Part shown: piece by piece, positions 1 through 64,000 of the stretch
Position numbering within the stretch: the stretch's first letter is position 1
Layout of the letters: every line of letters begins with the position of its first letter
Origin: Pirellulales bacterium
Lineage (GTDB): Bacteria > Planctomycetota > Planctomycetia > Pirellulales > PALSA-1355
Assembly (NCBI GenBank): GCA_963733035.1
Contig: CAVTBU010000009.1
Location: 256,001-320,000, forward strand
DNA length: 64,000 bases
Direction of reading: 5' to 3'
Program-made: the position numbers and the translations under genes
Notes under the pieces: model-generated
Databases searched by the model: none
The model's input: only the letters and a program-made list of their open reading frames with translations
What the model was told of the DNA's origin: nothing

Positions 1-965
1 CAGCAGCCTGGGATATGACGGCACTGGCTGAACATCCGCGAGCCGTCGGCATACTCGAACTCGACGGCATGATGGTCGAACGTCTCGCCGTAGTCTTTTC
101 CCTTGCGGACCTGGCAACCGCCCATGCCGTTGGCTTTGACGGGAAAGCCGTTCTTGAGCCAATTGCCGACGTCCATGTTGTGGATGTGCTGCTCGACGAT
201 GTGATCGCCACAAATCCAGGCGAAGTAGTACCAATTGCGCATCTGGTATTCCATCTCGGTCAGCTTGTGGCCGAACTTCGCTTCGAGGTCCTCGCGGGTG
301 TGAACCCAGGGAGTCGAGCCGTTCCAGTAGACTCGAGTGGCCACGATGTCGCCGATAGCGCCATCCTGCAATCGTTTGATGGTTTCCAGGTACTGGGCCT
401 GATGGCGGCGCTGCAGACCGACGCCGACGGATAGATTCTTCTTTTTCGACTCCTCGGCGGCTGCCAACACCTTGCGAACGCCGGGAGCGTCGGTGGCCAC
501 CGGCTTCTCCATGAACACGTGCTTGCCGGCGTTCACCGCGGCTTCGAAGTGATAAGGGCGGAAGCCCGGCGGCGTGGCGAGGATGACCAGGTCCGGGCCA
601 GCGTCCAGCGCCTGTTGATATGCATCGAAACCGATAAAGCGACGTTCCTTGGGCACGTCGAGCCGATCCTTGATCGATCCCTGCTTTTCGAGCTGCTGAT
701 AGCTTCCCTCGAGTCGATCTTCGAAAACGTCGGCCATGGCGATCAGCTTCACCTTGCCCGAGGTGCGCAGCGCCTGGTTTGTCGCCCCAGTGCCGCGTCC
801 GCCGCAACCAATCAGCGCGATCTTGATCTCGTCATCGCCGGCCGCGTAGGCGCTTCTGGCGATCGAAAGGTTCGTGGCCAGCGCGCCACCCACGATAGCG
901 GCCGTCGAGCCTTTCAGAAAATCGCGCCGGGCTACCGGCGAGTCGCTTCGGGAGGGTTCGCTCAT
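1..965 (-). CDS. Tat-exported Gfo/Idh/MocA family oxidoreductase (3' end runs off the window)
   Basis: Absent from the ORF track because no stop lies in the window. My translation from ATG 965 gives [27 protein letters not shown]...[23 protein letters not shown], i.e. a twin-arginine signal plus a Rossmann GxGxx[11 protein letters not shown] and GKHVFMEKP follow. GGAG RBS upstream. Confidence 0.92.
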
Positions 966-1036
966 GGTCGGGTCTCCAATTCCAATGCTGGTAAGGGGGA
1001 ATGTGATGATTGGCCTCATGAAAAGAATGCCGCGGC

Positions 1037-2143
1037 CTACTCGTAGGCGCCGACATCCCATAACTTCGCTTTTTCCTCGGCCGTTGGCGTTTCCAAGGGC
1101 CGAACCACGCGGAAACCAAGAAACAAGGCGTCGGTCAAATACCAAATGCTCTGTGGCAGCTGAGGATCCTGTTGTTTCCAGTCACGGCTCGAACCGCGGC
1201 GAGCGGCGCTGCGGAGCGCTTCAGGATCGTCGTCCCACGACCCGCCGCGCACAGCCTTGGGATAAAGCTTCGTCGCCGCGATCCAGGGATTCAACGTGAC
1301 CTTGCCGGCGAATTGTTCGTAAAAATCGGGCACGTACTGGTCGAGCGTCCACTCGCAAACGTTGCCATGCATGTCGTGCAGTCCCCAGGCATTGGGTTTC
1401 TTGAGGCCGACTCTGTGGTACTTGTCTTCACTGTTGTCGAAATACCAGGCGTATTCACCGAGTTGTTCGACGTCGTCGCCAAACGAGTAAGCGGTTTTCG
1501 ATCCCGCACGGCAGGCATATTCCCATTCGGCTTCGGTCGGCAGGCGGTAGTAGCGGCCGGTCTTCGCGCTTAGCCAGCGGCAATAGCTCTTGGCGGCGTG
1601 CTGCGTCATGCAGATGGCCGGAAAGCCCTCCTTTCCCATGCCAAACGTCATATCCGTGTACGGCTTGGTGGGCCGCGTGTAGGCGTCGGCCATTTTCTCG
1701 CGATCGGTCGGCTCGACCTTGTTCAACTCGCGGCGTTGAATGTCGAGGTTGAACGTCCAGATTTCGTACTCGTTCCAGGTGACCTCGCACTTGCCCATCC
1801 AGAAGGGCTTGATTTCGACCTCGTGCTGAGGGCCTTCATCCTCGCCTCGTCCTTCCTCGTCGTCGGGACTGCCCATCGTGAATGTGCCACCGGGAATGGG
1901 AACCATCTCGAACGTGACGTCACCGTTGACGACTACCTCGGTATACGGCTTCATGGCGTCGGGTGTGGCAGCGTCTGAATCTTTGACTTCCACCTTGGGC
2001 AGCTTGGCACCATCGACCGCCACGGTGGTCGATTCTTCGCCGCGGGCCCGGCCGCTTGGCAGAACCACAAGTGCCAATCCAAGCATGAAACATCCAACCG
2101 GCAACATTTGCTTTGCCGGCAGTGTGGGAACTACGCTAGGCAT
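1037..2143 (-). CDS. Formylglycine-generating enzyme (SUMF1/FGE-sulfatase) domain protein, secreted
   Basis: Signal peptide; motifs [59 protein letters not shown]. Confidence 0.9.
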
Positions 2144-2238
2144 AGAGGATCCTTTAGAACAATTAAGTCGGGGCCGCCGCAGACGAACTCTCTCGGTGTG
2201 CCGCAGACGCCAAACCGAGTCGAGAATTGCGAAACGCG

Positions 2239-3291
2239 ATGAATCGAGTGCTGGGTGCCTTGTTGTGGGGAGTCGTCCTCGCTCTGAGCGGAGCGGCTGG
2301 TGCCGCCGGGCCGGAGGCCGAATTGGAGCGATTCCAATCCACTCAAATCGAGATGGGGGTGCCTTTTAAGATCATATTGTACGCACCCGACAAACTCACT
2401 GCAAAGGGTGCATTGGACGCGGCATTTTCGCGCATCAACAAGTTAAATGCCGTGCTTAGCGATTACGACAGCCAGAGCGAACTCAGCCGCTTGAGCACCG
2501 GCGCACCCACGGCGAAACCCGTGCCGCTGAGCCCCGATTTGTGGACGGTGTTGACCCGATCACAATCGCTGGCCCGGCAAACGGGCGGCGCATTCGACGT
2601 GACCGTCGGTCCCTACATTCGGCTTTGGCGGCGCGCACGCAGGCAAAACCAAATGCCCTCACCCGAGCGAATGGCCGAGGCCGCCGCAGCAGTCGGCCAT
2701 CGCCACCTCGTGCTCGATGCCGAGCGGCACACCGCCCGGCTGCTCGTGCCCCACATGCGGCTCGACTTGGGTGGAATTGCAATGGGCTACGCCGTGGATG
2801 AAGCGCTGGGGGTACTTCGCGAGCGGGGAGTTACACGAGCGCTCGTCGACGCCAGCGGCGATATTGGCGTTGGAGATCCGCCACCGGGAAAGGCCGGCTG
2901 GACGATCGGAGTGGTGCCGCTCTCGGCCGACGGCACACCCACGCGCGAAATCGAACTGGCTGGCGCCGCCATAACAACGTCGGGCGACGCCTTCCAGCAC
3001 GTCGTCATCGACGGCAAGCGCTACTCGCACATCGTCGATCCCCACACCGGCCTAGGGCTGACGGACCAAAGCGGTGTGACCGTGATCGCCAGAGACTGCA
3101 TCACGGCCGACAGTCTTGCAACGACAGTTAGCGTGCTCGGACCGAAAGCCGGACTAAAGCTGGTCGAATCAACACCCGATGCGGCTGCATTCATCGTGCG
3201 GAACGACAACGGCCGGATCGAGATCTTCGAATCACAGCGATTCAGGTCGTTCGAAGTCCCCGAAACAGACGCTCAGCGACCTCGAAAGTAG
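2239..3291 (+). CDS. apbE: FAD:protein FMN transferase (ApbE family)
   Basis: Motifs [52 protein letters not shown]; signal peptide. Confidence 0.92.
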
Positions 3292-4823
3292 CGCCGCAGG
3301 ATGTAAGCCTGCATCGGACCAGACATCTTCGAGAGTTCGCGGCGAGACAAGAAGCCGTTCTTATCGCGATCAAACGGAATCAGTCGGCGGGCAAGATCGT
3401 CGGAGATCGGGATGCCCCGCTCGGGAAAGCGCGGCCCCACGCCTTGGTCGGTTACCGGCGCGAGCGCGGGCTCTTCGTCATCCAGCGGAATGCCTCCCTC
3501 CAAACCCACAGCAAGTTCGTAGCCGGGCATCTTGGCAATTTCCGCCAGGTCCTCGGGGCGATCGGTGTAGACCTGCACGCCGCAGAGACACATTTCGTCG
3601 GTCGATTGTTCCCCCCATTGAACTTCGCGCGGCGGATGGTGAGGATTCTTGGGATTGTTTTCCGAGTTGTCGTAAATGGCCTGCAGACAAATGACCGACC
3701 CCTTCGGTAACCGCACCGGTTCTGCGAAGCGATAAGTCCCTTGCCAATCGAAGTCCCAGTCCTTGATCCAGATCAGCGGCAACTGTTGGCCGCCGGGGAG
3801 CCGCGGTGACCTTGAATTGCCGCCCCAAATCGTGCATGTGCGGCGAGACGCCCAGCACATTGACGTCGACCGGCAGCGGAACGCACCGCGTTCTCACATC
3901 GCAATGCGCCTTGCCGGCCGGCAGCCGCAGTAGTGGCTGCGTGACGGCAATTCCCGTGACGACTTTCTTCGTCGGCGTCTTGGCAAAGTAGATGCCCACG
4001 CGTGACTGATCGGTCTCGGGCTTGCCGGTGGGATGGTAGTGGACCTGCAAAACCAGATCGCTCCCCTTTTTGAAGTACTTGGCCATTCCGTCGGGAAGAT
4101 GGCGCGTCATGGTGCCGGGCACCCAGGCGCCAAGCCCGCCGGTTGGCTTGACGCCGGCTCCACCGTAAGAGCGATAGCCGGGCTGCCCGTCGCGGCCGTC
4201 GAGTTTCGCGCGGCGTGGTTGGCATCGAGGAACATGACCGCGTGGTGCACCACGCCACGATTGCCGGGCCGGAATTCCGCGGCGCTGATCATGCGATCTT
4301 CGTCAATCGGCATCGGGATGACAAAACAGCGGTAGACGTCGCGGCCATCGGCCGGGATGTTAAAGGGGGTCGGCATCTGCACGATCAAGTCCGGCTCGCC
4401 CAGCTGCCAGCCCTCGTGGAACTCGGGCGGCTCGGGCAAGTGCGTCGGATCGCCTTCGGGCGCTCCCGCGGCCACCCAGCGGTTGATCAGCACCAACTGC
4501 TCATCAGAAAGCCGACGTTCGTCATGAAACTCGATGACTCCGGGCTCGGGTTTCCAAGGAGGCATCCGCCGATCGTGCGTGATCTGCTTGAGAAAACTGG
4601 CCCGTTTTACAGCGTCCTGATACGTGAGCAATGAGAACGGAGCGACTTCGCCGGGACGATGACAAGTCGCGCAGTTTTCCCACAGAATAGGCGCGATGTG
4701 TTTGGAAAACGTGACCGGTTCGGAAGAATCTTCCGTGGCAAAGCCCGGACTCATGAAGCTCCAAACCAAAAAACAACCGAGCAGAGGGCGCAGAGCGAGT
4801 GTCTGCGATCGCGACACCATCAT
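3273..4823 (-). CDS. Secreted cytochrome c / copper type II (PHM/DBH-like) monooxygenase-domain protein with C-terminal EF-hand; split by two frameshifts (~4205, ~3800)
   Basis: ORFs 4107-4922, 3478-4122 and 3273-3860 join into one protein: CATCH, RRMPPW, LGEPDL, VVHHAV, LQVHYH, PHMH, WDFDWQ, GEQSTDEMC, DRDKNGFLSRREL. Confidence 0.82.
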
Positions 4824-5088
4824 GGCGAGCTGGCTTCCTTCCGTCGTTCCGAAGCGATTGGTTCCGCCTGAGACAAACCGCTGGAATGCCTCCTGCCTTC
4901 CGGCCGCAAAAGGTCGAAGCAACGCGAGGGTTCGCTTCGCAGCAGCGAATGATCTGTTCCACGGAAGGGCGAGGTCAGCCTAACGGATATCCGTCGCCGC
5001 GCAAATCCCTCGATCAGCGGAAACGAGGATTGACTCGTGGATAGCGCGAGTTATGCCGAAACGCGCAATCGCCAACGTGAGGTTCTCG

Positions 5089-6663
5089 TTAACGATCGCG
5101 CGCTTCGGCAACTCGTTGTCCGAGCGCGCTTGCAAGTTCTGCGAATACAGGCTGCCATACATTGAACGTCGATTGTCGAAACAGCCGTAGCGACGGATAC
5201 CAAGGTGTCTGGCTGCCGTGCAATGTCCATCGCCAATCGGGCGAGTACTGTAGGGGAACCCAACATGTCACGCCCAATCCGCCGGCCAGGTGCACGATCG
5301 ACGTGTCGACCGCAATCACCAGGTCGAGATGTTGCATGATTGCCGCGGTATCCATAAAGGCACCACCCGATTCGTCGACGCTCGCGCCCAAGTCGCACAC
5401 TTCGAATGCGCCACCAATTCCGGCGAGCTCGCCGCAGGCGTAACCTTTTTGCAGGCTCACCAAGCGCACGCCGGAGATTCCGGCTAACGCGGCGAACGTC
5501 TGCAGCGGCACGGAGCGGAAACGATCGTGCGGATGGTCCGAGTTTCCAGCCCACGCAATGCCCACGCGAAATCCCTCAAGCTGACGGACCGGCGCCTCCC
5601 ACGCGGAGACACGCCGAGGATCGGCTGAGAGGTAGTTTCCTCCCCAGTGGGGGCGGCCATTCGCGTCGGGCACGAAGGCGGGCAGGCTCAAAAGCGGGCA
5701 TTGCAGGTCGCATGCGACTTCCTGGTTGGGATCCGTGAGCCAGCGACTGAAACCTGACGTTCGTAGCAGTGGCAGAAGCGGTGGTTGCACGAGGAGACGC
5801 ACGACCCCGCCGAATTGCTCGACCAGCGGGGCATATCGAACGAATTGCAGGGTGTCGCCCAGTCCTTGTTCAGCGTGCAGCAAGACGGTTCGGCCCGCGA
5901 GCGGCTCTCCCCGCCACCGAGGCTGGGTCGTGGGGTGCGCGGCGAAGCCGTCGCACTCGGTCCGATACTCCCACTCTGGCCAGCCTCGTGCAAAATCGCC
6001 CTGCGCCAGACAAACCATTCCTCGGTTCCGGCGAGCCTCCGGGTAGATTGATCGCACCTCCAGCGCACGACTGAAACACTCCAGCGCCGCATCCATCTCC
6101 GCTCCGTCGTAATACGCGACGCCGAGCTTGCACCATGCGGCGGCGTCTTGTGGCTGCAACTCGATTGCGCGACGGTAGCCGGCCGCGGCTTCCTCCAAAC
6201 GTCCCACTTCCAAAAGCAGGTTGGCACGGTTGAAATGCCCGTTGGCGTAGTCGCCGCGCAGGGCCAGGGCCGCGTCAAACGCCGCCAACGCATCCTGCTC
6301 CTGTCCGGCATCCTTCAGAGCCAGCGCGAGGTTGTTGTACAGCTCGGGAGTCGCAGCACCGGAGGACATGGCTCGACGAAAACATTCGGCAGCGTCACCT
6401 GCTCTCTTCCGTTGCCGGTAGGCGAGCCCTAGATTGCTCAGGAAGGCCGCGCTTTGGGGATTGAGCGTGACGGTGCGCTCGAGAAATTGTTGCGCCGCGT
6501 CTGGCTTTCCGGCCTGCAACTGCAGCAGGCCCATCTCATGCCAGAGCTCGGGAACCTGCGGCGCGGCGGCCAGCAGTTGCCGGTAGATCGACTCGGCTTC
6601 GGCAAAACGCCCACTGGCGAGCGCCTGTCGCGCGAGACTCAACGCTTCGGCAAATGTGGCCAA
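5089..6663 (-). CDS. TPR-repeat protein with C-terminal glycosyltransferase (GT9-like) domain
   Basis: N-terminal TPR repeats, then AEQGLGDTLQFVRY, GIAWAGN, SLQKG, DTAAIMQHLDLVIAVDTSIVHLAGGLG, DWRW, TPWYPSLRLFRQ. Confidence 0.9.
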   Translation of the reverse strand: MATFAEALSLARQALASGRFAEAESIYRQLLAAAPQVPELWHEMGLLQLQAGKPDAAQQFLERTVTLNPQSAAFLSNLGLAYRQRKRAGDAAECFRRAMSSGAATPELYNNLALALKDAGQEQDALAAFDAALALRGDYANGHFNRANLLLEVGRLEEAAAGYRRAIELQPQDAAAWCKLGVAYYDGAEMDAALECFSRALEVRSIYPEARRNRGMVCLAQGDFARGWPEWEYRTECDGFAAHPTTQPRWRGEPLAGRTVLLHAEQGLGDTLQFVRYAPLVEQFGGVVRLLVQPPLLPLLRTSGFSRWLTDPNQEVACDLQCPLLSLPAFVPDANGRPHWGGNYLSADPRRVSAWEAPVRQLEGFRVGIAWAGNSDHPHDRFRSVPLQTFAALAGISGVRLVSLQKGYACGELAGIGGAFEVCDLGASVDESGGAFMDTAAIMQHLDLVIAVDTSIVHLAGGLGVTCWVPLQYSPDWRWTLHGSQTPWYPSLRLFRQSTFNVWQPVFAELASALGQRVAEARDR

Positions 6664-6709
6664 CTTGCGACTCCCATACAGTTTGAAACGCGCCCCCCGC
6701 CCACTGCTT

Positions 6710-6737
6710 TTGACTAACCAAGGGAGGGGCGTAGAAT
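6710..6737 (+). promoter_or_regulatory. Putative sigma70-type promoter of the receiver gene
   Basis: TTGACT-16 nt-TAGAAT, about 140 nt upstream of the 6877 start. Confidence 0.45.
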
Positions 6738-6876
6738 TCGATAAGAGAAGATAGCGCCGCGCTCTATCGCCCCTCGGCAGCTTGAGTCATCGCAGGCGGA
6801 ATAGCAAATTTCGCGGACCGGACATCTCACGGTTGCGCGTTCCGATTTCCAACTGATTGACAGCTTTGAGGGAGCC

Positions 6877-7269
6877 GTGGCCATGTCGACAATACAGCGC
6901 ATTCTACTTGCCGACCCCGATGAGGGCCTGCTCGGCATATACGCCGACAGTTTGCGAGAGGCGGGATTTCACGTTTGCACTGCGACCGACGCGCTAACGT
7001 GCGTCGAGCGACTCAAGAATTTCGATCCCGACCTCCTCGTGCTCGAGCCGATGATCCCGTGGGGGCAGGGGGAAGGGATACTCAGCTTCATGCGTGAGGA
7101 AGCCGACGTGCCGCTGGTCCCCGTGATCGTGCTAACCTGCGGAACGGACCTCTTGGAAGACTATCAACTTCCGCAGTTTCCGGTGCTTGAGCGCCATCAG
7201 AAACCATTGTCGCCACCGGCGTTGTTGGCCTCCGTCAGGCACCTGACCAGCACCACGGCAGAGCGCTGA
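6877..7269 (+). CDS. Single-domain response regulator receiver, atypical (Glu at the phospho-acceptor position)
   Basis: RILLADPD...AGFHV...PDLLVLEPMIP...PVIVLT...QKPL CheY-like pattern; GAGGGAG RBS. Confidence 0.8.
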   Translation: MAMSTIQRILLADPDEGLLGIYADSLREAGFHVCTATDALTCVERLKNFDPDLLVLEPMIPWGQGEGILSFMREEADVPLVPVIVLTCGTDLLEDYQLPQFPVLERHQKPLSPPALLASVRHLTSTTAER

Positions 7270-7278
7270 AACGCCAAC

Positions 7279-8430
7279 CTAACGCGTCGGCCGCTCTTGT
7301 TCGGGCATGGCCGCAATCCACTCGCGCACCAGCTCGACGCCTTCTTTGTGAACCATCCTCTTGCCGAGTTCCGGCATCATGATGCCAGCGTCGCTCGACA
7401 GCAGGCGGAAGATGAAGATCGAGTCCTCGGGATGCCCGGGAACGATATCAAACAGAAATCCGCCAGATCCGCGGCCGGCTGCCACGGCGGTCTTGTAGAT
7501 GCCGAACTTGCGCGGCTCGACTTGCGCCACGCGCAGGTCCAACCCAGAATTTCGCGCGGGGCCGATTGGATTGTGGCAGTGCGCACAGTTGATTTCCAAC
7601 CAGGCTCGAGCACGCTCATCCAGGGTACCGGAGTCGGGATCGTTCCACACGGCAAGTCGCGGGGCATCTTGCGGTTTTGGCGCGTCCTTGAGCGCGCCGA
7701 CTCGCGTCCAATGTGCCAACTGGTTCTCGAGGCCATCGGCGTACGCAAAGTCCTTGTTCAAGTGCCGGGCCTTGGGACCCAACGGCTGCATGTCGTCGCC
7801 CTGCTTGTGGCAACCCTTGCACTGATTGGCGTTGGGAATGATGTAGTTGTTTGATTGCTTCTCGCCGTGCTCGTCGATCCAACTCACGTCGATCAACTCG
7901 CCGGCGACCTGCCGAGTGGCTTCGGTTTGCTCGTCGTTCCAGATGTACGGAATGCCCACCCAGCCGTCCGCCTCGCGTTTCAGGATGCGGGTTTCGAGCA
8001 GACGGCGGCCAAGTTTTGGATCGCGGGCATCCACCGGGTAACCAAACGTCTTGGCGATCACCGTGCCGACCGGAAAGTCGAGCGCTTCCACGTCGCGATA
8101 TTCGGCCGCCTGCCCGGCCGGCAGCTTCACGAAGCGAAACTTGTCGGCGTAGTCGGTGAAAAGCGGTGAATTGAGATCGTATGGAATGACCCCGTCGGCG
8201 GCCTCTTGTGTGCTGCCGTTCCCGACAAACAGGCCATACTCGGAGAGCTTCTCGAACTGCTCCGCAACGGGTTTCACCTCCGTACGGCTGGTACAACCTG
8301 GCGCCAGTACGAGAGCGACCGACAACATGCCCGCCAGAGCGGCCGCGCATACGGCAACCCGCCTGGACTCAGCAAGCACAGGCGAGAGGATGGTGCCTCT
8401 CGCCTGTGTGATCGAACAAAACTTTCGCAT
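7279..8430 (-). CDS. SO2930-like diheme c-type cytochrome lipoprotein (partner of the beta-helix protein)
   Basis: LSEYGLF, YDLNSPLFTDYADKFRF, FPVGTVIAKTF, LETRIL, CKGCH, RARAWLEINCAHCH, MPELG; lipobox-like LAPGC. Confidence 0.85.
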   Translation of the reverse strand: MRKFCSITQARGTILSPVLAESRRVAVCAAALAGMLSVALVLAPGCTSRTEVKPVAEQFEKLSEYGLFVGNGSTQEAADGVIPYDLNSPLFTDYADKFRFVKLPAGQAAEYRDVEALDFPVGTVIAKTFGYPVDARDPKLGRRLLETRILKREADGWVGIPYIWNDEQTEATRQVAGELIDVSWIDEHGEKQSNNYIIPNANQCKGCHKQGDDMQPLGPKARHLNKDFAYADGLENQLAHWTRVGALKDAPKPQDAPRLAVWNDPDSGTLDERARAWLEINCAHCHNPIGPARNSGLDLRVAQVEPRKFGIYKTAVAAGRGSGGFLFDIVPGHPEDSIFIFRLLSSDAGIMMPELGKRMVHKEGVELVREWIAAMPEQERPTR

Positions 8431-8466
8431 GATACACGCGTCGGCACGCGGGGTGCCGCTCTCGAA

Positions 8467-9765
8467 CTACTTCACGCCGGCGATAGTCACCGGTTCGATC
8501 TTGGGAATCTCGCCGTTGCCCTCATACGGCGTGAGATCGTGACTGATCTTACCCGGCTTGGGTTCCAGCGGATTGCTGATGTCCATTCCGGGTAAATCGA
8601 AATCAACGAAATCCGCGTCGCCATTGTCGCGAATAACGATGGCCAATTCTTTCGGCAATTCGCCGTCAACGGCCTTCTTCGGATCAACCACGCCGTCGTA
8701 GATGATGTCAGGCAGCGTCTTTTCACCGATGGCCATGGCAACCAATTGTCCCAGTGTCCCTCCGGGCTGCGCGCCGTTGTCCTCAAACTTGTTGTTGTGC
8801 ACGTAGATCGAGTCGCAAAATGGGTCATAGCCCGGATCCTTGTCGAACGGCTTCTGCGTAACCAGATAGCTGCAGATCGACAGGCCAGTGCTTTGATTGT
8901 CCTTGATTTCGTTGTCGAACACCTCGACCTGGCGACTGGCCAATACCATGACGCCGGTACCGGGCGGCACGTTGGCAACGGCGTTGCCCTTGGGGGCAAA
9001 GTTTTCATGATTGTTTGACACGATCTGATTATTATACACGCGGCAGTTGCGGCCGACCTTCAGTTCCAGGTCGGGGAGCGAAAAGACGAGGATCCCGCCC
9101 GTGTTGCCGGTGGCGATGTTTTCGTAAACATCGGCATTGATCGAGTTTTCGATTTCGATGCCGGCCACGTTGTGCTCCGCCTTGTTGCGCCGCACGATGA
9201 TGTTTTTTGACTGGCCGACGTAAATCCCCGCGTCCGAGGCGTCCGTCGCGATGCAATCCTCGATGAGCACATTGTCGCTAAGCACCGGATAGAGACCGTA
9301 GGCGCCGTTTTCGGTTTTCGGCCCGCCGGTCCAACTCGTGCGTACGCCGCGGAGCGTGATGCCGTTGCAACGGTTGACTTTCACCGCGTCGCCCTTGGCA
9401 TCTTCGACGGCCAGGTTCTCGATAGTGCAGTTCTCTTTGCTGCTGATCGACAATCCCTCACCGCCGGTACCTTGCTTCTGGTTGACGAACGAGAGGATGG
9501 TTTTCTCATGTCCCTGGCCACGAATCGTGATCTCGCTGACGTCACAGGACAGCGTCGAATCGAAGTCGAACTTACCTTCACCAAACTCGATGACTTCACC
9601 GGGCTTGGCGTCGATCAGGGCCGTTTGAGCCCGCTTTTGAGCGTCCGGCCCAGCCTCGATCTTGGTTACCTTGACTTTTGAACTGGTGTTCTCCGAGGGC
9701 TTGACGCAACCGGCAAGCACCAGCCCGGCACAAACGAGGGATAAGAATTGCAGTCGCGTATACAC
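8467..9765 (-). CDS. Parallel beta-helix repeat lipoprotein (TIGR03805-like)
   Basis: GTG 9765 with AGGAGA RBS; lipobox LAGC; NGAYGLYPV, ASDAGIYVGQS, NVAGIEIENS, NTGGILVFSLP, NFAPKGN. Confidence 0.88.
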   Translation of the reverse strand: MYTRLQFLSLVCAGLVLAGCVKPSENTSSKVKVTKIEAGPDAQKRAQTALIDAKPGEVIEFGEGKFDFDSTLSCDVSEITIRGQGHEKTILSFVNQKQGTGGEGLSISSKENCTIENLAVEDAKGDAVKVNRCNGITLRGVRTSWTGGPKTENGAYGLYPVLSDNVLIEDCIATDASDAGIYVGQSKNIIVRRNKAEHNVAGIEIENSINADVYENIATGNTGGILVFSLPDLELKVGRNCRVYNNQIVSNNHENFAPKGNAVANVPPGTGVMVLASRQVEVFDNEIKDNQSTGLSICSYLVTQKPFDKDPGYDPFCDSIYVHNNKFEDNGAQPGGTLGQLVAMAIGEKTLPDIIYDGVVDPKKAVDGELPKELAIVIRDNGDADFVDFDLPGMDISNPLEPKPGKISHDLTPYEGNGEIPKIEPVTIAGVK

Positions 9766-10009
9766 GGCCAATCTCCTAACAAGGTAGAAGTCGCGGGGCA
9801 GCGGCACACCCGGAAACCAAGCCCGCCCGACAGGGCCGCCGCTGGAAAGGATCGGAACAGCAACGTGAGGCCCATTATAGCGGACTTTCGGCCGCTGCCC
9901 AGCAGGCAGCCCGGCCGAGCTCAGATTCGCGGGGCGTTTGCGTCGCGGACGGCCTGGGCCTATGCTGTCAGACCATCTGACGACTTTGGAATATCGGGAG
10001 AAAACATCC

Positions 10010-10418
10010 ATGAAGTGGCCTACTGTCGCTCCATTTCCTCGCCCTTTTGACGCTTGCCGCCGGAGCCCCGACCGTGCTCGATGTCTCTTCCGCCTCGGCC
10101 GCCGAAAATGAAAAAGTCTTCCGTCACGTCGTGTTGTTCAAATTTAAGGACGGCACGACCGACGCTCAAAGCAAGGAAGTCGTCGACGCGTTTCGGGACC
10201 TGAAAAATAAAATCGACGTTATCCAAGACTTCGAATATGGGACGGACCTGAGCGTTGAGAATCGCTCGCAGGGGTTCACCCACTGCTTCTTCGTGACCTT
10301 CGCCGACGAGAAAGGACGCGACGCGTATCTTCCGCATCCCGCCCACAAGGCCTTCGGCACGCTGGTCGGCCCGCGCCTCGACAAGGTCTTGGTCGTGGAC
10401 TATTGGGCGAAGAAGTAG
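10010..10418 (+). CDS. Dabb family (stress-responsive A/B barrel) secreted protein; probable 1-nt frameshift at ~10019 in the signal peptide
   Basis: RHVVLFKFK, FEYGTD, GFTHCF, RDAYLPHPAH, VLVVDYW. Removing one C after ATG AAG TGG gives the signal peptide MKWLLSLHFLALLTLAAGA. GGGAG RBS. Confidence 0.88.
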
Positions 10419-10455
10419 CGCGACCGCCGCGCGCGAAACCGAGGCGACGTCCAGT

Positions 10456-11577
10456 TCAATATACGAGGACCTCGTTGTCCATCGATTCGAAGGTCCTTGT
10501 CAGTCGAATCAGGCTCTTCGGGTTGGGGCCGTCTTCGTTCTCGTGCGAGATTTCACGCATCTCGGGGAGCAGCGACAAGAATAGCTCAAGCAAGTCCGGG
10601 TCGAAATGTGATCCCGATTTTTCAATCATGATCGCAAGCGCCTCGGCTTCCGGGATAGCCGGGCGATAAATGCGGCCGTGTGTAAGTGCATCGTAGACGT
10701 CGACGATCGCCACAATGCGAGCCGCCTCGGGAATTTCCTGGCCGCACAGCCCGGCCGGATAACCACGGCCGTTCCATTTCTCGTGGTGGTAAAGTGCGAT
10801 CGTTTGTGCCAGTTGCAACACGGCCGATTCGCTCCCGGCCAGAATCTCGGCTCCAATGACCGTGTGCTGCTTCATGACTTCGAATTCCTCGGCGGTCAGT
10901 CTGCCGGGCTTCTGCAGGATCGCGTCGGGAATGCCGATCTTGCCCACGTCGTGCATGGGAGCGGCCAGTCGCATATTGTCAGCATCGGCCGACGACCAGC
11001 CTGTCGCGCGGGCCAAGGTCTCGCTGAGCAACCCCGTTCGGCGAATATGTCCGCCGGTTTCGACGTCGCGATAAGTGCAGGCCGACACAAGCCGATGGAT
11101 GGCCTCTTCGTATGCCCCGCGCAATTCGCGGGTTTGTTCGCGCACGCGACGCTCGAGCTGTAACGTGTAGTTCCGCTTGTCGATAATCAGGCCCCGCCGT
11201 TCCAGCCCGCGACGAACCTGAAACAGCAGCTGGTCACGGTCGACCGGTTTGAGCAGGTAGCCGCAGGCCCCGCCCGTGAGTGCCGCCACGGCGGTTTCAG
11301 TATTCGCCTCGCCGGTCAACATGACCACCGCGGCATCCGGGTAACGCTCGCTAATCCACTCCAGCAAACGAAGCCCCGACCCTTCAGGCATGGAAATATC
11401 GAGCGTCACCATCGCGATTTCCTGCTCCTGCAGGAGGTCGCATGCTTCCATCCCGTTTTTGGCGTGCAGGCAATGGTAGCCGGCATCGCGCAGCCAACGC
11501 GTGATCAGGTCACGCACGTGGTCTTCGTCGTCCACGACCAACAAAGTGGGTTGAGGGTTTCCGTTCAGGCTATGCAT
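10456..11577 (-). CDS. Response regulator with HD-GYP c-di-GMP phosphodiesterase domain (RpfG family)
   Basis: Receiver (VVDDE, LDISMP, KP) followed by ETGGHIRR, PMHDVGKIGIPD, HHEKWNGRGYP, DVYDAL, HFDP; ATG 11577 with GGGGAGG RBS. Confidence 0.93.
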   Translation of the reverse strand: MHSLNGNPQPTLLVVDDEDHVRDLITRWLRDAGYHCLHAKNGMEACDLLQEQEIAMVTLDISMPEGSGLRLLEWISERYPDAAVVMLTGEANTETAVAALTGGACGYLLKPVDRDQLLFQVRRGLERRGLIIDKRNYTLQLERRVREQTRELRGAYEEAIHRLVSACTYRDVETGGHIRRTGLLSETLARATGWSSADADNMRLAAPMHDVGKIGIPDAILQKPGRLTAEEFEVMKQHTVIGAEILAGSESAVLQLAQTIALYHHEKWNGRGYPAGLCGQEIPEAARIVAIVDVYDALTHGRIYRPAIPEAEALAIMIEKSGSHFDPDLLELFLSLLPEMREISHENEDGPNPKSLIRLTRTFESMDNEVLVY

Positions 11578-11996
11578 GCGGCGATCCTCCCCACGTTGGA
11601 ACTCGCGCTGACGGTTGCGATACGAACGGCCGGCACGCGCGTCCGGTGGGCCGGGAAATCGACGAAAACTGCTGCGGGCAAACTTTGCTGAAGTTCGCTT
11701 CGCCGGCTCGCAGCAGCCGCGAAATGAGGCGTTGACTCGCCGCCAGAAACGTCGACCACGATGTCTGCCCTCACCTGGATATGTCGGGAAGTCGCGGCGT
11801 GCCCACGTTCGCCACGGTCGGATCCCCGAGCGAAGGAAACTATAGGTCACACGAGGCCGAACATGCCACGCAACTACACGGCCGAAATCACGTGTTTTCG
11901 GACCCAATCGAACGAACGGGTACTACAGACGCACCAACCCGCAAAACTTGCAGCATGGGCGAAGGCGCGTTGCCGGCAGGGGCTGGCGCGCGGGGA

Positions 11997-12919
11997 CTAA
12001 TCGGCGTCCAGATAATGGTCGAACCACTGCCAGACAGCCGGATACTCGTCCATGATGCCTGGCCAATAGGTATGGCCGCCGGTCTTGTGCTCGATATACC
12101 GCACGTCGAGTCCGGTGCCCTCGTACTTTTCGCGCATGATGCGCGACTGTTGTACTGGTACCGTCAAATCGCGAAGTCCGTGTATCAGCAGAAGCGGTGG
12201 ATCGTCCGGCGTCACGAAGTTGATCGGCGAAATGCTTTGCAACTGCGCCTTCATGTCCGTGATTTCCACGAAAATGCTTGATAACAGATCCGGTTTGATT
12301 TTGTTGATCGTGACGTAGCCGTCTGTCATCCCCCAGTTCACCAGGTCGGTGGGTGGAAACCAGGCCACGACCGCCTGCACGCGAGAGCTTTCTCGCTCTA
12401 CCGGATCCTCGGCACCGGGTTTACCGTCGTCGCCGGTGGTGGCCACCATAAGTGAAAGATGGCCACCGGATGAGCCGCTTGTGATTCCCAAATGATTGGG
12501 GTCGACGCCGTATTGCTCGGCGTGATGGCGCACGTAGCGCACACTACGGCGAATGTCCTCGATCATCTCCGGAACGTAGTAGCGCGGCAAACTTCCGTGA
12601 CGGGCCACAAACAAAGTGTAGCCGCCTTGCAAGAGACCCTGCACCCAGTGCTCGTGCTTGCGACTTTCAATCTCCTTGCCGGGCACGTTCGATTTGCTCG
12701 AATGCCAGCCGCCACTCGAAACCAGTACAATTCCGATTCCCTTGCGCCCTCCACCGGCGTGAGCACGTCCATCGTCAACGCCAGACCGTCCTTCTGCCCG
12801 TAGACAACGTCTTCCTCGGCGCGGAATTCGGCGACCTTGGCGGGTTTGTCCGCGGCGTGTGCGACGACCGCGCTCAGCACGATTGCGAGCAGGCTCCAGG
12901 CCCAGTTTTTGACATTCAT
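11997..12919 (-). CDS. Secreted alpha/beta hydrolase (esterase/lipase-like); frameshift at ~12744
   Basis: ORF 12563-12955 (signal peptide, DVVYG, LTMDVLTP) continues in ORF 11997-12686 (SGGW, GSSSGGHL, LIHG, DLTVP, GH). Confidence 0.85.
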
Positions 12920-13108
12920 CAATTCGCTCTCACGGTTTGTTGGATGAGGATGCACGTACTTTCATTATGGTTTGTCGAGCCGGCCCCGAAAAGCGCGGCA
13001 AATGTCGCGGAAAAAGCGCACCTGAAGTTTGCACCAGGTCAGGCGGCCAGCTAGTTTATGGGCGCTGCGATTCGTGCGGTTCTTCCTACCCAACACGCGG
13101 GGCGCACC

Positions 13109-14743
13109 ATGCCAACAATTGCCAAACGGAAGTTCGGCCTGTACGTCGTTACGCTTTTCAGCCTGGCAATTCTGGGCCAGACACGCATCGCTGGGGCCGA
13201 CGACGAGCCGGTGCGGATCGAATCGGGCGCCATCCAGGGTGCTCGTGCGGGAGACGACCGTTCGGTTCGCGTTTACAAGGGCATTCCATACGCGGCGCCG
13301 CCGGTAGGAACTTTGCGCTGGCGTCCACCCCAGCCCGTTGCCGGCTGGAACGACGTCCGCGCCTGCACGAAGTTCAGCCCCACCTGCCCCCAAAAGCCAT
13401 ATCCGGCCGGGTCGATCTACGTCCAACCCGCGCAGCCTCAAAGCGAGGACTGCCTGTATTTGAACGTCTGGACCGCCGCCCGGTCGGCCGCTGAAAAACG
13501 ACCGGTAATGGTCTGGATTCACGGCGGTGCCCTCACGCGTGGTTCCGGCTCGCTCGAGGTCTACGACGGCACACGGCTGGCCGAACGCGGCGTCGTGCTC
13601 GTGACGATCAACTACCGCTTGGGACCCTTCGGATTCCTCGCGCATCCGGCGCTCAGCGCCGAATCGGAACACGGGTCGAGCGGCAATTATGGAATTCTGG
13701 ATCAAATCGCGGCCCTCAAGTGGGTGCAGCGGAACATCAAAGCGTTTGGCGGCGACCCAGGCAACGTAACCATCTTCGGCGAATCGGCTGGCTCGTGGAG
13801 CGTTTGTTCGCTGGTGGCAACGCCGCTGGCAAAGGGTCTATTCCAACGGGCGATCGGCCAAAGCGGCGGATGCTTCGCCCCCATGCAATACCTCAAGGTA
13901 GCCCAGCACGGTTTCGCTCCGGCCGAGAAGCTTGGTGAAAACCTGGCTCAAAGCCTCGACTGCGACGACTCAAGCGACGTGCTCGCAGCGATGCGCGACA
14001 AGTCGCCCGAAGAATTGCTCGACGCGGCCGCGAAAGATCCGAACCTGTCGCGAGTGCGCGGAAACGTCGACGGCTGGGTCTTCCCCGACGAAATCCACAA
14101 TCTCTATGCGAACGGCAAACAAAATCCAGTCAGCTTACTGGTGGGGTCAAATGCTGACGAGGGAACAAGTCTCGCGGGCCCGACAACTCCCCGGAGCTCC
14201 AAGGTCGTACTGGCACTGGTGAAGCAAAAGTACGGCGAGGCCGCCGATGAATTTCTCAAGCTTTATCCGGCGGCGACGGACGAAGAGGCCCGCGACGCAT
14301 TTCTGCACAGCTTGCGCGACGAATGGTTTACCTGGGAGATGCGCAGCTGGGCCCGGCTGACGAGAAAGGCCAACCAGCCGGCCTACTTGTACTTTTTCAG
14401 CCATGCGCCCCCACGGCCTGGAAACGAGCAGTTGGGCGCCTATCACGCGGCGGAGATTGTGTACATATTCGACAATCTCGATAAATTCCCCTGGGATATC
14501 GAGTCGCTCGATCGCGAGCTAGCCGATCAGATGTCAGAAGCCTGGGTTCGTTTCGCCAGCACGGGCGACCCGAACGGCGGACGACTACCGAATTGGGAAG
14601 TTTATGGCGTCGAATCGGAGCCCTACCTGGAATTCGGCGATGTCATTCAGCCGGGTCACCATCTATTGCAAGCCGAGTGTGACTTCTTCGACCGATGGAA
14701 CGATGGACGGCGAAACGCCGAAACGACTACCCCGCAGCAATAG
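13109..14743 (+). CDS. Type-B carboxylesterase/lipase family protein, secreted
   Basis: KGIPYAAPPVG, SEDCLYLNVW, WIHGG, NYRLG, FGESAG, NADEG, AYHAAE catalytic triad; signal peptide. Confidence 0.95.
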   Translation: MPTIAKRKFGLYVVTLFSLAILGQTRIAGADDEPVRIESGAIQGARAGDDRSVRVYKGIPYAAPPVGTLRWRPPQPVAGWNDVRACTKFSPTCPQKPYPAGSIYVQPAQPQSEDCLYLNVWTAARSAAEKRPVMVWIHGGALTRGSGSLEVYDGTRLAERGVVLVTINYRLGPFGFLAHPALSAESEHGSSGNYGILDQIAALKWVQRNIKAFGGDPGNVTIFGESAGSWSVCSLVATPLAKGLFQRAIGQSGGCFAPMQYLKVAQHGFAPAEKLGENLAQSLDCDDSSDVLAAMRDKSPEELLDAAAKDPNLSRVRGNVDGWVFPDEIHNLYANGKQNPVSLLVGSNADEGTSLAGPTTPRSSKVVLALVKQKYGEAADEFLKLYPAATDEEARDAFLHSLRDEWFTWEMRSWARLTRKANQPAYLYFFSHAPPRPGNEQLGAYHAAEIVYIFDNLDKFPWDIESLDRELADQMSEAWVRFASTGDPNGGRLPNWEVYGVESEPYLEFGDVIQPGHHLLQAECDFFDRWNDGRRNAETTTPQQ

Positions 14744-14871
14744 TGCCTTCTCGATTGCGAGCGGTTCAAGCCGCTAAATTTGGCATTCCGGTTTGACTGC
14801 GCCTGTCGGCGGGATAGGGTTGTTCGGTGACCTAGCCCACAACGCAATTCCCGGCTGCAGCCGGTTAACCG

Positions 14872-15531
14872 ATGTCTTGCTTCAGACCCTTCGTCGCGCG
14901 ATTGTTCGCAATTCCGAGGCGGATCGGCAGCGCGGCGGTCGTTGCCATCCTCTGCCTGCTCCCCTCGGTCGTCCACGCAGAGAATCTGACGCGCGTGGAA
15001 GAGGACTGGGAATTGGTTGTCGGCGACCCGGGGCCAATTGGCGGTTTACCGCAGGTCACCACGACGATGTCGCCCGTGGGCGACCTGAGCAACGTGCGTT
15101 GGCTGCTCACGTTGAACCTGGATGGCCAGCCGGCGTACGAATCGGGCGGGATTCAGCTGCTCGCTTGGCAGGAGAACGTGCCAGGCCCAGCGAAGCGATT
15201 TGGCGTGGGCACGCGGCTTCACGTCGACAACGAGGTGATTACGTGGACCCAGGTCATGGCAGTCGAACGAGGCGTGTTGTATTGTGCGGTCGTCGACGGC
15301 AAATCGGAAAGCTGGGGAAACTTCGGCCAAGGAAACTCGCTGACCGTTTCGGTTCCCACCAAACTGAAGAATCTCAACGACTACAGCCAGTCGTTGTCGT
15401 ACTTCTGTTCCGGCGTCTCGGGAACACGCCTGGCTCCCACCCGGGTCCGCTCGCTGACTTTACGGCAGGTCCGATGGTACTCGCCCGAGGGGCTCGAATA
15501 TCAGGACCGAGAGGCGAAACTCGTTTACTAG
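14872..15531 (+). CDS. Hypothetical secreted protein (RVEEDWELVV motif)
   Basis: Signal peptide ending VHA; beta-rich mature domain; fills the gap between co-oriented genes. Confidence 0.75.
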   Translation: MSCFRPFVARLFAIPRRIGSAAVVAILCLLPSVVHAENLTRVEEDWELVVGDPGPIGGLPQVTTTMSPVGDLSNVRWLLTLNLDGQPAYESGGIQLLAWQENVPGPAKRFGVGTRLHVDNEVITWTQVMAVERGVLYCAVVDGKSESWGNFGQGNSLTVSVPTKLKNLNDYSQSLSYFCSGVSGTRLAPTRVRSLTLRQVRWYSPEGLEYQDREAKLVY

Positions 15532-15673
15532 CCCGTTGCCGGACTCGGCGGGTTGTTTGGCCCGATAGCGACTTTCCAAGCCCGCGGATGGCGATATAAT
15601 TTGGCGCCTGCCGATGAGACCAGGCCCTGGTCTCGAATGCTTCCCTGGTTCCTACTGGTCTCCGAGGTTTTGC

Positions 15674-15970
15674 ATGCCCGCCACACTCGATCCCGAGGAA
15701 GTTCGCCGCCTCCCATTGGCCGGTCTTGCTCCGCCTGTTCGCGCCGAAGTCGACGAAGATGACGACAGCTCCGACGACGACAGCGATAGCAACGATTCGG
15801 ACGACGATCTGGACGTAATCGACGAGCCGGTTGAACCGCTGGAGCAAATCGACGACTTCGACGAGGACGATTTCGACGACGATTTCGACGACGATTTCGA
15901 AGAAGAGCTCGAGGAAGAGGAAGAACACGCCGACGCGGCCGGCCTAGACGACGATTTCGAAAACGAATAG
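15674..15970 (+). CDS. Small, extremely acidic low-complexity protein (98 aa, about half Asp/Glu)
   Basis: ATG 15674 after a GAGG RBS; perfect TATAAT at 15595-15600; codon-phased GAC/GAA runs. Confidence 0.75.
   Translation: MPATLDPEEVRRLPLAGLAPPVRAEVDEDDDSSDDDSDSNDSDDDLDVIDEPVEPLEQIDDFDEDDFDDDFDDDFEEELEEEEEHADAAGLDDDFENE
15866..15901 (+). repeat. 12-bp tandem repeat x3 (GACGATTTCGAC/A) encoding DDFD-DDFD-DDFE
   Basis: Directly visible inside the acidic ORF. Confidence 0.85.
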
Positions 15971-16138
15971 GCGAATCACCGTCAATTCGAGCCCGGTGGG
16001 CGGAATTCGACTTCCCGACGTCGGCTGGGGATTGGCGGCTTGGGCCGGCTCGAATTAAACTCAAGGGTCGCGGGGCGCACCAGCCGTCCCCACAACTGGC
16101 GGTCCCACCCCTGACTCACTCCTGCCGAGGAGATCCGC

Positions 16139-17392
16139 GTGCCCATCCGACGTTTGCGATCGGCGTGTTTCTGCGCCTTGTTCTGTTGCTCGGCCGCCGC
16201 CGCGGCGCTCGCTAAGCCAGCGGAGAAGCCCGGCCCGCAGGAGTTTTCTCTTCACGATGGCGACCGCGTCGTGCTTCTTGGCAGCACATTCATCGAACGG
16301 GCCCAATCACACGGCTACCTGGAAACCGCTTTGATAAGCCGCTTCCCCGGCGCCAACATCCAGTTTCGCAACCTGGGCTGGAGCGGCGACAATGTCTTTG
16401 GCCAGGCCCGCGCCGGATTCGGGCCCATCGAAGAAGGGTTCAAGCATCTCAAGGAGCACGTGCTGGATCTTCGGCCGACCGTAATTCTGTTGAACTACGG
16501 CGCCAACGAGTCGTTTGCCGGCGAAGCGGGGCTCGACCGGTTTCTGGCCGGGCTCGACGTGTTGCTGAAGACCCTCGACGAAACCGGGGCCAAAATCGTC
16601 TTTTTGACACTGCCCCCACACGAAGATTTGGGCCGTCCACTGCCCGATCCGACCCAGCACAATCGAAATCTGAAGCTCTATTCCGGCGCCATCGCCAAGG
16701 TGGCTGGCAAGCGTGGGGCGCCCGTTGTCAATTTGTTCGAGTTGCTCAACTCAAAATCAGTGGCCGATGCCGACGTGCCGCTCACGGACAACGGGCTGCA
16801 TCTGACCGCCTACGGCTACTGGAGGGCAGCACCCCAATTAGAGCGCGGCCTCGGACTGCCCGATCGCGAGTGGCAAATCGAAGTCGATGTGCCACATGCG
16901 AATATCTCTGCACGCGGCACGCAGGTGAGCCAGGCGCGATTCGCACCGGACTCGCTCCGCTTCGTGGTCCACGATGCCCAATTGCCGCTTCCGCCTGCTC
17001 CGGCGGATTCGCCTGCCGACGTTCCCTCGCTTTGTCCTCGGACGCTGCGGGTGTTCGACTTGCCCGCGGGGATCTACGAACTGACCGTCGACGACGCGCC
17101 CGTGGCCAAAGGCGATGCCACCGAGTGGGCCCATGGCATTACCATCACGAGAGGCCCCGAGTTTGACCAGGCCGAACGTCTGCGACAAACCATCCTGGAA
17201 AAGAACGAGCTGTACTTTCATCGCTGGCGGCCACAGAACGTGACCTACCTGTTCGGATTTCGTAAGCACGAGCAAGGAAACAATGCGGTGGAGATTCCGC
17301 AATTCGATCCCTTGGTCGAAGCCCGGGAAACGACGATTCGTTCGCTTTCGATGCCCGCGAACCACGCATATCAACTGGTCAAGGTGAAGTAG
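16139..17392 (+). CDS. SGNH/GDSL hydrolase family protein, secreted
   Basis: GDRVVLLGST, RNLGWSGD, YGANES, DNGLHL; AGGAG RBS; C-terminal HRWRPQN-x-TYLFGFRKHEQG. Confidence 0.88.
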   Translation: MPIRRLRSACFCALFCCSAAAAALAKPAEKPGPQEFSLHDGDRVVLLGSTFIERAQSHGYLETALISRFPGANIQFRNLGWSGDNVFGQARAGFGPIEEGFKHLKEHVLDLRPTVILLNYGANESFAGEAGLDRFLAGLDVLLKTLDETGAKIVFLTLPPHEDLGRPLPDPTQHNRNLKLYSGAIAKVAGKRGAPVVNLFELLNSKSVADADVPLTDNGLHLTAYGYWRAAPQLERGLGLPDREWQIEVDVPHANISARGTQVSQARFAPDSLRFVVHDAQLPLPPAPADSPADVPSLCPRTLRVFDLPAGIYELTVDDAPVAKGDATEWAHGITITRGPEFDQAERLRQTILEKNELYFHRWRPQNVTYLFGFRKHEQGNNAVEIPQFDPLVEARETTIRSLSMPANHAYQLVKVK

Positions 17393-17393
17393 C

Positions 17394-20300
17394 ATGATGA
17401 AACCCAGTCGAACGACCTGGCGTGGCGCGCTCGTGCTGAGCGTCGTGGCATGGCTGTGTTGCCAGCACGCGGCCTTGGCGCAGCGCGAGTTGAAAGTGAT
17501 CCCCGACCCCGATCCGGAACTCGAACGCGAGACGTTTCAACTGGCCGAGGGGCTGGAGGTGAATCTCTACGCCGCCGATCCGCTGTTGGCCAAACCGATT
17601 CACATCAACTTCGACGCGCAGGGGCGGCTGTGGGTTGCCAGCAGCGAAATCTACCCGCACGTCAAGCCGGGCCAGGAGGCCAACGACAAGATCTTGGTGC
17701 TCGAAGACGTTGACAATGACGGCCAGGCCGAAAAGACGACCGTGTTTGCCGACGGTCTGTTGATTCCCACCGGCGTGGTGCCCGGCGACGGTGGCGCATA
17801 CGTGGCCAACAGTACCGAGCTACTGCATCTGGCGGACACCAATGGCGACGGTCGCGCGGACCAGCGGCGGGTGATGCTCTCAGGATTTGGTACCGAGGAT
17901 ACGCATCACATCATTCATACATTCCGCTGGGGCCCCGATGGAATGTTGTACTTCAATCAGTCGATTTACATTCATAGCCACATTGAAACCCCCTGGGGCG
18001 TGCGGCGGCTGAACAGCGGCGGCATTTGGCAATTCCGCCCCGAGACGATGCAACTAGAAGTGTTCGCCCGCGGGCTCTGCAATCCGTGGGGACACATCTT
18101 CGACCAATGGGGCCAATCGTTTGCCACCGACGGGGCGGGCGGCGAAGGCATCAACTACGTCTTTCCCGGCGTGGTGATGTTTACCTATGCCGGGGCCAAG
18201 AAAACCTCACCCGGCCTCAACCCGGGGAGCCCCAAACACTGCGGCCTGGAAGTGATCAGTGGCCGCCACTTCCCCGACCAGTGGCAAGGCAGCCTGGTGA
18301 CAAACGACTTTCGGGCGCATCGGGTCTGTCGCTTTACGCTCACGGAAGTCGGCTCGGGCTATTCCTCGAAGGAAGAACCCGAGATCATCAAGTCGACCCA
18401 TGCGGCATTCCGGCCGATCGACGCCAAGATGGGCCCGGACGGCGCCCTATACATCGCCGACTGGTACAACCCCATTATCCAGCACGGCGAAGTGGATTTT
18501 CGTGACGAGCGCCGCGATCACACGCATGGTCGTATCTGGCGGGTCACTTTCAAGGGACGGCCGCTCGTTGAAAAGCCGGGGGTAGCAAGTGCATCCATCC
18601 CCCAACTGCTGGAAATGCTGCTTGCGCCGGAGGAATTCACGCGTTCGCACGCCAAGCTGGAGCTCAAAGCCCGCGGGCCCTCGGACGTCTTGCCGGCGCT
18701 GGCAGGCTGGGTACAAGAGCTCGAACCCGAAGATCCGAAGTTCGAGCACGCGCGGCTAGAGGCCCTGTGGACCTATCAGTCGCTGGACGTCGCCCAAGGG
18801 GAACTTCTCGCCCAGCTGCTGTTGTCGCCCGATCATCACGTGCGTGCCGCCGCTACGCGCGTGCTCAGTGCCTGGCACAACCGGATACCGAATGCCGCCG
18901 ACTTGATGGCGAAGCTGGTTGAGGACGAACATCCGCAAGTTCGATTGGAAGCCGTTCGGGCGCTGGCTCTGCTGCAAACTCCGCAGGCGGCCGAAGTGGC
19001 GATGCGGGCGTTGGACCGCCCCGTTGACCGGTTTTTGGACCACGCTCTCTGGCTGACGGCTACCGATTTGCAGCCCTACTGGCTCCCGGCGCTCGAGGCC
19101 GGCCAGATCGATTTCGACGGCAATGTACGACATTTGACCTTCGTGTTGCAAGCCGCCGGTTCACCACGCGTGGTGGCGCCGCTGATGAATTTGATCGAGT
19201 CGGGAAAGTTGCCCCCCGAACGTCGCGAGAGTGTGTTGCAATTGATTGCGGCGCTTGGCGGGCCGGCAGAACTGCGCGTCGTGCTCGACCTGGCTCTGGC
19301 CGGAAACACACCAGCCGACCAGCGGGCGGCGTTGCTCGAAGCGCTTTCGAGCGCCACGCGGATGCGGAAGGTTCAGCCGGAGGGCGACCTCGCGGCGCTC
19401 GTCGCGTTGGTCAGCAACGACAGCCAAGCCCTGCAGTCGGCGGCGATTGAGGCCGCCGGCCTGTGGCACGTAGAAGCAGCTCGAGACAAGCTATTGGCCC
19501 TCGCCTCTTCATCGGAAACACAAGGAGACGTCCGCCGTGCCGCGCTCGACAGCCTGGCAGCTTTTGGCGCTAGCAGTACGGAACCGCTCACGACGCTTTG
19601 CTCCAACGGACAACCGCTGGCAATTCGAAGTCAGGCGATTGCCGCGCTGGCCGCGATCGACGTGAAGGCGGCGGCGGCGCAATTCGTGCAAATACTGAAG
19701 GATGAACACGAAGCCAATCCGGCGGGCATCGTGCCGGCGATACTCGATCGGAGCGGCGGCGCTGCCGCGCTGGCCGACGCCGTGAGTGGACAACATTTGC
19801 CGGCGGACGCCGCAAAGCTCGCCGTGCGAGCCGTGCGGTCGGCAGCGCGAGAAGAGCCCGCATTGGTGGCCACGCTGAGCACTGCCGGCGGCATTACGAG
19901 CCCTAAGCGAACTTTTTCGGCGGCGGAGCTCAAAGCGTTCCTCTCCGATGTGGCCACGCAAGGCGATCCAGAACGAGGTGAAGCGATCTTTCGCAGCAGC
20001 CAGCAGGCCTGCCTGAAGTGTCATGCCATCGCCGGCGCAGGGGGCCGGGTGGGACCAGACCTGGTATCGATCGGCGCTAGCGCCCAGCCCGACTATCTCG
20101 TGCAATCGATTCTCGAACCGAGCGCTAAGATCAAGGAGAATTATCACTCGCTGACAGTCGTCTCCGATGGCATCATCACCAGCGGCGTGAAGGTGCGCGA
20201 GACCGACTCTGAACTCGTGCTTCGTGATGCGGAGGACCGCGAGATCTCCATCCCGCTGGACGCGATTGAAGCCAAAAAAGAAGGAGGCTCAATCATGCCG

Positions 20301-20771
20301 GTCGGGCTGGCAGACGAGCTGACGCGCGGTGAGCTCGTCGACCTGGTTCGCTTCCTGTCGGAACTGGGCAAGGTCGGTCCCTACGCTGTCAGCAAGGCGC
20401 GACTTGCACGCCGCTGGGAAGTGCAAAACAAATCGATCGACACAAATAGTTGGACGAGTGTTTATAGCGCCGTCTCCGGCGGGCTGCCGTTGGCGTCGCT
20501 TCCGGAAAATGACGAGAAGACTCGTATCGTGCGGTGCCAGGTCGATGTGGCCGTGGGCGGAAAGGTCGAGGCCATTCTCAACGGTCCGGTCGAGAAGCTG
20601 TGGCTCGATGATGAGCCACTCGAAATCGCCGATCGCGTTCCGGTCATTTTGACCAGCGGCCTGCACGCATTCAAGCTCGAAGTTCGCCGGGACGGGGATA
20701 CTCCATTGCGGCTCGAACTGGCCGACGTCGACGGTTCCGAAGCGCAATTGCAATTCATCGGGGGCAAATAG
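17394..20771 (+). CDS. PVC-type heme-binding CxxCH protein (beta-propeller dehydrogenase-like domain, HEAT repeats, cytochrome c)
   Basis: NFDAQGRLWV, DxDxDG loops, WGPDG, FRPIDAKMGPDGALYIADWYN, HGRIWR, HEAT-like region, CLKCH, GPDL, SIMP. Confidence 0.92.
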   Translation: MMKPSRTTWRGALVLSVVAWLCCQHAALAQRELKVIPDPDPELERETFQLAEGLEVNLYAADPLLAKPIHINFDAQGRLWVASSEIYPHVKPGQEANDKILVLEDVDNDGQAEKTTVFADGLLIPTGVVPGDGGAYVANSTELLHLADTNGDGRADQRRVMLSGFGTEDTHHIIHTFRWGPDGMLYFNQSIYIHSHIETPWGVRRLNSGGIWQFRPETMQLEVFARGLCNPWGHIFDQWGQSFATDGAGGEGINYVFPGVVMFTYAGAKKTSPGLNPGSPKHCGLEVISGRHFPDQWQGSLVTNDFRAHRVCRFTLTEVGSGYSSKEEPEIIKSTHAAFRPIDAKMGPDGALYIADWYNPIIQHGEVDFRDERRDHTHGRIWRVTFKGRPLVEKPGVASASIPQLLEMLLAPEEFTRSHAKLELKARGPSDVLPALAGWVQELEPEDPKFEHARLEALWTYQSLDVAQGELLAQLLLSPDHHVRAAATRVLSAWHNRIPNAADLMAKLVEDEHPQVRLEAVRALALLQTPQAAEVAMRALDRPVDRFLDHALWLTATDLQPYWLPALEAGQIDFDGNVRHLTFVLQAAGSPRVVAPLMNLIESGKLPPERRESVLQLIAALGGPAELRVVLDLALAGNTPADQRAALLEALSSATRMRKVQPEGDLAALVALVSNDSQALQSAAIEAAGLWHVEAARDKLLALASSSETQGDVRRAALDSLAAFGASSTEPLTTLCSNGQPLAIRSQAIAALAAIDVKAAAAQFVQILKDEHEANPAGIVPAILDRSGGAAALADAVSGQHLPADAAKLAVRAVRSAAREEPALVATLSTAGGITSPKRTFSAAELKAFLSDVATQGDPERGEAIFRSSQQACLKCHAIAGAGGRVGPDLVSIGASAQPDYLVQSILEPSAKIKENYHSLTVVSDGIITSGVKVRETDSELVLRDAEDREISIPLDAIEAKKEGGSIMPVGLADELTRGELVDLVRFLSELGKVGPYAVSKARLARRWEVQNKSIDTNSWTSVYSAVSGGLPLASLPENDEKTRIVRCQVDVAVGGKVEAILNGPVEKLWLDDEPLEIADRVPVILTSGLHAFKLEVRRDGDTPLRLELADVDGSEAQLQFIGGK

Positions 20772-21856
20772 TGGGCTCGTCCTCCGCGTCCGCTGATGCG
20801 CCCGCATTTCTGTTTATCACCTGCCAGAACGGCGCTGAAGCCGCGCTCAAGGCTGAACTCGCGCGCGAACAGCCGAATTTTCACTTCGCCTACTCGCGCC
20901 CGGGGTTTCTCACATTCAAGCTGCCAGCGCGCATGATTGCGAGTTCCGTTTTCAAGCTCAACGCCGTTTTTGCCAGAGCCTGGGGCTTCACGATTGGAAG
21001 GGTCAAAGCGGAATCGCTCGAAACGGCCGCGAAGGAAGTCTGGAGCCAGGTCGACGGTCAGCGATTCGACGCGTTGCACGTTTGGCAGCGCGATTTGGCG
21101 GCCATTGGCGATCGCGGTTTCGAACCGCACGTTACGCCCGCGGCGCTGGCGGCCGAGGAGGCGCTTCGACGTCACGCAAATACCGACACGCTCAACCCGC
21201 CGCTCGCCCGAGTGGCCGAGCCAGGCGGCCATGTGCTGGACTGCGTTCTGGTGGAGCCGCACGAGTGGTGGATCGGCGAGCATTGGGCCGCTCACGACGA
21301 CTCCTGCTATCCCGGCGGATTACGTGAGGTTGCCAAGCCGACGGAGATGGTTTCTCGAGCGTATATCAAAATGCAGGAAGCCCTCGCATGGTCGGCGCTG
21401 CCGATTCAGTCGGGGCAGACTTGTGCGGAAATCGGTTGTGCCCCGGGGGGCGCCAGCCAATGTTTACTCGAACACGGGCTGAAAGTGATCGGCATCGATC
21501 CGGCGCGGATGGATGCCAGCGTGTTGGACCATCCGAACTTCACACACGTTCGCAAGCGCGGCGCTGATGTCCGCCGACGTGAGTTTCGCGGTGTCAGCTG
21601 GCTGACGGCTGATATGAACGTCGCGCCCGAATACACGCTCGACACGGTCGAAGCCATCGTCACGCACGAGACGGTCAACGTTCGCGGCCTGCTGCTCACG
21701 TTAAAGTTGCTTGACTGGAAGCTGGCGGACGAAATCCCCAGCTATTTGGCACGGATCAAACGGTGGGGCTATTCGCACGCTTCTGCCCGGCAGTTGGCCC
21801 ACAATCGCCAGGAGGTTTGCGTGGCGGCCACGCGACGGGCAAAGCGTCGCAAGTAG
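20771..21856 (+). CDS. RlmM/FtsJ-like SAM-dependent 2'-O-ribose RNA methyltransferase
   Basis: SRAYIKMQEAL, EIGCAPGG, GIDP, ADMN, TLKL, HNRQEVC (K-D-K-E tetrad); GTG overlaps the upstream TAG. Confidence 0.8.
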   Translation: MGSSSASADAPAFLFITCQNGAEAALKAELAREQPNFHFAYSRPGFLTFKLPARMIASSVFKLNAVFARAWGFTIGRVKAESLETAAKEVWSQVDGQRFDALHVWQRDLAAIGDRGFEPHVTPAALAAEEALRRHANTDTLNPPLARVAEPGGHVLDCVLVEPHEWWIGEHWAAHDDSCYPGGLREVAKPTEMVSRAYIKMQEALAWSALPIQSGQTCAEIGCAPGGASQCLLEHGLKVIGIDPARMDASVLDHPNFTHVRKRGADVRRREFRGVSWLTADMNVAPEYTLDTVEAIVTHETVNVRGLLLTLKLLDWKLADEIPSYLARIKRWGYSHASARQLAHNRQEVCVAATRRAKRRK

Positions 21857-21870
21857 ACGAACCGCGAGCA

Positions 21871-22902
21871 TCAATAGTCGTACCAGATGCCGAAACCGAT
21901 GCGCTGTTCGAAGAGGTTGTAAAATTCGTACTGCGTGCTGGCACCGTTAACGTAGTTGAGTCCGATGCGGAAGGTTTTCATGGCTGCTCCGCCGCGCCAT
22001 TGCCAACCGGCCTGCACGACAAAGAAGCCACCGAAGTTCAGTTCCTGGCGAAGATCACAGTAAACCGCGGCGAACGGCGCACCACCCCGTATGGCCGGGC
22101 TGTAGTCGGCTCCAAACTGAAACTCCCAGGGTTTGGCACCACCATCGGGAGCAAACGCCCAATCGGCTTCCGCGAACAAGCGGAGGTCGTCGGTGTAATA
22201 GTAGCCGACGCCCAACATCCACGAATCGCGCATGTAGTTGATGCGGGTGAAAAACGTCGACGGATTTAAAATCATATACTCGTCACCGAGGTGAGAACTT
22301 ATGTGGTAGTAGCCCGTTTTGAACTGCCACTTACCCTGCGCGAAAACGAACGGAATGCCGACTCGATAGTCGCAGGAGATCAGCGGGGCGCTGAATTTGC
22401 TGGGCCAAATCCGCGGCATCGCCGCCGCTTCGATTTGCATTTCCCAGCCTTCCGGGCGATAGGCGTTGGGCGTGCCGTAGCGAATCAGGGAAACGCGGCC
22501 GCCCATCGTGGCATCCCATATCGAGCCAAACGCCGAGCTGTCGGTGGCCGCCACAGACAGCCGCGGCTCCTTGACACCCGCCAGGTAGGATCGCCACACC
22601 AACCCCTCGGGAAGCAACTGCCACACCCAGGGAAGGCTCGGGCTTTGGTTCACTGCCCTTTGTGTGCCGCGGATGAACGGTCGGTCATACCACCGGCGCG
22701 TCGACTGCAGCCAGTCACCATTCATTGGCAGGATTTCGTCGCTGGCAAGCACACCCTCCGGCGGCAGTTGCTGCCCACCGGAAACCGATGGAGGCGGCAG
22801 AGGCTCGATCGTGTGACCCGCCGCCAGCGAGGCTGTTAGCGATACCCCGCAGGCGATCAGCAGCACAAACGACGAACGACGGAGTTGGCGAATTCGGTGC
22901 AT
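21871..22902 (-). CDS. DUF1207-like exported protein, probable outer-membrane beta-barrel
   Basis: Signal peptide, SYLAGVKEPR, DYRVGIP, YYHISSHLGDE, alternating aromatic beta-strands, C-terminal GFGIWYDY. Confidence 0.82.
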   Translation of the reverse strand: MHRIRQLRRSSFVLLIACGVSLTASLAAGHTIEPLPPPSVSGGQQLPPEGVLASDEILPMNGDWLQSTRRWYDRPFIRGTQRAVNQSPSLPWVWQLLPEGLVWRSYLAGVKEPRLSVAATDSSAFGSIWDATMGGRVSLIRYGTPNAYRPEGWEMQIEAAAMPRIWPSKFSAPLISCDYRVGIPFVFAQGKWQFKTGYYHISSHLGDEYMILNPSTFFTRINYMRDSWMLGVGYYYTDDLRLFAEADWAFAPDGGAKPWEFQFGADYSPAIRGGAPFAAVYCDLRQELNFGGFFVVQAGWQWRGGAAMKTFRIGLNYVNGASTQYEFYNLFEQRIGFGIWYDY

Positions 22903-23179
22903 CGTCGAAAGGGGGCGTCGGGCCGAGTGGCGGGGAGAAAGGCGCAATTAGCGAGCGGAAGCTGGCGTGACAGAAGCATTATCGGCAGTCTCGCTATAAC
23001 CGGCTCCAGTCGCATAAGCCCAATTGCCGTGCTAGCCCGACCCCCATGCCCCCGAATAACCGGCACGGCTTTCCCAAACTCCGGTTCGTTTTTGCCGCTA
23101 ACGCAGGTCAGCCAATCCAGCAGCAAAAAACGCCACCAATGTCGCGCTTGGGCGAACCGCCGAAAACCGTCAGACAGGC

Positions 23180-23881
23180 TCACGGCGCGAGGTCGAATAA
23201 CAGCACTTCCGCACGCTCGAGTGCGAGCAGGGCCAGGCTCGGCTGGCCGCTCACCGCCAGTGCATCGCCAGCCACCAATGGCTCGCCCGCCACTTCGACT
23301 TTGCCGCGAAGAACTTGCAGCCAGGCCTGTCGACCGTCTTGGAGATCTCGCTGGAGCCGCTGGCCGACAGCCAAATCCGCCAGGTAAATGCGGGCGTCTT
23401 GGTGAATCATTAACGATCCGTCGGCGGCATCTGGCGAAGCCACCAGCTGCCATGCCCCTTGTCGGACCTGCGGGTCGAATGCGTTCTGTTCATACCCAGG
23501 CTCGAGCCCCTGCCGATCAGGCAAGAGCCAGATCTGATACAAGTGCACTGGCTCGTCGGTCGAGGGATTGAATTCGCTGTGGCGAATTCCTCTGCCAGCG
23601 GTCATCCGCTGCAATTCTCCGGGCCTCAACACTGAGCCATTTCCCAGGCTGTCGCGGTGTTCCAAGGCGCCGGAAAGCACGTAAGTGACGATTTCCATAT
23701 CGCGGTGCCCGTGCATGCCAAATCCTTTTCCGGGTGCGACGCGGTCTTCGTTGATCACGCGCAACGACCCAAACTGCACATGCTGGGGATCGAAGTAGTC
23801 ACCAAACGAAAAGGTGTGGTAAGTGTCCAACCAGCCGTGGTTGAAATGTCCACGCTCGCTACCTCGTCGAATGGTCATCAT
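23180..23881 (-). CDS. Pirin family protein (YhhW-like bicupin)
   Basis: RGHFNHGWLDTYHTFSF, LRVINEDRV, GFGMHGHRDMEIVTYV, HRDSLGN, MTAGRGIRHSEFN; GGGAG RBS. Confidence 0.95.
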   Translation of the reverse strand: MMTIRRGSERGHFNHGWLDTYHTFSFGDYFDPQHVQFGSLRVINEDRVAPGKGFGMHGHRDMEIVTYVLSGALEHRDSLGNGSVLRPGELQRMTAGRGIRHSEFNPSTDEPVHLYQIWLLPDRQGLEPGYEQNAFDPQVRQGAWQLVASPDAADGSLMIHQDARIYLADLAVGQRLQRDLQDGRQAWLQVLRGKVEVAGEPLVAGDALAVSGQPSLALLALERAEVLLFDLAP

Positions 23882-23898
23882 GGTCAGACTCCCGCTAT

Positions 23899-23916
23899 TA
23901 GTTGACATATAAAGTA
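23899..23916. promoter_or_regulatory. Candidate MarR operator upstream of the pirin gene
   Basis: Imperfect palindrome TAGTTGACATATAAAGTA, 15/18 identical to the reverse complement of the site at 24489-24506. Confidence 0.6.
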
Positions 23917-23969
23917 TTTAGGTAAAAAAACAGGCGGTGGAGGAAATGCCGTGCTCAACAGCGGTGCGG

Positions 23970-24450
23970 CTAAGGCTCGTCGTCCGGAAGATCTGCGCGC
24001 ACTTTGTCGAGCAGTCGCATAAGTTCGGCCAATTCGGTGCGCGAAAGGGTTCCCATTAGCTTCTGATGCAGCTCCACAAGCGGTCGGTCGATTTTGGCGA
24101 GCGTTTTGACGGCCTTGTCCGTGAGGGCCACGTAGATTACACGGCGATCTTCGGCAGAGCGTCCGCGCAACGAGGCCCGCAGATTCCAAGCGGTCAATGA
24201 GTCCAGTGATGCCCGGAACGACCGTGACCGTGCGTTCAGCAATCTCCAGAATGGGGAGCGGTCCCCCCTCGCCCCGCAGGATTCGCAACACATTGTATTG
24301 GGAGGGGGTTAGCCCAAACTTCCGAAAGAGTCGCGTGAACTGGATCTGCAAGCGATCATTCGTGCGCACTAACCCCAAGGCGGCTTCCTGTTCGGGTACG
24401 TCGAAGGGCCGCTTCTTCTTCAATTCGCGTTGGAGGCGCGTGCTGGTCAT
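23970..24450 (-). CDS. MarR family transcriptional regulator; frameshift at ~24160
   Basis: FGLTPSQYNVLRILRG...ITGLIDRLESAGLVAR in ORF 23884-24450 continues as SAEDRRVIYVALTDKA in ORF 23970-24293. Confidence 0.9.
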
Positions 24451-24488
24451 GGAAATTTATTTCGGCATTACAGGGTTCGCGACTCATT

Positions 24489-24518
24489 TAGTTTATATGT
24501 AAACCATTGTCCTGTCAA
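24489..24518 (-). promoter_or_regulatory. sigma70-type promoter of marR overlapped by an operator palindrome
   Basis: Minus strand TTGACA (24518-24513), 17 nt, TAAACT (24495-24490); palindrome TAGTTTATATGTAAACCA at 24489-24506. Confidence 0.7.
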
Positions 24519-24560
24519 GTGCCTACAAAAATGAAACAGCCCCCTGCACAACTGGGCATC

Positions 24561-25352
24561 CTAGAGGGTGTGGACAAGGGTCCCGGAATAGAACCGCTCA
24601 AGGCCCTGGCCAGCCTCCAGCAGCAGGGCGCCGTCCGGCGCGATGCCGGCGCAGCGCCCTGTGGCGCGGCGGCCGGCTGCATCGATTGTCAGATCTTGGC
24701 CGACTTGCAGACAAAGCCGTTGAAAACGCTCGCCAAAGCCGGCCGGATCGGCCGCCGAGGCCCGCACCGCGGCTTGCAGTTGTCGCAACAAGTCGATCAG
24801 CAGCGCAGTGCGGTCCAGCGTATGGCCGGCTAGGTCACGGAGGCTCGTTGCCCGGGCAGCGACTTCCGGCGGCGCCCCGGCGAGCGAGTTGTTGACGTTC
24901 AGTCCGATGCCAACGACATGCCGTCCGCCGGCGAGCACATCGACCAAGATTCCGGCCAGCTTGCGGCCACCGGCGAACACGTCGTTCGGCCAGTGCAAGC
25001 CGACGTCGGCCCGCGGAACAAGCGGGGCAACCGTGTCGACGATCGAGACGCCGACGGCCAGCGAGCGCTGCGGCTGAAGCGCTGCGCTGAGCGACCAATC
25101 GGCCGGGTCGAACACGAGACTGAAAGCCAGGCTGCCGCCGCCGGTCCACCAGCGATTCTGCCCGCGGCCGCGGCCGGCGGTCTGGGCCTCGGCGATAACC
25201 ATCAGCGGGAGTCGGGTGTCGGCGATGCGCGCATGCTGGTGTGCCACGTCGTGCGTCGAGCCAATGGACTCAAAGTACTCCACGCGCGCGACGGGGCTTT
25301 CGGCGAGCAGTCTGGGCACATCGATGCGTTGGTCGATTGGATCGTTCGACAT
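24561..25352 (-). CDS. birA: Biotin--[acetyl-CoA-carboxylase] ligase (class I, no HTH domain)
   Basis: IGSTH, AEAQTAGRGRGQNRW, HWPNDV, RKLAGIL, GIGLNVN, GIAPDGALLL. Confidence 0.92.
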   Translation of the reverse strand: MSNDPIDQRIDVPRLLAESPVARVEYFESIGSTHDVAHQHARIADTRLPLMVIAEAQTAGRGRGQNRWWTGGGSLAFSLVFDPADWSLSAALQPQRSLAVGVSIVDTVAPLVPRADVGLHWPNDVFAGGRKLAGILVDVLAGGRHVVGIGLNVNNSLAGAPPEVAARATSLRDLAGHTLDRTALLIDLLRQLQAAVRASAADPAGFGERFQRLCLQVGQDLTIDAAGRRATGRCAGIAPDGALLLEAGQGLERFYSGTLVHTL

Positions 25353-25520
25353 CGCAAGCCATGCTAGCAAACCCCCGCTGGCTCGACTACATGGAGCGTG
25401 TCGGTCGTTGCGGCTCCAGACTTGAGCTTGACTGGCCAAGTTGCACTTGGTATTCAAATCCGCCCAATCAAGAACTCCGCCTTCGCCGGCGGACTCCCAT
25501 CTTCCGCACTCGGTTCCGAG

Positions 25521-26720
25521 TTGAAAGTAATTTGCCACACCGCCGGGTATTTGATCGCGCTGGCGACGCTGTGCGTCGGTCTAGCGACGCCTGCGCAAGC
25601 GCAGCGCGTGGAATTTCCCACGATGGTCGAACAGCCAAGCGTGCTGGCACCCAGCACGCCGTCGACTCAATGGACGGCCGCTCAGGGCACATTTGCTGCA
25701 CCGTCCAACTCGCCGCTGTCGTCCGTGCCGTACGACCCCTACACGCCGTCGCTGTCTCAAACGCCGTCGGCCGTGCCGCAAGCAACGTTTCCGCCCCCGC
25801 CCGCGTACTCGCCATACTCGCCGTCGCCATATGCGGCGCCGACCGCTTCGCCGACGCCGTACTCATCCTCGCCTTCGGCGCTATACCCCGAGGGCATCCA
25901 GTTTCCACAGCAACCGACCACGAACTGGAACCAGGCCCTGCGGCTGATGCAGGACGTGCGCGCGCGGTGGACGTGGCTGTCGCCCATGGGATCCAACTCG
26001 CTGGGCGTGAACGACGTGGAAACGAATGCCACATTCGCCGTACCGTTCTTCAAGACGACGTCTCCGTTAATGTTCACGCCGGGCTTTGGGATCCACTTTT
26101 GGCAGGGGCCGGTCACCCAACCACCGTATATGGCCCAGCTGCCTCCCAATACCTACGATGCGTACCTCGACACCGCCTGGTATCCGCAGGTCAACAATTG
26201 GCTCAGCGCACAGGTTGGCGTGCGGGTGGGTGCCTATACCGACTTCAACACGTTTACCACCCATAGCATTCGTATTATGGGCCGGGGTCTAGGCGTTGTC
26301 GCCATTACACCCACGTTGAAATTCGCGTTAGGCGTCGTGTACATCGATCGTGTGAAAATCAAGCTGCTGCCGGCTGGCGGCATTATTTGGGTTCCCAACA
26401 CCGACTCGCGATACGAAATTTTGTTTCCCAATCCGAGGCTGTCGCATCGCTGGACCACGCTCGGCAACACCGATCTCTGGTTCTACGGCACCGGCGAATA
26501 TGGCGGCGGATCATGGACCGCCGACATCGGCGGCGGCAGCAACCAGTTTGATTACAACGACATTCGCGTCGCCGGCGGCATTGAGTCGTTTGGGCTGCGT
26601 GGCCTGCACGCATACTTCGAAGTCGGCTACGTGTGGGACCGGCAACTCGTCTATCGCTACACTCTGCCACAATTCCCCGCGTCAGACACCATCATGTTGC
26701 GGGCGGGAATCGACTACTAA
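25521..26720 (+). CDS. Exported protein with Pro/Ser-rich linker and probable outer-membrane beta-barrel (start uncertain; ORF open from 25398)
   Basis: Signal peptide ending AQA, low-complexity PSYP linker, amphipathic strands (LLPAGGIIW, EILFPNPR, GEYGGGSW), C-terminal LRAGIDY. Confidence 0.75.
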   Translation: MKVICHTAGYLIALATLCVGLATPAQAQRVEFPTMVEQPSVLAPSTPSTQWTAAQGTFAAPSNSPLSSVPYDPYTPSLSQTPSAVPQATFPPPPAYSPYSPSPYAAPTASPTPYSSSPSALYPEGIQFPQQPTTNWNQALRLMQDVRARWTWLSPMGSNSLGVNDVETNATFAVPFFKTTSPLMFTPGFGIHFWQGPVTQPPYMAQLPPNTYDAYLDTAWYPQVNNWLSAQVGVRVGAYTDFNTFTTHSIRIMGRGLGVVAITPTLKFALGVVYIDRVKIKLLPAGGIIWVPNTDSRYEILFPNPRLSHRWTTLGNTDLWFYGTGEYGGGSWTADIGGGSNQFDYNDIRVAGGIESFGLRGLHAYFEVGYVWDRQLVYRYTLPQFPASDTIMLRAGIDY

Positions 26721-26904
26721 GTGCCGATGGCGCCGCCGTTCGATCAACGTGGTCGTTGCCGTAACGCCGGTGCAACACTGCGGTGGAAGCAGCGGTTGAA
26801 ATCGGGTCGGCCCGCAATTTATCATTAGAGGAGCACTAGCACAGCTCCTTCGTCCAGCGCGCCGGTGTGCGTCCCGCCTTGTATCTTCCCCGCTGAGGAA
26901 CCTC

Positions 26905-29900
26905 ATGTCCCGTCCGATTGCCTTGCGCTCGTCGTGCTTTATCTATATCGCCGCGATTCTCCTCGCTGGATTTCATACTGCGAACGCCCAACCGCTCGTG
27001 GCACCGACCGAAGCCCTTACGCCGGCCGAACAGCAAACGAAATTCCATTTGCCGCCCGGCTTCGAGATTCAGCTGGTGGCCGCTGAGCCTGCCATCCACA
27101 AGCCAATGAACATCTCGTTCGACAGCCAGGGCCGGCTGTGGGTGACCGATACAGTCGAGTATCCGTACCCGGTCGCCGAAGGCGTCACGCCACGTGACAC
27201 GGTGAAGATCCTCACCGATACCGATGGCGACGGATCGGCCGACGAAGTGACGACGTTTGCCGACGGCTTGAACATACCGTTGGGAGTGATGCCGGTTGTA
27301 GACGGCGTTGTCGTGTACGGCATTCCGGCCATTCTGAAGTGCCGCGATACCGACGGCGATGGTCAGGCGGACTCCCGTGAAACGCTCTATGGCAACTTCG
27401 GCAATCGAGACACGCACGGCATGGTCAACTCGTTCACGCGCGGCCTGGATGGTTGGCTCTACGCCTGCCATGGATTCGCCAACGATTCGGCGCCGGTCGG
27501 AACTGACGGTCATCAGATCAAGATGAACTCCGGCAACACGTTTCGCATGCGGCTCGACGGTTCGCGGGTCGAATACAACACGCACGGGCAGGTGAATCCG
27601 TTCGGCCTGTCGTTCGATCCGCTCGGCAATTTGTACTCGGCCGACTGCCACACGATGCCGGTATACATGTTGCTCCGCGGGGCCTACTACCCCAGCTTTG
27701 GCAAGCCGCACGACGGGCTTGGTTTCGGACCTACGATGATCAAGCACAACCACAAGTCCACTGGGATCGGAGGTATCGCATACTATGCCGCCGAGCACTT
27801 TCCGCCGGAGTATCGAGATACGCTCTTCATCGGCAATCCCGTAACTGGTTGCGTGAATCACGACCAGCTGGCCAAACATGGCTCAACGTACGATTGCATC
27901 GAAATGCCAGACTTCATCACCTGCGACGATCCCTGGTTCCGTCCGGTGAACATCAAGGTCGGTCCCGACGGTGCGCTGTACGTGGCCGACTTCTATAATT
28001 GCATCATCGGACACTACGAGGTTCCGCTGACGCATCCCCGCCGCGACCGCGAGCGTGGGCGAATCTGGCGCGTGGTGTACACCGGCGAGGGCGTAGAGAA
28101 TGCTCCGCCAACGTCCGCTGCCGAAACTCCGCACATCCGCGCGGCTTCGCTCGACCAATTGCTGACGATGCTGGGGCACGGCAACTTAACCGTGCGGACC
28201 CTGGCGACGCACGAGATCGTCGATCGGGTTGGCGCGCCGGCCGCCGATCCGCTAGGGGATATCCTGGCCTCGGTTGATTCGAACGCGTTTCAGCGGATCC
28301 ATGCGATGTGGGCGTTGGAACGAATCTCGGAATTGGATGCGGATCAGATCAAAAGACTCACCGGCGATGCCGATCGAGGCGTGCGGACGCATGTCATGAA
28401 ACTGCTCGCCGAACGAGTGGCGGTCGACACGGCGACGTTTCGCGCTGGATTGCACGACCCAGACCCGTTTGTCCGACGGGCGGCGGCCGAGGGACTGGCG
28501 CGACACCCGAATGTGGCAAATGTGCAGCCGCTGGCGGCGTTGTGGTCTTCGACGGCACCGGAGGACACGCATTTGATTCACGTGGCGCGGATGGCCCTGC
28601 GCGATCAGTTGGTGCCGCCCGGTGCGTATGCGGAGTTAGAAAGCCTCGCGGCAGTCGATCGGAGCTTGCGCGAACAGTTGGCCAACGTGAGTCTGGGCGT
28701 GCCAAGCGAGGCATCGGCCGCATTTGTGCTGGCGCATTTGCAGGCAGATCCGACGAATCCCGCGCGGGACACGTACCTGCATCATGCCGCCCGATACCTG
28801 CCGGAAGCCGAACTCGGCAAAGTGTATGAGCTAGCCACAAGTTGCCGAGAGTTGCCGCCTCTGGAGCAAGTCGGCGTGGTTCGCGCGCTGGGCCGAGCTC
28901 TGCAAGAGCGGCGCACGGAGCAACCCGAGCAGGTCACGCAGTGGATCGAACAACTCACCGCTGAATTGCTCACCGCCGAGGACGAAAGTCAAGTTCGGGC
29001 AGGAATCGACATGGCCCGGGATTTTCGCCCTCAAGTGCTCGAAGTGCTTTCCAAGGCAACCCGCCCCGAGGCCCGCTTCGCTGGATTGCGGCCGGCCGCG
29101 CTCGACGCGTGTGGCGGCTATGATCCGGCCGAAGCTGTTCCACTGTTGGCGGCTGTGATGAATCGCGCGTCCGAAGCCGTGAACCTGCGGCAGCACGCGG
29201 CCGCGGCGCTCGGACGCATCAACAACGAATTCTCACGCGAGCAGTTGGTCGCCTGCCTGCAAACCGCGCCCGAGAGTCTGGCTTTGGCGATCGCCGCGGG
29301 ACTGGCCGATACGCCGCCGGGTGCCGAGGCCTTGCTGGCCACCATCGAGAGCGGCAAAGCAACGCCCGCTTGCTACAAGAGAAGAATGTCCTCAACCGTC
29401 TGCGTTCGCGCAATATCGAAAGGTTCGATCAGCGGCTCCCGAAGTTGACGGCCAACTTACCGCCCGCCGACCAGAGGATCAATGAGTTGATCGCCAAACG
29501 GCGCGAACTGATCGCTGGCGGCAAGCCGGACGCTTCGGTCGGGGCAGCGGTTTTCGAAAAGAACTGTGCGCTCTGCCACCGCATCGGCGACAAGGGCGCT
29601 AAGATCGGCCCGAACCTCGACGGCGTCGGCATACGCGGCGTCGAGCGGTTGCTGGAGGACATTCTCGATCCCAGCCGCAACGTCGACCAGGCGTTTCGCA
29701 CCACGCAAGTGGTCACCGCCGATGGCCGCAACCTGATCGGACTGGCGCTCCGCGAAGAGGGAAACATCCTGGTGCTGGCCGACGCCCAAGGCAAGGAAGT
29801 CCGCGTGCCGATCGACGAGATCGAGCAGCGCGTCGTCAGTCCGCTGTCGGTCATGCCCTCGAACGTGCCTGACATCGTAAACGAAACCGACTTCGTGCAC

Positions 29901-29948
29901 CTGATTGGTTATTTACTTTCACAACGAGCCGAGCAAGCGGCAAAGTAA
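26905..29948 (+). CDS. Second PVC-type heme-binding CxxCH protein; frameshift at ~29366
   Basis: ORF 26905-29448 (propeller and HEAT region) joins ORF 29370-29948 (CALCH, IGPNLDG, SVMP); one added C in ACG CCC restores the frame; GAGG RBS. Confidence 0.9.
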
Positions 29949-29959
29949 CGCGAGGAGCG

Positions 29960-30843
<884 letters not shown>

Positions 30844-30859
30844 TGCGTGTGTCTTTCCG

Positions 30860-32047
30860 TCAGGCCCCAATCGAGGCCACAACCTTTTTCGCCGCGTCGG
30901 TCAGTCCGGTCGCGCTGATGATGTCCAGTTTGCTTTCCGCCAGCATCTTGCGGGCCTGTTCCACTTCAGTTCCTTCAAGACGCACGACCAGCGGCACGTT
31001 GAAGCCTACGAGCTCGTAGGCTTCGAGCACGGCCGAGGCGATCGTTGTGCATCGCATGATGCCGCCGAAAATGTTGACGAGTACGGCCTTGGTGTTTTTG
31101 TCGTCGAGCAGGATCCGGAAGGCCTCGGTAACTTGCTCAACGTTTGCACCACCGCCGACGTCGAGGAAATTCGCCGGCTCGCCGCCATGCAACTTGATAA
31201 GGTCCATCGTGCTCATGGCCAGTCCGGCACCGTTAACCAGGCAACCGATGTTGCCGTCGAGCTTCACGTAACTGAGCCCCGCTTTGCCGGCCCGCACTTC
31301 GGCCGGCTCCTCCTCGGAGAGATCGCGCAGTTCGGCAAGATCCTTGTGACGAAACATCGCGTTGTCGTCAAATGTCATCTTGGCATCGAGGGCCAATAGC
31401 TCGCCACCCTTGGTGACGACCAACGGATTGATTTCGGCCAGGCTGCAATCGCTCTTGACGAACACACGGCACAAGGCCTGCATGAACTTTTCGGCCGAGC
31501 GGATACTGGTGCCCTTGAGGCCCAACTTGGCCGCCAGTTTACGGGCCTGATACGGAAACAGGCCTGTGTCGGGATGGAACCGCTCGCGGTAGATCAACTC
31601 GGGCGTCTTCTCCGCGACTTCCTCGATGTTCATGCCGCCTTCGCTCGAAACCATCAGCACCGGACCGGCCGACGCCCGATCGACGACGATACCGAGGTAT
31701 AACTCTCGCGCGATCTCGCAACCTTCTTCAACGAGCACCTGTCGGACGACCTGACCGCCTGGACCAGTTTGAATCGTAACCAGGTGATTGCCAAGCAAGT
31801 TGGCAGCGACTTGACGAGCTTCGTCAGCGCTTTTGACGAGTTGCACGCCGTGTTGTTGGGGCTTCTCCTGGATGGTCCCCTTGCCGCGGCCGCCGGCGTG
31901 GATCTGGGCCTTGACGACGGCGATTTTGCCGCCGAGTTCTTGGTACGCGGCGGCGGCTTCCTCGGCCGACCGCGCCACAATGCCCCTGGGCACGGCGACG
32001 CCCGCCTGGCGAAGGATTTCCTTGGCTTGGAATTCGTGAATTTTCAT
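30860..32047 (-). CDS. sucC: Succinate--CoA ligase (ADP-forming) beta subunit
   Basis: [53 protein letters not shown]. Confidence 0.98.
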
Positions 32048-32116
32048 GCGACCGGCTTTGCTGTGGTGGGCGGCGGCGATCAAGTCCAGCGCCGTTGGCT
32101 CAAGTGCAAGCGGGCG

Positions 32117-32146
32117 ATTATAGAAGTTGCCGAACTCGGGGGTCAA
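32117..32146 (-). promoter_or_regulatory. sigma70-type promoter of sucCD
   Basis: Minus strand TTGACC-18 nt-TATAAT. Confidence 0.65.
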
Positions 32147-32179
32147 GCGACGGACCATTACGCTCCCGTTACGCTTTGC

Positions 32180-32208
32180 TTGACCATGCAAGTTGGGGGT
32201 TCTATAGT
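32180..32208 (+). promoter_or_regulatory. sigma70-type promoter of the Fur-family gene
   Basis: TTGACC-17 nt-TATAGT, ending 8 nt before ATG 32217. Confidence 0.65.
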
Positions 32209-32216
32209 TGGGTTTG

Positions 32217-32702
32217 ATGGGCACCGTAAACTCTGACAATACGCGAACCGTCGCCGAGCCATTGGCAGTCGAGGCAATGGTTCGGCAGGCGCTCGAAGAA
32301 GCCGGCTGTCGGTACACGGCACAACGCGCCGCGGTGTTCGACTACCTGGCAAGCGTCAAGAGTCATCCGAGGGCCGAGGACGTTTACCAGGCGGTGCGCC
32401 AACGGCTGCCGAAAATCAGTCTGGCGACGGTCTACAAGGCGCTCGAGACGCTGGTCGAAGCCCGCCTGGCCACCAAGCTCACTAACGGTGACGACTCGGC
32501 ACGCTATGACTCTCGCGGCGAAGACCATTATCATTTGCGGGATGTGGCGACCGGCGAAATTCGCGACCTGCCGGTGGCATACGATCGTGAGTTGCTCGAA
32601 AAGATCGACCCCCAGTTGGTCGAAAACCTGTCGACCGCCGGTTTCCAGGTGACTGGCTACCGGCTGGAGGTTCTGGGTCGGTTTTCGCAAATTCACAAAT
32701 GA
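32217..32702 (+). CDS. Fur family transcriptional regulator (PerR/Irr-like; lacks CxxC motifs)
   Basis: [36 protein letters not shown]. Confidence 0.9.
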
Positions 32703-32766
32703 TTGTTGGTCCGGCTTCGCTCCCAAACTGTATTTCCCCATTCTTTTGGCGTAAGCTGCCGGGATT

Positions 32767-33756
32767 GTGCCTATCAAACCGACAACCGAAAATATGGAAT
32801 CCGTGAACTCGCCTGATTCGGCCGGGCTCGAGAGCGCTGTTGAGGCGCCGTCGCCGGAGTGCCCCCCAGGAGCTCGCCGCAAATCGTGGCCGCTCGTGCG
32901 GGCCATGCGTCCTCACCAATGGGTGAAGAACCTGCTGGTCTTCGCACCCGCTGTCTTTCACCACGCGGTATTCGATGTTCGCCTAGTGGGACTCAGTACG
33001 TTGGCGTTTGTGCTGTTTTGCACCACGACGTCGGCGATTTACATTCTCAACGACGTTCTCGACTTGGAGTCCGACCGCCGACACCCCGTCAAGCGTTTTC
33101 GGCCGTTCGCGGCTGGTGAAATTCGCGTTCAAACTGGCTATACCGCGGCCGCGCTTTTCTTGGTAGGAGCGGGCCTCTCCGCATTGGTTTTTCTGAACTG
33201 GGAGTTTTTTGCCGTACTATTGACCTATGTCGTCGTGAACTTTGCCTACTCGCTTCGTTTGAAGCAGAAAGTCATGATCGACGTGATCATCCTGGCTGGC
33301 TTCTACACGCTAAGAATCATCGCCGGTGGAGCAGCGACTCAATTGGTACCATCGGAATGGCTGCTGGCACTTGCGATGTTCCTATTTCTGTCACTAGCGT
33401 TTGTCAAACGCTTTGACGAACTGGCAAGGCTTCGCGACGAGGGTAGGTTGCAAACCGACCGACGGGGTTACCAGGTCGTCGATCTCGAGCTACTACAGAC
33501 AATGGGTTTGTCCTGCGGCATGATGGCCGTGTTAGTTCTGGCGCTATACATCAACAGCGATCAGGTGTTGACAATCTACACGCATCCCCGCGTCCTGTGG
33601 CTCGCTTGCCCGCTCTTACTGTTCTGGATTGGCCGCATTTGGATATGGGCGCGCCGTGGTGCAATCCAAGAGGATCCTTTGCTTTTTGCAATAAAGGACC
33701 GAGCAAGCTGGGCGGTGCTGGTTCTCATGGCGATCGTTGGTATGGTGTCCATATAG
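32767..33756 (+). CDS. UbiA family prenyltransferase, decaprenyl-phosphate phosphoribosyltransferase type
   Basis: MRPHQWVKNLLVF, YILNDVLDLESDRRHPVKRFRPFAAG, AYSLRLK, LRIIAG, LAFVKR, EDP; multiple TM helices. Confidence 0.9.
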   Translation: MPIKPTTENMESVNSPDSAGLESAVEAPSPECPPGARRKSWPLVRAMRPHQWVKNLLVFAPAVFHHAVFDVRLVGLSTLAFVLFCTTTSAIYILNDVLDLESDRRHPVKRFRPFAAGEIRVQTGYTAAALFLVGAGLSALVFLNWEFFAVLLTYVVVNFAYSLRLKQKVMIDVIILAGFYTLRIIAGGAATQLVPSEWLLALAMFLFLSLAFVKRFDELARLRDEGRLQTDRRGYQVVDLELLQTMGLSCGMMAVLVLALYINSDQVLTIYTHPRVLWLACPLLLFWIGRIWIWARRGAIQEDPLLFAIKDRASWAVLVLMAIVGMVSI

Positions 33757-33933
33757 AGTGGCACGGACTCATCCACTTTGACACGGATCGCGATCCGCTG
33801 GTCAGGCAGCAATTTCGGTTGAGAACTCTCAATAGAATTCAAGTGCTTGCGTCCCGCCCCTGGCCTTCGATCGCAAACCGCGATTTCACGATTTCCAACC
33901 CGCCCCGACCCTACGGCTCGCCGAGAACGCAAC

Positions 33934-34599
33934 ATGAATGACGCAGCAATAGACAGGTCAACGATTCGGCGAATCATTAAGTCTTACGACAGCCGATTGG
34001 TGCAAGCGTACTGTACGATTCGATTTCAAATTCTGCGTCGCTCCCACCTCGAGGAAATCGGTCAGTATCTTCCCAAACAAGGAAGTGTTCTGGACGTCGG
34101 GTGCGGCTTTGGGCTGTTTGCCTTGTATTTCGCAATCACGCGCCCGGACATCGAAGTTCAAGGGTTCGACCTCAATGAACGACGAATCGCAAGTGCGCGA
34201 AGAGCCGCAGCCAAGCTGGGAGTCTTAAACGTCCATTTTCAGGTTGCCGATGCCTCAACGTTCACTTGGCGCGAGCCGCTTCAGGGCGCGTACTTGCTTG
34301 ACTTGATTCACCATATCCCGGTTGACGCCGTGCGCCCCTTGCTCAACCAGATCATTTCGAACCTCGCACAACAGCGGTATTTAATCGTCAAGGACATCGC
34401 CCGCAAGCCGTTCTACAAAGTTGCGTTCACCTGGCTGCTTGATAAAGCCATGGACTTTCGAGCACCCGTCCACTACTGGCGGACCGCCGACCTGACAACG
34501 CTTCTGAAATCGTTGGGCGTGGACGTATTCCACCATCGAATGGCGGACTATTTGCCCTACCCGCACGCGCTATACGTTTGCCACAAAGAGTGTTCCTGA
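33934..34599 (+). CDS. Class I SAM-dependent methyltransferase
   Basis: VLDVGCGFG, GFDLN, ADAS, LDLIHH. Confidence 0.88.
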   Translation: MNDAAIDRSTIRRIIKSYDSRLVQAYCTIRFQILRRSHLEEIGQYLPKQGSVLDVGCGFGLFALYFAITRPDIEVQGFDLNERRIASARRAAAKLGVLNVHFQVADASTFTWREPLQGAYLLDLIHHIPVDAVRPLLNQIISNLAQQRYLIVKDIARKPFYKVAFTWLLDKAMDFRAPVHYWRTADLTTLLKSLGVDVFHHRMADYLPYPHALYVCHKECS

Positions 34600-34636
34600 A
34601 ATCTTCAACTAGTCGTAGTTTGCAGGACAAACCATC

Positions 34637-36187
34637 ATGCAGAAGGCGCCGAAGGTCCTGATTCTGGCTGTGCTTGCGCACGGGCTATTGCTTTACTGGT
34701 TGTGGTGGCATGGCTTTCCGCGCCCGACTTCGGACACGATCGCCTTCAAGCAACCTGCCTACATGCGACTGCATACGCCTTTCTTCAGCATCCCAAGCTA
34801 CGAAGGCACTTGCCCGCATTTCGATAAAGTGGCAAGCTATCCAGCGTGCGTGTATACGTACCTCAACTATCTCGTCTTCCGGACCGTTGGTTTCTCATTG
34901 AGTTCCACGCTGGGCACGGACCTCGTCATTCACTTCGCCGGCTCTACGCTCGCCGCATTCTGCATTTGGAGGCTTAGTCGCTCCGACATCTTGGCATCAC
35001 TATTCGTCGGCGCCTCTCTGGGTTGGCTGATGCCGATTGGTCGCCCAGAAGAGTTGGGGATGCTTTTTGTGGTGATCGCATTAATCGGCATTCGCAGTCG
35101 ATTTTGGATCGGTGCGGCGATTGCGCTTGGACTGACGGGTGCCACCACGCCAGGGGCCGCCATCGTGGGCACAATATTGACGCTGGCCTACGACGGGATC
35201 TTCAGCCATTGGTCTCGTCCGTACCTGTTACGGGCCATAACCGTACTTATTGTCGCTCCGCTCCTGTCGCTTGTGCTTTATACGGCATTCATGTGGCCCT
35301 ATGTTGCCGAAGCGTTCGAGCAGCATCGCTACCTGATGGACAGCAATTTCTACTTCTGGACTTCTCCCAGGCAGTTAGTCGGCGAAGCTAGGCTGCAGGC
35401 GGTCGCCCTGTTCGGTCTTGTCATCACGGCACTAGCATTCTGCGGTTGGACGTTGAGACGTCGTGTCGACGTTTCGCCTGAACGCGAGATGGTCGTGGCC
35501 CTACTCAAAGCATCTGGCGTTGCGATCATTGTCGGCCTGGCTTTGAATCTCGGCATCGGACGTCGAATGTACGACTATCGATTGTTGACGGCAATTTCGG
35601 TTGCTGTGATCTGCATGGGAAGTTCTCTCCTTCAGAGCCTCTATTACTCGCAGCGGCGTATGATCGCGGTCGTTTCCGGCTTGATTCTGATCGCCTTCAC
35701 CGCACCGTCGCTCCGAGACGTGACCCGCTATGCGGTTGCCGGGTACCTGTGGAGCGACGACTCGGTGAACTACGCCGAGGCTGTTCAAGTGGTTCGCCAC
35801 GTGGTCCCAGCGACCGCTTCGCTCGGCGGCGGTGGTGAAACCTGGACAGTCGTTGGCGACGGACGCCCCTACATTGCGACTCGGTTCGTGGACGAAGGCC
35901 ATTGGCCCGATTATCTGATCAGCGCAACCTGGTCAAATCCGCCGTCATTACTCGAGGACAAGAGTTTTCGGAAGACTATTGAAGACTCGTACGAGGAGGT
36001 CACTCCGGCTCCGCAGCGCCCGCAAAACGGCTGCTTCGTCAGCCTCTTGGGCGTGAAGATCCCGGTTGCTAGAGGCCGCTGTGACTGGTACTTGAGAATC
36101 TGGAGACGACGCGACTTACCGCAGCGATCAATGCCGATACAGTCCGACGATGCTGCGTCATCCGCTCCTAAGGCCAGCGGCAAGTAA
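34637..36187 (+). CDS. Polytopic membrane protein, GT-C glycosyltransferase-like
   Basis: About 11 hydrophobic segments; Asp in the first external loop (PTSDT); GRPEE motif; soluble C-terminal domain; AGGA RBS. Confidence 0.6.
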   Translation: MQKAPKVLILAVLAHGLLLYWLWWHGFPRPTSDTIAFKQPAYMRLHTPFFSIPSYEGTCPHFDKVASYPACVYTYLNYLVFRTVGFSLSSTLGTDLVIHFAGSTLAAFCIWRLSRSDILASLFVGASLGWLMPIGRPEELGMLFVVIALIGIRSRFWIGAAIALGLTGATTPGAAIVGTILTLAYDGIFSHWSRPYLLRAITVLIVAPLLSLVLYTAFMWPYVAEAFEQHRYLMDSNFYFWTSPRQLVGEARLQAVALFGLVITALAFCGWTLRRRVDVSPEREMVVALLKASGVAIIVGLALNLGIGRRMYDYRLLTAISVAVICMGSSLLQSLYYSQRRMIAVVSGLILIAFTAPSLRDVTRYAVAGYLWSDDSVNYAEAVQVVRHVVPATASLGGGGETWTVVGDGRPYIATRFVDEGHWPDYLISATWSNPPSLLEDKSFRKTIEDSYEEVTPAPQRPQNGCFVSLLGVKIPVARGRCDWYLRIWRRRDLPQRSMPIQSDDAASSAPKASGK

Positions 36188-36211
36188 ATCCCCGATGACG
36201 AGACTTGCGAC

Positions 36212-37952
36212 TTACTTGCGACGACCAGCTTCGACCATCGCCAGGAACTCGTTCAATGTTCGCGTGTTCGCTACGTCCTGTTTGGTTAGCCCCGCCCGAC
36301 GCGCTTGCAGGATTCCGTAGCGCAGCACGTCGAGTCCGTTCGTGTTGTGGGCATCACTGGAAATGACAATCGGCACTCCCTGGCTCTTGGCCGTCGCGCA
36401 GGCCACGTCATCCAGATCAAGCCGGCGCGGATTGGCGTTCAATTCCAGCATTTTGTGGTGTTCTCGGGCCACGCGGAATACGGCCTCCAGGTCGATTTCA
36501 TAGGCCTTGCGGCGGTTGATCAAGCGTCCCGTCGGATGTGCGATGGCCGAAACGTAGGGATTGGCCAACGCGTCAACAACGCGCCTGGTGATTTGGTCAC
36601 GCGATTGATTCTGCCCGTAGTGCACGCTGGCCACGACCCAATCCGCCTCAGACAGAACGTCGTCGTCGAGGTCGAGTTCGCCTGATTCGAGGATGTCGCA
36701 CTCAATGCCCTTGAGCACGCGAAAACCTCGCAATCGCTTGTTGATTTTGTCGATCTGCTTCCATTGCGCGCGAAGCCGCTTGGCGTCCATACCGCGTGCC
36801 ATCGTGACACGTTTCGAATGGTCAGTGATGGCGATGTACTTCAGGCCGCGTTCTTGAGCGGCCGCGATCATTTCCTCGAGCGACGCCTTGCCGTCGGTTT
36901 CGGTGGTGTGCATGTGCAAATCGGTGCGCAGGTCCGAGAGTTCGACAAGTTGGGGCAACTTGCCCTGGTCGGCCCATTCGAACTCACGGCGAGCCTCGCG
37001 CAGTTCTGGCGGAATCCACGGCAAATCGAGCGTGGCATAGACCTCCTGTTCGGTGCGGCCGGCGATCATGGTCTCCTTCTTGCCGTCGACACGGAATACG
37101 CCGTACTCGTTGATCTTCAGTCCACGGTCCTTGGCGCGCCCACGAACGACAATGTTGTGATCCTTTGAGCCGGTGAAATACTGAAGTGCCGCACCGAAGC
37201 TCTCGGCGGGTACGACGCGCAAATCGACCTGCAGACCGTCGGCCAGGCGAATGCTGATCTTCGTCGGTCCGCGACCGATAACCGTCGCGGCGTCTGGGAA
37301 CGCCGCAAACCGATCCATAACCAGTGCCGGCTGCGACGAGACCGCGAGCAGATCGAGGTCGCCAATGGTGTCTTTGCCCCGTCGGTAGCTGCCCGCAACT
37401 TCCAGTTGTTCGATAGCCGGGCAGTCACTCATCCAATTGCGAATCGCGGCAGCGAACTTATCGGCATCGGCCCAGGCGAGTCGCACGTCGATCGTCTCGG
37501 CCAGCCCGATCCCGGCCAGAATCGCCTCTTCGGTTTTTGCGCCGAAGCCCTTGAGTTTCCGGACTTGCTCAGCCTCGCATGCCTTCCGCAAGTCGTCGAG
37601 TGTCGTGATTTTCAGTTCTTTGTAGAGTAGCGCGGCCTTTTTGGGCCCCAGGCCCGGAATGCGCAACAACGTGAGCACCGACTGCGGCACTTGGGCCTTG
37701 AGTTCCTCAAGCATTGGCAGCGTTTGGGCCGCACAAAGGGTGACGATCTTTTCGGCCAGATCCTTGCCGACACCCTGAATGTCGGTCAGCTTCCGCTCGG
37801 AATCGGCAACGATCGATTCCATTTGCTCGGGATAATCGCGGACGGTCCGCGCGCCGTTGCGGTAGGCGCGGCACACGAAAAGGGTTGGCGCCTTGAAATT
37901 CAAGCAAGTCGGCGATCAGGTCAAAGACTTCGGCGATGCGGACGTTGTTCAT
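36212..37952 (-). CDS. polX: DNA polymerase X / PHP 3'-5' exonuclease; frameshift at ~37870
   Basis: MNNVRIAEVFDLIADLLEFQGANPFRV then RAYRNGA after removing one base; AGSYRRGKDTIGDLD, QVDLR, YFTGSK; PHP motifs DLHMHT, TDHS, AHPTGR, SSDAH. Confidence 0.95.
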
Positions 37953-38032
37953 GCCACGTACTATACGGCATGACGTCAACTGTGTGCCACGGGGGCCGGC
38001 TCGGCCGCGCCACGCGGTGAGGCTCACACGAC

Positions 38033-38073
38033 AAAAAAAACTGCCGGCCGCGATAGGTTCGCGAACCGGCAGT
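38033..38073 (-). terminator. Rho-independent terminator downstream of the Cys/Pro-rich gene
   Basis: Minus strand ACTGCCGGTTCGCGA-ACCTA-TCGCGGCCGGCAGT stem-loop ending in a run of 8 U. Confidence 0.85.
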
Positions 38074-38104
38074 CTTCGTTTATCAAAGCTTGTTGGCTCG
38101 GCCG

Positions 38105-39082
38105 TTAGTCGGCCACCGCCTCCCAACCCCCGTTGTCCACCGGCCTGACATCCGCCTTCGCGGGCAACACCAGCGACGCCTGACGTACCGGCCAGCCACT
38201 CCGCACTGAAATCGAAGTGGTTCGATCGCCGTCTTCTGGATCCAAGCCTCGGGGCTGCTCGTTCAACGACGAACTGGTCGGGCTTGAGGTGCCATTGTTG
38301 TAGGGGGGCAGCAGCACACGCGATTGCGGCTGCGTGCCGCTTCCCGTCGAACCGCTGCCGTTGGTCGAGCCGTTTCCTCCGTTGGGAGCAAACGTCGAAT
38401 TTGACGGGCTCGAAGACGGATACGAACTTCCATTGAGCGACGGATCCGGAGTCGGCGTCAAACTTTGTAGAGTCGAACCCGGGCTGCCCGAGGGACTCGA
38501 CGTGCTCGGTTGAACAATCGTGGTGCCGGTCGTCGAACTGTAGCCCGATAGCGACGGTGTTGGCGTTGAGCCGCAACAAGCCGGTGCCGGAGCGGCAACC
38601 GGTGCCGGGCTATAGCTTGAAAGCGTGGGAGCGGGAGTCGCACCGCAACAGGCAGGCGCGGCAACGGGAACTGCCGGAGCGTAGCTGACGACGGTGGGAA
38701 CTGTCGCACAACAAGGCCTGGCGACCGAGGTGACCACCGGCCGGTAGGTCGTGTACGGCACCAACTGCTGTTGCGACACATAAGTCGTTACGGGCCGCAT
38801 GACCGTCGTCGCACGACCGCACGCATCGCAAGCCGTCTGCGGCATGTACGACACCACGGGGCGGTTGACGGTCACCGCGCGATAGGCCGTTTGCGGCATG
38901 TAGTTGACCACTTGCTGCGGAGCGCAGACAGGCGCCACCGGAGCATAGCTGGCCACGTACGGGGTATAGAACGTCGTGGTCGGACGCCCGCACCCAAACA
39001 GTTTGCAGGCCTCCACTCGCGTGGCGCCTGTCGCCAGGCAACCGATCGCAACGAGTGCGGCAGTAAATTGACGGCCGATCAT
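38105..39082 (-). CDS. Secreted Cys/Pro/Thr/Tyr-rich low-complexity protein
   Basis: Signal peptide, repeated Y-x-P-V/Q-T segments, duplicated APACCG, S/P/G-rich tail; followed by a terminator. Confidence 0.75.
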   Translation of the reverse strand: MIGRQFTAALVAIGCLATGATRVEACKLFGCGRPTTTFYTPYVASYAPVAPVCAPQQVVNYMPQTAYRAVTVNRPVVSYMPQTACDACGRATTVMRPVTTYVSQQQLVPYTTYRPVVTSVARPCCATVPTVVSYAPAVPVAAPACCGATPAPTLSSYSPAPVAAPAPACCGSTPTPSLSGYSSTTGTTIVQPSTSSPSGSPGSTLQSLTPTPDPSLNGSSYPSSSPSNSTFAPNGGNGSTNGSGSTGSGTQPQSRVLLPPYNNGTSSPTSSSLNEQPRGLDPEDGDRTTSISVRSGWPVRQASLVLPAKADVRPVDNGGWEAVAD

Positions 39083-39491
39083 GTTGAGGTACTCCAGACG
39101 TGATTCTGCTTGCATCGTTCTTGTTACCCCGCCGAGCCCGGAAGTTCAATACGCAGGCGAGCTCGCGGCTTCATTTGGTTGTTCTTTACGATTGCGTTGA
39201 GTTGCGCTGTGCGGCGCAGTGTCGGGTCTTGGTAATCTTTACCGGATGGCCAAGCGTTCATTGCCATGAAAGCAACGCTCGCTTGCAGCCAAACACGACT
39301 ACGCTACGCAACCCAATCGCTTGCACTAATGTAGATTGAGATCCAGGTCGTGCCGGAAAAAACGGAGAATCTCCGGACGGACGCAGCCCCGTTTTGACAT
39401 CAAATACAGACATGGCCCGGTGGTCGGAAGAATCGTTGCTAGCGGCACAACAGACACTTGGGGAACAATTGAAACGATGCCTTGCTCGGTT

Positions 39492-40114
39492 CTATCGAAC
39501 GCGCCCACCTTGCCGATTTCGCCGTTCCCACTCGTCGTACAGGCGAAAAAGTGTTTCGCGCAGGTCGCCCCCAGCTGCCCGGCATTGTTGAGCGACCACT
39601 TCAGGTTCGAAGGAATCGCGCGTCTTGGAGAGAAGCATTTCGACGACTCGCTGCGCGGTTGGCAAGTCGGCGTTGGTTTCAAAAAGCCGCGGTAGTCCGG
39701 TGGGTCCGTGGGCCGTGACCAGCAGCCCCCACGCTTTGCGCCAGCAAGCGCATTGAACTCGCAAGCGGTTCCAACAACTCAACTTTTCGTACCCGTCGAT
39801 CACAATCAAATCGGCGCGGGCCTTGCTCGCCTCAACCTTCCAACCAAGTGGCATGGCTCGCTGCTCATCGCGGAGACGAGTGCGCCATGGAACTCGACCC
39901 GCGGCTGCCAGCGCCGGCTCCAAGGCCACGAGCAAAGTCGACTTGCCGGAACCATGTGGACCGACAATCTCACCTCGCCAGTTGTTTTGACGCAATCGGT
40001 CGATCACTGCCGGGGCGTTTTCGCCCGGCGGAAACAAATAGTCAATGGCGCCGGGCGCGTAAACCGTGTCGAAAAGGGATTCGAGCGCATCGCAGGAATC
40101 GGTATGCGATTCAT
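39492..40114 (-). CDS. Small P-loop (AAA+-like) ATPase; frameshift at ~40053
   Basis: ATG overlaps the upstream TGA. MRSNPFSTRFTR then PGAIDYLFPP after one added C. Walker A GPHGSGKST, Walker B LIVIDG, LLVTAH, GDLRE. Confidence 0.78.
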
Positions 40115-40512
40115 CGTCGGCTCACCTGCTCTGGCGGAGGGACCGAGCCGAGCTGAAACGGCACGTCCAGAGTTAGTTCACGTCCCTGCCAAAAGAAGAC
40201 GCGAGCCCGCACGCACCAGCAGATGCGGAGAATGATGCCGTTGTAGCTGAGCGGACTATTGGGAAGCACGGTGCTAAAGCGGCGCGGCTGATGCAGGTCG
40301 ACCGGCACGTCATCCGGCTCGATTCGCTCGAAGAAGTGGACTGACATGTCCTCGTCGCCCTTGCCCTCGGTGTGCCAAAGGACCGAAAGCTCAAGAGCGC
40401 GGACTTCCTCCGGGTTCGCACCATGTATGCGCATCTGTCCTGACAACAGTTCACCAGGACGGTACCTCCGCGCATGGTCGTCGAGCGCCAGTGTAAGCCG
40501 CGGCTGCATCAT
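40111..40512 (-). CDS. Hypothetical beta-sandwich protein (arrestin-N/SpoOM-like pattern)
   Basis: YRPGELLSG, LELSVLWHTEGKGDED, FSTVLPNSPLSYNG, ICWCVRARV; ATGA overlaps at both ends. Confidence 0.78.
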   Translation of the reverse strand: MMQPRLTLALDDHARRYRPGELLSGQMRIHGANPEEVRALELSVLWHTEGKGDEDMSVHFFERIEPDDVPVDLHQPRRFSTVLPNSPLSYNGIILRICWCVRARVFFWQGRELTLDVPFQLGSVPPPEQVSRR

Positions 40513-41831
40513 GAGCGCGAACCTCCAACCGTGCCCGGGTTGACGACGACCTGAAACTCGCGTTGAAAGTCAGGCTTGCCACGGACGTGGCCATTGACGA
40601 GCAGTTTCCAACTCACCTCGTTATGGTTCGCCAGGAACGAATGCATGGCTCCAGCCGGCACGGCAATCTCACATCGGCTTTCGAAAGGCAGACCCTGCGC
40701 GATTTCAAAGTCTTCCCGCAGAAAGAAACGCTGCTCAAACACGCGCCGCGTTTCGGTGCGGGTATCGGTGCCCTGCAAGAACGTCGTGTGTTCGTCGCAA
40801 GCCAACCAGACCTCCAGCGACTGCATGTCCAGCCGCCCCGCTTGCGAGAGAAAGATTTCGTAGCTTTCGCCGGGCACCAGGGGGTGGGCCGAGACTTCGA
40901 TTCGCGTGGGCCCGATGCCCGTGGCGGCAATGATCTGGCGGCTCATATAGACAGCCAGCCATACGCCGCCGATCACAAACGGCACGAGGGCCGCGGTGAG
41001 CCCCCAGTCCGGCTCGCCTTGAGCAAAGCCCTGGATCACCATCACGGCGAATAGCACAACAATCGCATTCCAACTGACGCAGGCGGCCACCGTGGCCATT
41101 AGCTTCCAGCCGGGCGTGGTCGAGGTCGGCAACCGATACGCCAAGGTGGTGCCCGGACTATTGGTCAGATTCGCTTCGGTCGGGACGGTGGGGAAATCTC
41201 GCTCGCCGATCGGCACTTCGAACAAGTCGAGATGCGCGGCGCGTTGCTCCAGCGCGCTACGGCGCTCTTCCGAGGCAGTCCAATGCACAAGCGCGTAAAT
41301 CATCCGCCCACCCCCGATGACGATGAATGACAGCGGAATCAGGAGCGAGACATATAACCAGGCGCTATAGCCGCGCACCAGCACCACGCGCCCCGCGTCG
41401 AGGGGGTCATACCAACAAGGGTATTGCGCGCCGACCTCGAAGCGGTCGAGAACCTGCCGCGCTTTGGCTGCGTCCGATGAATAGAGATTTGTGGCATCGT
41501 AAACGTTGTCTGCCTCGTAGATTCCGTCAGCCGCCTCGTAGCGGACTTTGAATTCCGGCCGGAACATTGCCGAATCAAGCTCGGTCCGAGCGGCACTAGC
41601 CGCCGGCGGGCTGCCAATGCGCTTTGCGAGGACCGTGCACACGGTTTCCTCAAATTGCCGATTCGCCCGCCATTCGGGCCAGACGAGGGCAGCCAGCATA
41701 TACGCCAGAGCCGCGCAGCCCACCACAAAGAAGATCCCAAAAAACAGGGCCTCACCCAGATTGCCTACGGTTTGCGAGCCGGTGCGCCGGTTGCCGCGTT
41801 TCTTCTCGTACAGCCTGAAGAACCGAGACAA
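40509..41831 (-). CDS. DUF3592-like membrane protein with C-terminal beta-sandwich domain
   Basis: TTG 41831 with GAGGG RBS; TM helix, OB-like segment ending YPCWYDPLDAGRVVL, three further TM helices, soluble C-terminal domain. Confidence 0.82.
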   Translation of the reverse strand: MSRFFRLYEKKRGNRRTGSQTVGNLGEALFFGIFFVVGCAALAYMLAALVWPEWRANRQFEETVCTVLAKRIGSPPAASAARTELDSAMFRPEFKVRYEAADGIYEADNVYDATNLYSSDAAKARQVLDRFEVGAQYPCWYDPLDAGRVVLVRGYSAWLYVSLLIPLSFIVIGGGRMIYALVHWTASEERRSALEQRAAHLDLFEVPIGERDFPTVPTEANLTNSPGTTLAYRLPTSTTPGWKLMATVAACVSWNAIVVLFAVMVIQGFAQGEPDWGLTAALVPFVIGGVWLAVYMSRQIIAATGIGPTRIEVSAHPLVPGESYEIFLSQAGRLDMQSLEVWLACDEHTTFLQGTDTRTETRRVFEQRFFLREDFEIAQGLPFESRCEIAVPAGAMHSFLANHNEVSWKLLVNGHVRGKPDFQREFQVVVNPGTVGGSRS

Positions 41832-41944
41832 AACGGAAACCCTCAATCGACGCCGCTTGGTGAAGGACAGCCCACCCACGCGCTGTCCAGGAGCGAACCG
41901 ATCGCGGCTCGCTCATACCGCCTGTCCCTGCGGGCGGACGACCC

Positions 41945-41952
41945 ATTATAAT
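41945..41952. promoter_or_regulatory. Symmetric bidirectional -10 element ATTATAAT
   Basis: Perfect TATAAT on both strands, between divergent genes starting at 41831(-) and 42006(+). Confidence 0.55.
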
Positions 41953-42005
41953 CCGTTGGCGCGGCACCCATGATTTTGACTTTGACCGACCCAAAGGACA
42001 ACCGG

Positions 42006-43307
42006 ATGCACAATTTTGTTGGTTCCCACGTCAACGGGCGACGACAGCGTGTGATTCGCCTGGCCGCGATCGTCGTGCTGAGCGGCGGCCTCGTGGCCAG
42101 CGCAACGGCGACCAGGGTTCAGGCAGGCGACTGGCCTCAAATATTGGGACCACACCGCGACGGTCGCGCCGACGGAGAGCAACTGCTCCAATGGCCCGCA
42201 TCGGGTCCGCGGCTGATCTGGCAGCGCGAAGTGGGACAAGGCTTTGCCGGCCTGGCCGTCGTGGGAGAGCGGGCTATTCTCTTTCATCGACTGGGTAACA
42301 ATCTCGTCGCCGAGTCTCTCGACACCGCAACGGGCAAGGCGACCTGGAAAACCAGTTTTGAAACCAACTATCGCGGTTCCATCTCACCCGACTCCGGTCC
42401 GCGCTGCGTGCCACTGGTGCACGAAGAGCGGATCTATCTCGTGGGTCCTAGTGGCGAGTTGGCCTGTGTGCGGCTTGGAACAGGTGAAAAAGTTTGGGAA
42501 AGAAACGTGCATCGGGATTTCAACGCGCCGGACGGCTATTTTGGCGCCGGCAGCAGTCCGATTGTCGAAGGCGACAAGCTATTGCTGAACGTGGGCGGCC
42601 GCGGCGGGGCGGGGATTGTCGCGTTTTCACTGACCGACGGGAAAACGATTTGGAAATCGACCGATGAAGCCGCCAGCTATTCGTCGCCAGTGGCAGTAGC
42701 GCTCGATGGTCAACGGCTTGTGATCTTTGTTACCCGGCTGAACGTGGTCGCCGTCGATCCCCAGAATGGCGCTGTGAGGTTTCAGTTTCCCTTTGGTCAA
42801 CGAGGGCCTACCGTCAATGCCGCCAATCCAATTGCGATCGGTAATCACTTGTTTGTTTCCGCTAGCTACGGCGTTGGCGCGGTGTGGGCCAAGATTGGTC
42901 CCAACAGCGCGAGCACTGTCTGGGAAAGCAACGACGTTATGTCGAGCCAATACACTACGTGCATCGAGAAAGACGGTGTGCTGTACGGCATCGACGGTCG
43001 TCAGGACGTGGGCGTGGCGCGGCTACGCGCTTTCGATCCCCAGACCGGCAATGTCGATTGGACGGAGGAAGGCTTTGGCACCGGAAACCTGATTTTGTCC
43101 GGCGACAAGCTGCTCATTATGAAAACCGATGGGACGCTTGTCTTGGTTCAGCCGTCGCCAAAAACCTACCAACCGCTGGCCGATGCTCAATTGTTTGACA
43201 CCACCGTGCAAGCCCTGCCGGCGCTGTCGCGTGGTCGACTATTTGTTCGCGATACCAAGACGCTCAAATGCGTCGCCGTTGGAAAACCGGCGACCAGCCG
43301 CCCCTAG
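42006..43307 (+). CDS. PQQ-binding-like / BamB-like beta-propeller protein, secreted
   Basis: DWPQILGPHRDG, repeated TG-x-x-x-W blades, SSP and YSSP, LSRGRLFVRD; AAAGGA RBS. Confidence 0.9.
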   Translation: MHNFVGSHVNGRRQRVIRLAAIVVLSGGLVASATATRVQAGDWPQILGPHRDGRADGEQLLQWPASGPRLIWQREVGQGFAGLAVVGERAILFHRLGNNLVAESLDTATGKATWKTSFETNYRGSISPDSGPRCVPLVHEERIYLVGPSGELACVRLGTGEKVWERNVHRDFNAPDGYFGAGSSPIVEGDKLLLNVGGRGGAGIVAFSLTDGKTIWKSTDEAASYSSPVAVALDGQRLVIFVTRLNVVAVDPQNGAVRFQFPFGQRGPTVNAANPIAIGNHLFVSASYGVGAVWAKIGPNSASTVWESNDVMSSQYTTCIEKDGVLYGIDGRQDVGVARLRAFDPQTGNVDWTEEGFGTGNLILSGDKLLIMKTDGTLVLVQPSPKTYQPLADAQLFDTTVQALPALSRGRLFVRDTKTLKCVAVGKPATSRP

Positions 43308-43379
43308 AGACAACGAGGGCAGACTGCCGGCGGCAGCTACCCTCGATGTTTGATTCCGATTGGCGGTCCGGCGTGAGTC

Positions 43380-43652
43380 TTAGCAGCCCACGGGCTCGCG
43401 TTTGGCACGGCGATAGAAGCCGACGCCTTCCAGGGCCTTGTAGACTTCCTCAAGTGTTTTTTCGCCGAAGTTTGAGATGCTAAGCAGGTCATCTCGCGTG
43501 CAATGCAGCAAATCGTTGACCGTGAAGATACCCCGTTCTTCCAGGCAATTTGTCGTGCGAACGGTCAGGCCAATTTCGGCGGTGCTCATTTCCAAACGAG
43601 CGGTAAGATCTTCTGCCTGAGTGTCGAGCGTGGGCAACTTAACGCGGGTCAT
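43380..43652 (-). CDS. Stand-alone RNA polymerase alpha subunit C-terminal domain protein
   Basis: EIGLTVRTTNCLEERGIFTVNDLL...DLLSISNFGEKTLEEV; GAGGGAGG RBS; no alpha-NTD. Confidence 0.9.
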   Translation of the reverse strand: MTRVKLPTLDTQAEDLTARLEMSTAEIGLTVRTTNCLEERGIFTVNDLLHCTRDDLLSISNFGEKTLEEVYKALEGVGFYRRAKREPVGC

Positions 43653-44105
43653 CGGGCTCCCTCCCTCAATGAGAAAATAGTTGTTCAACGAGATGGCAGG
43701 CGCGCGTGGTTCTCCTGCCTTGGTGGGCCACTCCTGTTGGCCTCTTCGTTGGCCGGTAATATAGCAACTTCGCTGGAAAATGGTACCGGTTAGAGAAGAT
43801 TTTCAGGCGGCAGGCGGCCCGGCATGCTAGCATTCGCTCGGTTCATACTGAAGGGTACGCCGCGTTCGGCGACGTTTGTCGGTACGTGACACGCGGCTTC
43901 TGATTGGCGGCTTTGATGTGGCATGAACGTTGTGCAAACAAGACTTGAACGATTGTCGTTTTGCCTCGGGCGCCGCAGCCCCGTTCGATTCGCACACGCA
44001 CGCTGGCGGGCTGCCGCCGAAACCGCACATGCGTATACTATAAACGTGGCAGATCGATTGAAGTTTAGCACCTCGCATTTCGGCAACTGACAGGGATCTC
44101 GGGCT

Positions 44106-46448
44106 TTGTGGAGTAAGCAACTCGATTCGTTGACGCCGGCCCAGCGCGAGGCCGTTGAACATTTGGAGGGGCCACTTCTGATCCTAGCCGGACCGGGCAG
44201 CGGCAAGACGCGCGTGATTACCCACCGCGTCGCGAACCTGTTGCGCCATGGCGTTCCGGCCCGACAGATCCTGGCGCTCACATTCACGAATAAGGCCGCG
44301 GACGAGATGCGGTCTCGAGTGGAACAGTTGGCACCGGGCCAGCCGGTTTGGATGAGCACGTTCCACCGTTTTTGCGCGCGGCTGCTGCGGCAATACGCAT
44401 CGCAGGTGGGGCTTACCGAGAATTTCACGATCTACGACACGTCCGACAGTCGGCAGGCCCTCAAGCGAACGCTCGAAGAGAGCCGGGTCGACGCCTCGCT
44501 CTACTCGCCAGAGCGGATTGCCGCGGCCATCAGTTGGGCCAAGAACAGCCTGATCACCGCCCAGCAATACCAGGCCCGGCCGGGACACCCACTGGGAAGT
44601 ATCGTGGCGAAGGTTTATCCGGCCTATCAGGCTCGGCTGTTGGCCTCCAGTGCCGTGGACTTCGACGATCTGTTGTTACACGTCGCCACGATGCTCCGCG
44701 ACAACCCGGAAACCCGAGTCACGCTCGACGCGCGCTATCGATACATCCTGGTCGACGAATATCAGGACACGAATCTGGCGCAATACACGATCGTTCGGGC
44801 CCTCTCGATCGACGAACCGAACCTTGCCGTGACGGGCGACCCCGACCAGTCGATTTACGGCTGGCGAGGTGCCAACCTGAGCAACATTCTCGACTTCGAA
44901 AAGGACTATCCCGAAGTTCGCCTCGTAAAACTCGAACAAAACTACCGAAGTACCAAGCGCATCTTGCGCGTGGCCGACCATTTGATCGGCTACAACCAGC
45001 GACGAAAAAAGAAGGGGCTGTTTACCGAGAACGAAGAAGGGCAGAGCGTGCGCCTGGTGAACTACCCCACGCAGCGCGATGAGGCGGAAGGCATCGCCTC
45101 GTATATCGCCAGCGAGGTCCGAGCCGGTCGCCGGCGGCCACGCGACTTTGCCGTCTTCTACCGCGTGAATGCCCTGTCGCGCAGCCTGGAATTTGCACTC
45201 CGCGATCAGGGCGTGCCGTATCAGATGGTCAACGGACTGGAATTCTACCAGCGCCGCGAGATCAAGGACGTACTGGCCTACCTGCACCTGATCAACAACC
45301 CGCGCGACGACGTCTCGTTGCTGCGCGTCATCAACAATCCGCCGCGCTCCATTGGTAAGAGCACGCTGACACGCCTTGGGGAACACGCATCCCGCTATGG
45401 GCTGTCGTTGCTCGATGCTGCCCGTGAGAGCGGTCTCATCGAGTCGCTCAACAAGCGGGCGGCCGTGGCGGTGGCCAAGTTCGTGGCCCTGTACGACAAG
45501 CTGTCAGTCCACGCGGCCGACCCCGTCGAGGAAATCATGGGCCACGTATTGGCCGAGTCGGGCTACAAGCAGTTTCTCGAAGACTCTGAACACGAGGAAG
45601 ATCAGGATCGGCTTGCGAATATCGAGGAATTACTCACCGCGGCTCGGCAATTCGACGAAACGCATTTTGGCGACAGTCCGCTCGAATCATTTCTCGAAGA
45701 AGCTTGCCTGGTGAACGACACGGACGCGTGGGCTGCTGACGACGACCAAGCAACATTGATGACGATGCACGCGGCCAAGGGGCTGGAGTTTCCCGTGGTG
45801 TTCATCATCGCCCTCGAAGACGGCCTGTTGCCGCACGAGCGCAGCCGAAATGATCCGGATCAACTCGAGGAAGAACGCCGGCTGCTGTTTGTCGGCATCA
45901 CAAGGGCCCGCGAGGAGTTGCATCTAAGCTTGGCCACCAACCGCGAATTCCGCGGTCAGCGGCGGCGCACCGTGCCCAGCCAGTTCCTGATGGAGCTGCC
46001 GCGCGGCGAAATGGACATGGTCGGCGCGCCGGCCACGAGCCATCCCTGGGAAGACGAAGCCGAGTATGGCGGCGAAGCGGTACACCCTCTGGCCGACGAC
46101 GAACTTCCTTGGGAAGACGGCGTTGACGAGTCCGCTGGCAAATCGTTTGACCAGGACGAGCCCGTTTCCGAAATGACGGCTCGCCCCGCCATCGCAACGC
46201 CTGCCATTGGCCCGTTGACCACCGCCGCCGAATTAAATCTCACCAAGACGGCGGAACCTGCGCGCGTACCTCCGGAGGCGTTCGTGCAAGGCATGGTCGT
46301 GCGGCATCCAGAGTACGGGCTAGGCAAGATCATCGCTCTGAGCGGCAGTCGCGAACGGCGCATGGCAACCGTAGCGTTCGCCTCGGGCGCTGGCGAACGC
46401 AAGTTCGTGCTGGCCAGCAGCAAACTTCGGCCGGCAAAGGCAAACTAG
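44106..46448 (+). CDS. uvrD: ATP-dependent DNA helicase UvrD/PcrA
   Basis: AGPGSGKT, TFTNKAA, VDEYQD, GDPDQSIYGWRGA, QNYRS, MTMHAAKGLEF, EEERRL; C-terminal Tudor-like domain (VRHPEYGLG). Confidence 0.96.
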   Translation: MWSKQLDSLTPAQREAVEHLEGPLLILAGPGSGKTRVITHRVANLLRHGVPARQILALTFTNKAADEMRSRVEQLAPGQPVWMSTFHRFCARLLRQYASQVGLTENFTIYDTSDSRQALKRTLEESRVDASLYSPERIAAAISWAKNSLITAQQYQARPGHPLGSIVAKVYPAYQARLLASSAVDFDDLLLHVATMLRDNPETRVTLDARYRYILVDEYQDTNLAQYTIVRALSIDEPNLAVTGDPDQSIYGWRGANLSNILDFEKDYPEVRLVKLEQNYRSTKRILRVADHLIGYNQRRKKKGLFTENEEGQSVRLVNYPTQRDEAEGIASYIASEVRAGRRRPRDFAVFYRVNALSRSLEFALRDQGVPYQMVNGLEFYQRREIKDVLAYLHLINNPRDDVSLLRVINNPPRSIGKSTLTRLGEHASRYGLSLLDAARESGLIESLNKRAAVAVAKFVALYDKLSVHAADPVEEIMGHVLAESGYKQFLEDSEHEEDQDRLANIEELLTAARQFDETHFGDSPLESFLEEACLVNDTDAWAADDDQATLMTMHAAKGLEFPVVFIIALEDGLLPHERSRNDPDQLEEERRLLFVGITRAREELHLSLATNREFRGQRRRTVPSQFLMELPRGEMDMVGAPATSHPWEDEAEYGGEAVHPLADDELPWEDGVDESAGKSFDQDEPVSEMTARPAIATPAIGPLTTAAELNLTKTAEPARVPPEAFVQGMVVRHPEYGLGKIIALSGSRERRMATVAFASGAGERKFVLASSKLRPAKAN

Positions 46449-46548
46449 CCAATCGCAGGGCCGGCAAGTTAGATTGAGGGTCTGGGCGCCTGAATTCGGT
46501 TGGCACCCATCCGCGTTGCCCGTCCGCACAGTCGATTGCCGGCCCGTC

Positions 46549-48021
46549 ATGAAGGCTCCCTACCCGAAAATTGCTCAACTCAAAACCGTCGAGCAACTGC
46601 ACGCCCGACTCGCGGAATTAGGGCTTGAGTTGCCAATGGACCCGCACGTCCTCTCGGCGGCCGAGGGATCGCCGCTGGCCGAACCGCTGACGGTTGGCCG
46701 ATTCAACATCGGTAATCGCTGGTGCATTCACCCGATGGAGGGTTGGGACGCGCATCGCGACGGCTCGCCGTCGAAGCACACGCTGCGGCGCTGGCGCAAC
46801 TTCGGCATCAGCGGCGCCAAACTCATTTGGGGAGGAGAAGCCGCCGCGGTCGTGCCCGAAGGACGTGCCAATCCCAACCAGACCCTGGCCACCCCCGAGA
46901 ATCGCGCCGGACTGGGCGCCTTGATCGACAAGCTGAAGCGGGCACACGAGCAATCGTTCGGCAGCCTGGATGGACTGTGCGTCGGCCTGCAGCTGACGCA
47001 CTCTGGTCGCTTCTGCCGGCCGAACAGCAAACAACTAGAACCGCGATTGGCCTATCACAACCCATTGCTCGACGCCAAATTTCACATCGCCCCGGCCGAT
47101 GAATCGTTAGTGATGAGCGACGATGAAATCGAGCGGATGATCGACGCCTATGTCGTCGCCGCGGGACTGGCCCGAAATGCCGGATTTGATTTCGTGGACG
47201 TGAAATCCTGCCACGGCTACTTGCTCCACGAGTTCCTCAGCGCTCGTACGCGGCCCGGCAAGTACGGCGGCGACTTTGCCGGACGGACGCGACTGTTGAC
47301 GACTATCATCGGTCGCATTCAAGCAGAGTATGCCGACTTGGCCATCGGCGTGCGGCTGAGCGTATTCGATACGGTGCCGTATCAAACCAGTCGCGAGGTC
47401 GGGCAGCCGCTCTCGTTCACGGAGTACATTCCCTACACCTGGGGCTTTGGCGTTTCGGAAAGCGATCCCCTGGCGATCGACTTGGCCGAGCCGATCGCCC
47501 TGATTCAGAAACTTAAGGAATTGGATGTGATGGCCGTCAACGTCTCTTGCGGCAGCCCGTACTATTGCCCGCACGTGCAACGACCGGCCATATTTCCGCC
47601 CAGCGACGGCTATCAGCCACCCGAAGATCCCCTGGTTGGTGTTTGGCGACAAATCGACGCCGCGCGGCAATGCAAACAGGCGGTTCCCGAAATGCCGATG
47701 GTCGGGACGGGTTACACCTATTTACAGGACTTCCTACCGCACGTGGCCCAGGCCGTCGTTCGCCAGGGCTGGGTCGATTCGGTGGGGTTGGGGCGGATGG
47801 TCCTTTCCTATCCGGAACTGCCGGCCGATACGCTCAACGGAAAACACTGGGCACGCAAGCGAGTGTGTCGCACGTTCAGCGACTGCACGACCGCGCCACG
47901 TAACGGGCTCGTCTCGGGATGCTTCCCACTCGATCCTTACTACAAGGGCCTACCCGAGGCCGAAGTTCTCAAGGCGCTCAAGCATGTGTCGGAGGCCACC
48001 TCGCAAACGTCCCACGACTAG
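46549..48021 (+). CDS. NADH:flavin oxidoreductase (old yellow enzyme family)
   Basis: NRWCIHPMEG, GGEA, QLTHSGR, AGFDFVDVKSCHGYLLHEFLS, GKYGG, GLGR. Confidence 0.9.
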   Translation: MKAPYPKIAQLKTVEQLHARLAELGLELPMDPHVLSAAEGSPLAEPLTVGRFNIGNRWCIHPMEGWDAHRDGSPSKHTLRRWRNFGISGAKLIWGGEAAAVVPEGRANPNQTLATPENRAGLGALIDKLKRAHEQSFGSLDGLCVGLQLTHSGRFCRPNSKQLEPRLAYHNPLLDAKFHIAPADESLVMSDDEIERMIDAYVVAAGLARNAGFDFVDVKSCHGYLLHEFLSARTRPGKYGGDFAGRTRLLTTIIGRIQAEYADLAIGVRLSVFDTVPYQTSREVGQPLSFTEYIPYTWGFGVSESDPLAIDLAEPIALIQKLKELDVMAVNVSCGSPYYCPHVQRPAIFPPSDGYQPPEDPLVGVWRQIDAARQCKQAVPEMPMVGTGYTYLQDFLPHVAQAVVRQGWVDSVGLGRMVLSYPELPADTLNGKHWARKRVCRTFSDCTTAPRNGLVSGCFPLDPYYKGLPEAEVLKALKHVSEATSQTSHD

Positions 48022-48233
48022 CCCTGCGGCAATTCCTGCAAGCCTCAAATCGTTCGGCGTATTCGCATGAGTAGGAATAACCCGAGGTGACCTTAAGTCC
48101 CTTGCCATTGTCCGCGCCAAGCGCTGGCGGTCGGACCGTACACTTCGGATACCGCACTTCAGCCCGAAAATCTCGCACCGCCGACAAGCGACCTTCACGC
48201 TCGTGGCCAACCGGGCTAGAATTCCTGCAACAA

Positions 48234-51200
48234 ATGGCTGAAGCTCCCACCGTCGTCACCACGCCCGATCGGCTCTTCGATCTGGTCGGGCGTCTGGAAG
48301 GGCAAAATGGCTTCGCCGATGTGGTCTCCAGCTTGCGAGCAGGACACGCGGCCACGCTGGGCGGAGTCTGGGGCTCAAGCTGCGCGCTGGTGGCGGCTTC
48401 GCTGGTTCGTCACGCGCCAGGACCGCTGGTCGTCGTCTGCCCCCACATGGATGACATCGACGACTTCTCCGATGACTTGTCCCTGTTTTCGACCGTCGAA
48501 CCGGAGCATTTTTCGGCCTGGGAACGCGAGGTCCGAGATAACGTCGTGTACGACGAAATCTACGGTCAACGACTCCGGCCGCTCAAGCATCTCAACGGCG
48601 CCGAGCCGCCGCGGCTCATCGTCACCAGTATTCAGAGCCTGCTGCAACCGGTGCCCAGCCGCGCGGAAATTGCCGAGCGAACGCGTCGCTTGCGCCGCGG
48701 AGATACCCTCGACGTGCAGGAGCTACTCACCTGGCTGGTGAAAGGAGGCTTTCAGAATACGACCGCGGTTGAGCTACCCGGAGAGTTTTCGCCGCGGGGT
48801 GGAATCCTCGACATCTTCGCCCCCGACTGGGATGCTCCGGTGCGCATCGAGTTGTTCGGCGACGAAGTGGAATCGATTCGCCAATTTGAGGTCTCGACGC
48901 AACGCAGCCTGGCTGCACTCGAAGAGATCGACCTTACGCTCTCGATGCGCGGCGATCGCGACCGCGAACACTTCACCGGGTACCTGCCGCCCGAAAGCTG
49001 GTTCTATCTGGTCGAACCGGCCGACATCGAAGAAGAGGGCCGGCGATTTCTCGAGCGACTAGAACGCCCGCAAGACGTGCACGGCCTGAGCGCCACGATG
49101 CGACAAATCACGCAGTTCGCTTCCGTGACAGCCGCCAGCGTTCCGGCCGGTTCGTTGGAGACGACCTGTCACCTGCCAATCGAAACGGTCGAACGCTTCA
49201 GCGGTGACATAGCCAAAGTGCGCGACGAGCTTGACGCGGCGATGGGGAGCGGCACGCAGGACGTATTTATCATCTGCCAGACCGAGGCCGAGTCGCAACG
49301 TTTGCAGGAGGTGTTTGGCCCAACCCGGCTTGGACAGGCCGGAAGATTGCACTATTCGCAAGGGCGACTGAAGGCGGGATTTCGGCTGGTGAGTGAGCAG
49401 ATCGCGCTGGTCAGCGGCAGCGAGCTGTTTCACCGGGCCGACCTGAACCGTCCCTCGCGGCGGCGGCTGGGTCGAGCGATTGATAGCTTTCTGGAACTGC
49501 GCGAAGGAGACTACGTCGTCCACCTGTCGCACGGAATCGGACGTTACCGCGGGCTGCAATTGCTCGAAAAGGGAGATCAGGCTGAAGAACACTTGGTTAT
49601 CGAGTTTCACGGAGACACGAAAGTCTTCGTGCCGGCATCCAAGATCGAGCTTGTGCAGAAGTACGTCGGCGGCAGCAAAAAAGGACGCCCCACGTTGGCC
49701 CACGTCGGCGGGCGGCACTGGTCCAAGCAGAAGGAAGCCGCGCGAAAAGCCGTCACCGATTTGGCCGCCGACATGCTACAGTTGCAGGCAGCAAGGGCCA
49801 TGCGTCCTGGCATTCGCTTTCCGGCCGACACGTCGTGGCAACGTGAGTTCGACGCGTCGTTTCCCTACCTCGAAACGGCCGACCAGCTCACGTCCATCGC
49901 GGCCATCAAGAACGACATGCAGCAGACCCGGCCCATGGACCGTCTGCTGTGCGGCGACGTGGGCTTCGGCAAGACCGAGCTGGCCATGCGAGCCGCCTTT
50001 CAGGTCGTTGACAACGGTTACCAGGTAGCACTATTAGTGCCGACAACGATTCTGGCCGAACAACACCTGCGCACCTTCCGTGCCCGGATGGCGGAATTTC
50101 CGATTTCCGTCGCCTCGCTTTCGCGATTCTGCACGGGCAAGGAAACCCGCGAGATTATCGAGGGCCTGGCCGGTGGATCGATCGACATCGTGATCGGGAC
50201 ACATCGCCTCGCGCAACACGATATCAGCTTTCACAATCTGGGCTTGATTATCATCGATGAGGAACAGCGGTTCGGCGTGGAAGTCAAGGAGCGCCTCAAG
50301 GCCCTGCGTCAAACGGTCGACGTGCTGACCATGACGGCCACTCCGATACCGCGCACGTTGCACCTATCGCTTCTGGGCGTGCGCGACATTTCGAACTTGG
50401 AAACGCCGCCCAACGATCGGCTGGCCATCGAAACCCGCGTCACGCGCTTCGACCCGCAACTCATCCGGCATGCCGTCCTGCGCGAACTGAATCGTGACGG
50501 TCAGATTTACTTCGTCCATAATCGCGTAAACGACATCGAGAAGGTGGCGCACAAGCTTACAGAGATCGTACCCGAGGCACGAATCGGTATTGGCCACGGA
50601 CAAATGCCCGAGGGCGAGTTGGAACGAGTTATGCTCGACTTCGTCGACCATCGCTTCGATCTGCTGCTGGCCACGACCATCGTCGAGAGTGGACTCGATA
50701 TTCCCAACGCGAACACAATCTTCATCGACGAAGCCGATCGCTACGGGCTGGCCGACCTCCATCAGTTGCGCGGACGCGTCGGCCGCTACAAACATCGGGC
50801 TTATTGCTATCTGTTGGTCGATCCACACCGACACTTGTCCAATACGGCCGCCCGGCGGCTCAAGGCCATTGAAGAATTCAGCCAAATGGGATCGGGCTTT
50901 GCGATTGCCATGCGCAACCTGGAACTTCGCGGCGCCGGCAATATTTTGGGTACGCAGCAAAGCGGTCACATCGCCACGGTGGGCTACGAACTTTACTGCG
51001 AATTACTGGAGCAGGCCGTTCGGAAGTTGAAACAATTGCCGCCCAAGGTGACCGTGGACGTCAGTATCGATTTGCCGTGCGAAGCCTACATTCCCAAGAG
51101 CTACGTACCCGACATGCGACTGAAGATCGACCTCTATCGCCGCGTGGCTCGACTGGCGACCCTCGAGGAATGGGAAGACCTGACCGCCGAGTTGGTCGAC

Positions 51201-51476
51201 CGGTTTGGTCCGCGTCCGCCGGAAGTCGACCGCATGCTATTGCTAGCAAAGCTGCGGATCTGGGCGCACGGCTGGCTCGTGGACGCGATTTATCTTGAAG
51301 AGGGTTATCTGGTCCTCCGCTATGGCGATCGCCGGCGGATCGAGCAGCTTGCGGAAAAGTCAGGCGGTCGGCTGAGAATCGTCGACGGGCAGAGCGCCTA
51401 TCTGCCGCTTGGCAAGAAGGTTATGCAGAGTGGGCAAGTCATCTCGACGGTGCAATCGCTGTTGCAGCCCAACTAG
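48234..51476 (+). CDS. mfd: Transcription-repair coupling factor
   Basis: PGEFSPRGGILDIF, GDYVVHLSHGIG, MDRLLCGDVGFGKT, IDEEQRFG, TATPIPRT, QLRGRVGR, LRGAGNILG. Confidence 0.97.
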   Translation: MAEAPTVVTTPDRLFDLVGRLEGQNGFADVVSSLRAGHAATLGGVWGSSCALVAASLVRHAPGPLVVVCPHMDDIDDFSDDLSLFSTVEPEHFSAWEREVRDNVVYDEIYGQRLRPLKHLNGAEPPRLIVTSIQSLLQPVPSRAEIAERTRRLRRGDTLDVQELLTWLVKGGFQNTTAVELPGEFSPRGGILDIFAPDWDAPVRIELFGDEVESIRQFEVSTQRSLAALEEIDLTLSMRGDRDREHFTGYLPPESWFYLVEPADIEEEGRRFLERLERPQDVHGLSATMRQITQFASVTAASVPAGSLETTCHLPIETVERFSGDIAKVRDELDAAMGSGTQDVFIICQTEAESQRLQEVFGPTRLGQAGRLHYSQGRLKAGFRLVSEQIALVSGSELFHRADLNRPSRRRLGRAIDSFLELREGDYVVHLSHGIGRYRGLQLLEKGDQAEEHLVIEFHGDTKVFVPASKIELVQKYVGGSKKGRPTLAHVGGRHWSKQKEAARKAVTDLAADMLQLQAARAMRPGIRFPADTSWQREFDASFPYLETADQLTSIAAIKNDMQQTRPMDRLLCGDVGFGKTELAMRAAFQVVDNGYQVALLVPTTILAEQHLRTFRARMAEFPISVASLSRFCTGKETREIIEGLAGGSIDIVIGTHRLAQHDISFHNLGLIIIDEEQRFGVEVKERLKALRQTVDVLTMTATPIPRTLHLSLLGVRDISNLETPPNDRLAIETRVTRFDPQLIRHAVLRELNRDGQIYFVHNRVNDIEKVAHKLTEIVPEARIGIGHGQMPEGELERVMLDFVDHRFDLLLATTIVESGLDIPNANTIFIDEADRYGLADLHQLRGRVGRYKHRAYCYLLVDPHRHLSNTAARRLKAIEEFSQMGSGFAIAMRNLELRGAGNILGTQQSGHIATVGYELYCELLEQAVRKLKQLPPKVTVDVSIDLPCEAYIPKSYVPDMRLKIDLYRRVARLATLEEWEDLTAELVDRFGPRPPEVDRMLLLAKLRIWAHGWLVDAIYLEEGYLVLRYGDRRRIEQLAEKSGGRLRIVDGQSAYLPLGKKVMQSGQVISTVQSLLQPN

Positions 51477-51490
51477 GCCCTTCCTATAAT
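51462..51490 (+). promoter_or_regulatory. Putative sigma70-type promoter of the PPIase gene
   Basis: TTGCAG-17 nt-TATAAT. Confidence 0.55.
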
Positions 51491-51618
51491 CCCGCCCCAC
51501 TGAGCCAGGCGCGCTCATTTCGCCGCCCGTTCAGATCTCGTCGCGTGCGGTTTTCGCCCCGCAGAATTCGAGGTTTTTGCTTCGCTTGTCGAGCCTGGCC
51601 AGCCGATTCAGGTAGAAC

Positions 51619-52982
51619 GTGACGCGCAAGTCCTTTCAATTTGCCGCCCGAGTTGTGTTGGCGTCCTGCCTTGGGGCGACGTCTGCGGTGGCGCTCGCCC
51701 AGGCATTTGCGGACCCCGGTTTCGGAGACCCGACAACGCTCACCCGTCCGGTTAACGCCTTTTCGCCGCAATCGGGCCTGCCCATTGGCCTTCAGAACGC
51801 CGTCGTGCCGATGGCCCCGAGGCAACCCGGCTCGCCGGTTCGGCCGAACACCTGGCCGGGCGGCGCCCAACGCCAGTTCCTGGCTACGAACCGTCGGCAC
51901 AAACGGCAGCAGCCGTCCCAGCGGGCTATCGCATGGCGTCCGCCGTACCGACGACGGTCGAAAAAAAGTCCGCCGCGGATCCGCCATACGACCCGGCCGA
52001 GATTCTGGCCCGCGTCGGTGCGGAACGGATTCAGGCCTGCGAGGTGCTGCCCATGATCAACCGGGCGCTCAACAAAGCGGTCGGAGACAGTCCGGAGTTT
52101 GCGCAGCTGTCGCCAGATGACAAGCAGCGCGAGATTCAAAAGGCGCAGAAAAACTATTTGCAGGCGGCGTTGAAAGAAATGATCAATACGAAACTTTTGG
52201 TCGCTGAATTGCGCAACAACGCCGACCAGAAGGCGCTGAAGGAAAACGAAAAAAAGATACGCGACTTCTTCAATAGTGACTACCTTCCGCACCTGCAAAA
52301 GGAATATGGCGCCACGAGCGTCATCGACCTGGAAAACAAACTGCGCGCTCTGGGCGGTTCGATTGAAACGCAGCGAGCCTTGTTCGTCGAGCAAAACCTC
52401 GCCAGTGGATGGCTAGGACAGGCAGTCAAAAAGGAAGACAAGGAACCCACGCACGACGACCTGTTGGCGTACTATCACAAGCACGTGGCCCAATGGGATA
52501 CGCCGGCTCGCGCACGGTGGGAACAACTCACCGCCAAGTGGGACAACTTCGGTTCGCGCCGCGAGGCGGTCGCGACGCTCGCCACTTGGGGCAACGACGT
52601 CCTGGTTCGCGGCGTGCCGCTTGCACAGGTGGCCAAAGCCCATTCGCAGGACTTTGCGGCCGACGACGGCGGCGTGCACGATTGGGTCAACAAGGGCAGC
52701 TTGCGGTCAACTTCCCTCGATACGGCGATCTTCACCTTGCCGGTCGGGGCAATGAGTCGCATCATCGAGGACGAAGACGGGTGCCACATCATACGCGTGC
52801 TCACGCGCGAGGACGCCAAACGGGCGTCCTTCTCCGAAGTGCAAACGGAGATTAAGAAGGAACTGCACACCGGTGGCGAGGCGCAACGCCGAAAGGCCTA
52901 TATCGAGGAACTCCGAGAACGGACTCCCGTATGGACGGTCTTTGATAACGAAACCGACAGTTCCGCTGCTTTGACACGCTAG
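51619..52982 (+). CDS. Exported parvulin-type peptidyl-prolyl isomerase / SurA-like chaperone; frameshift at ~51867
   Basis: Signal peptide lies in ORF 51619; one added C in GCCCAA joins it to ORF 51933 (ILARVG, AKAHSQD, DGGVHDW, IFTLPVGAMSRIIE, GCHIIRV). Confidence 0.85.
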
Positions 52983-53348
52983 TCGGCGTCAACCTCGGCC
53001 GCTGGTGTCCCGCGCGCATCTGAGTATTCTATGCGCCCGGCGAGCAGTTCGTGTCACGCGAACTTTGCCGTCTACGATATCCATAATGTCCCGCGCCAGC
53101 GGCCGCGCGTCGCTGGCGGTGGGGCAACTAGAAGCAAAACTGCGCGCCGCGGCACGTCCGGTAAATACTTCCGCTCAAACCCCCAAATTCCACTATGAGA
53201 TTTCGGCTTTCAAACGATGCTCTTCATCCCCGCGCAGGTGCGGGCTAATTGTGTCGCCCGGTGCCAGCGACTACACTGAGGGTTTCCGCAGTTTTCCCAC
53301 CGCAAGTGCGGCCGCGAAAGTCTTCGCGTGCCAGAAAGGAAAGCCTCG

Positions 53349-54638
53349 ATGAGCGAGGTTGCCAAGCTTCAAATTGGTCAGCAACAGATCGATTTGCCGG
53401 TCGTGGTCGGCACTGAAAACGAGCACGGCGTCGATATTTCCAAGCTACGCGCCGAGACGAACTATATCACGCTCGACGAAGGCTACGTAAACACTGGCTC
53501 AACAACCAGTGCCATTACCTACCTGGACGGTGAGCAGGGAATCCTGCGGTATCGTGGCTATCCGATTGAAGTCATTGCCGAGCGCTGCGATTTCATCGAA
53601 ACGAGTTATCTGCTGATCTATGGTGAGTTGCCGACCGAGGAGCAACTCAATCGTTTTCGCATGTCGCTCCGCCGGCACACGATGCTGCACGAGGACATGC
53701 GATCGTTTTACAACGGTTTTCCGCGCGACGCCCATCCAATGGCCATTCTCAGTTCGGTGGTTGGCGCGTTGTCGACCTTCTACCAGGACTCGCTGAATTC
53801 GCGCGATCAGCGTCAGTGGGAAGTCTCCATCCACCGCTTGATTGCCAAGTTGCCAACAATCGCGGCCTACGCCTATAAGAAATCGATCGGTCAGCCGTTC
53901 ATCTACCCCCAGAACGACCTGTCGTACTGCGAGAACTTTTTGCAGATGATGTTCTCCGTGCCGAGCGAGCCGTATAAGATCGACCCGGACTTCGTCGAGG
54001 CGTTAAATCTGCTGCTGATTGTCCACGCCGACCACGAACAAAACTGTAGCACTTCGACGGTGCGAATGGTCGGTTCCAGCGACGCCAACCTGTTCGCCTC
54101 AATCTCGGCCGGGATTTGCGCCCTGTGGGGACCCCTCCACGGCGGCGCCAATCAAGCTTGCGTCGAAATGCTCGAGGCAATCCGGGCGGACGGCGGCGAC
54201 GTGGCCAGGTACGTCGCGAAAGCGAAGGACAAGAACAGCGGATTTCGCCTGATGGGCTTCGGTCATCGCGTCTACAAAAACTTCGATCCCCGCGCCACCA
54301 TCATCAAGCGAACTTGCGACAACTTGCTCGCCAAGCTGCATATCGACGATCCCATCTTTGAGATCGCCAAGGAGTTGGAGCGGGTTGCATTGAACGACTC
54401 CTACTTTATCGAACGAAAGCTCTATCCAAATGTCGATTTCTACTCGGGGGTGATCTACCGCGCGCTCGGCATTCCCGTGCAAATGTTCACGGTGCTGTTT
54501 GCCATTGGCCGGCTGCCGGGATGGATCGCCCACTGGAAAGAAATGCACGAGTCGCCAAACAAACGCATCTGCCGGCCTCGTCAAATCTACACCGGCCCCC
54601 GCGAGCGGGAATTCGTGCCGCGAGAAAAGCGCAAGTAG
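53349..54638 (+). CDS. gltA: Citrate synthase (type II)
   Basis: ITYLDGEQGILRYRGY, AHPM, HADHEQNCST, GPLHGGAN, GFGHRVYKNFDPR, YPNVDFYSG. Confidence 0.98.
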   Translation: MSEVAKLQIGQQQIDLPVVVGTENEHGVDISKLRAETNYITLDEGYVNTGSTTSAITYLDGEQGILRYRGYPIEVIAERCDFIETSYLLIYGELPTEEQLNRFRMSLRRHTMLHEDMRSFYNGFPRDAHPMAILSSVVGALSTFYQDSLNSRDQRQWEVSIHRLIAKLPTIAAYAYKKSIGQPFIYPQNDLSYCENFLQMMFSVPSEPYKIDPDFVEALNLLLIVHADHEQNCSTSTVRMVGSSDANLFASISAGICALWGPLHGGANQACVEMLEAIRADGGDVARYVAKAKDKNSGFRLMGFGHRVYKNFDPRATIIKRTCDNLLAKLHIDDPIFEIAKELERVALNDSYFIERKLYPNVDFYSGVIYRALGIPVQMFTVLFAIGRLPGWIAHWKEMHESPNKRICRPRQIYTGPREREFVPREKRK

Positions 54639-54983
54639 GCCCGACGCCTTCTGATGCTAGCAGTGGCAGGGCAAAGTGCCAGCGGCCAGGTTGCGTCCGC
54701 CGGCGATCGACTTTGACACACCGCCGTGCGCTGAGGGCATTTCTACGCGCCGTTCTTTCTTCTCCAGGTTTCCCGACCGTTAGACGGGCCGATGCGCTCA
54801 GGCGCGGTTGGCGGCTTGCGCTTCGGTTGTGCGCTCTGTTCAGCCGATACCGAATAGCGAGGCTCTGCCGCGCTTGGACTTGCCGTTAAGTCCGACCGTG
54901 TTGCCCCTATGCAGTCCCCCAAGTCGTCGCAGCAAAAATGGGCGGCCCGTAGGCCCGTCTCCCGACCAGTACAGAGGTTTTCC

Positions 54984-56030
54984 ATGCGGCCGATACTGAC
55001 TCTTGCGGCGGTCCTGGCATGCGCCGTCGGTGCTTGGCCCCAGGCTATCATGGCGCAAGTGCCGGCCATTCTAAGGCCGTCCAACGGCATCGAGGCACAG
55101 CCGCAGAATCCGCAGCAGCGTCCCCCGGTCATCACTGCGGTCGCGATCGTACCCGGGGGCAAAACCGTCGCCACGGCCGGCGACGACCACCTCGTGCGCC
55201 TATGGAGCACGACCACCGGCCAGCTCCTGTTTAAGCTGCAAGAACACAGCGACTGGGTCCGAGCTTTGGCGGTCAGCCCCGACGGAATGACCCTGGCATC
55301 GGCCGGAGACGATCACCGGGTTGTGCTTTGGGAGCTGTCCACTGGGAAGAAGCTTCACTCACTGCCGCCGCACCCGCACGTGATTTACTCACTGGCGTTC
55401 AGCCCCGACGGCAAGCTTTTGGCGACCGCGGGCTTCGAATCGAAAGTGCGCGTCTACGACGTGGAGAAACGCGCACTGCCCGACGAATTGGAAGGCCCCG
55501 GAGTGGACCTTCGAACAGTCGCCTTTTCCGCTGACGGAACTCGGTTGGCCGCGGCTGGCCGGAGCGGCAAGGTTCGCGTTTGGAAAATCCCGGGCGGAGA
55601 CGTCGACCTCGAGATTCCCTCAACCGGCGTTGGACGGCTACGTACGTTGGCCTGGCTGCCAGACGGCCAAATGTTGGTAACCGCCGGCGAGAATCGAATC
55701 GTCGCGGTATGGGATGCCCATACCGGAGCTCCCCTGCGGCGGATTCAATGTCCGGCCGGAAAATTGCTCTCCATGGTTGTTTGCGGCGACACACTGCTCG
55801 CGACCGGGGGCAGCGACAATGTAATCCGCGTTTGGAATTGGCAAGATGAAATCGAGACCGAACAACTCGTAGGGCATACCGGATCGGTTGCTTCGCTGGC
55901 CTACGATCCGGCAAGCGGCACGATCATTTCCGGCAGCTTCGATACGACCGTCCGCGTCTGGAAGCTCAAGCGGGTGGGTCCGGGCCAGGATACAGCCGTC
56001 GAACTGAATCAAGAATCACGGGTGCGTTAG
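54984..56030 (+). CDS. Secreted WD40-repeat beta-propeller protein
   Basis: Signal peptide; about seven repeats such as HSDWVRALAVSPDG..LASAGDD..V.LW. Confidence 0.92.
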   Translation: MRPILTLAAVLACAVGAWPQAIMAQVPAILRPSNGIEAQPQNPQQRPPVITAVAIVPGGKTVATAGDDHLVRLWSTTTGQLLFKLQEHSDWVRALAVSPDGMTLASAGDDHRVVLWELSTGKKLHSLPPHPHVIYSLAFSPDGKLLATAGFESKVRVYDVEKRALPDELEGPGVDLRTVAFSADGTRLAAAGRSGKVRVWKIPGGDVDLEIPSTGVGRLRTLAWLPDGQMLVTAGENRIVAVWDAHTGAPLRRIQCPAGKLLSMVVCGDTLLATGGSDNVIRVWNWQDEIETEQLVGHTGSVASLAYDPASGTIISGSFDTTVRVWKLKRVGPGQDTAVELNQESRVR

Positions 56031-56097
56031 CTGCGGGCGAAGGTCACGGGCAAGGATGCGTTTGAGGCGCTGGGAATCGAGACAAGGAGGATCGGCC

Positions 56098-59000
56098 GTG
56101 GGCCTGTTAGGAACAATCTCGAAACTGGGGCGCTGGTTCGACAACGCGCGCTTCGACGAACCGCACACCACCGCGCGCCGTTTGCGCATCTGCCGTTTCG
56201 AGGAAATCGAAAGCCGTCAATTGCTGGCCGCCGATCTGCACGTCGGCAGCGTGTACTACGAACAAGCATCTGGCGACGATCAGCTGCCGAACCTGATCCA
56301 GTTCACCTTCGAGGGAGGCGCACCCGGCACCCAGCTCACGCAAATCGTCATCGACGGAGACAAGAACAAAGACGGCAAGTCTTCTGGCGACGTCTTCTTC
56401 GACACCGCGCCAGGTGGCTATGGCTCGTTTCAATCCAATCCGTTCAAAGTCGTGAAGCATGACGGTTTTAGCGTCACGAACTTCCACGTGGTTGACGGCG
56501 GGATGAAGCTCGTCATCGACCTCGATGGGTTTACCGCCGGTGACACTTTATTAATCAGCATCGACGTCGACGAGTTTCAGTACGTCTTCGGGAGTGCCGT
56601 CGACACGAACGCGGTCGTCGAAGGCGGGGAGTTCCAGCGTTCGCATTTTGACGCCACTTTCCAGGCACCGCACTACCAGGACCTGACGACCCAGGTGTTG
56701 TTTTGGGATGCCTTCGACCAGAATTTTGCGAACGCCGCATCCGAGGCGGGCTCAACTCTCAAGCTGCCAAACGACCGCTATTCGACCACGACCGACCTAT
56801 CCGACCTGACGGCCGGCGCCGTAGCTGTTGATAAACAGGTCGCACTTCCCAATAGTCTGTCGGGCGTGGTTTACCTCGATCAAAACCTGAACAACCATCA
56901 GGACGCGGGTGACACGGGACTTGGTGGCGTGCACCTTGCCCTGCTGAAACTCGACGGCGGAAACTACGTCTCGACCGGAAAAACAACCGTCACCGACGCA
57001 CTCGGCCGGTACCACTTTGACAATTTGGAAATCGGCACGTTCCGCGTTGTTGAGACTCAGCCGAATGGCTATTTCAGCGTTGGCGCCACGCCCGGCAAGG
57101 TGGGAACGCAAACTCGGGGCGTCGTGACCACAAGCGATATTATCAGCCAGATCAATCTGCTCGGCGGCGAAGACAGCGTACACAACGACTTTGCGGAGTA
57201 TCTGCCGGTCAGCATTGCCGGCCGCGTCCACGTGAACACGACCGGAGATTGCTCCAACCCGGAGAACCCGCCCCTGGCCGGCGTAACCATCCACCTGCTG
57301 GATGCGTCGGGCAAGATCATCGACACGGTGACCACCGGGGCCGACGGCCGATACAAGTTCGACAACCTCCGGCCGGGTACGTACGGTGTGCAAGAGGTTC
57401 AGCCCATCGGTTACTTCAGCGGCGCCACGTTCGTCGGCTCGGCCGGCGGCGACAAGGGGAACGACATCGTCACGAACGTCATACTCACCTCGGGCATCGA
57501 CGCCGTGTCGTACGACTTTTGCGAGATCCCGCCCGCGAGCCTCTCGGGCTACGTCTACGTAGACACCAACAACAACGGCAAGAAGGATCCAGGCGAAGTC
57601 CCCATCGCCGGCGTGACCTTGATTCTCAAGGACTCCAACGGGCAACCCACCGGGGCGACGACCACGACCAATGCCTTGGGTTACTACGAGTTCACGGGCT
57701 TGCACCCCGGAACCTACGGCGTGGGTGAAGTGCAACCGTCGGGCTATTTGGACGGACTCGACTCGGCCGGCAGCGCCGGCGGCACCGCCCAGAATCCGGG
57801 CGACATGATTACCGGTGCCGTACTGGCCGGCGGCATGGCAGCCGTAAACTACAACTTCGGCGAACTGCTGCCCGTCAGCATCAGTGGCCGCGTGCACGTC
57901 AACGTCAACGGCGACTGCGACGACCCCAGCAATCCACCGCTCCCAGGCGTAAAAATCGAACTACTCAATTCCACGGGCCAGGTCATTTCGACAACGACGA
58001 CAGACGACCAGGGTTACTACATCTTTGATACGCTGCCACCGGGCACGTATAGCGTGCACGAGATTCAGCCCGACGGCTACTTTGATGGCGGTCAGGACGT
58101 TGGTTCGGCCGGCGGAGTGGAGCATGATGACTTGATCACCGACATCGTGCTGACCTCCGGCACGGCGGCGATTGACTACAACTTCTGCGAAATCCCTCCT
58201 GCCGAGCTGTGCGGCAACGTGTATGTCGACTTGAATAACAATGGTATCAAAGAAGCTGGCGAAATCGGCATCGCGGGAGTCACGCTGTACTTGAAGGACG
58301 CGAGCGGCAATCCACTTGGGGTCACGGTCGTGACCGATGCCAGTGGACACTACTGTTTTACAAACCTCCGCCCCGGTACCTACGGCGTCGGCGAAGTGCA
58401 GCCCGACGGTTACTTCGACGGCCTCGATACGCCAGGGACCGCCGGCGGTACGGCCATGAATCCAGGAGACATGATCACGGGCGCCGTGCTGACCGCCGGT
58501 TTACATGCCGAAGACTACAACTTCGGTGAGTTGCCACCCGCCGAATTGTGTGGGTACGTATACGTCGACGTCAACAACAACGGCGTCAAGGACCCAGGCG
58601 AGCAGGGAATCGAAGGCGCAACCTTGTACCTCAAGGGTGCCGACGGAAATCCGCTGGGCGTGACGGTGACGACCGACGCGACGGGTCTCTATTGCTTCGA
58701 GAATCTGCGGCCCGGAACATATGGCGTTGGTGAAATCCAACCGGACGGTTACTTCGACGGCCTCGACTCGGCCGGTTCCGCGGGCGGAGTGGCGATGAAC
58801 CCCGGCGACATGATCATGGGCGCTGTTTTGACGCCCGGCCTGCACGCGCGGAACTACAATTTTGGCGAGTTGCCCCCGGCGAGCATCGCGGGTCGCGTGC
58901 ACGTCAACACGACCGGTGATTGCGAAGACCCGTCCAATCCACCCCTGGCAGGGGTCACCATTCACTTGCTGGACGCAACGGGGAACATCGTCGCCACGGC

Positions 59001-60825
59001 AACGACCGGCGCCGACGGTCGATACCTGTTCGACGACCTGATGCCGGGAACCTACTCGGTGCAAGAGGTCCAGCCCAGTGAGTACTTCGACGGCGACACG
59101 TCGGCCGGCTCCGCGGGGGGCGACGCGACTTCCAACTTGATCGACAACATTGTGCTCATCTCGGGGTTGCATGCCATTGACTACAACTTCTGCGAGATCC
59201 CGCCGGCCACCTTGTCGGGACACGTGTTTCAGGATGGACCGCCGATACCCGTAGCCGTCCAGAATGAAGTCCCCGATGTGCTCAATTTGCGCGACGGCAA
59301 GTTGACGCCTGACGACACGCTGCTGCCGGGCGTTGTCTTGATGCTTCGCGACGGCGTGACCGGCCTGCCGATCTACGGTTCGACGGCGCTGGCTGGCCAT
59401 TACGCGGCCGATCAGCCCATCACCACGGTGACCGATTCCAACGGATACTATCAGTTTGTCGGCCTGCCGCCGGGCACGTACGCCGTGTACGAAGTCCGGC
59501 CCGACGGATACTATCCCGGCATCGACACGCCTGGTTCGACCGGCGGCGTCGTGATCAGTCCGCTAGTCGTAACCGATGCCGGCGTGTTGGGCGCGCTAGA
59601 AACGCCACCGGCCGATGACGCCCTGGTGCAGATTGCAGTGTCTGTGGGCGCCAATTCCACGGACAACAATTTCAGCGTTGTGACGACAGTTTTCAGCGTG
59701 CCCATCTTCCCGTTCCCGCCGAAACCGGGAGGCGGTGCGCCGGCACTGTTTCAGAACTACTTCCCACAAATTCAACCGGTCAATCCGCTGGTGATCACGC
59801 AAACTCCCTTTTACTTGCAGCCGATCCAGACGCGAGGTGGCGGGGCGTTTTACACCTGGCACCTCAGCGTCGTCGATGCGGGTTACCCGCGCGGCATCGT
59901 TGGCGAGGACGGGGTGCAACTTACGTCCGTCCGGCCCGAAGATCAAATCCTTTGGGCCGACGACCAGATGGACGACGCCGAGTGGACTCTGCTCGACTTG
60001 TCGGGCAAACAACCAGTCAAGCGGAACGTAAAGTTCGGCATGAAGAACAGCATTGCCGTTAGCGGCGACTTCAACGGCGACGGGCGGTTTGAATTTGGCG
60101 TGTTCAAAGACGGATACTGGTTTATTGACCTCAACGACAATGGAGTGTGGGATGCGGGCGATTTGTGGGCCAAATTAGGCCATCAGGGTGATCGTCCAGT
60201 TACAGGTGACTGGGACGGTGACGGCAAGACCGACATCGGCATCTACGGCCCCGCCTGGAGCGGCGATCCGCGTGCCATTGCCCACGAACCGGGTCTGCCC
60301 GACCCCGACAACAAGAACACCGACAAGCTCAAGAATATTCCGCGTCCACAGGAGCAGAATACGGTTGGACAGCGCACGCTCAAGCGGACCGCCGATGGCA
60401 AGCCCCGCAGCGATTTGATCGACCACGTGTTCCTATACGGGACGCCGGGCGATCATCCTCTCGTGGGCGATTGGAACGGCGACGGGGTCGACACGGTCGC
60501 GGTATTCCGCGATGGCTTGTGGCGCTGTGACAGCGACGGCGACGGCAAGCGAAGCGATTCCGACCAATCCGAAACGTTCGGTCATCACGGCGACCTGCCG
60601 CTGTCGGGCGACTTCAACGGCGATGGCATCGACGAGATTGCCGTCTATCGCGATGGCACGTGGTATATCGATACCAACAACAACGGCGTCATCGACAACG
60701 ACGACATGGTGCTCCAACTGGGCGGTCCGAACGACACGCCGGTCGTCGGCGACTGGGACGGTGATGGGCGCGACGAGCCCGCCGTGTTCCATCAGCCGCC
60801 AAGCATGCGTACCGCAGTGCGATAA
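56098..60825 (+). CDS. Large surface/adhesin-like protein: planctomycete extracellular motif, eight SdrD-B/Cna-B-like modules, FG-GAP-like C-terminal repeats
   Basis: GTG with AGGAGG RBS; RRLRICRFEEIESRQLLA; repeated SG.VYVD.NNNG...G.Y.F..L.PGTY.V.EVQP.GY; multiple GDFNGDG/GDWDGDG. Confidence 0.9.
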   Translation: MGLLGTISKLGRWFDNARFDEPHTTARRLRICRFEEIESRQLLAADLHVGSVYYEQASGDDQLPNLIQFTFEGGAPGTQLTQIVIDGDKNKDGKSSGDVFFDTAPGGYGSFQSNPFKVVKHDGFSVTNFHVVDGGMKLVIDLDGFTAGDTLLISIDVDEFQYVFGSAVDTNAVVEGGEFQRSHFDATFQAPHYQDLTTQVLFWDAFDQNFANAASEAGSTLKLPNDRYSTTTDLSDLTAGAVAVDKQVALPNSLSGVVYLDQNLNNHQDAGDTGLGGVHLALLKLDGGNYVSTGKTTVTDALGRYHFDNLEIGTFRVVETQPNGYFSVGATPGKVGTQTRGVVTTSDIISQINLLGGEDSVHNDFAEYLPVSIAGRVHVNTTGDCSNPENPPLAGVTIHLLDASGKIIDTVTTGADGRYKFDNLRPGTYGVQEVQPIGYFSGATFVGSAGGDKGNDIVTNVILTSGIDAVSYDFCEIPPASLSGYVYVDTNNNGKKDPGEVPIAGVTLILKDSNGQPTGATTTTNALGYYEFTGLHPGTYGVGEVQPSGYLDGLDSAGSAGGTAQNPGDMITGAVLAGGMAAVNYNFGELLPVSISGRVHVNVNGDCDDPSNPPLPGVKIELLNSTGQVISTTTTDDQGYYIFDTLPPGTYSVHEIQPDGYFDGGQDVGSAGGVEHDDLITDIVLTSGTAAIDYNFCEIPPAELCGNVYVDLNNNGIKEAGEIGIAGVTLYLKDASGNPLGVTVVTDASGHYCFTNLRPGTYGVGEVQPDGYFDGLDTPGTAGGTAMNPGDMITGAVLTAGLHAEDYNFGELPPAELCGYVYVDVNNNGVKDPGEQGIEGATLYLKGADGNPLGVTVTTDATGLYCFENLRPGTYGVGEIQPDGYFDGLDSAGSAGGVAMNPGDMIMGAVLTPGLHARNYNFGELPPASIAGRVHVNTTGDCEDPSNPPLAGVTIHLLDATGNIVATATTGADGRYLFDDLMPGTYSVQEVQPSEYFDGDTSAGSAGGDATSNLIDNIVLISGLHAIDYNFCEIPPATLSGHVFQDGPPIPVAVQNEVPDVLNLRDGKLTPDDTLLPGVVLMLRDGVTGLPIYGSTALAGHYAADQPITTVTDSNGYYQFVGLPPGTYAVYEVRPDGYYPGIDTPGSTGGVVISPLVVTDAGVLGALETPPADDALVQIAVSVGANSTDNNFSVVTTVFSVPIFPFPPKPGGGAPALFQNYFPQIQPVNPLVITQTPFYLQPIQTRGGGAFYTWHLSVVDAGYPRGIVGEDGVQLTSVRPEDQILWADDQMDDAEWTLLDLSGKQPVKRNVKFGMKNSIAVSGDFNGDGRFEFGVFKDGYWFIDLNDNGVWDAGDLWAKLGHQGDRPVTGDWDGDGKTDIGIYGPAWSGDPRAIAHEPGLPDPDNKNTDKLKNIPRPQEQNTVGQRTLKRTADGKPRSDLIDHVFLYGTPGDHPLVGDWNGDGVDTVAVFRDGLWRCDSDGDGKRSDSDQSETFGHHGDLPLSGDFNGDGIDEIAVYRDGTWYIDTNNNGVIDNDDMVLQLGGPNDTPVVGDWDGDGRDEPAVFHQPPSMRTAVR
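57211..59208 (+). repeat. Intragenic array of two module types in order A-B-A-B-B-A (A = 327 nt, B = 339 nt)
   Basis: Module starts at 57211, 57538, 57877, 58204, 58543 and 58882; the next, divergent module starts at 59209. Confidence 0.9.
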
Positions 60826-60857
60826 CGGACAATCGGCTGACGCACTAGCGGCCGGAG

Positions 60858-61022
60858 TTAGCCGATCTTTTCGAGCTCGGCCTTGGTCGCTGCAATGTCG
60901 CCTTCCAGGCGACGGACTTCTTCGGGGTCGTCCATCTGCTTGCGGGCGCCGGCAAGCTGTTGCTGGAGCTTTTGCATTCGCTGCCGGAGTACGTCCTGCT
61001 TCTTCTTCGCCTTTTTGTCCAC
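60858..61022 (-). CDS. Small coiled-coil protein (54 aa), below the ORF-track cut-off
   Basis: GAGGAG RBS then GTG; MDKKAKKKQDVLRQRMQKLQQQLAGARKQMDDPEEVRRLEGDIAATKAELEKIG*; starts 17 nt after the upstream stop. Confidence 0.82.
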   Translation of the reverse strand: MDKKAKKKQDVLRQRMQKLQQQLAGARKQMDDPEEVRRLEGDIAATKAELEKIG

Positions 61023-61039
61023 TCAAGTCTCCTCGCTGA

Positions 61040-61714
61040 TCAGTCCGTCGTGTCGGGTTCTTGCTGTTTGAGCCCCCGCACCAACAGCAGGGCGTCAATC
61101 GGCTGGAATTCGAAACATTCGCCCAGGAGTGTTGCGGCGGCGTACTCGTTGATCTCGGCAATTGTAGCGCCAAGGTCCTCGAACCGCCGCCCCAAATCAG
61201 GGTAGCGCTGCAACTGCCGCTGGAACGCCTGAGCTCCACGGCGGGCCTGGCTGGGCCGCACATCAAAGACCTCGGAGATCAGCCGGGCTGCGCTGGTCAA
61301 TTCGCCGCTTTTGGCATGTAGCACGATGCCGGCAAATGTCTCAACCATCGGTTCGGCCACTGGCTCGTCGCGCGACGGCGGAGCGGGCAATGCCAACACC
61401 GTCAGCGGGTTTGCCGCGTCCACGTCGAGTGTTGACGATGGGCTGCAAGCCAGGTCGGCGTAGACGATCTCACTGGCCGTCGCATCGGCCACGGGCTGGG
61501 GCGGAGCAGGCGGGAGGTTCGAAAGCATCGCGTTGAGATGCGCCAAACGTCCGCCCAATTGCTCGTAGATCTGTTCGATCTCGCTGAGATACGTGGCCCC
61601 TTCGGCGTCTTGTTCGATTTCATGCTGCGATTCGATAACCCGCAGCGTCAGCCGCTCTGCCAGGGCGTCGCGGGCCTTTTGCAAAATTGAAATGGCCTGG
61701 GAATGTGGATTCAT
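61040..61714 (-). CDS. Hypothetical helical cytoplasmic protein
   Basis: Clean 224-aa ORF co-oriented with its neighbours; N-terminal helix pair ILQKARDALAERLTLRVIE...LGGRLAHLNAMLSNLP. Confidence 0.75.
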   Translation of the reverse strand: MNPHSQAISILQKARDALAERLTLRVIESQHEIEQDAEGATYLSEIEQIYEQLGGRLAHLNAMLSNLPPAPPQPVADATASEIVYADLACSPSSTLDVDAANPLTVLALPAPPSRDEPVAEPMVETFAGIVLHAKSGELTSAARLISEVFDVRPSQARRGAQAFQRQLQRYPDLGRRFEDLGATIAEINEYAAATLLGECFEFQPIDALLLVRGLKQQEPDTTD

Positions 61715-61804
61715 GACTAACTACGGGGCTTGGAAGTGGGGCCGCCGCCTCTGATTTTCCCCCTTAGCGACATGAAATGCCGCATTCGGGGTGCTTCCTC
61801 CAGA

Positions 61805-62341
61805 TTAATTGAGCCGGAGCGCGGCTGCAAAAGGCTTTTGCGCTGAGTCCTGGGCCGCCCCCGCCGCCCGCTCAGCGGGCGGCTCTTTAGGCGTTTTCTC
61901 CGCGGTTCGCAGGACGCCCGACAGACATACCACCAGGACCGCCAGCAGGATGTTCAAGTTGAGCCACATGCGGGCATTTCGCCGCAGGGCCTCGGCTGCA
62001 GCGGTCTTCCCGACCAGCAAGCTGGCAATGGCAAAAATGACCAACGCCAGCAGGAACTTCATACCGAACACCATGTGGTACCAACGGGGCACCTGGAAAC
62101 GACTGATCGTGGTCATGAAATTGTACAGACCGCTCACCAGCAAAAATGCGATTGCCGCTGCCACCATCTTCGACCAGCGACCGCGCATTACGGCGTGCAG
62201 TTCGTCGCGCTCGTCGACTGGCAGGGGAGCGAGCGACGGAAATACGACAAAACGGGCAAAGATACTTCCCCCGACGGCCGTAATCGCCGCCAGGATGTGC
62301 AGCCAACGAAACACGAGCCCAAGGACGAACTGAAAATCCAT
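61805..62341 (-). CDS. Four-TM membrane protein (CopD/DUF2269-like)
   Basis: RWLHILAAITAVGG, LLVSGLYN, YHMVFGMKFLLAL; four hydrophobic helices. Confidence 0.75.
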   Translation of the reverse strand: MDFQFVLGLVFRWLHILAAITAVGGSIFARFVVFPSLAPLPVDERDELHAVMRGRWSKMVAAAIAFLLVSGLYNFMTTISRFQVPRWYHMVFGMKFLLALVIFAIASLLVGKTAAAEALRRNARMWLNLNILLAVLVVCLSGVLRTAEKTPKEPPAERAAGAAQDSAQKPFAAALRLN

Positions 62342-62365
62342 ATCACCACTCGCATTCAACAGAGA

Positions 62366-63673
62366 CTACAACTGTTTGCGTAAACGGTCGACCAACTTGA
62401 GGGCCTGCTGCTTGCTGCTGATCTGCCCATCGAGCTGCGCATCGCGCACGGCTTGCAGCATCCGCTGATACTGTTTGCCACGTGGCACGCCGTGCGCAAT
62501 CAGATCATCGCCGGAAAGTAGCGGCGGAGGGTTCAGGGCCTCGGGCGGCAACAACAGCCTTTCACGGCAAGTGGCGAAATCCGCGGGCGTGGCCGTTGGG
62601 CCTTGGCCGTCCGTGCCGCCGGTCAACGCTTCGTGCAGCGACAGCAATTCGCAAGCACCCTCGCTGGTTAGCAGCGGCTGCAATCGCGACCAGGGCATGT
62701 CGGCCGCACCAACCAGTGCCGCCTGATGTTCGACCAGCCAGCGCAATCGTTTCGATTCTTGGTTCGACAGCTTCCAGCGACGCGCCAGCGCCCACGCCCC
62801 CGCAGCGTCGAGGAACGGATGAACGAGCGTCGCCATGGCCAGCATAAACGAAGGCTCCTTCAGCAGGCTGAGTGCCTCGAGCGCCGCAAGCCAGGCTCTG
62901 TCGCCGGCGAACCCGATAGGTGTCGTGCGATTGGGTTCGTTGGCCGCCGCCACTTCTGGCATGATCTCCGCGAGCAATCCCACATCGTGCAGCAAGTCAA
63001 CCGCCGCAGCGCGGCTGTGGTGCATGAGCATGCGGCGCACCTCTTCGGCGATGCGCTCCACGCTCACCACGCCGATTTCCTTGGCCATCGCCTCCACTGC
63101 GTCGCGTGTGCGAGGCTCAATTGCAAAACCAAACGTGACCGTGAAGCGCACGGCTCGCAACAGCCGTAGCTTGTCTTCCTGGAAACGAGCGCGCGGCTCG
63201 CCGATAGCACGCACGACTCCGCGGCCCAGGTCGTTGACGCCACCGACGTAGTCGATCACGCGATCTTCGAGCGGGTCGTAGAACAAACCGTTGATCGTAA
63301 AGTCGCGGCGATGCGCGTCAGCCTCCGGAGAACTAAACTCCACGGCATCGGGGTGTCGACCGTCGCTATAGGTCACGTCCTGCCGAAAAGTAGCCACTTC
63401 AACCTGACCCGCCAATTTAGGCCCCACCACCGTAATTACACCGAACTGCGCGCCCACCGGAACCGTGCGCCGCTTCGCGAACACTTCGCAGATCTGGTTC
63501 GGTCGAGCGTCGGTGGCAACGTCGTAGTCCTTCGGCGGATGTCCCAATAGGCGATCGCGCACGCAACCGCCAGCCCAATAGGCCTCATATCCGTGTCCGC
63601 GCAGCGTGCGCACGACGTCGATGGCGAAGTCACGCTGCTTGGTCGGGTCGAGCGGTGCCACAGTTAGTTTCAC
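62366..63673 (-). CDS. cca: CCA tRNA nucleotidyltransferase / poly(A) polymerase family
   Basis: AGGCVRDRLLG, DYDVAT, EVATFR, DAHRRDFTINGL, EDKLRLLRAVRF, ERIAEE. Confidence 0.9.
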   Translation of the reverse strand: MKLTVAPLDPTKQRDFAIDVVRTLRGHGYEAYWAGGCVRDRLLGHPPKDYDVATDARPNQICEVFAKRRTVPVGAQFGVITVVGPKLAGQVEVATFRQDVTYSDGRHPDAVEFSSPEADAHRRDFTINGLFYDPLEDRVIDYVGGVNDLGRGVVRAIGEPRARFQEDKLRLLRAVRFTVTFGFAIEPRTRDAVEAMAKEIGVVSVERIAEEVRRMLMHHSRAAAVDLLHDVGLLAEIMPEVAAANEPNRTTPIGFAGDRAWLAALEALSLLKEPSFMLAMATLVHPFLDAAGAWALARRWKLSNQESKRLRWLVEHQAALVGAADMPWSRLQPLLTSEGACELLSLHEALTGGTDGQGPTATPADFATCRERLLLPPEALNPPPLLSGDDLIAHGVPRGKQYQRMLQAVRDAQLDGQISSKQQALKLVDRLRKQL

Positions 63674-63759
63674 CTCGAGGCGTACGGAACCGGGAAACAG
63701 CGCCGATTATAGAGATGTGGTCCCCAACCGATAAGTGCGCGCCCGGCGGCAAACTCCTT

Positions 63760-64000
63760 TTAAGTCATCGCCAGAGCCGCACTCTCAGGCCGCGCATTTG
63801 CAGCCGTAATGCCTTGGTCGACCAATTTCAGAACGCGCCGTCGCGCCGCGTCGCTCCAGACAAAGGAAAATTCCTCAGCGGTGCGCAGGAAATGGAGTGT
63901 CAAACTTGCCGGAGGGGTCTTCAATATACGTTCGGTCGCCAAACCATACAGAAGCATTTGCATTTCGTAAGCGGACGCTTGACGTGCGACGCCCTGAGTA
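63760..64000 (-). CDS. C-terminal end of a PD-(D/E)XK RecB-family nuclease domain (AddA/UvrD-nuclease-like), partial
   Basis: Frame open to the window edge; AYEMQMLLYGLA (Y-x2-Q-x3-Y motif) followed by LTLHFLR. Confidence 0.65.
   Translation of the reverse strand, partial: TQGVARQASAYEMQMLLYGLATERILKTPPASLTLHFLRTAEEFSFVWSDAARRRVLKLVDQGITAANARPESAALAMT

Follow-up and report, generated by a model that had tools for sequence, protein, structure and literature searches.

In eukaryotes, proteins of the arrestin fold are central adaptors in membrane traffic and signalling. The Spo0M proteins are, to our knowledge, the sole prokaryotic relatives of the arrestins to have been described, and are soluble and poorly understood. 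In the available text of the source cited here, Spo0M of Bacillus subtilis (PDB 5cl2; PF07070) represents the prokaryotic branch of the arrestin clan, and the phyla listed there as carrying it do not include Planctomycetota (PMC2515105). The locus described here, a module of three genes (A, B and C), was found in a window of 64,000 nucleotides from a Pirellulales bacterium, which is the whole stretch of DNA that was analysed. Spo0M is a single soluble protein with no membrane anchor, partner lobe or NTPase, whereas the module is predicted to have all three. The eukaryotic alpha-arrestins (ARRDC3, N-lobe 4r7x; TXNIP/VDUP-1) and VPS26 carry both lobes in one chain; the module differs from them in dividing its lobes between two polypeptides, in building one lobe into a four-helix membrane protein, and in having no known PPxY or clathrin motifs, retromer partners or receptor.

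The membrane protein, A, belongs to the DUF3592 family. As far as the accessible parts of two sources go, DUF3592 is called a transmembrane protein of unclear function (PMC12482557) and is predicted to act as cofactor to a mycobacterial mannosyltransferase (bioRxiv 10.64898/2026.07.15.738315), and these parts mention neither an arrestin-like domain nor an A-B-C operon. No description of the module was found in literature on DUF3592, on bacterial arrestin or Spo0M, on arrestin in Planctomycetes (where the titles listed were off-topic), or on prokaryotic arrestin-like and Vps26 proteins. Our preferred reading, to which we give a probability of roughly 55%, is that A, B and C assemble into a single inner-membrane complex conserved in Planctomycetota, in which a split arrestin-like platform would be joined by a docking nucleotide switch.

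All three genes lie on the minus strand, at 40509-41831 (A, an inner-membrane protein of 440 aa), 40111-40512 (B, a soluble single-lobe arrestin-like protein of 133 aa) and 39492-40114 (C, a small P-loop NTPase, with its ATG at 40114 and a one-base frameshift inside). Each gene is coupled to the next by an ATGA stop/start overlap, the TGA of A with the ATG of B at 40512-40509 and the TGA of B with the ATG of C at 40114-40111, as had been described in the earlier note on this DNA. The start of A was taken to be the TTG at 41831, with GAGG ∼10 nt upstream, because homologues start at this position; the mechanical open reading frame reaches further, to a GTG at 41879. A terminator-like hairpin followed by a T-run was located on the minus strand at 39363-39375, ∼115 nt past the stop codon of C; such sites were no more numerous in the region than in shuffled sequence (five observed, 3.6 expected), so this one is suggestive by its position alone. 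A promoter scan of 39000-42200 found no sigma-70-like promoter.

Gene C encodes ∼205 aa in relatives (190-238 aa among homologues), and the three motifs that had been read from its letters, a Walker A, a Walker B and a GDLRE motif, were all present and were kept across the family. The Walker A, GPHGSGKST, lies at 39936-39962 (minus; G52, H54, G55, G57 and K58 invariant), and the Walker B-like LIVIDGYEKL at 39780-39809 (minus; D107, G108, E110, Q111 and L112 invariant). The family form of the latter, hhhhDGYE(Q/K)L, differs from the canonical AAA+ pair (hhhhDE). The C-terminal helix, GGDLRETLFRLYD, occupies 39534-39572 (minus; R186, E187, L189, L192 and D194 invariant), and its GGNLRE helix is one that we take, by resemblance, to be sensor-2-like. 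An N-terminal motif, NPFSTRFTRP(G), at 40050-40081 (minus) contains the frameshift site; N12, F14 and P21 are invariant, and P13, T16, R17, R20 and G22 are at least 90% conserved. In its general form, NPFSTRFxRPG, this motif is specific to the C family.

The further suggestion that C is an AAA+-like ATPase was not borne out, as C could not be placed in AAA+. Every match of C to AAA+ and other Pfam models fell below cut-off, and these matches were spread over several families (AAA_16, NACHT, nSTAND5, AAA_22 and ABC_tran), those to STAND/AAA+ models being seen in 24-43 of the 53 homologues of C. C resembles the minimal STAND/AAA+-type NTPases (AAA_16, NACHT, nSTAND5, AAA_22) in its Walker A, its DGxE-type Walker B, the polar residue after the next strand and the GGNLRE helix, but differs from them in matching no model at cut-off, in having no sensor or repeat domains, and in having no identified arginine finger; no conserved arginine was seen past the sensor-1 strand in the family alignment. 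No STAND-type sensor or repeat domain was found in the protein, which stops ∼60 residues past the core. A profile search against PDB sequences aligned the P-loop region alone, and its top matches (RecA concatemers, a designed P-loop protein and ABC-F) say nothing about class. NCBIfam likewise returned P-loop-level matches alone for C (Hda, E 0.0024, far below cut-off) and none for A or B. Feature matches in the ESM Atlas were to planctomycete clusters of the C family itself and to clusters with minority AAA_22, NACHT or AAA labels. C is described here as a predicted P-loop NTPase that would bind nucleotide and might hydrolyse it.

In the window, the frame opened by the ATG at 40114 covers the conserved N-terminal motif of C and then meets a stop, and the remainder of C sits in another frame. 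Alignment of the DNA with five relatives placed one missing base at 40053-40057 (ACGCG-CCCGG), which bears out the frameshift noted earlier at 40053. In nine relatives whose sequence was followed across this site, motif and ATPase body share a single frame. A programmed frameshift was considered and was rejected on the ground that C is in frame in relatives. The missing base could alternatively be real, and the module decaying in this strain, with C either a pseudogene or a shorter product, begun at an internal TTG (40037), that lacks the docking motif. The base is absent in comparison with all five relatives, and the genome's own call for C (P0242) is a 120-aa fragment with no Walker A, both of which agree with decay. 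Against this, both frames of C are open and conserved apart from the missing base; the PolX gene, ∼2 kb distant, has a second frame change near its 5' end (∼37872-37903) in comparison with two genomes of the same genus; and the genome, in 10 contigs, is 92% complete, compared with 97-100% for its genus. These three observations fit sporadic indel errors, and we regard decay as unlikely and an assembly error as the more likely origin of the frameshift. The body of C is 84% identical to a homologue, P0241, over 88% of the query.

The protein encoded by gene A consists, in order, of a basic N-terminal tail, TM1, a DUF3592 beta domain, TM2, a cytoplasmic loop, a TM3-TM4 hairpin and an arrestin-like domain. 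It was modelled with a pLDDT of 73 and with helices at residues 20-59, 157-184, 238-270 and 276-305. The DUF3592 domain (residues ∼51-155, between TM1 and TM2; 41367-41681, minus) scored 33 bits against a Pfam cut-off of 25.3 (PF12158), and since this family was also matched by all 40 homologues of A and helices flank the domain in the model, A was assigned to it. These data agree with the previous description of A as a DUF3592-like protein with four transmembrane helices. The domain also bears a weak likeness to the beta subunits of BK channels, CaKB being matched by 16 of 40 homologues and 6v22_E by Foldseek (E 3.2e-5). By the positive-inside rule, the DUF3592 domain is probably outside the cell, or periplasmic. 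The cytoplasmic loop contains a conserved stretch (...SPGTTLAYRLP; residues ∼228-235, 41127-41150, minus) in which S225, P226, G227, L230, R233, L234 and P235 are invariant columns. The model has a strand here, at 230-233, which may add an extra edge strand to the C-terminal sandwich, a placement kept tentative because the pLDDT is low in that stretch. The C-terminal, cytoplasmic domain (residues ∼306-435; 40527-40916, minus) is predicted to be an arrestin-like beta-sandwich. One of its hairpin tips, QGTDTRTE (residues 353-360; 40752-40775, minus), is conserved, with G354, T355 and R358 invariant and Q353, D356, T357 and T359 at least 90% conserved.

The model of B (pLDDT 94) and that of the C-terminal domain of A are both elongated two-sheet beta-sandwiches with arrestin topology, which upholds the proposal that both beta domains are arrestin-like. 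The best structural matches of B were lobes of the arrestin clan by three routes, and residues 305-440 of A matched the same chains; alignments to the C-lobes of VPS26 and arrestin span residues 224/228-435 of the A model. The lobes share 6-19% sequence identity with eukaryotic alpha-arrestins and VPS26. A and B have one lobe each, and both lobes occur in a single chain solely in natural fusions from other lineages. The claim that the two domains share a strand pattern held for the models at the level of fold and failed at the level of sequence profiles, where comparison of the A sandwich with B (hhalign) found no similarity, with a probability of 0.2%; the shared pattern is therefore a likeness of fold and does not demonstrate sequence homology.

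The two domains might instead be generic Ig-like sandwiches that carry the arrestin label by coincidence, the module then being a membrane sensor of an ordinary kind accompanied by two accessory proteins. At the level of sequence, no Pfam arrestin model was above cut-off on A or B of the window, B matched no Pfam family at E values up to 1, none of 40 homologues of A had arrestin matches, and no Spo0M Pfam match was found in 64 homologues of B (E up to 0.1) or in the proteins of the window. The structural comparisons argue against a generic Ig-like sandwich: arrestin-clan chains took the top four places among 48,161, with 117-130 residues aligned in comparison with 92-95 for SoxZ and PECAM-1, and the top Foldseek matches listed were of the arrestin clan throughout. 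Independent, sub-threshold sequence matches also point to the arrestin clan, as homologues of B matched Arrestin_C (24/64, best E 2.6e-6), Arrestin_N (16/64) and Vps26 (1/64), and weak matches of the B profile, at E 0.006 and 0.00088, fell in the second domain of fused proteins. A generic Ig-like origin of the domains is considered quite improbable.

To model the complex, the frameshifted C of the window was replaced by P0241. Scored against A and B together, C reached 0.61, 0.60 and 0.61, and the best of three controls reached 0.00. Of the solved complexes, 116 of 157 reached this mark, as did two of 215 mismatched pairs, in a calibration from which the present run differs in using its own alignments and three chains. 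The runs agreed in at least 77% of contacts, with a partner pLDDT of at least 76. A confident interface, as had been looked for in the earlier note, was thus predicted for C with A and B, and the model supports the binding of C to both. The predicted interface comprises residues 351, 353-354, 358 and 360 of A, a set including 49-54 of B, and 11-12, 15-17, 20-21, 186, 190, 193, 197 and 201 of C. Eight of the 12 residues of C are in its set of columns that are at least 90% conserved (52 of 207); the corresponding figures are three of five for A and three of 10 for B. Residues 49-54 of B fall in a conserved hairpin tip, TEGKGDED (residues 48-55; 40348-40371, minus), in which G50 and G52 are invariant and T48, E54 and D55 at least 90% conserved. 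In the model, the NPFSTRFxRPG motif and the lid helix of C pack on these conserved tips in the A and B sandwiches alike.

The gene order A-B-C was found in all 11 loci of the family and, among 40 wider loci, in 22, the others having A-B (six), B-C (four), B alone (one) or a fused form (seven). The synteny that had been proposed as a check therefore extends well outside the home family. None of the three outcomes named in the earlier note as refuting its proposal was observed. Of 41 related genomes, 39 gave a match to B, usually a single one, and the two genomes with no match to B had none to A either. A sample of 301 genomes from the phylum had 48 with B and 29 with C. Strong matches to C occurred in 27 genomes, of which 25 also had B, with C directly downstream of B in 19 of these 25. 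Almost every member of one planctomycete order thus carries the module, which also turns up repeatedly elsewhere in the phylum. C is missing or unlinked in some lineages, and the NTPase is therefore not obligatory for the A/B pair. Fusions with A then B in one reading frame were seen in P0456, P0482, L035 and L037, and proteins of ∼370 aa with a B-2TM-A'-like order in L028, L032 and L044-L048.

Within the order, synteny extends to PolX, a Pro/Ser-rich protein, a BamB-like propeller, an alpha-CTD gene and UvrD. A conserved unit larger than A, B and C was nevertheless rejected because the flanking genes of distant loci are unrelated to one another. The free RNA-polymerase alpha-CTD-like gene of the window (43380-43688; Pfam RNA_pol_A_CTD, E 1.1e-18) was likewise rejected as a member of the operon there, as a gene on the opposite strand lies between it and A. 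A unit of four genes, linking a membrane signal to transcription through the alpha-CTD-like gene, could be proposed because this gene precedes A both here and in six of 40 other loci, and is directly adjacent in three of them (L014, L017 and L021). The opposite-facing BamB-like propeller gene intervenes in the window and in L018, L020 and L022, so that the alpha-CTD gene cannot share a transcript with A-B-C in those loci, and it was not found in loci outside the order. We consider such a unit very unlikely.

In the proposed complex, A would cross the membrane four times, with its DUF3592 domain outside and its arrestin-type sandwich in the cytoplasm. B would supply the second sandwich, alike in fold but not tethered, and A and B, which may contact each other directly, would form a split, two-lobed arrestin-like platform at the membrane. 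C would dock on the equivalent tips of the two lobes, QGTDTRTE in A and TEGKGDED in B, through two elements, the NPFSTRFxRPG peptide at its N-terminus and the lid helix at its C-terminus. The most likely principle would be that of a nucleotide-gated switch or adaptor, in which the nucleotide state of C would set what the platform binds, or would couple the platform to the state of the outer domain of A. Remodelling by the ATPase, a cargo-adaptor role and a bearing on planctomycete membrane dynamics, all raised in the earlier note, are speculative. An anti-phage or stress-abortive system, in which a STAND-like NTPase senses a trigger and activates A as a membrane-damaging effector, is considered very unlikely: defence systems commonly pair an NTPase with a transmembrane effector, and the sub-threshold matches of C include NACHT and nSTAND5 (each 31/53, best E 3.5e-8), but C ends after its ∼60-aa lid and so has no sensor domain, no PADLOC model matched A or B and C gave only a P-loop match (mad8, E 0.0091), B is present in nearly all related genomes, mostly once, and the order-level synteny with housekeeping genes such as PolX and UvrD is unlike that of a variable island.

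A stronger form of the arrestin relationship, which we consider very unlikely, is that the module is a true prokaryotic relative of the eukaryotic arrestin/Vps26 trafficking adaptors, a membrane-anchored two-lobed arrestin with an NTPase of its own that gates how it engages membrane proteins. If this were so, it would be expected to help sort or turn over membrane proteins, or to shape the membrane, in planctomycetes, and the arrestin clan would have a bacterial origin, in a membrane-adaptor role. On the preferred reading, the module links a pair of arrestin-like lobes both with the membrane and with a partner that binds nucleotide. The motifs involved can be mutated singly, and the module would offer a direct experimental handle on arrestin-type domains in bacteria. 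It would also place a DUF3592 protein in a structural setting for the first time.

Genes A, B and C lie side by side in that order on the minus strand and overlap at both junctions. Gene A (40509-41831), which encodes a DUF3592-type membrane protein, begins with a TTG preceded by GAGG ~10 nt upstream; its homologues start at this position and not at the upstream GTG at 41879. The stop codon of A and the start codon of gene B (40111-40512, 133 aa) share an ATGA at 40512-40509, and a second ATGA at 40114-40111 joins the stop of B to the ATG (40114) of gene C (39492-40114), so that the ATGA overlaps described in the earlier note were confirmed and the three genes are translationally coupled. Read from this ATG, the product of C carries the N-terminal motif of its family followed by a stop, with the body of the protein in another frame. 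DNA alignment against five relatives located a single absent base in ACGCG-CCCGG at 40053-40057, where a frameshift had been suspected, and the whole protein can be read through in one frame in nine relatives. We favour an assembly indel over true loss of the gene, since the rest of C is undamaged and shares 84% identity with the closest homologue. Genuine decay of C in this strain, with the frameshift as a true mutation, would account for the missing base and for the gene call in the genome itself (P0242, a 120-aa fragment without the P-loop), but it is unlikely given the intact remainder of the gene, a second frame change close by and the lower completeness of the source genome (92%, 10 contigs; 97-100% for its genus).

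The second frame change was seen by comparing 20 kb from two same-genus genomes. It affects the 5' end of a PolX-like gene (36212-37903, minus strand) ~2 kb from the change in C, near 37872-37903 (interval 37872-37958). The first 30-50 residues of the homologous PolX proteins align in one frame and the remainder in another, a hint that sporadic indels were introduced during assembly.

The expected synteny of the three genes in other genomes was found. B was present in 39 of 41 related genomes, the source genome included, and in the two genomes lacking it (G005, 95% complete, and G020, 74% complete) a match to A was also not found. All 11 family loci had the order A-B-C. A further 40 loci, fetched as two sets of 20, gave A-B-C in 22 (two with broken frames, L019 and L025, and one, L042, cut by a contig end), B-C in four (one with A on another contig and one with a contig end 220 nt upstream of B), A-B in six, B alone in one and a fused B-2TM-A'-like gene of ~370 aa in seven. 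In L019 (G015:C7) A is spread over three frames and B over two with C intact, which may represent many assembly frameshifts or a decaying copy. Across an even sample of 301 Planctomycetota genomes, B was detected in 48 (E up to 0.001) and C in 29 (E up to 1e-5), two of the latter being P-loop-only matches. B was also present in 25 of the 27 genomes in which C matched strongly, and C lay directly downstream of B in 19 of these 25; in the remaining six, all from one family, the genes were far apart or on other contigs. C was not found in two genomes checked that carry the fused form. These counts describe a pattern and do not constitute a test, as related genomes are not independent. The flanking genes of the distant loci are mutually unrelated, and the conserved unit is therefore A-B, joined by C in many lineages.

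Protein A matched Pfam DUF3592 (33 bits against a cut-off of 25.3), as did all 40 of its homologues. In the model of A (pLDDT 73), four long helices span residues 20-59, 157-184, 238-270 and 276-305; a beta domain separates the first two, and residues 306-435 form a beta-sandwich (pLDDT roughly 80-90). From the basic N-terminus and the loop charge distribution, read by the positive-inside rule, the DUF3592 domain would lie outside and the loop at 181-237, like the C-terminal domain, on the cytoplasmic side. The DUF3592 domain (41367-41681) bears a weak but repeated likeness to eukaryotic BK-channel beta subunits, in which two transmembrane helices surround an outer beta domain; CaKB was matched in 16 of 40 homologues (best E 8.1e-5) and Foldseek matched 6v22_E (E 3.2e-5). 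Some A homologues from distant lineages carry two matches to the first part of the A profile (TM1 and DUF3592) ahead of the arrestin-like domain (L036, 1746-3995; L038, 3961-5661; L051, 2425-4197).

Both beta domains had been proposed to be arrestin-like, and the models bear this out. The C-terminal domain of A aligned with the ARRDC3 N-lobe 4r7x_A (score 13.9, deviation 4.4, 135 aligned residues; residues 305-440), VPS26B 3lh9_A (13.7, 2.3, 131; residues 228-435) and Spo0M 5cl2_B (12.2, 2.4, 124; residues 304-435), and Foldseek also returned arrestin-clan lobes. As some of these alignments begin at residue 224-228, an invariant strand of the loop (...SPGTTLAYRLP) may add to the sandwich, with the TM3-TM4 hairpin as an insertion, a tentative suggestion in a stretch of low model confidence. 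B, which matched no family in Pfam or NCBIfam, belongs to a family of 1202 proteins in 90% clusters (972 cluster representatives at 50%) and was modelled with pLDDT 94.1 and pTM 0.85. The top Foldseek hits shown for B were all of the arrestin clan (ARRDC3 N-lobe, E 3.8e-8, beta-arrestin, Spo0M, TXNIP and VPS26), and the top four in an independent search of 48,161 chains were ARRDC3, Spo0M, VPS26 and ARRD-6. Independent support from sequence was weak; among 64 B homologues, sub-threshold hits were obtained to Arrestin_C in 24 (best E 2.6e-6) and to Arrestin_N in 16, and none matched the Spo0M family. The strand pattern said to be shared by the two sandwiches holds at the level of fold, as both match the same PDB chains, but not at the level of profile (hhalign of the B and A alignments, probability 0.2%). 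This lack of profile similarity would suit generic Ig-like sandwiches unrelated to arrestins, as would the small margin by which the arrestin lobes lead for B (SoxZ 11.5 and PECAM-1 10.8, over 92-95 aligned residues, where the arrestin hits span 117-130); the longer alignments, the arrestin-clan top ranks and the Arrestin_C and Arrestin_N hits make such an origin improbable. The models show two predicted arrestin-type lobes, one of them membrane-anchored. Loop conservation peaks in each lobe at the tip of the hairpin that joins strands three and four (TEGKGDED for B, QGTDTRTE for A).

Natural fusions speak for joint action of the two lobes. A and B are combined, in operon order and within one reading frame, in two database proteins, P0456 (721 aa; A-like part 252-528, B 593-710) and P0482 (506 aa; 69-346 and 378-485), and in two genome loci (L035 and L037). 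In other classes the lobes are joined in proteins of ~370 aa (L028, L032, L044-L048), where a pair of transmembrane helices separates a B-like from an A'-like lobe, an arrangement predicted to leave both on the same side of the membrane. Bearing on the likeness of the two sandwiches, the B profile weakly matched the second domain of fused proteins from other lineages (E 0.006 and 0.00088).

The C family (~205 aa) conserves an invariant N-terminal NPFSTRFxRPG motif, a Walker A GPHGSGKSTLL, a Walker B-like VVDGYEQL, GLLVTAH and a C-terminal GGNLRETLFxLYD helix. The small AAA+-like ATPase of the earlier note was upheld in its conserved Walker motifs but not in family assignment, where no model reached its cut-off in 53 homologues; matches at E up to 0.01 were to AAA_16 (43), AAA_29 (41), ABC_tran (35), nSTAND5 (31), NACHT (31) and AAA_22 (24), and alignment of the C profile with PDB sequences was limited to the P-loop. 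DGYEQ may resemble the NACHT Walker B and GGNLRE the AAA+ sensor 2, and C is classed here as a P-loop NTPase, probably of STAND/AAA+ type.

A confident interface of C with A and B was also predicted. A residues 180-440, B and the intact C homologue P0241 (84% identical) were modelled together, each with its alignment and with C scored as the partner, giving 0.61, 0.60 and 0.61 against 0.00 for the best of three controls. In calibration, 116 of 157 solved complexes attained this mark, as did 2 of 215 mismatched pairs; these counts apply only roughly here, where own alignments and three chains were used. The runs agreed in at least 77% of contacts, with partner pLDDT of at least 76. We know of no solved complex of such a kind, so it seems unlikely that the score reflects a memorised structure. 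Confident contacts involve C residues 11-12, 15-17 and 20-21 (the NPFSTR..RP motif) and 186, 190, 193, 197 and 201 (the lid helix), B residues 49-54, 93-94 and 128-129, and A residues 351, 353-354, 358 and 360. These sites coincide with the most conserved surface motifs of the three families; 8 of 12 interface residues in C (where the set comprises 52 of 207 columns), 3 of 5 in A and 3 of 10 in B are at least 90% conserved. The model supports, but does not prove, binding of C to A and B, and contact between A and B is implied only insofar as C touches both.

In the proposed working, C would dock on the hairpin tips of both sandwiches, A and B would together make up a split platform of two lobes on the cytoplasmic side of the membrane, the nucleotide state of C would gate the action of this platform and the outer DUF3592 domain would supply the input. 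We put the probability of this complex and switch as a whole at roughly 0.55, and that of any specific cellular role much lower.

The A-B-C unit is real, conserved and undescribed, no account of it having been found in the literature searched; predictions lend good support to its structural reading, and it would fall among the prokaryotic arrestin-clan proteins. The papers found on DUF3592 give it no known function. The closest described bacterial relative is Spo0M (PMC2515105), a soluble arrestin-clan protein that shares its fold with B but to whose family B does not belong by sequence. Unlike A-B-C, Spo0M is not known to have a membrane anchor, a partner lobe or an NTPase. Structurally, the nearest matches are lobes of eukaryotic alpha-arrestins and of Vps26, a likeness that may reflect ancestry or convergence.

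An alpha-CTD gene precedes A in the window and in 6 of the 40 further loci, which could suggest that it forms a four-gene unit with A-B-C. Such a unit is very unlikely, as an opposite-strand BamB-like gene intervenes in the window and in three of the six, and the alpha-CTD gene was not found outside the order among the 40. A defence or abortive-infection system, to which the sub-threshold NACHT and nSTAND5 matches of C might point, is likewise very unlikely, given that no PADLOC family was found, B occurs in nearly all related genomes and order-level synteny is with housekeeping genes.

The alpha-CTD gene (43380-43688, minus strand) encodes a free-standing 102-aa protein consisting solely of the RNA polymerase alpha C-terminal domain (Pfam E 1.1e-18), and directly adjoins A in L014, L017 and L021. 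The BamB-like PQQ beta-propeller gene (41970-43307, plus strand; PQQ_2 E 4e-32), divergent to A, separates the two in the window and in L018, L020 and L022. The minus-strand gene at 38105-39115 encodes a protein of 336 aa that is rich in Pro, Ser, Thr and Cys, hydrophobic at its N-terminus and unmatched in Pfam; look-alike ORFs are situated downstream of C in several order-level loci, a count that low complexity may inflate.
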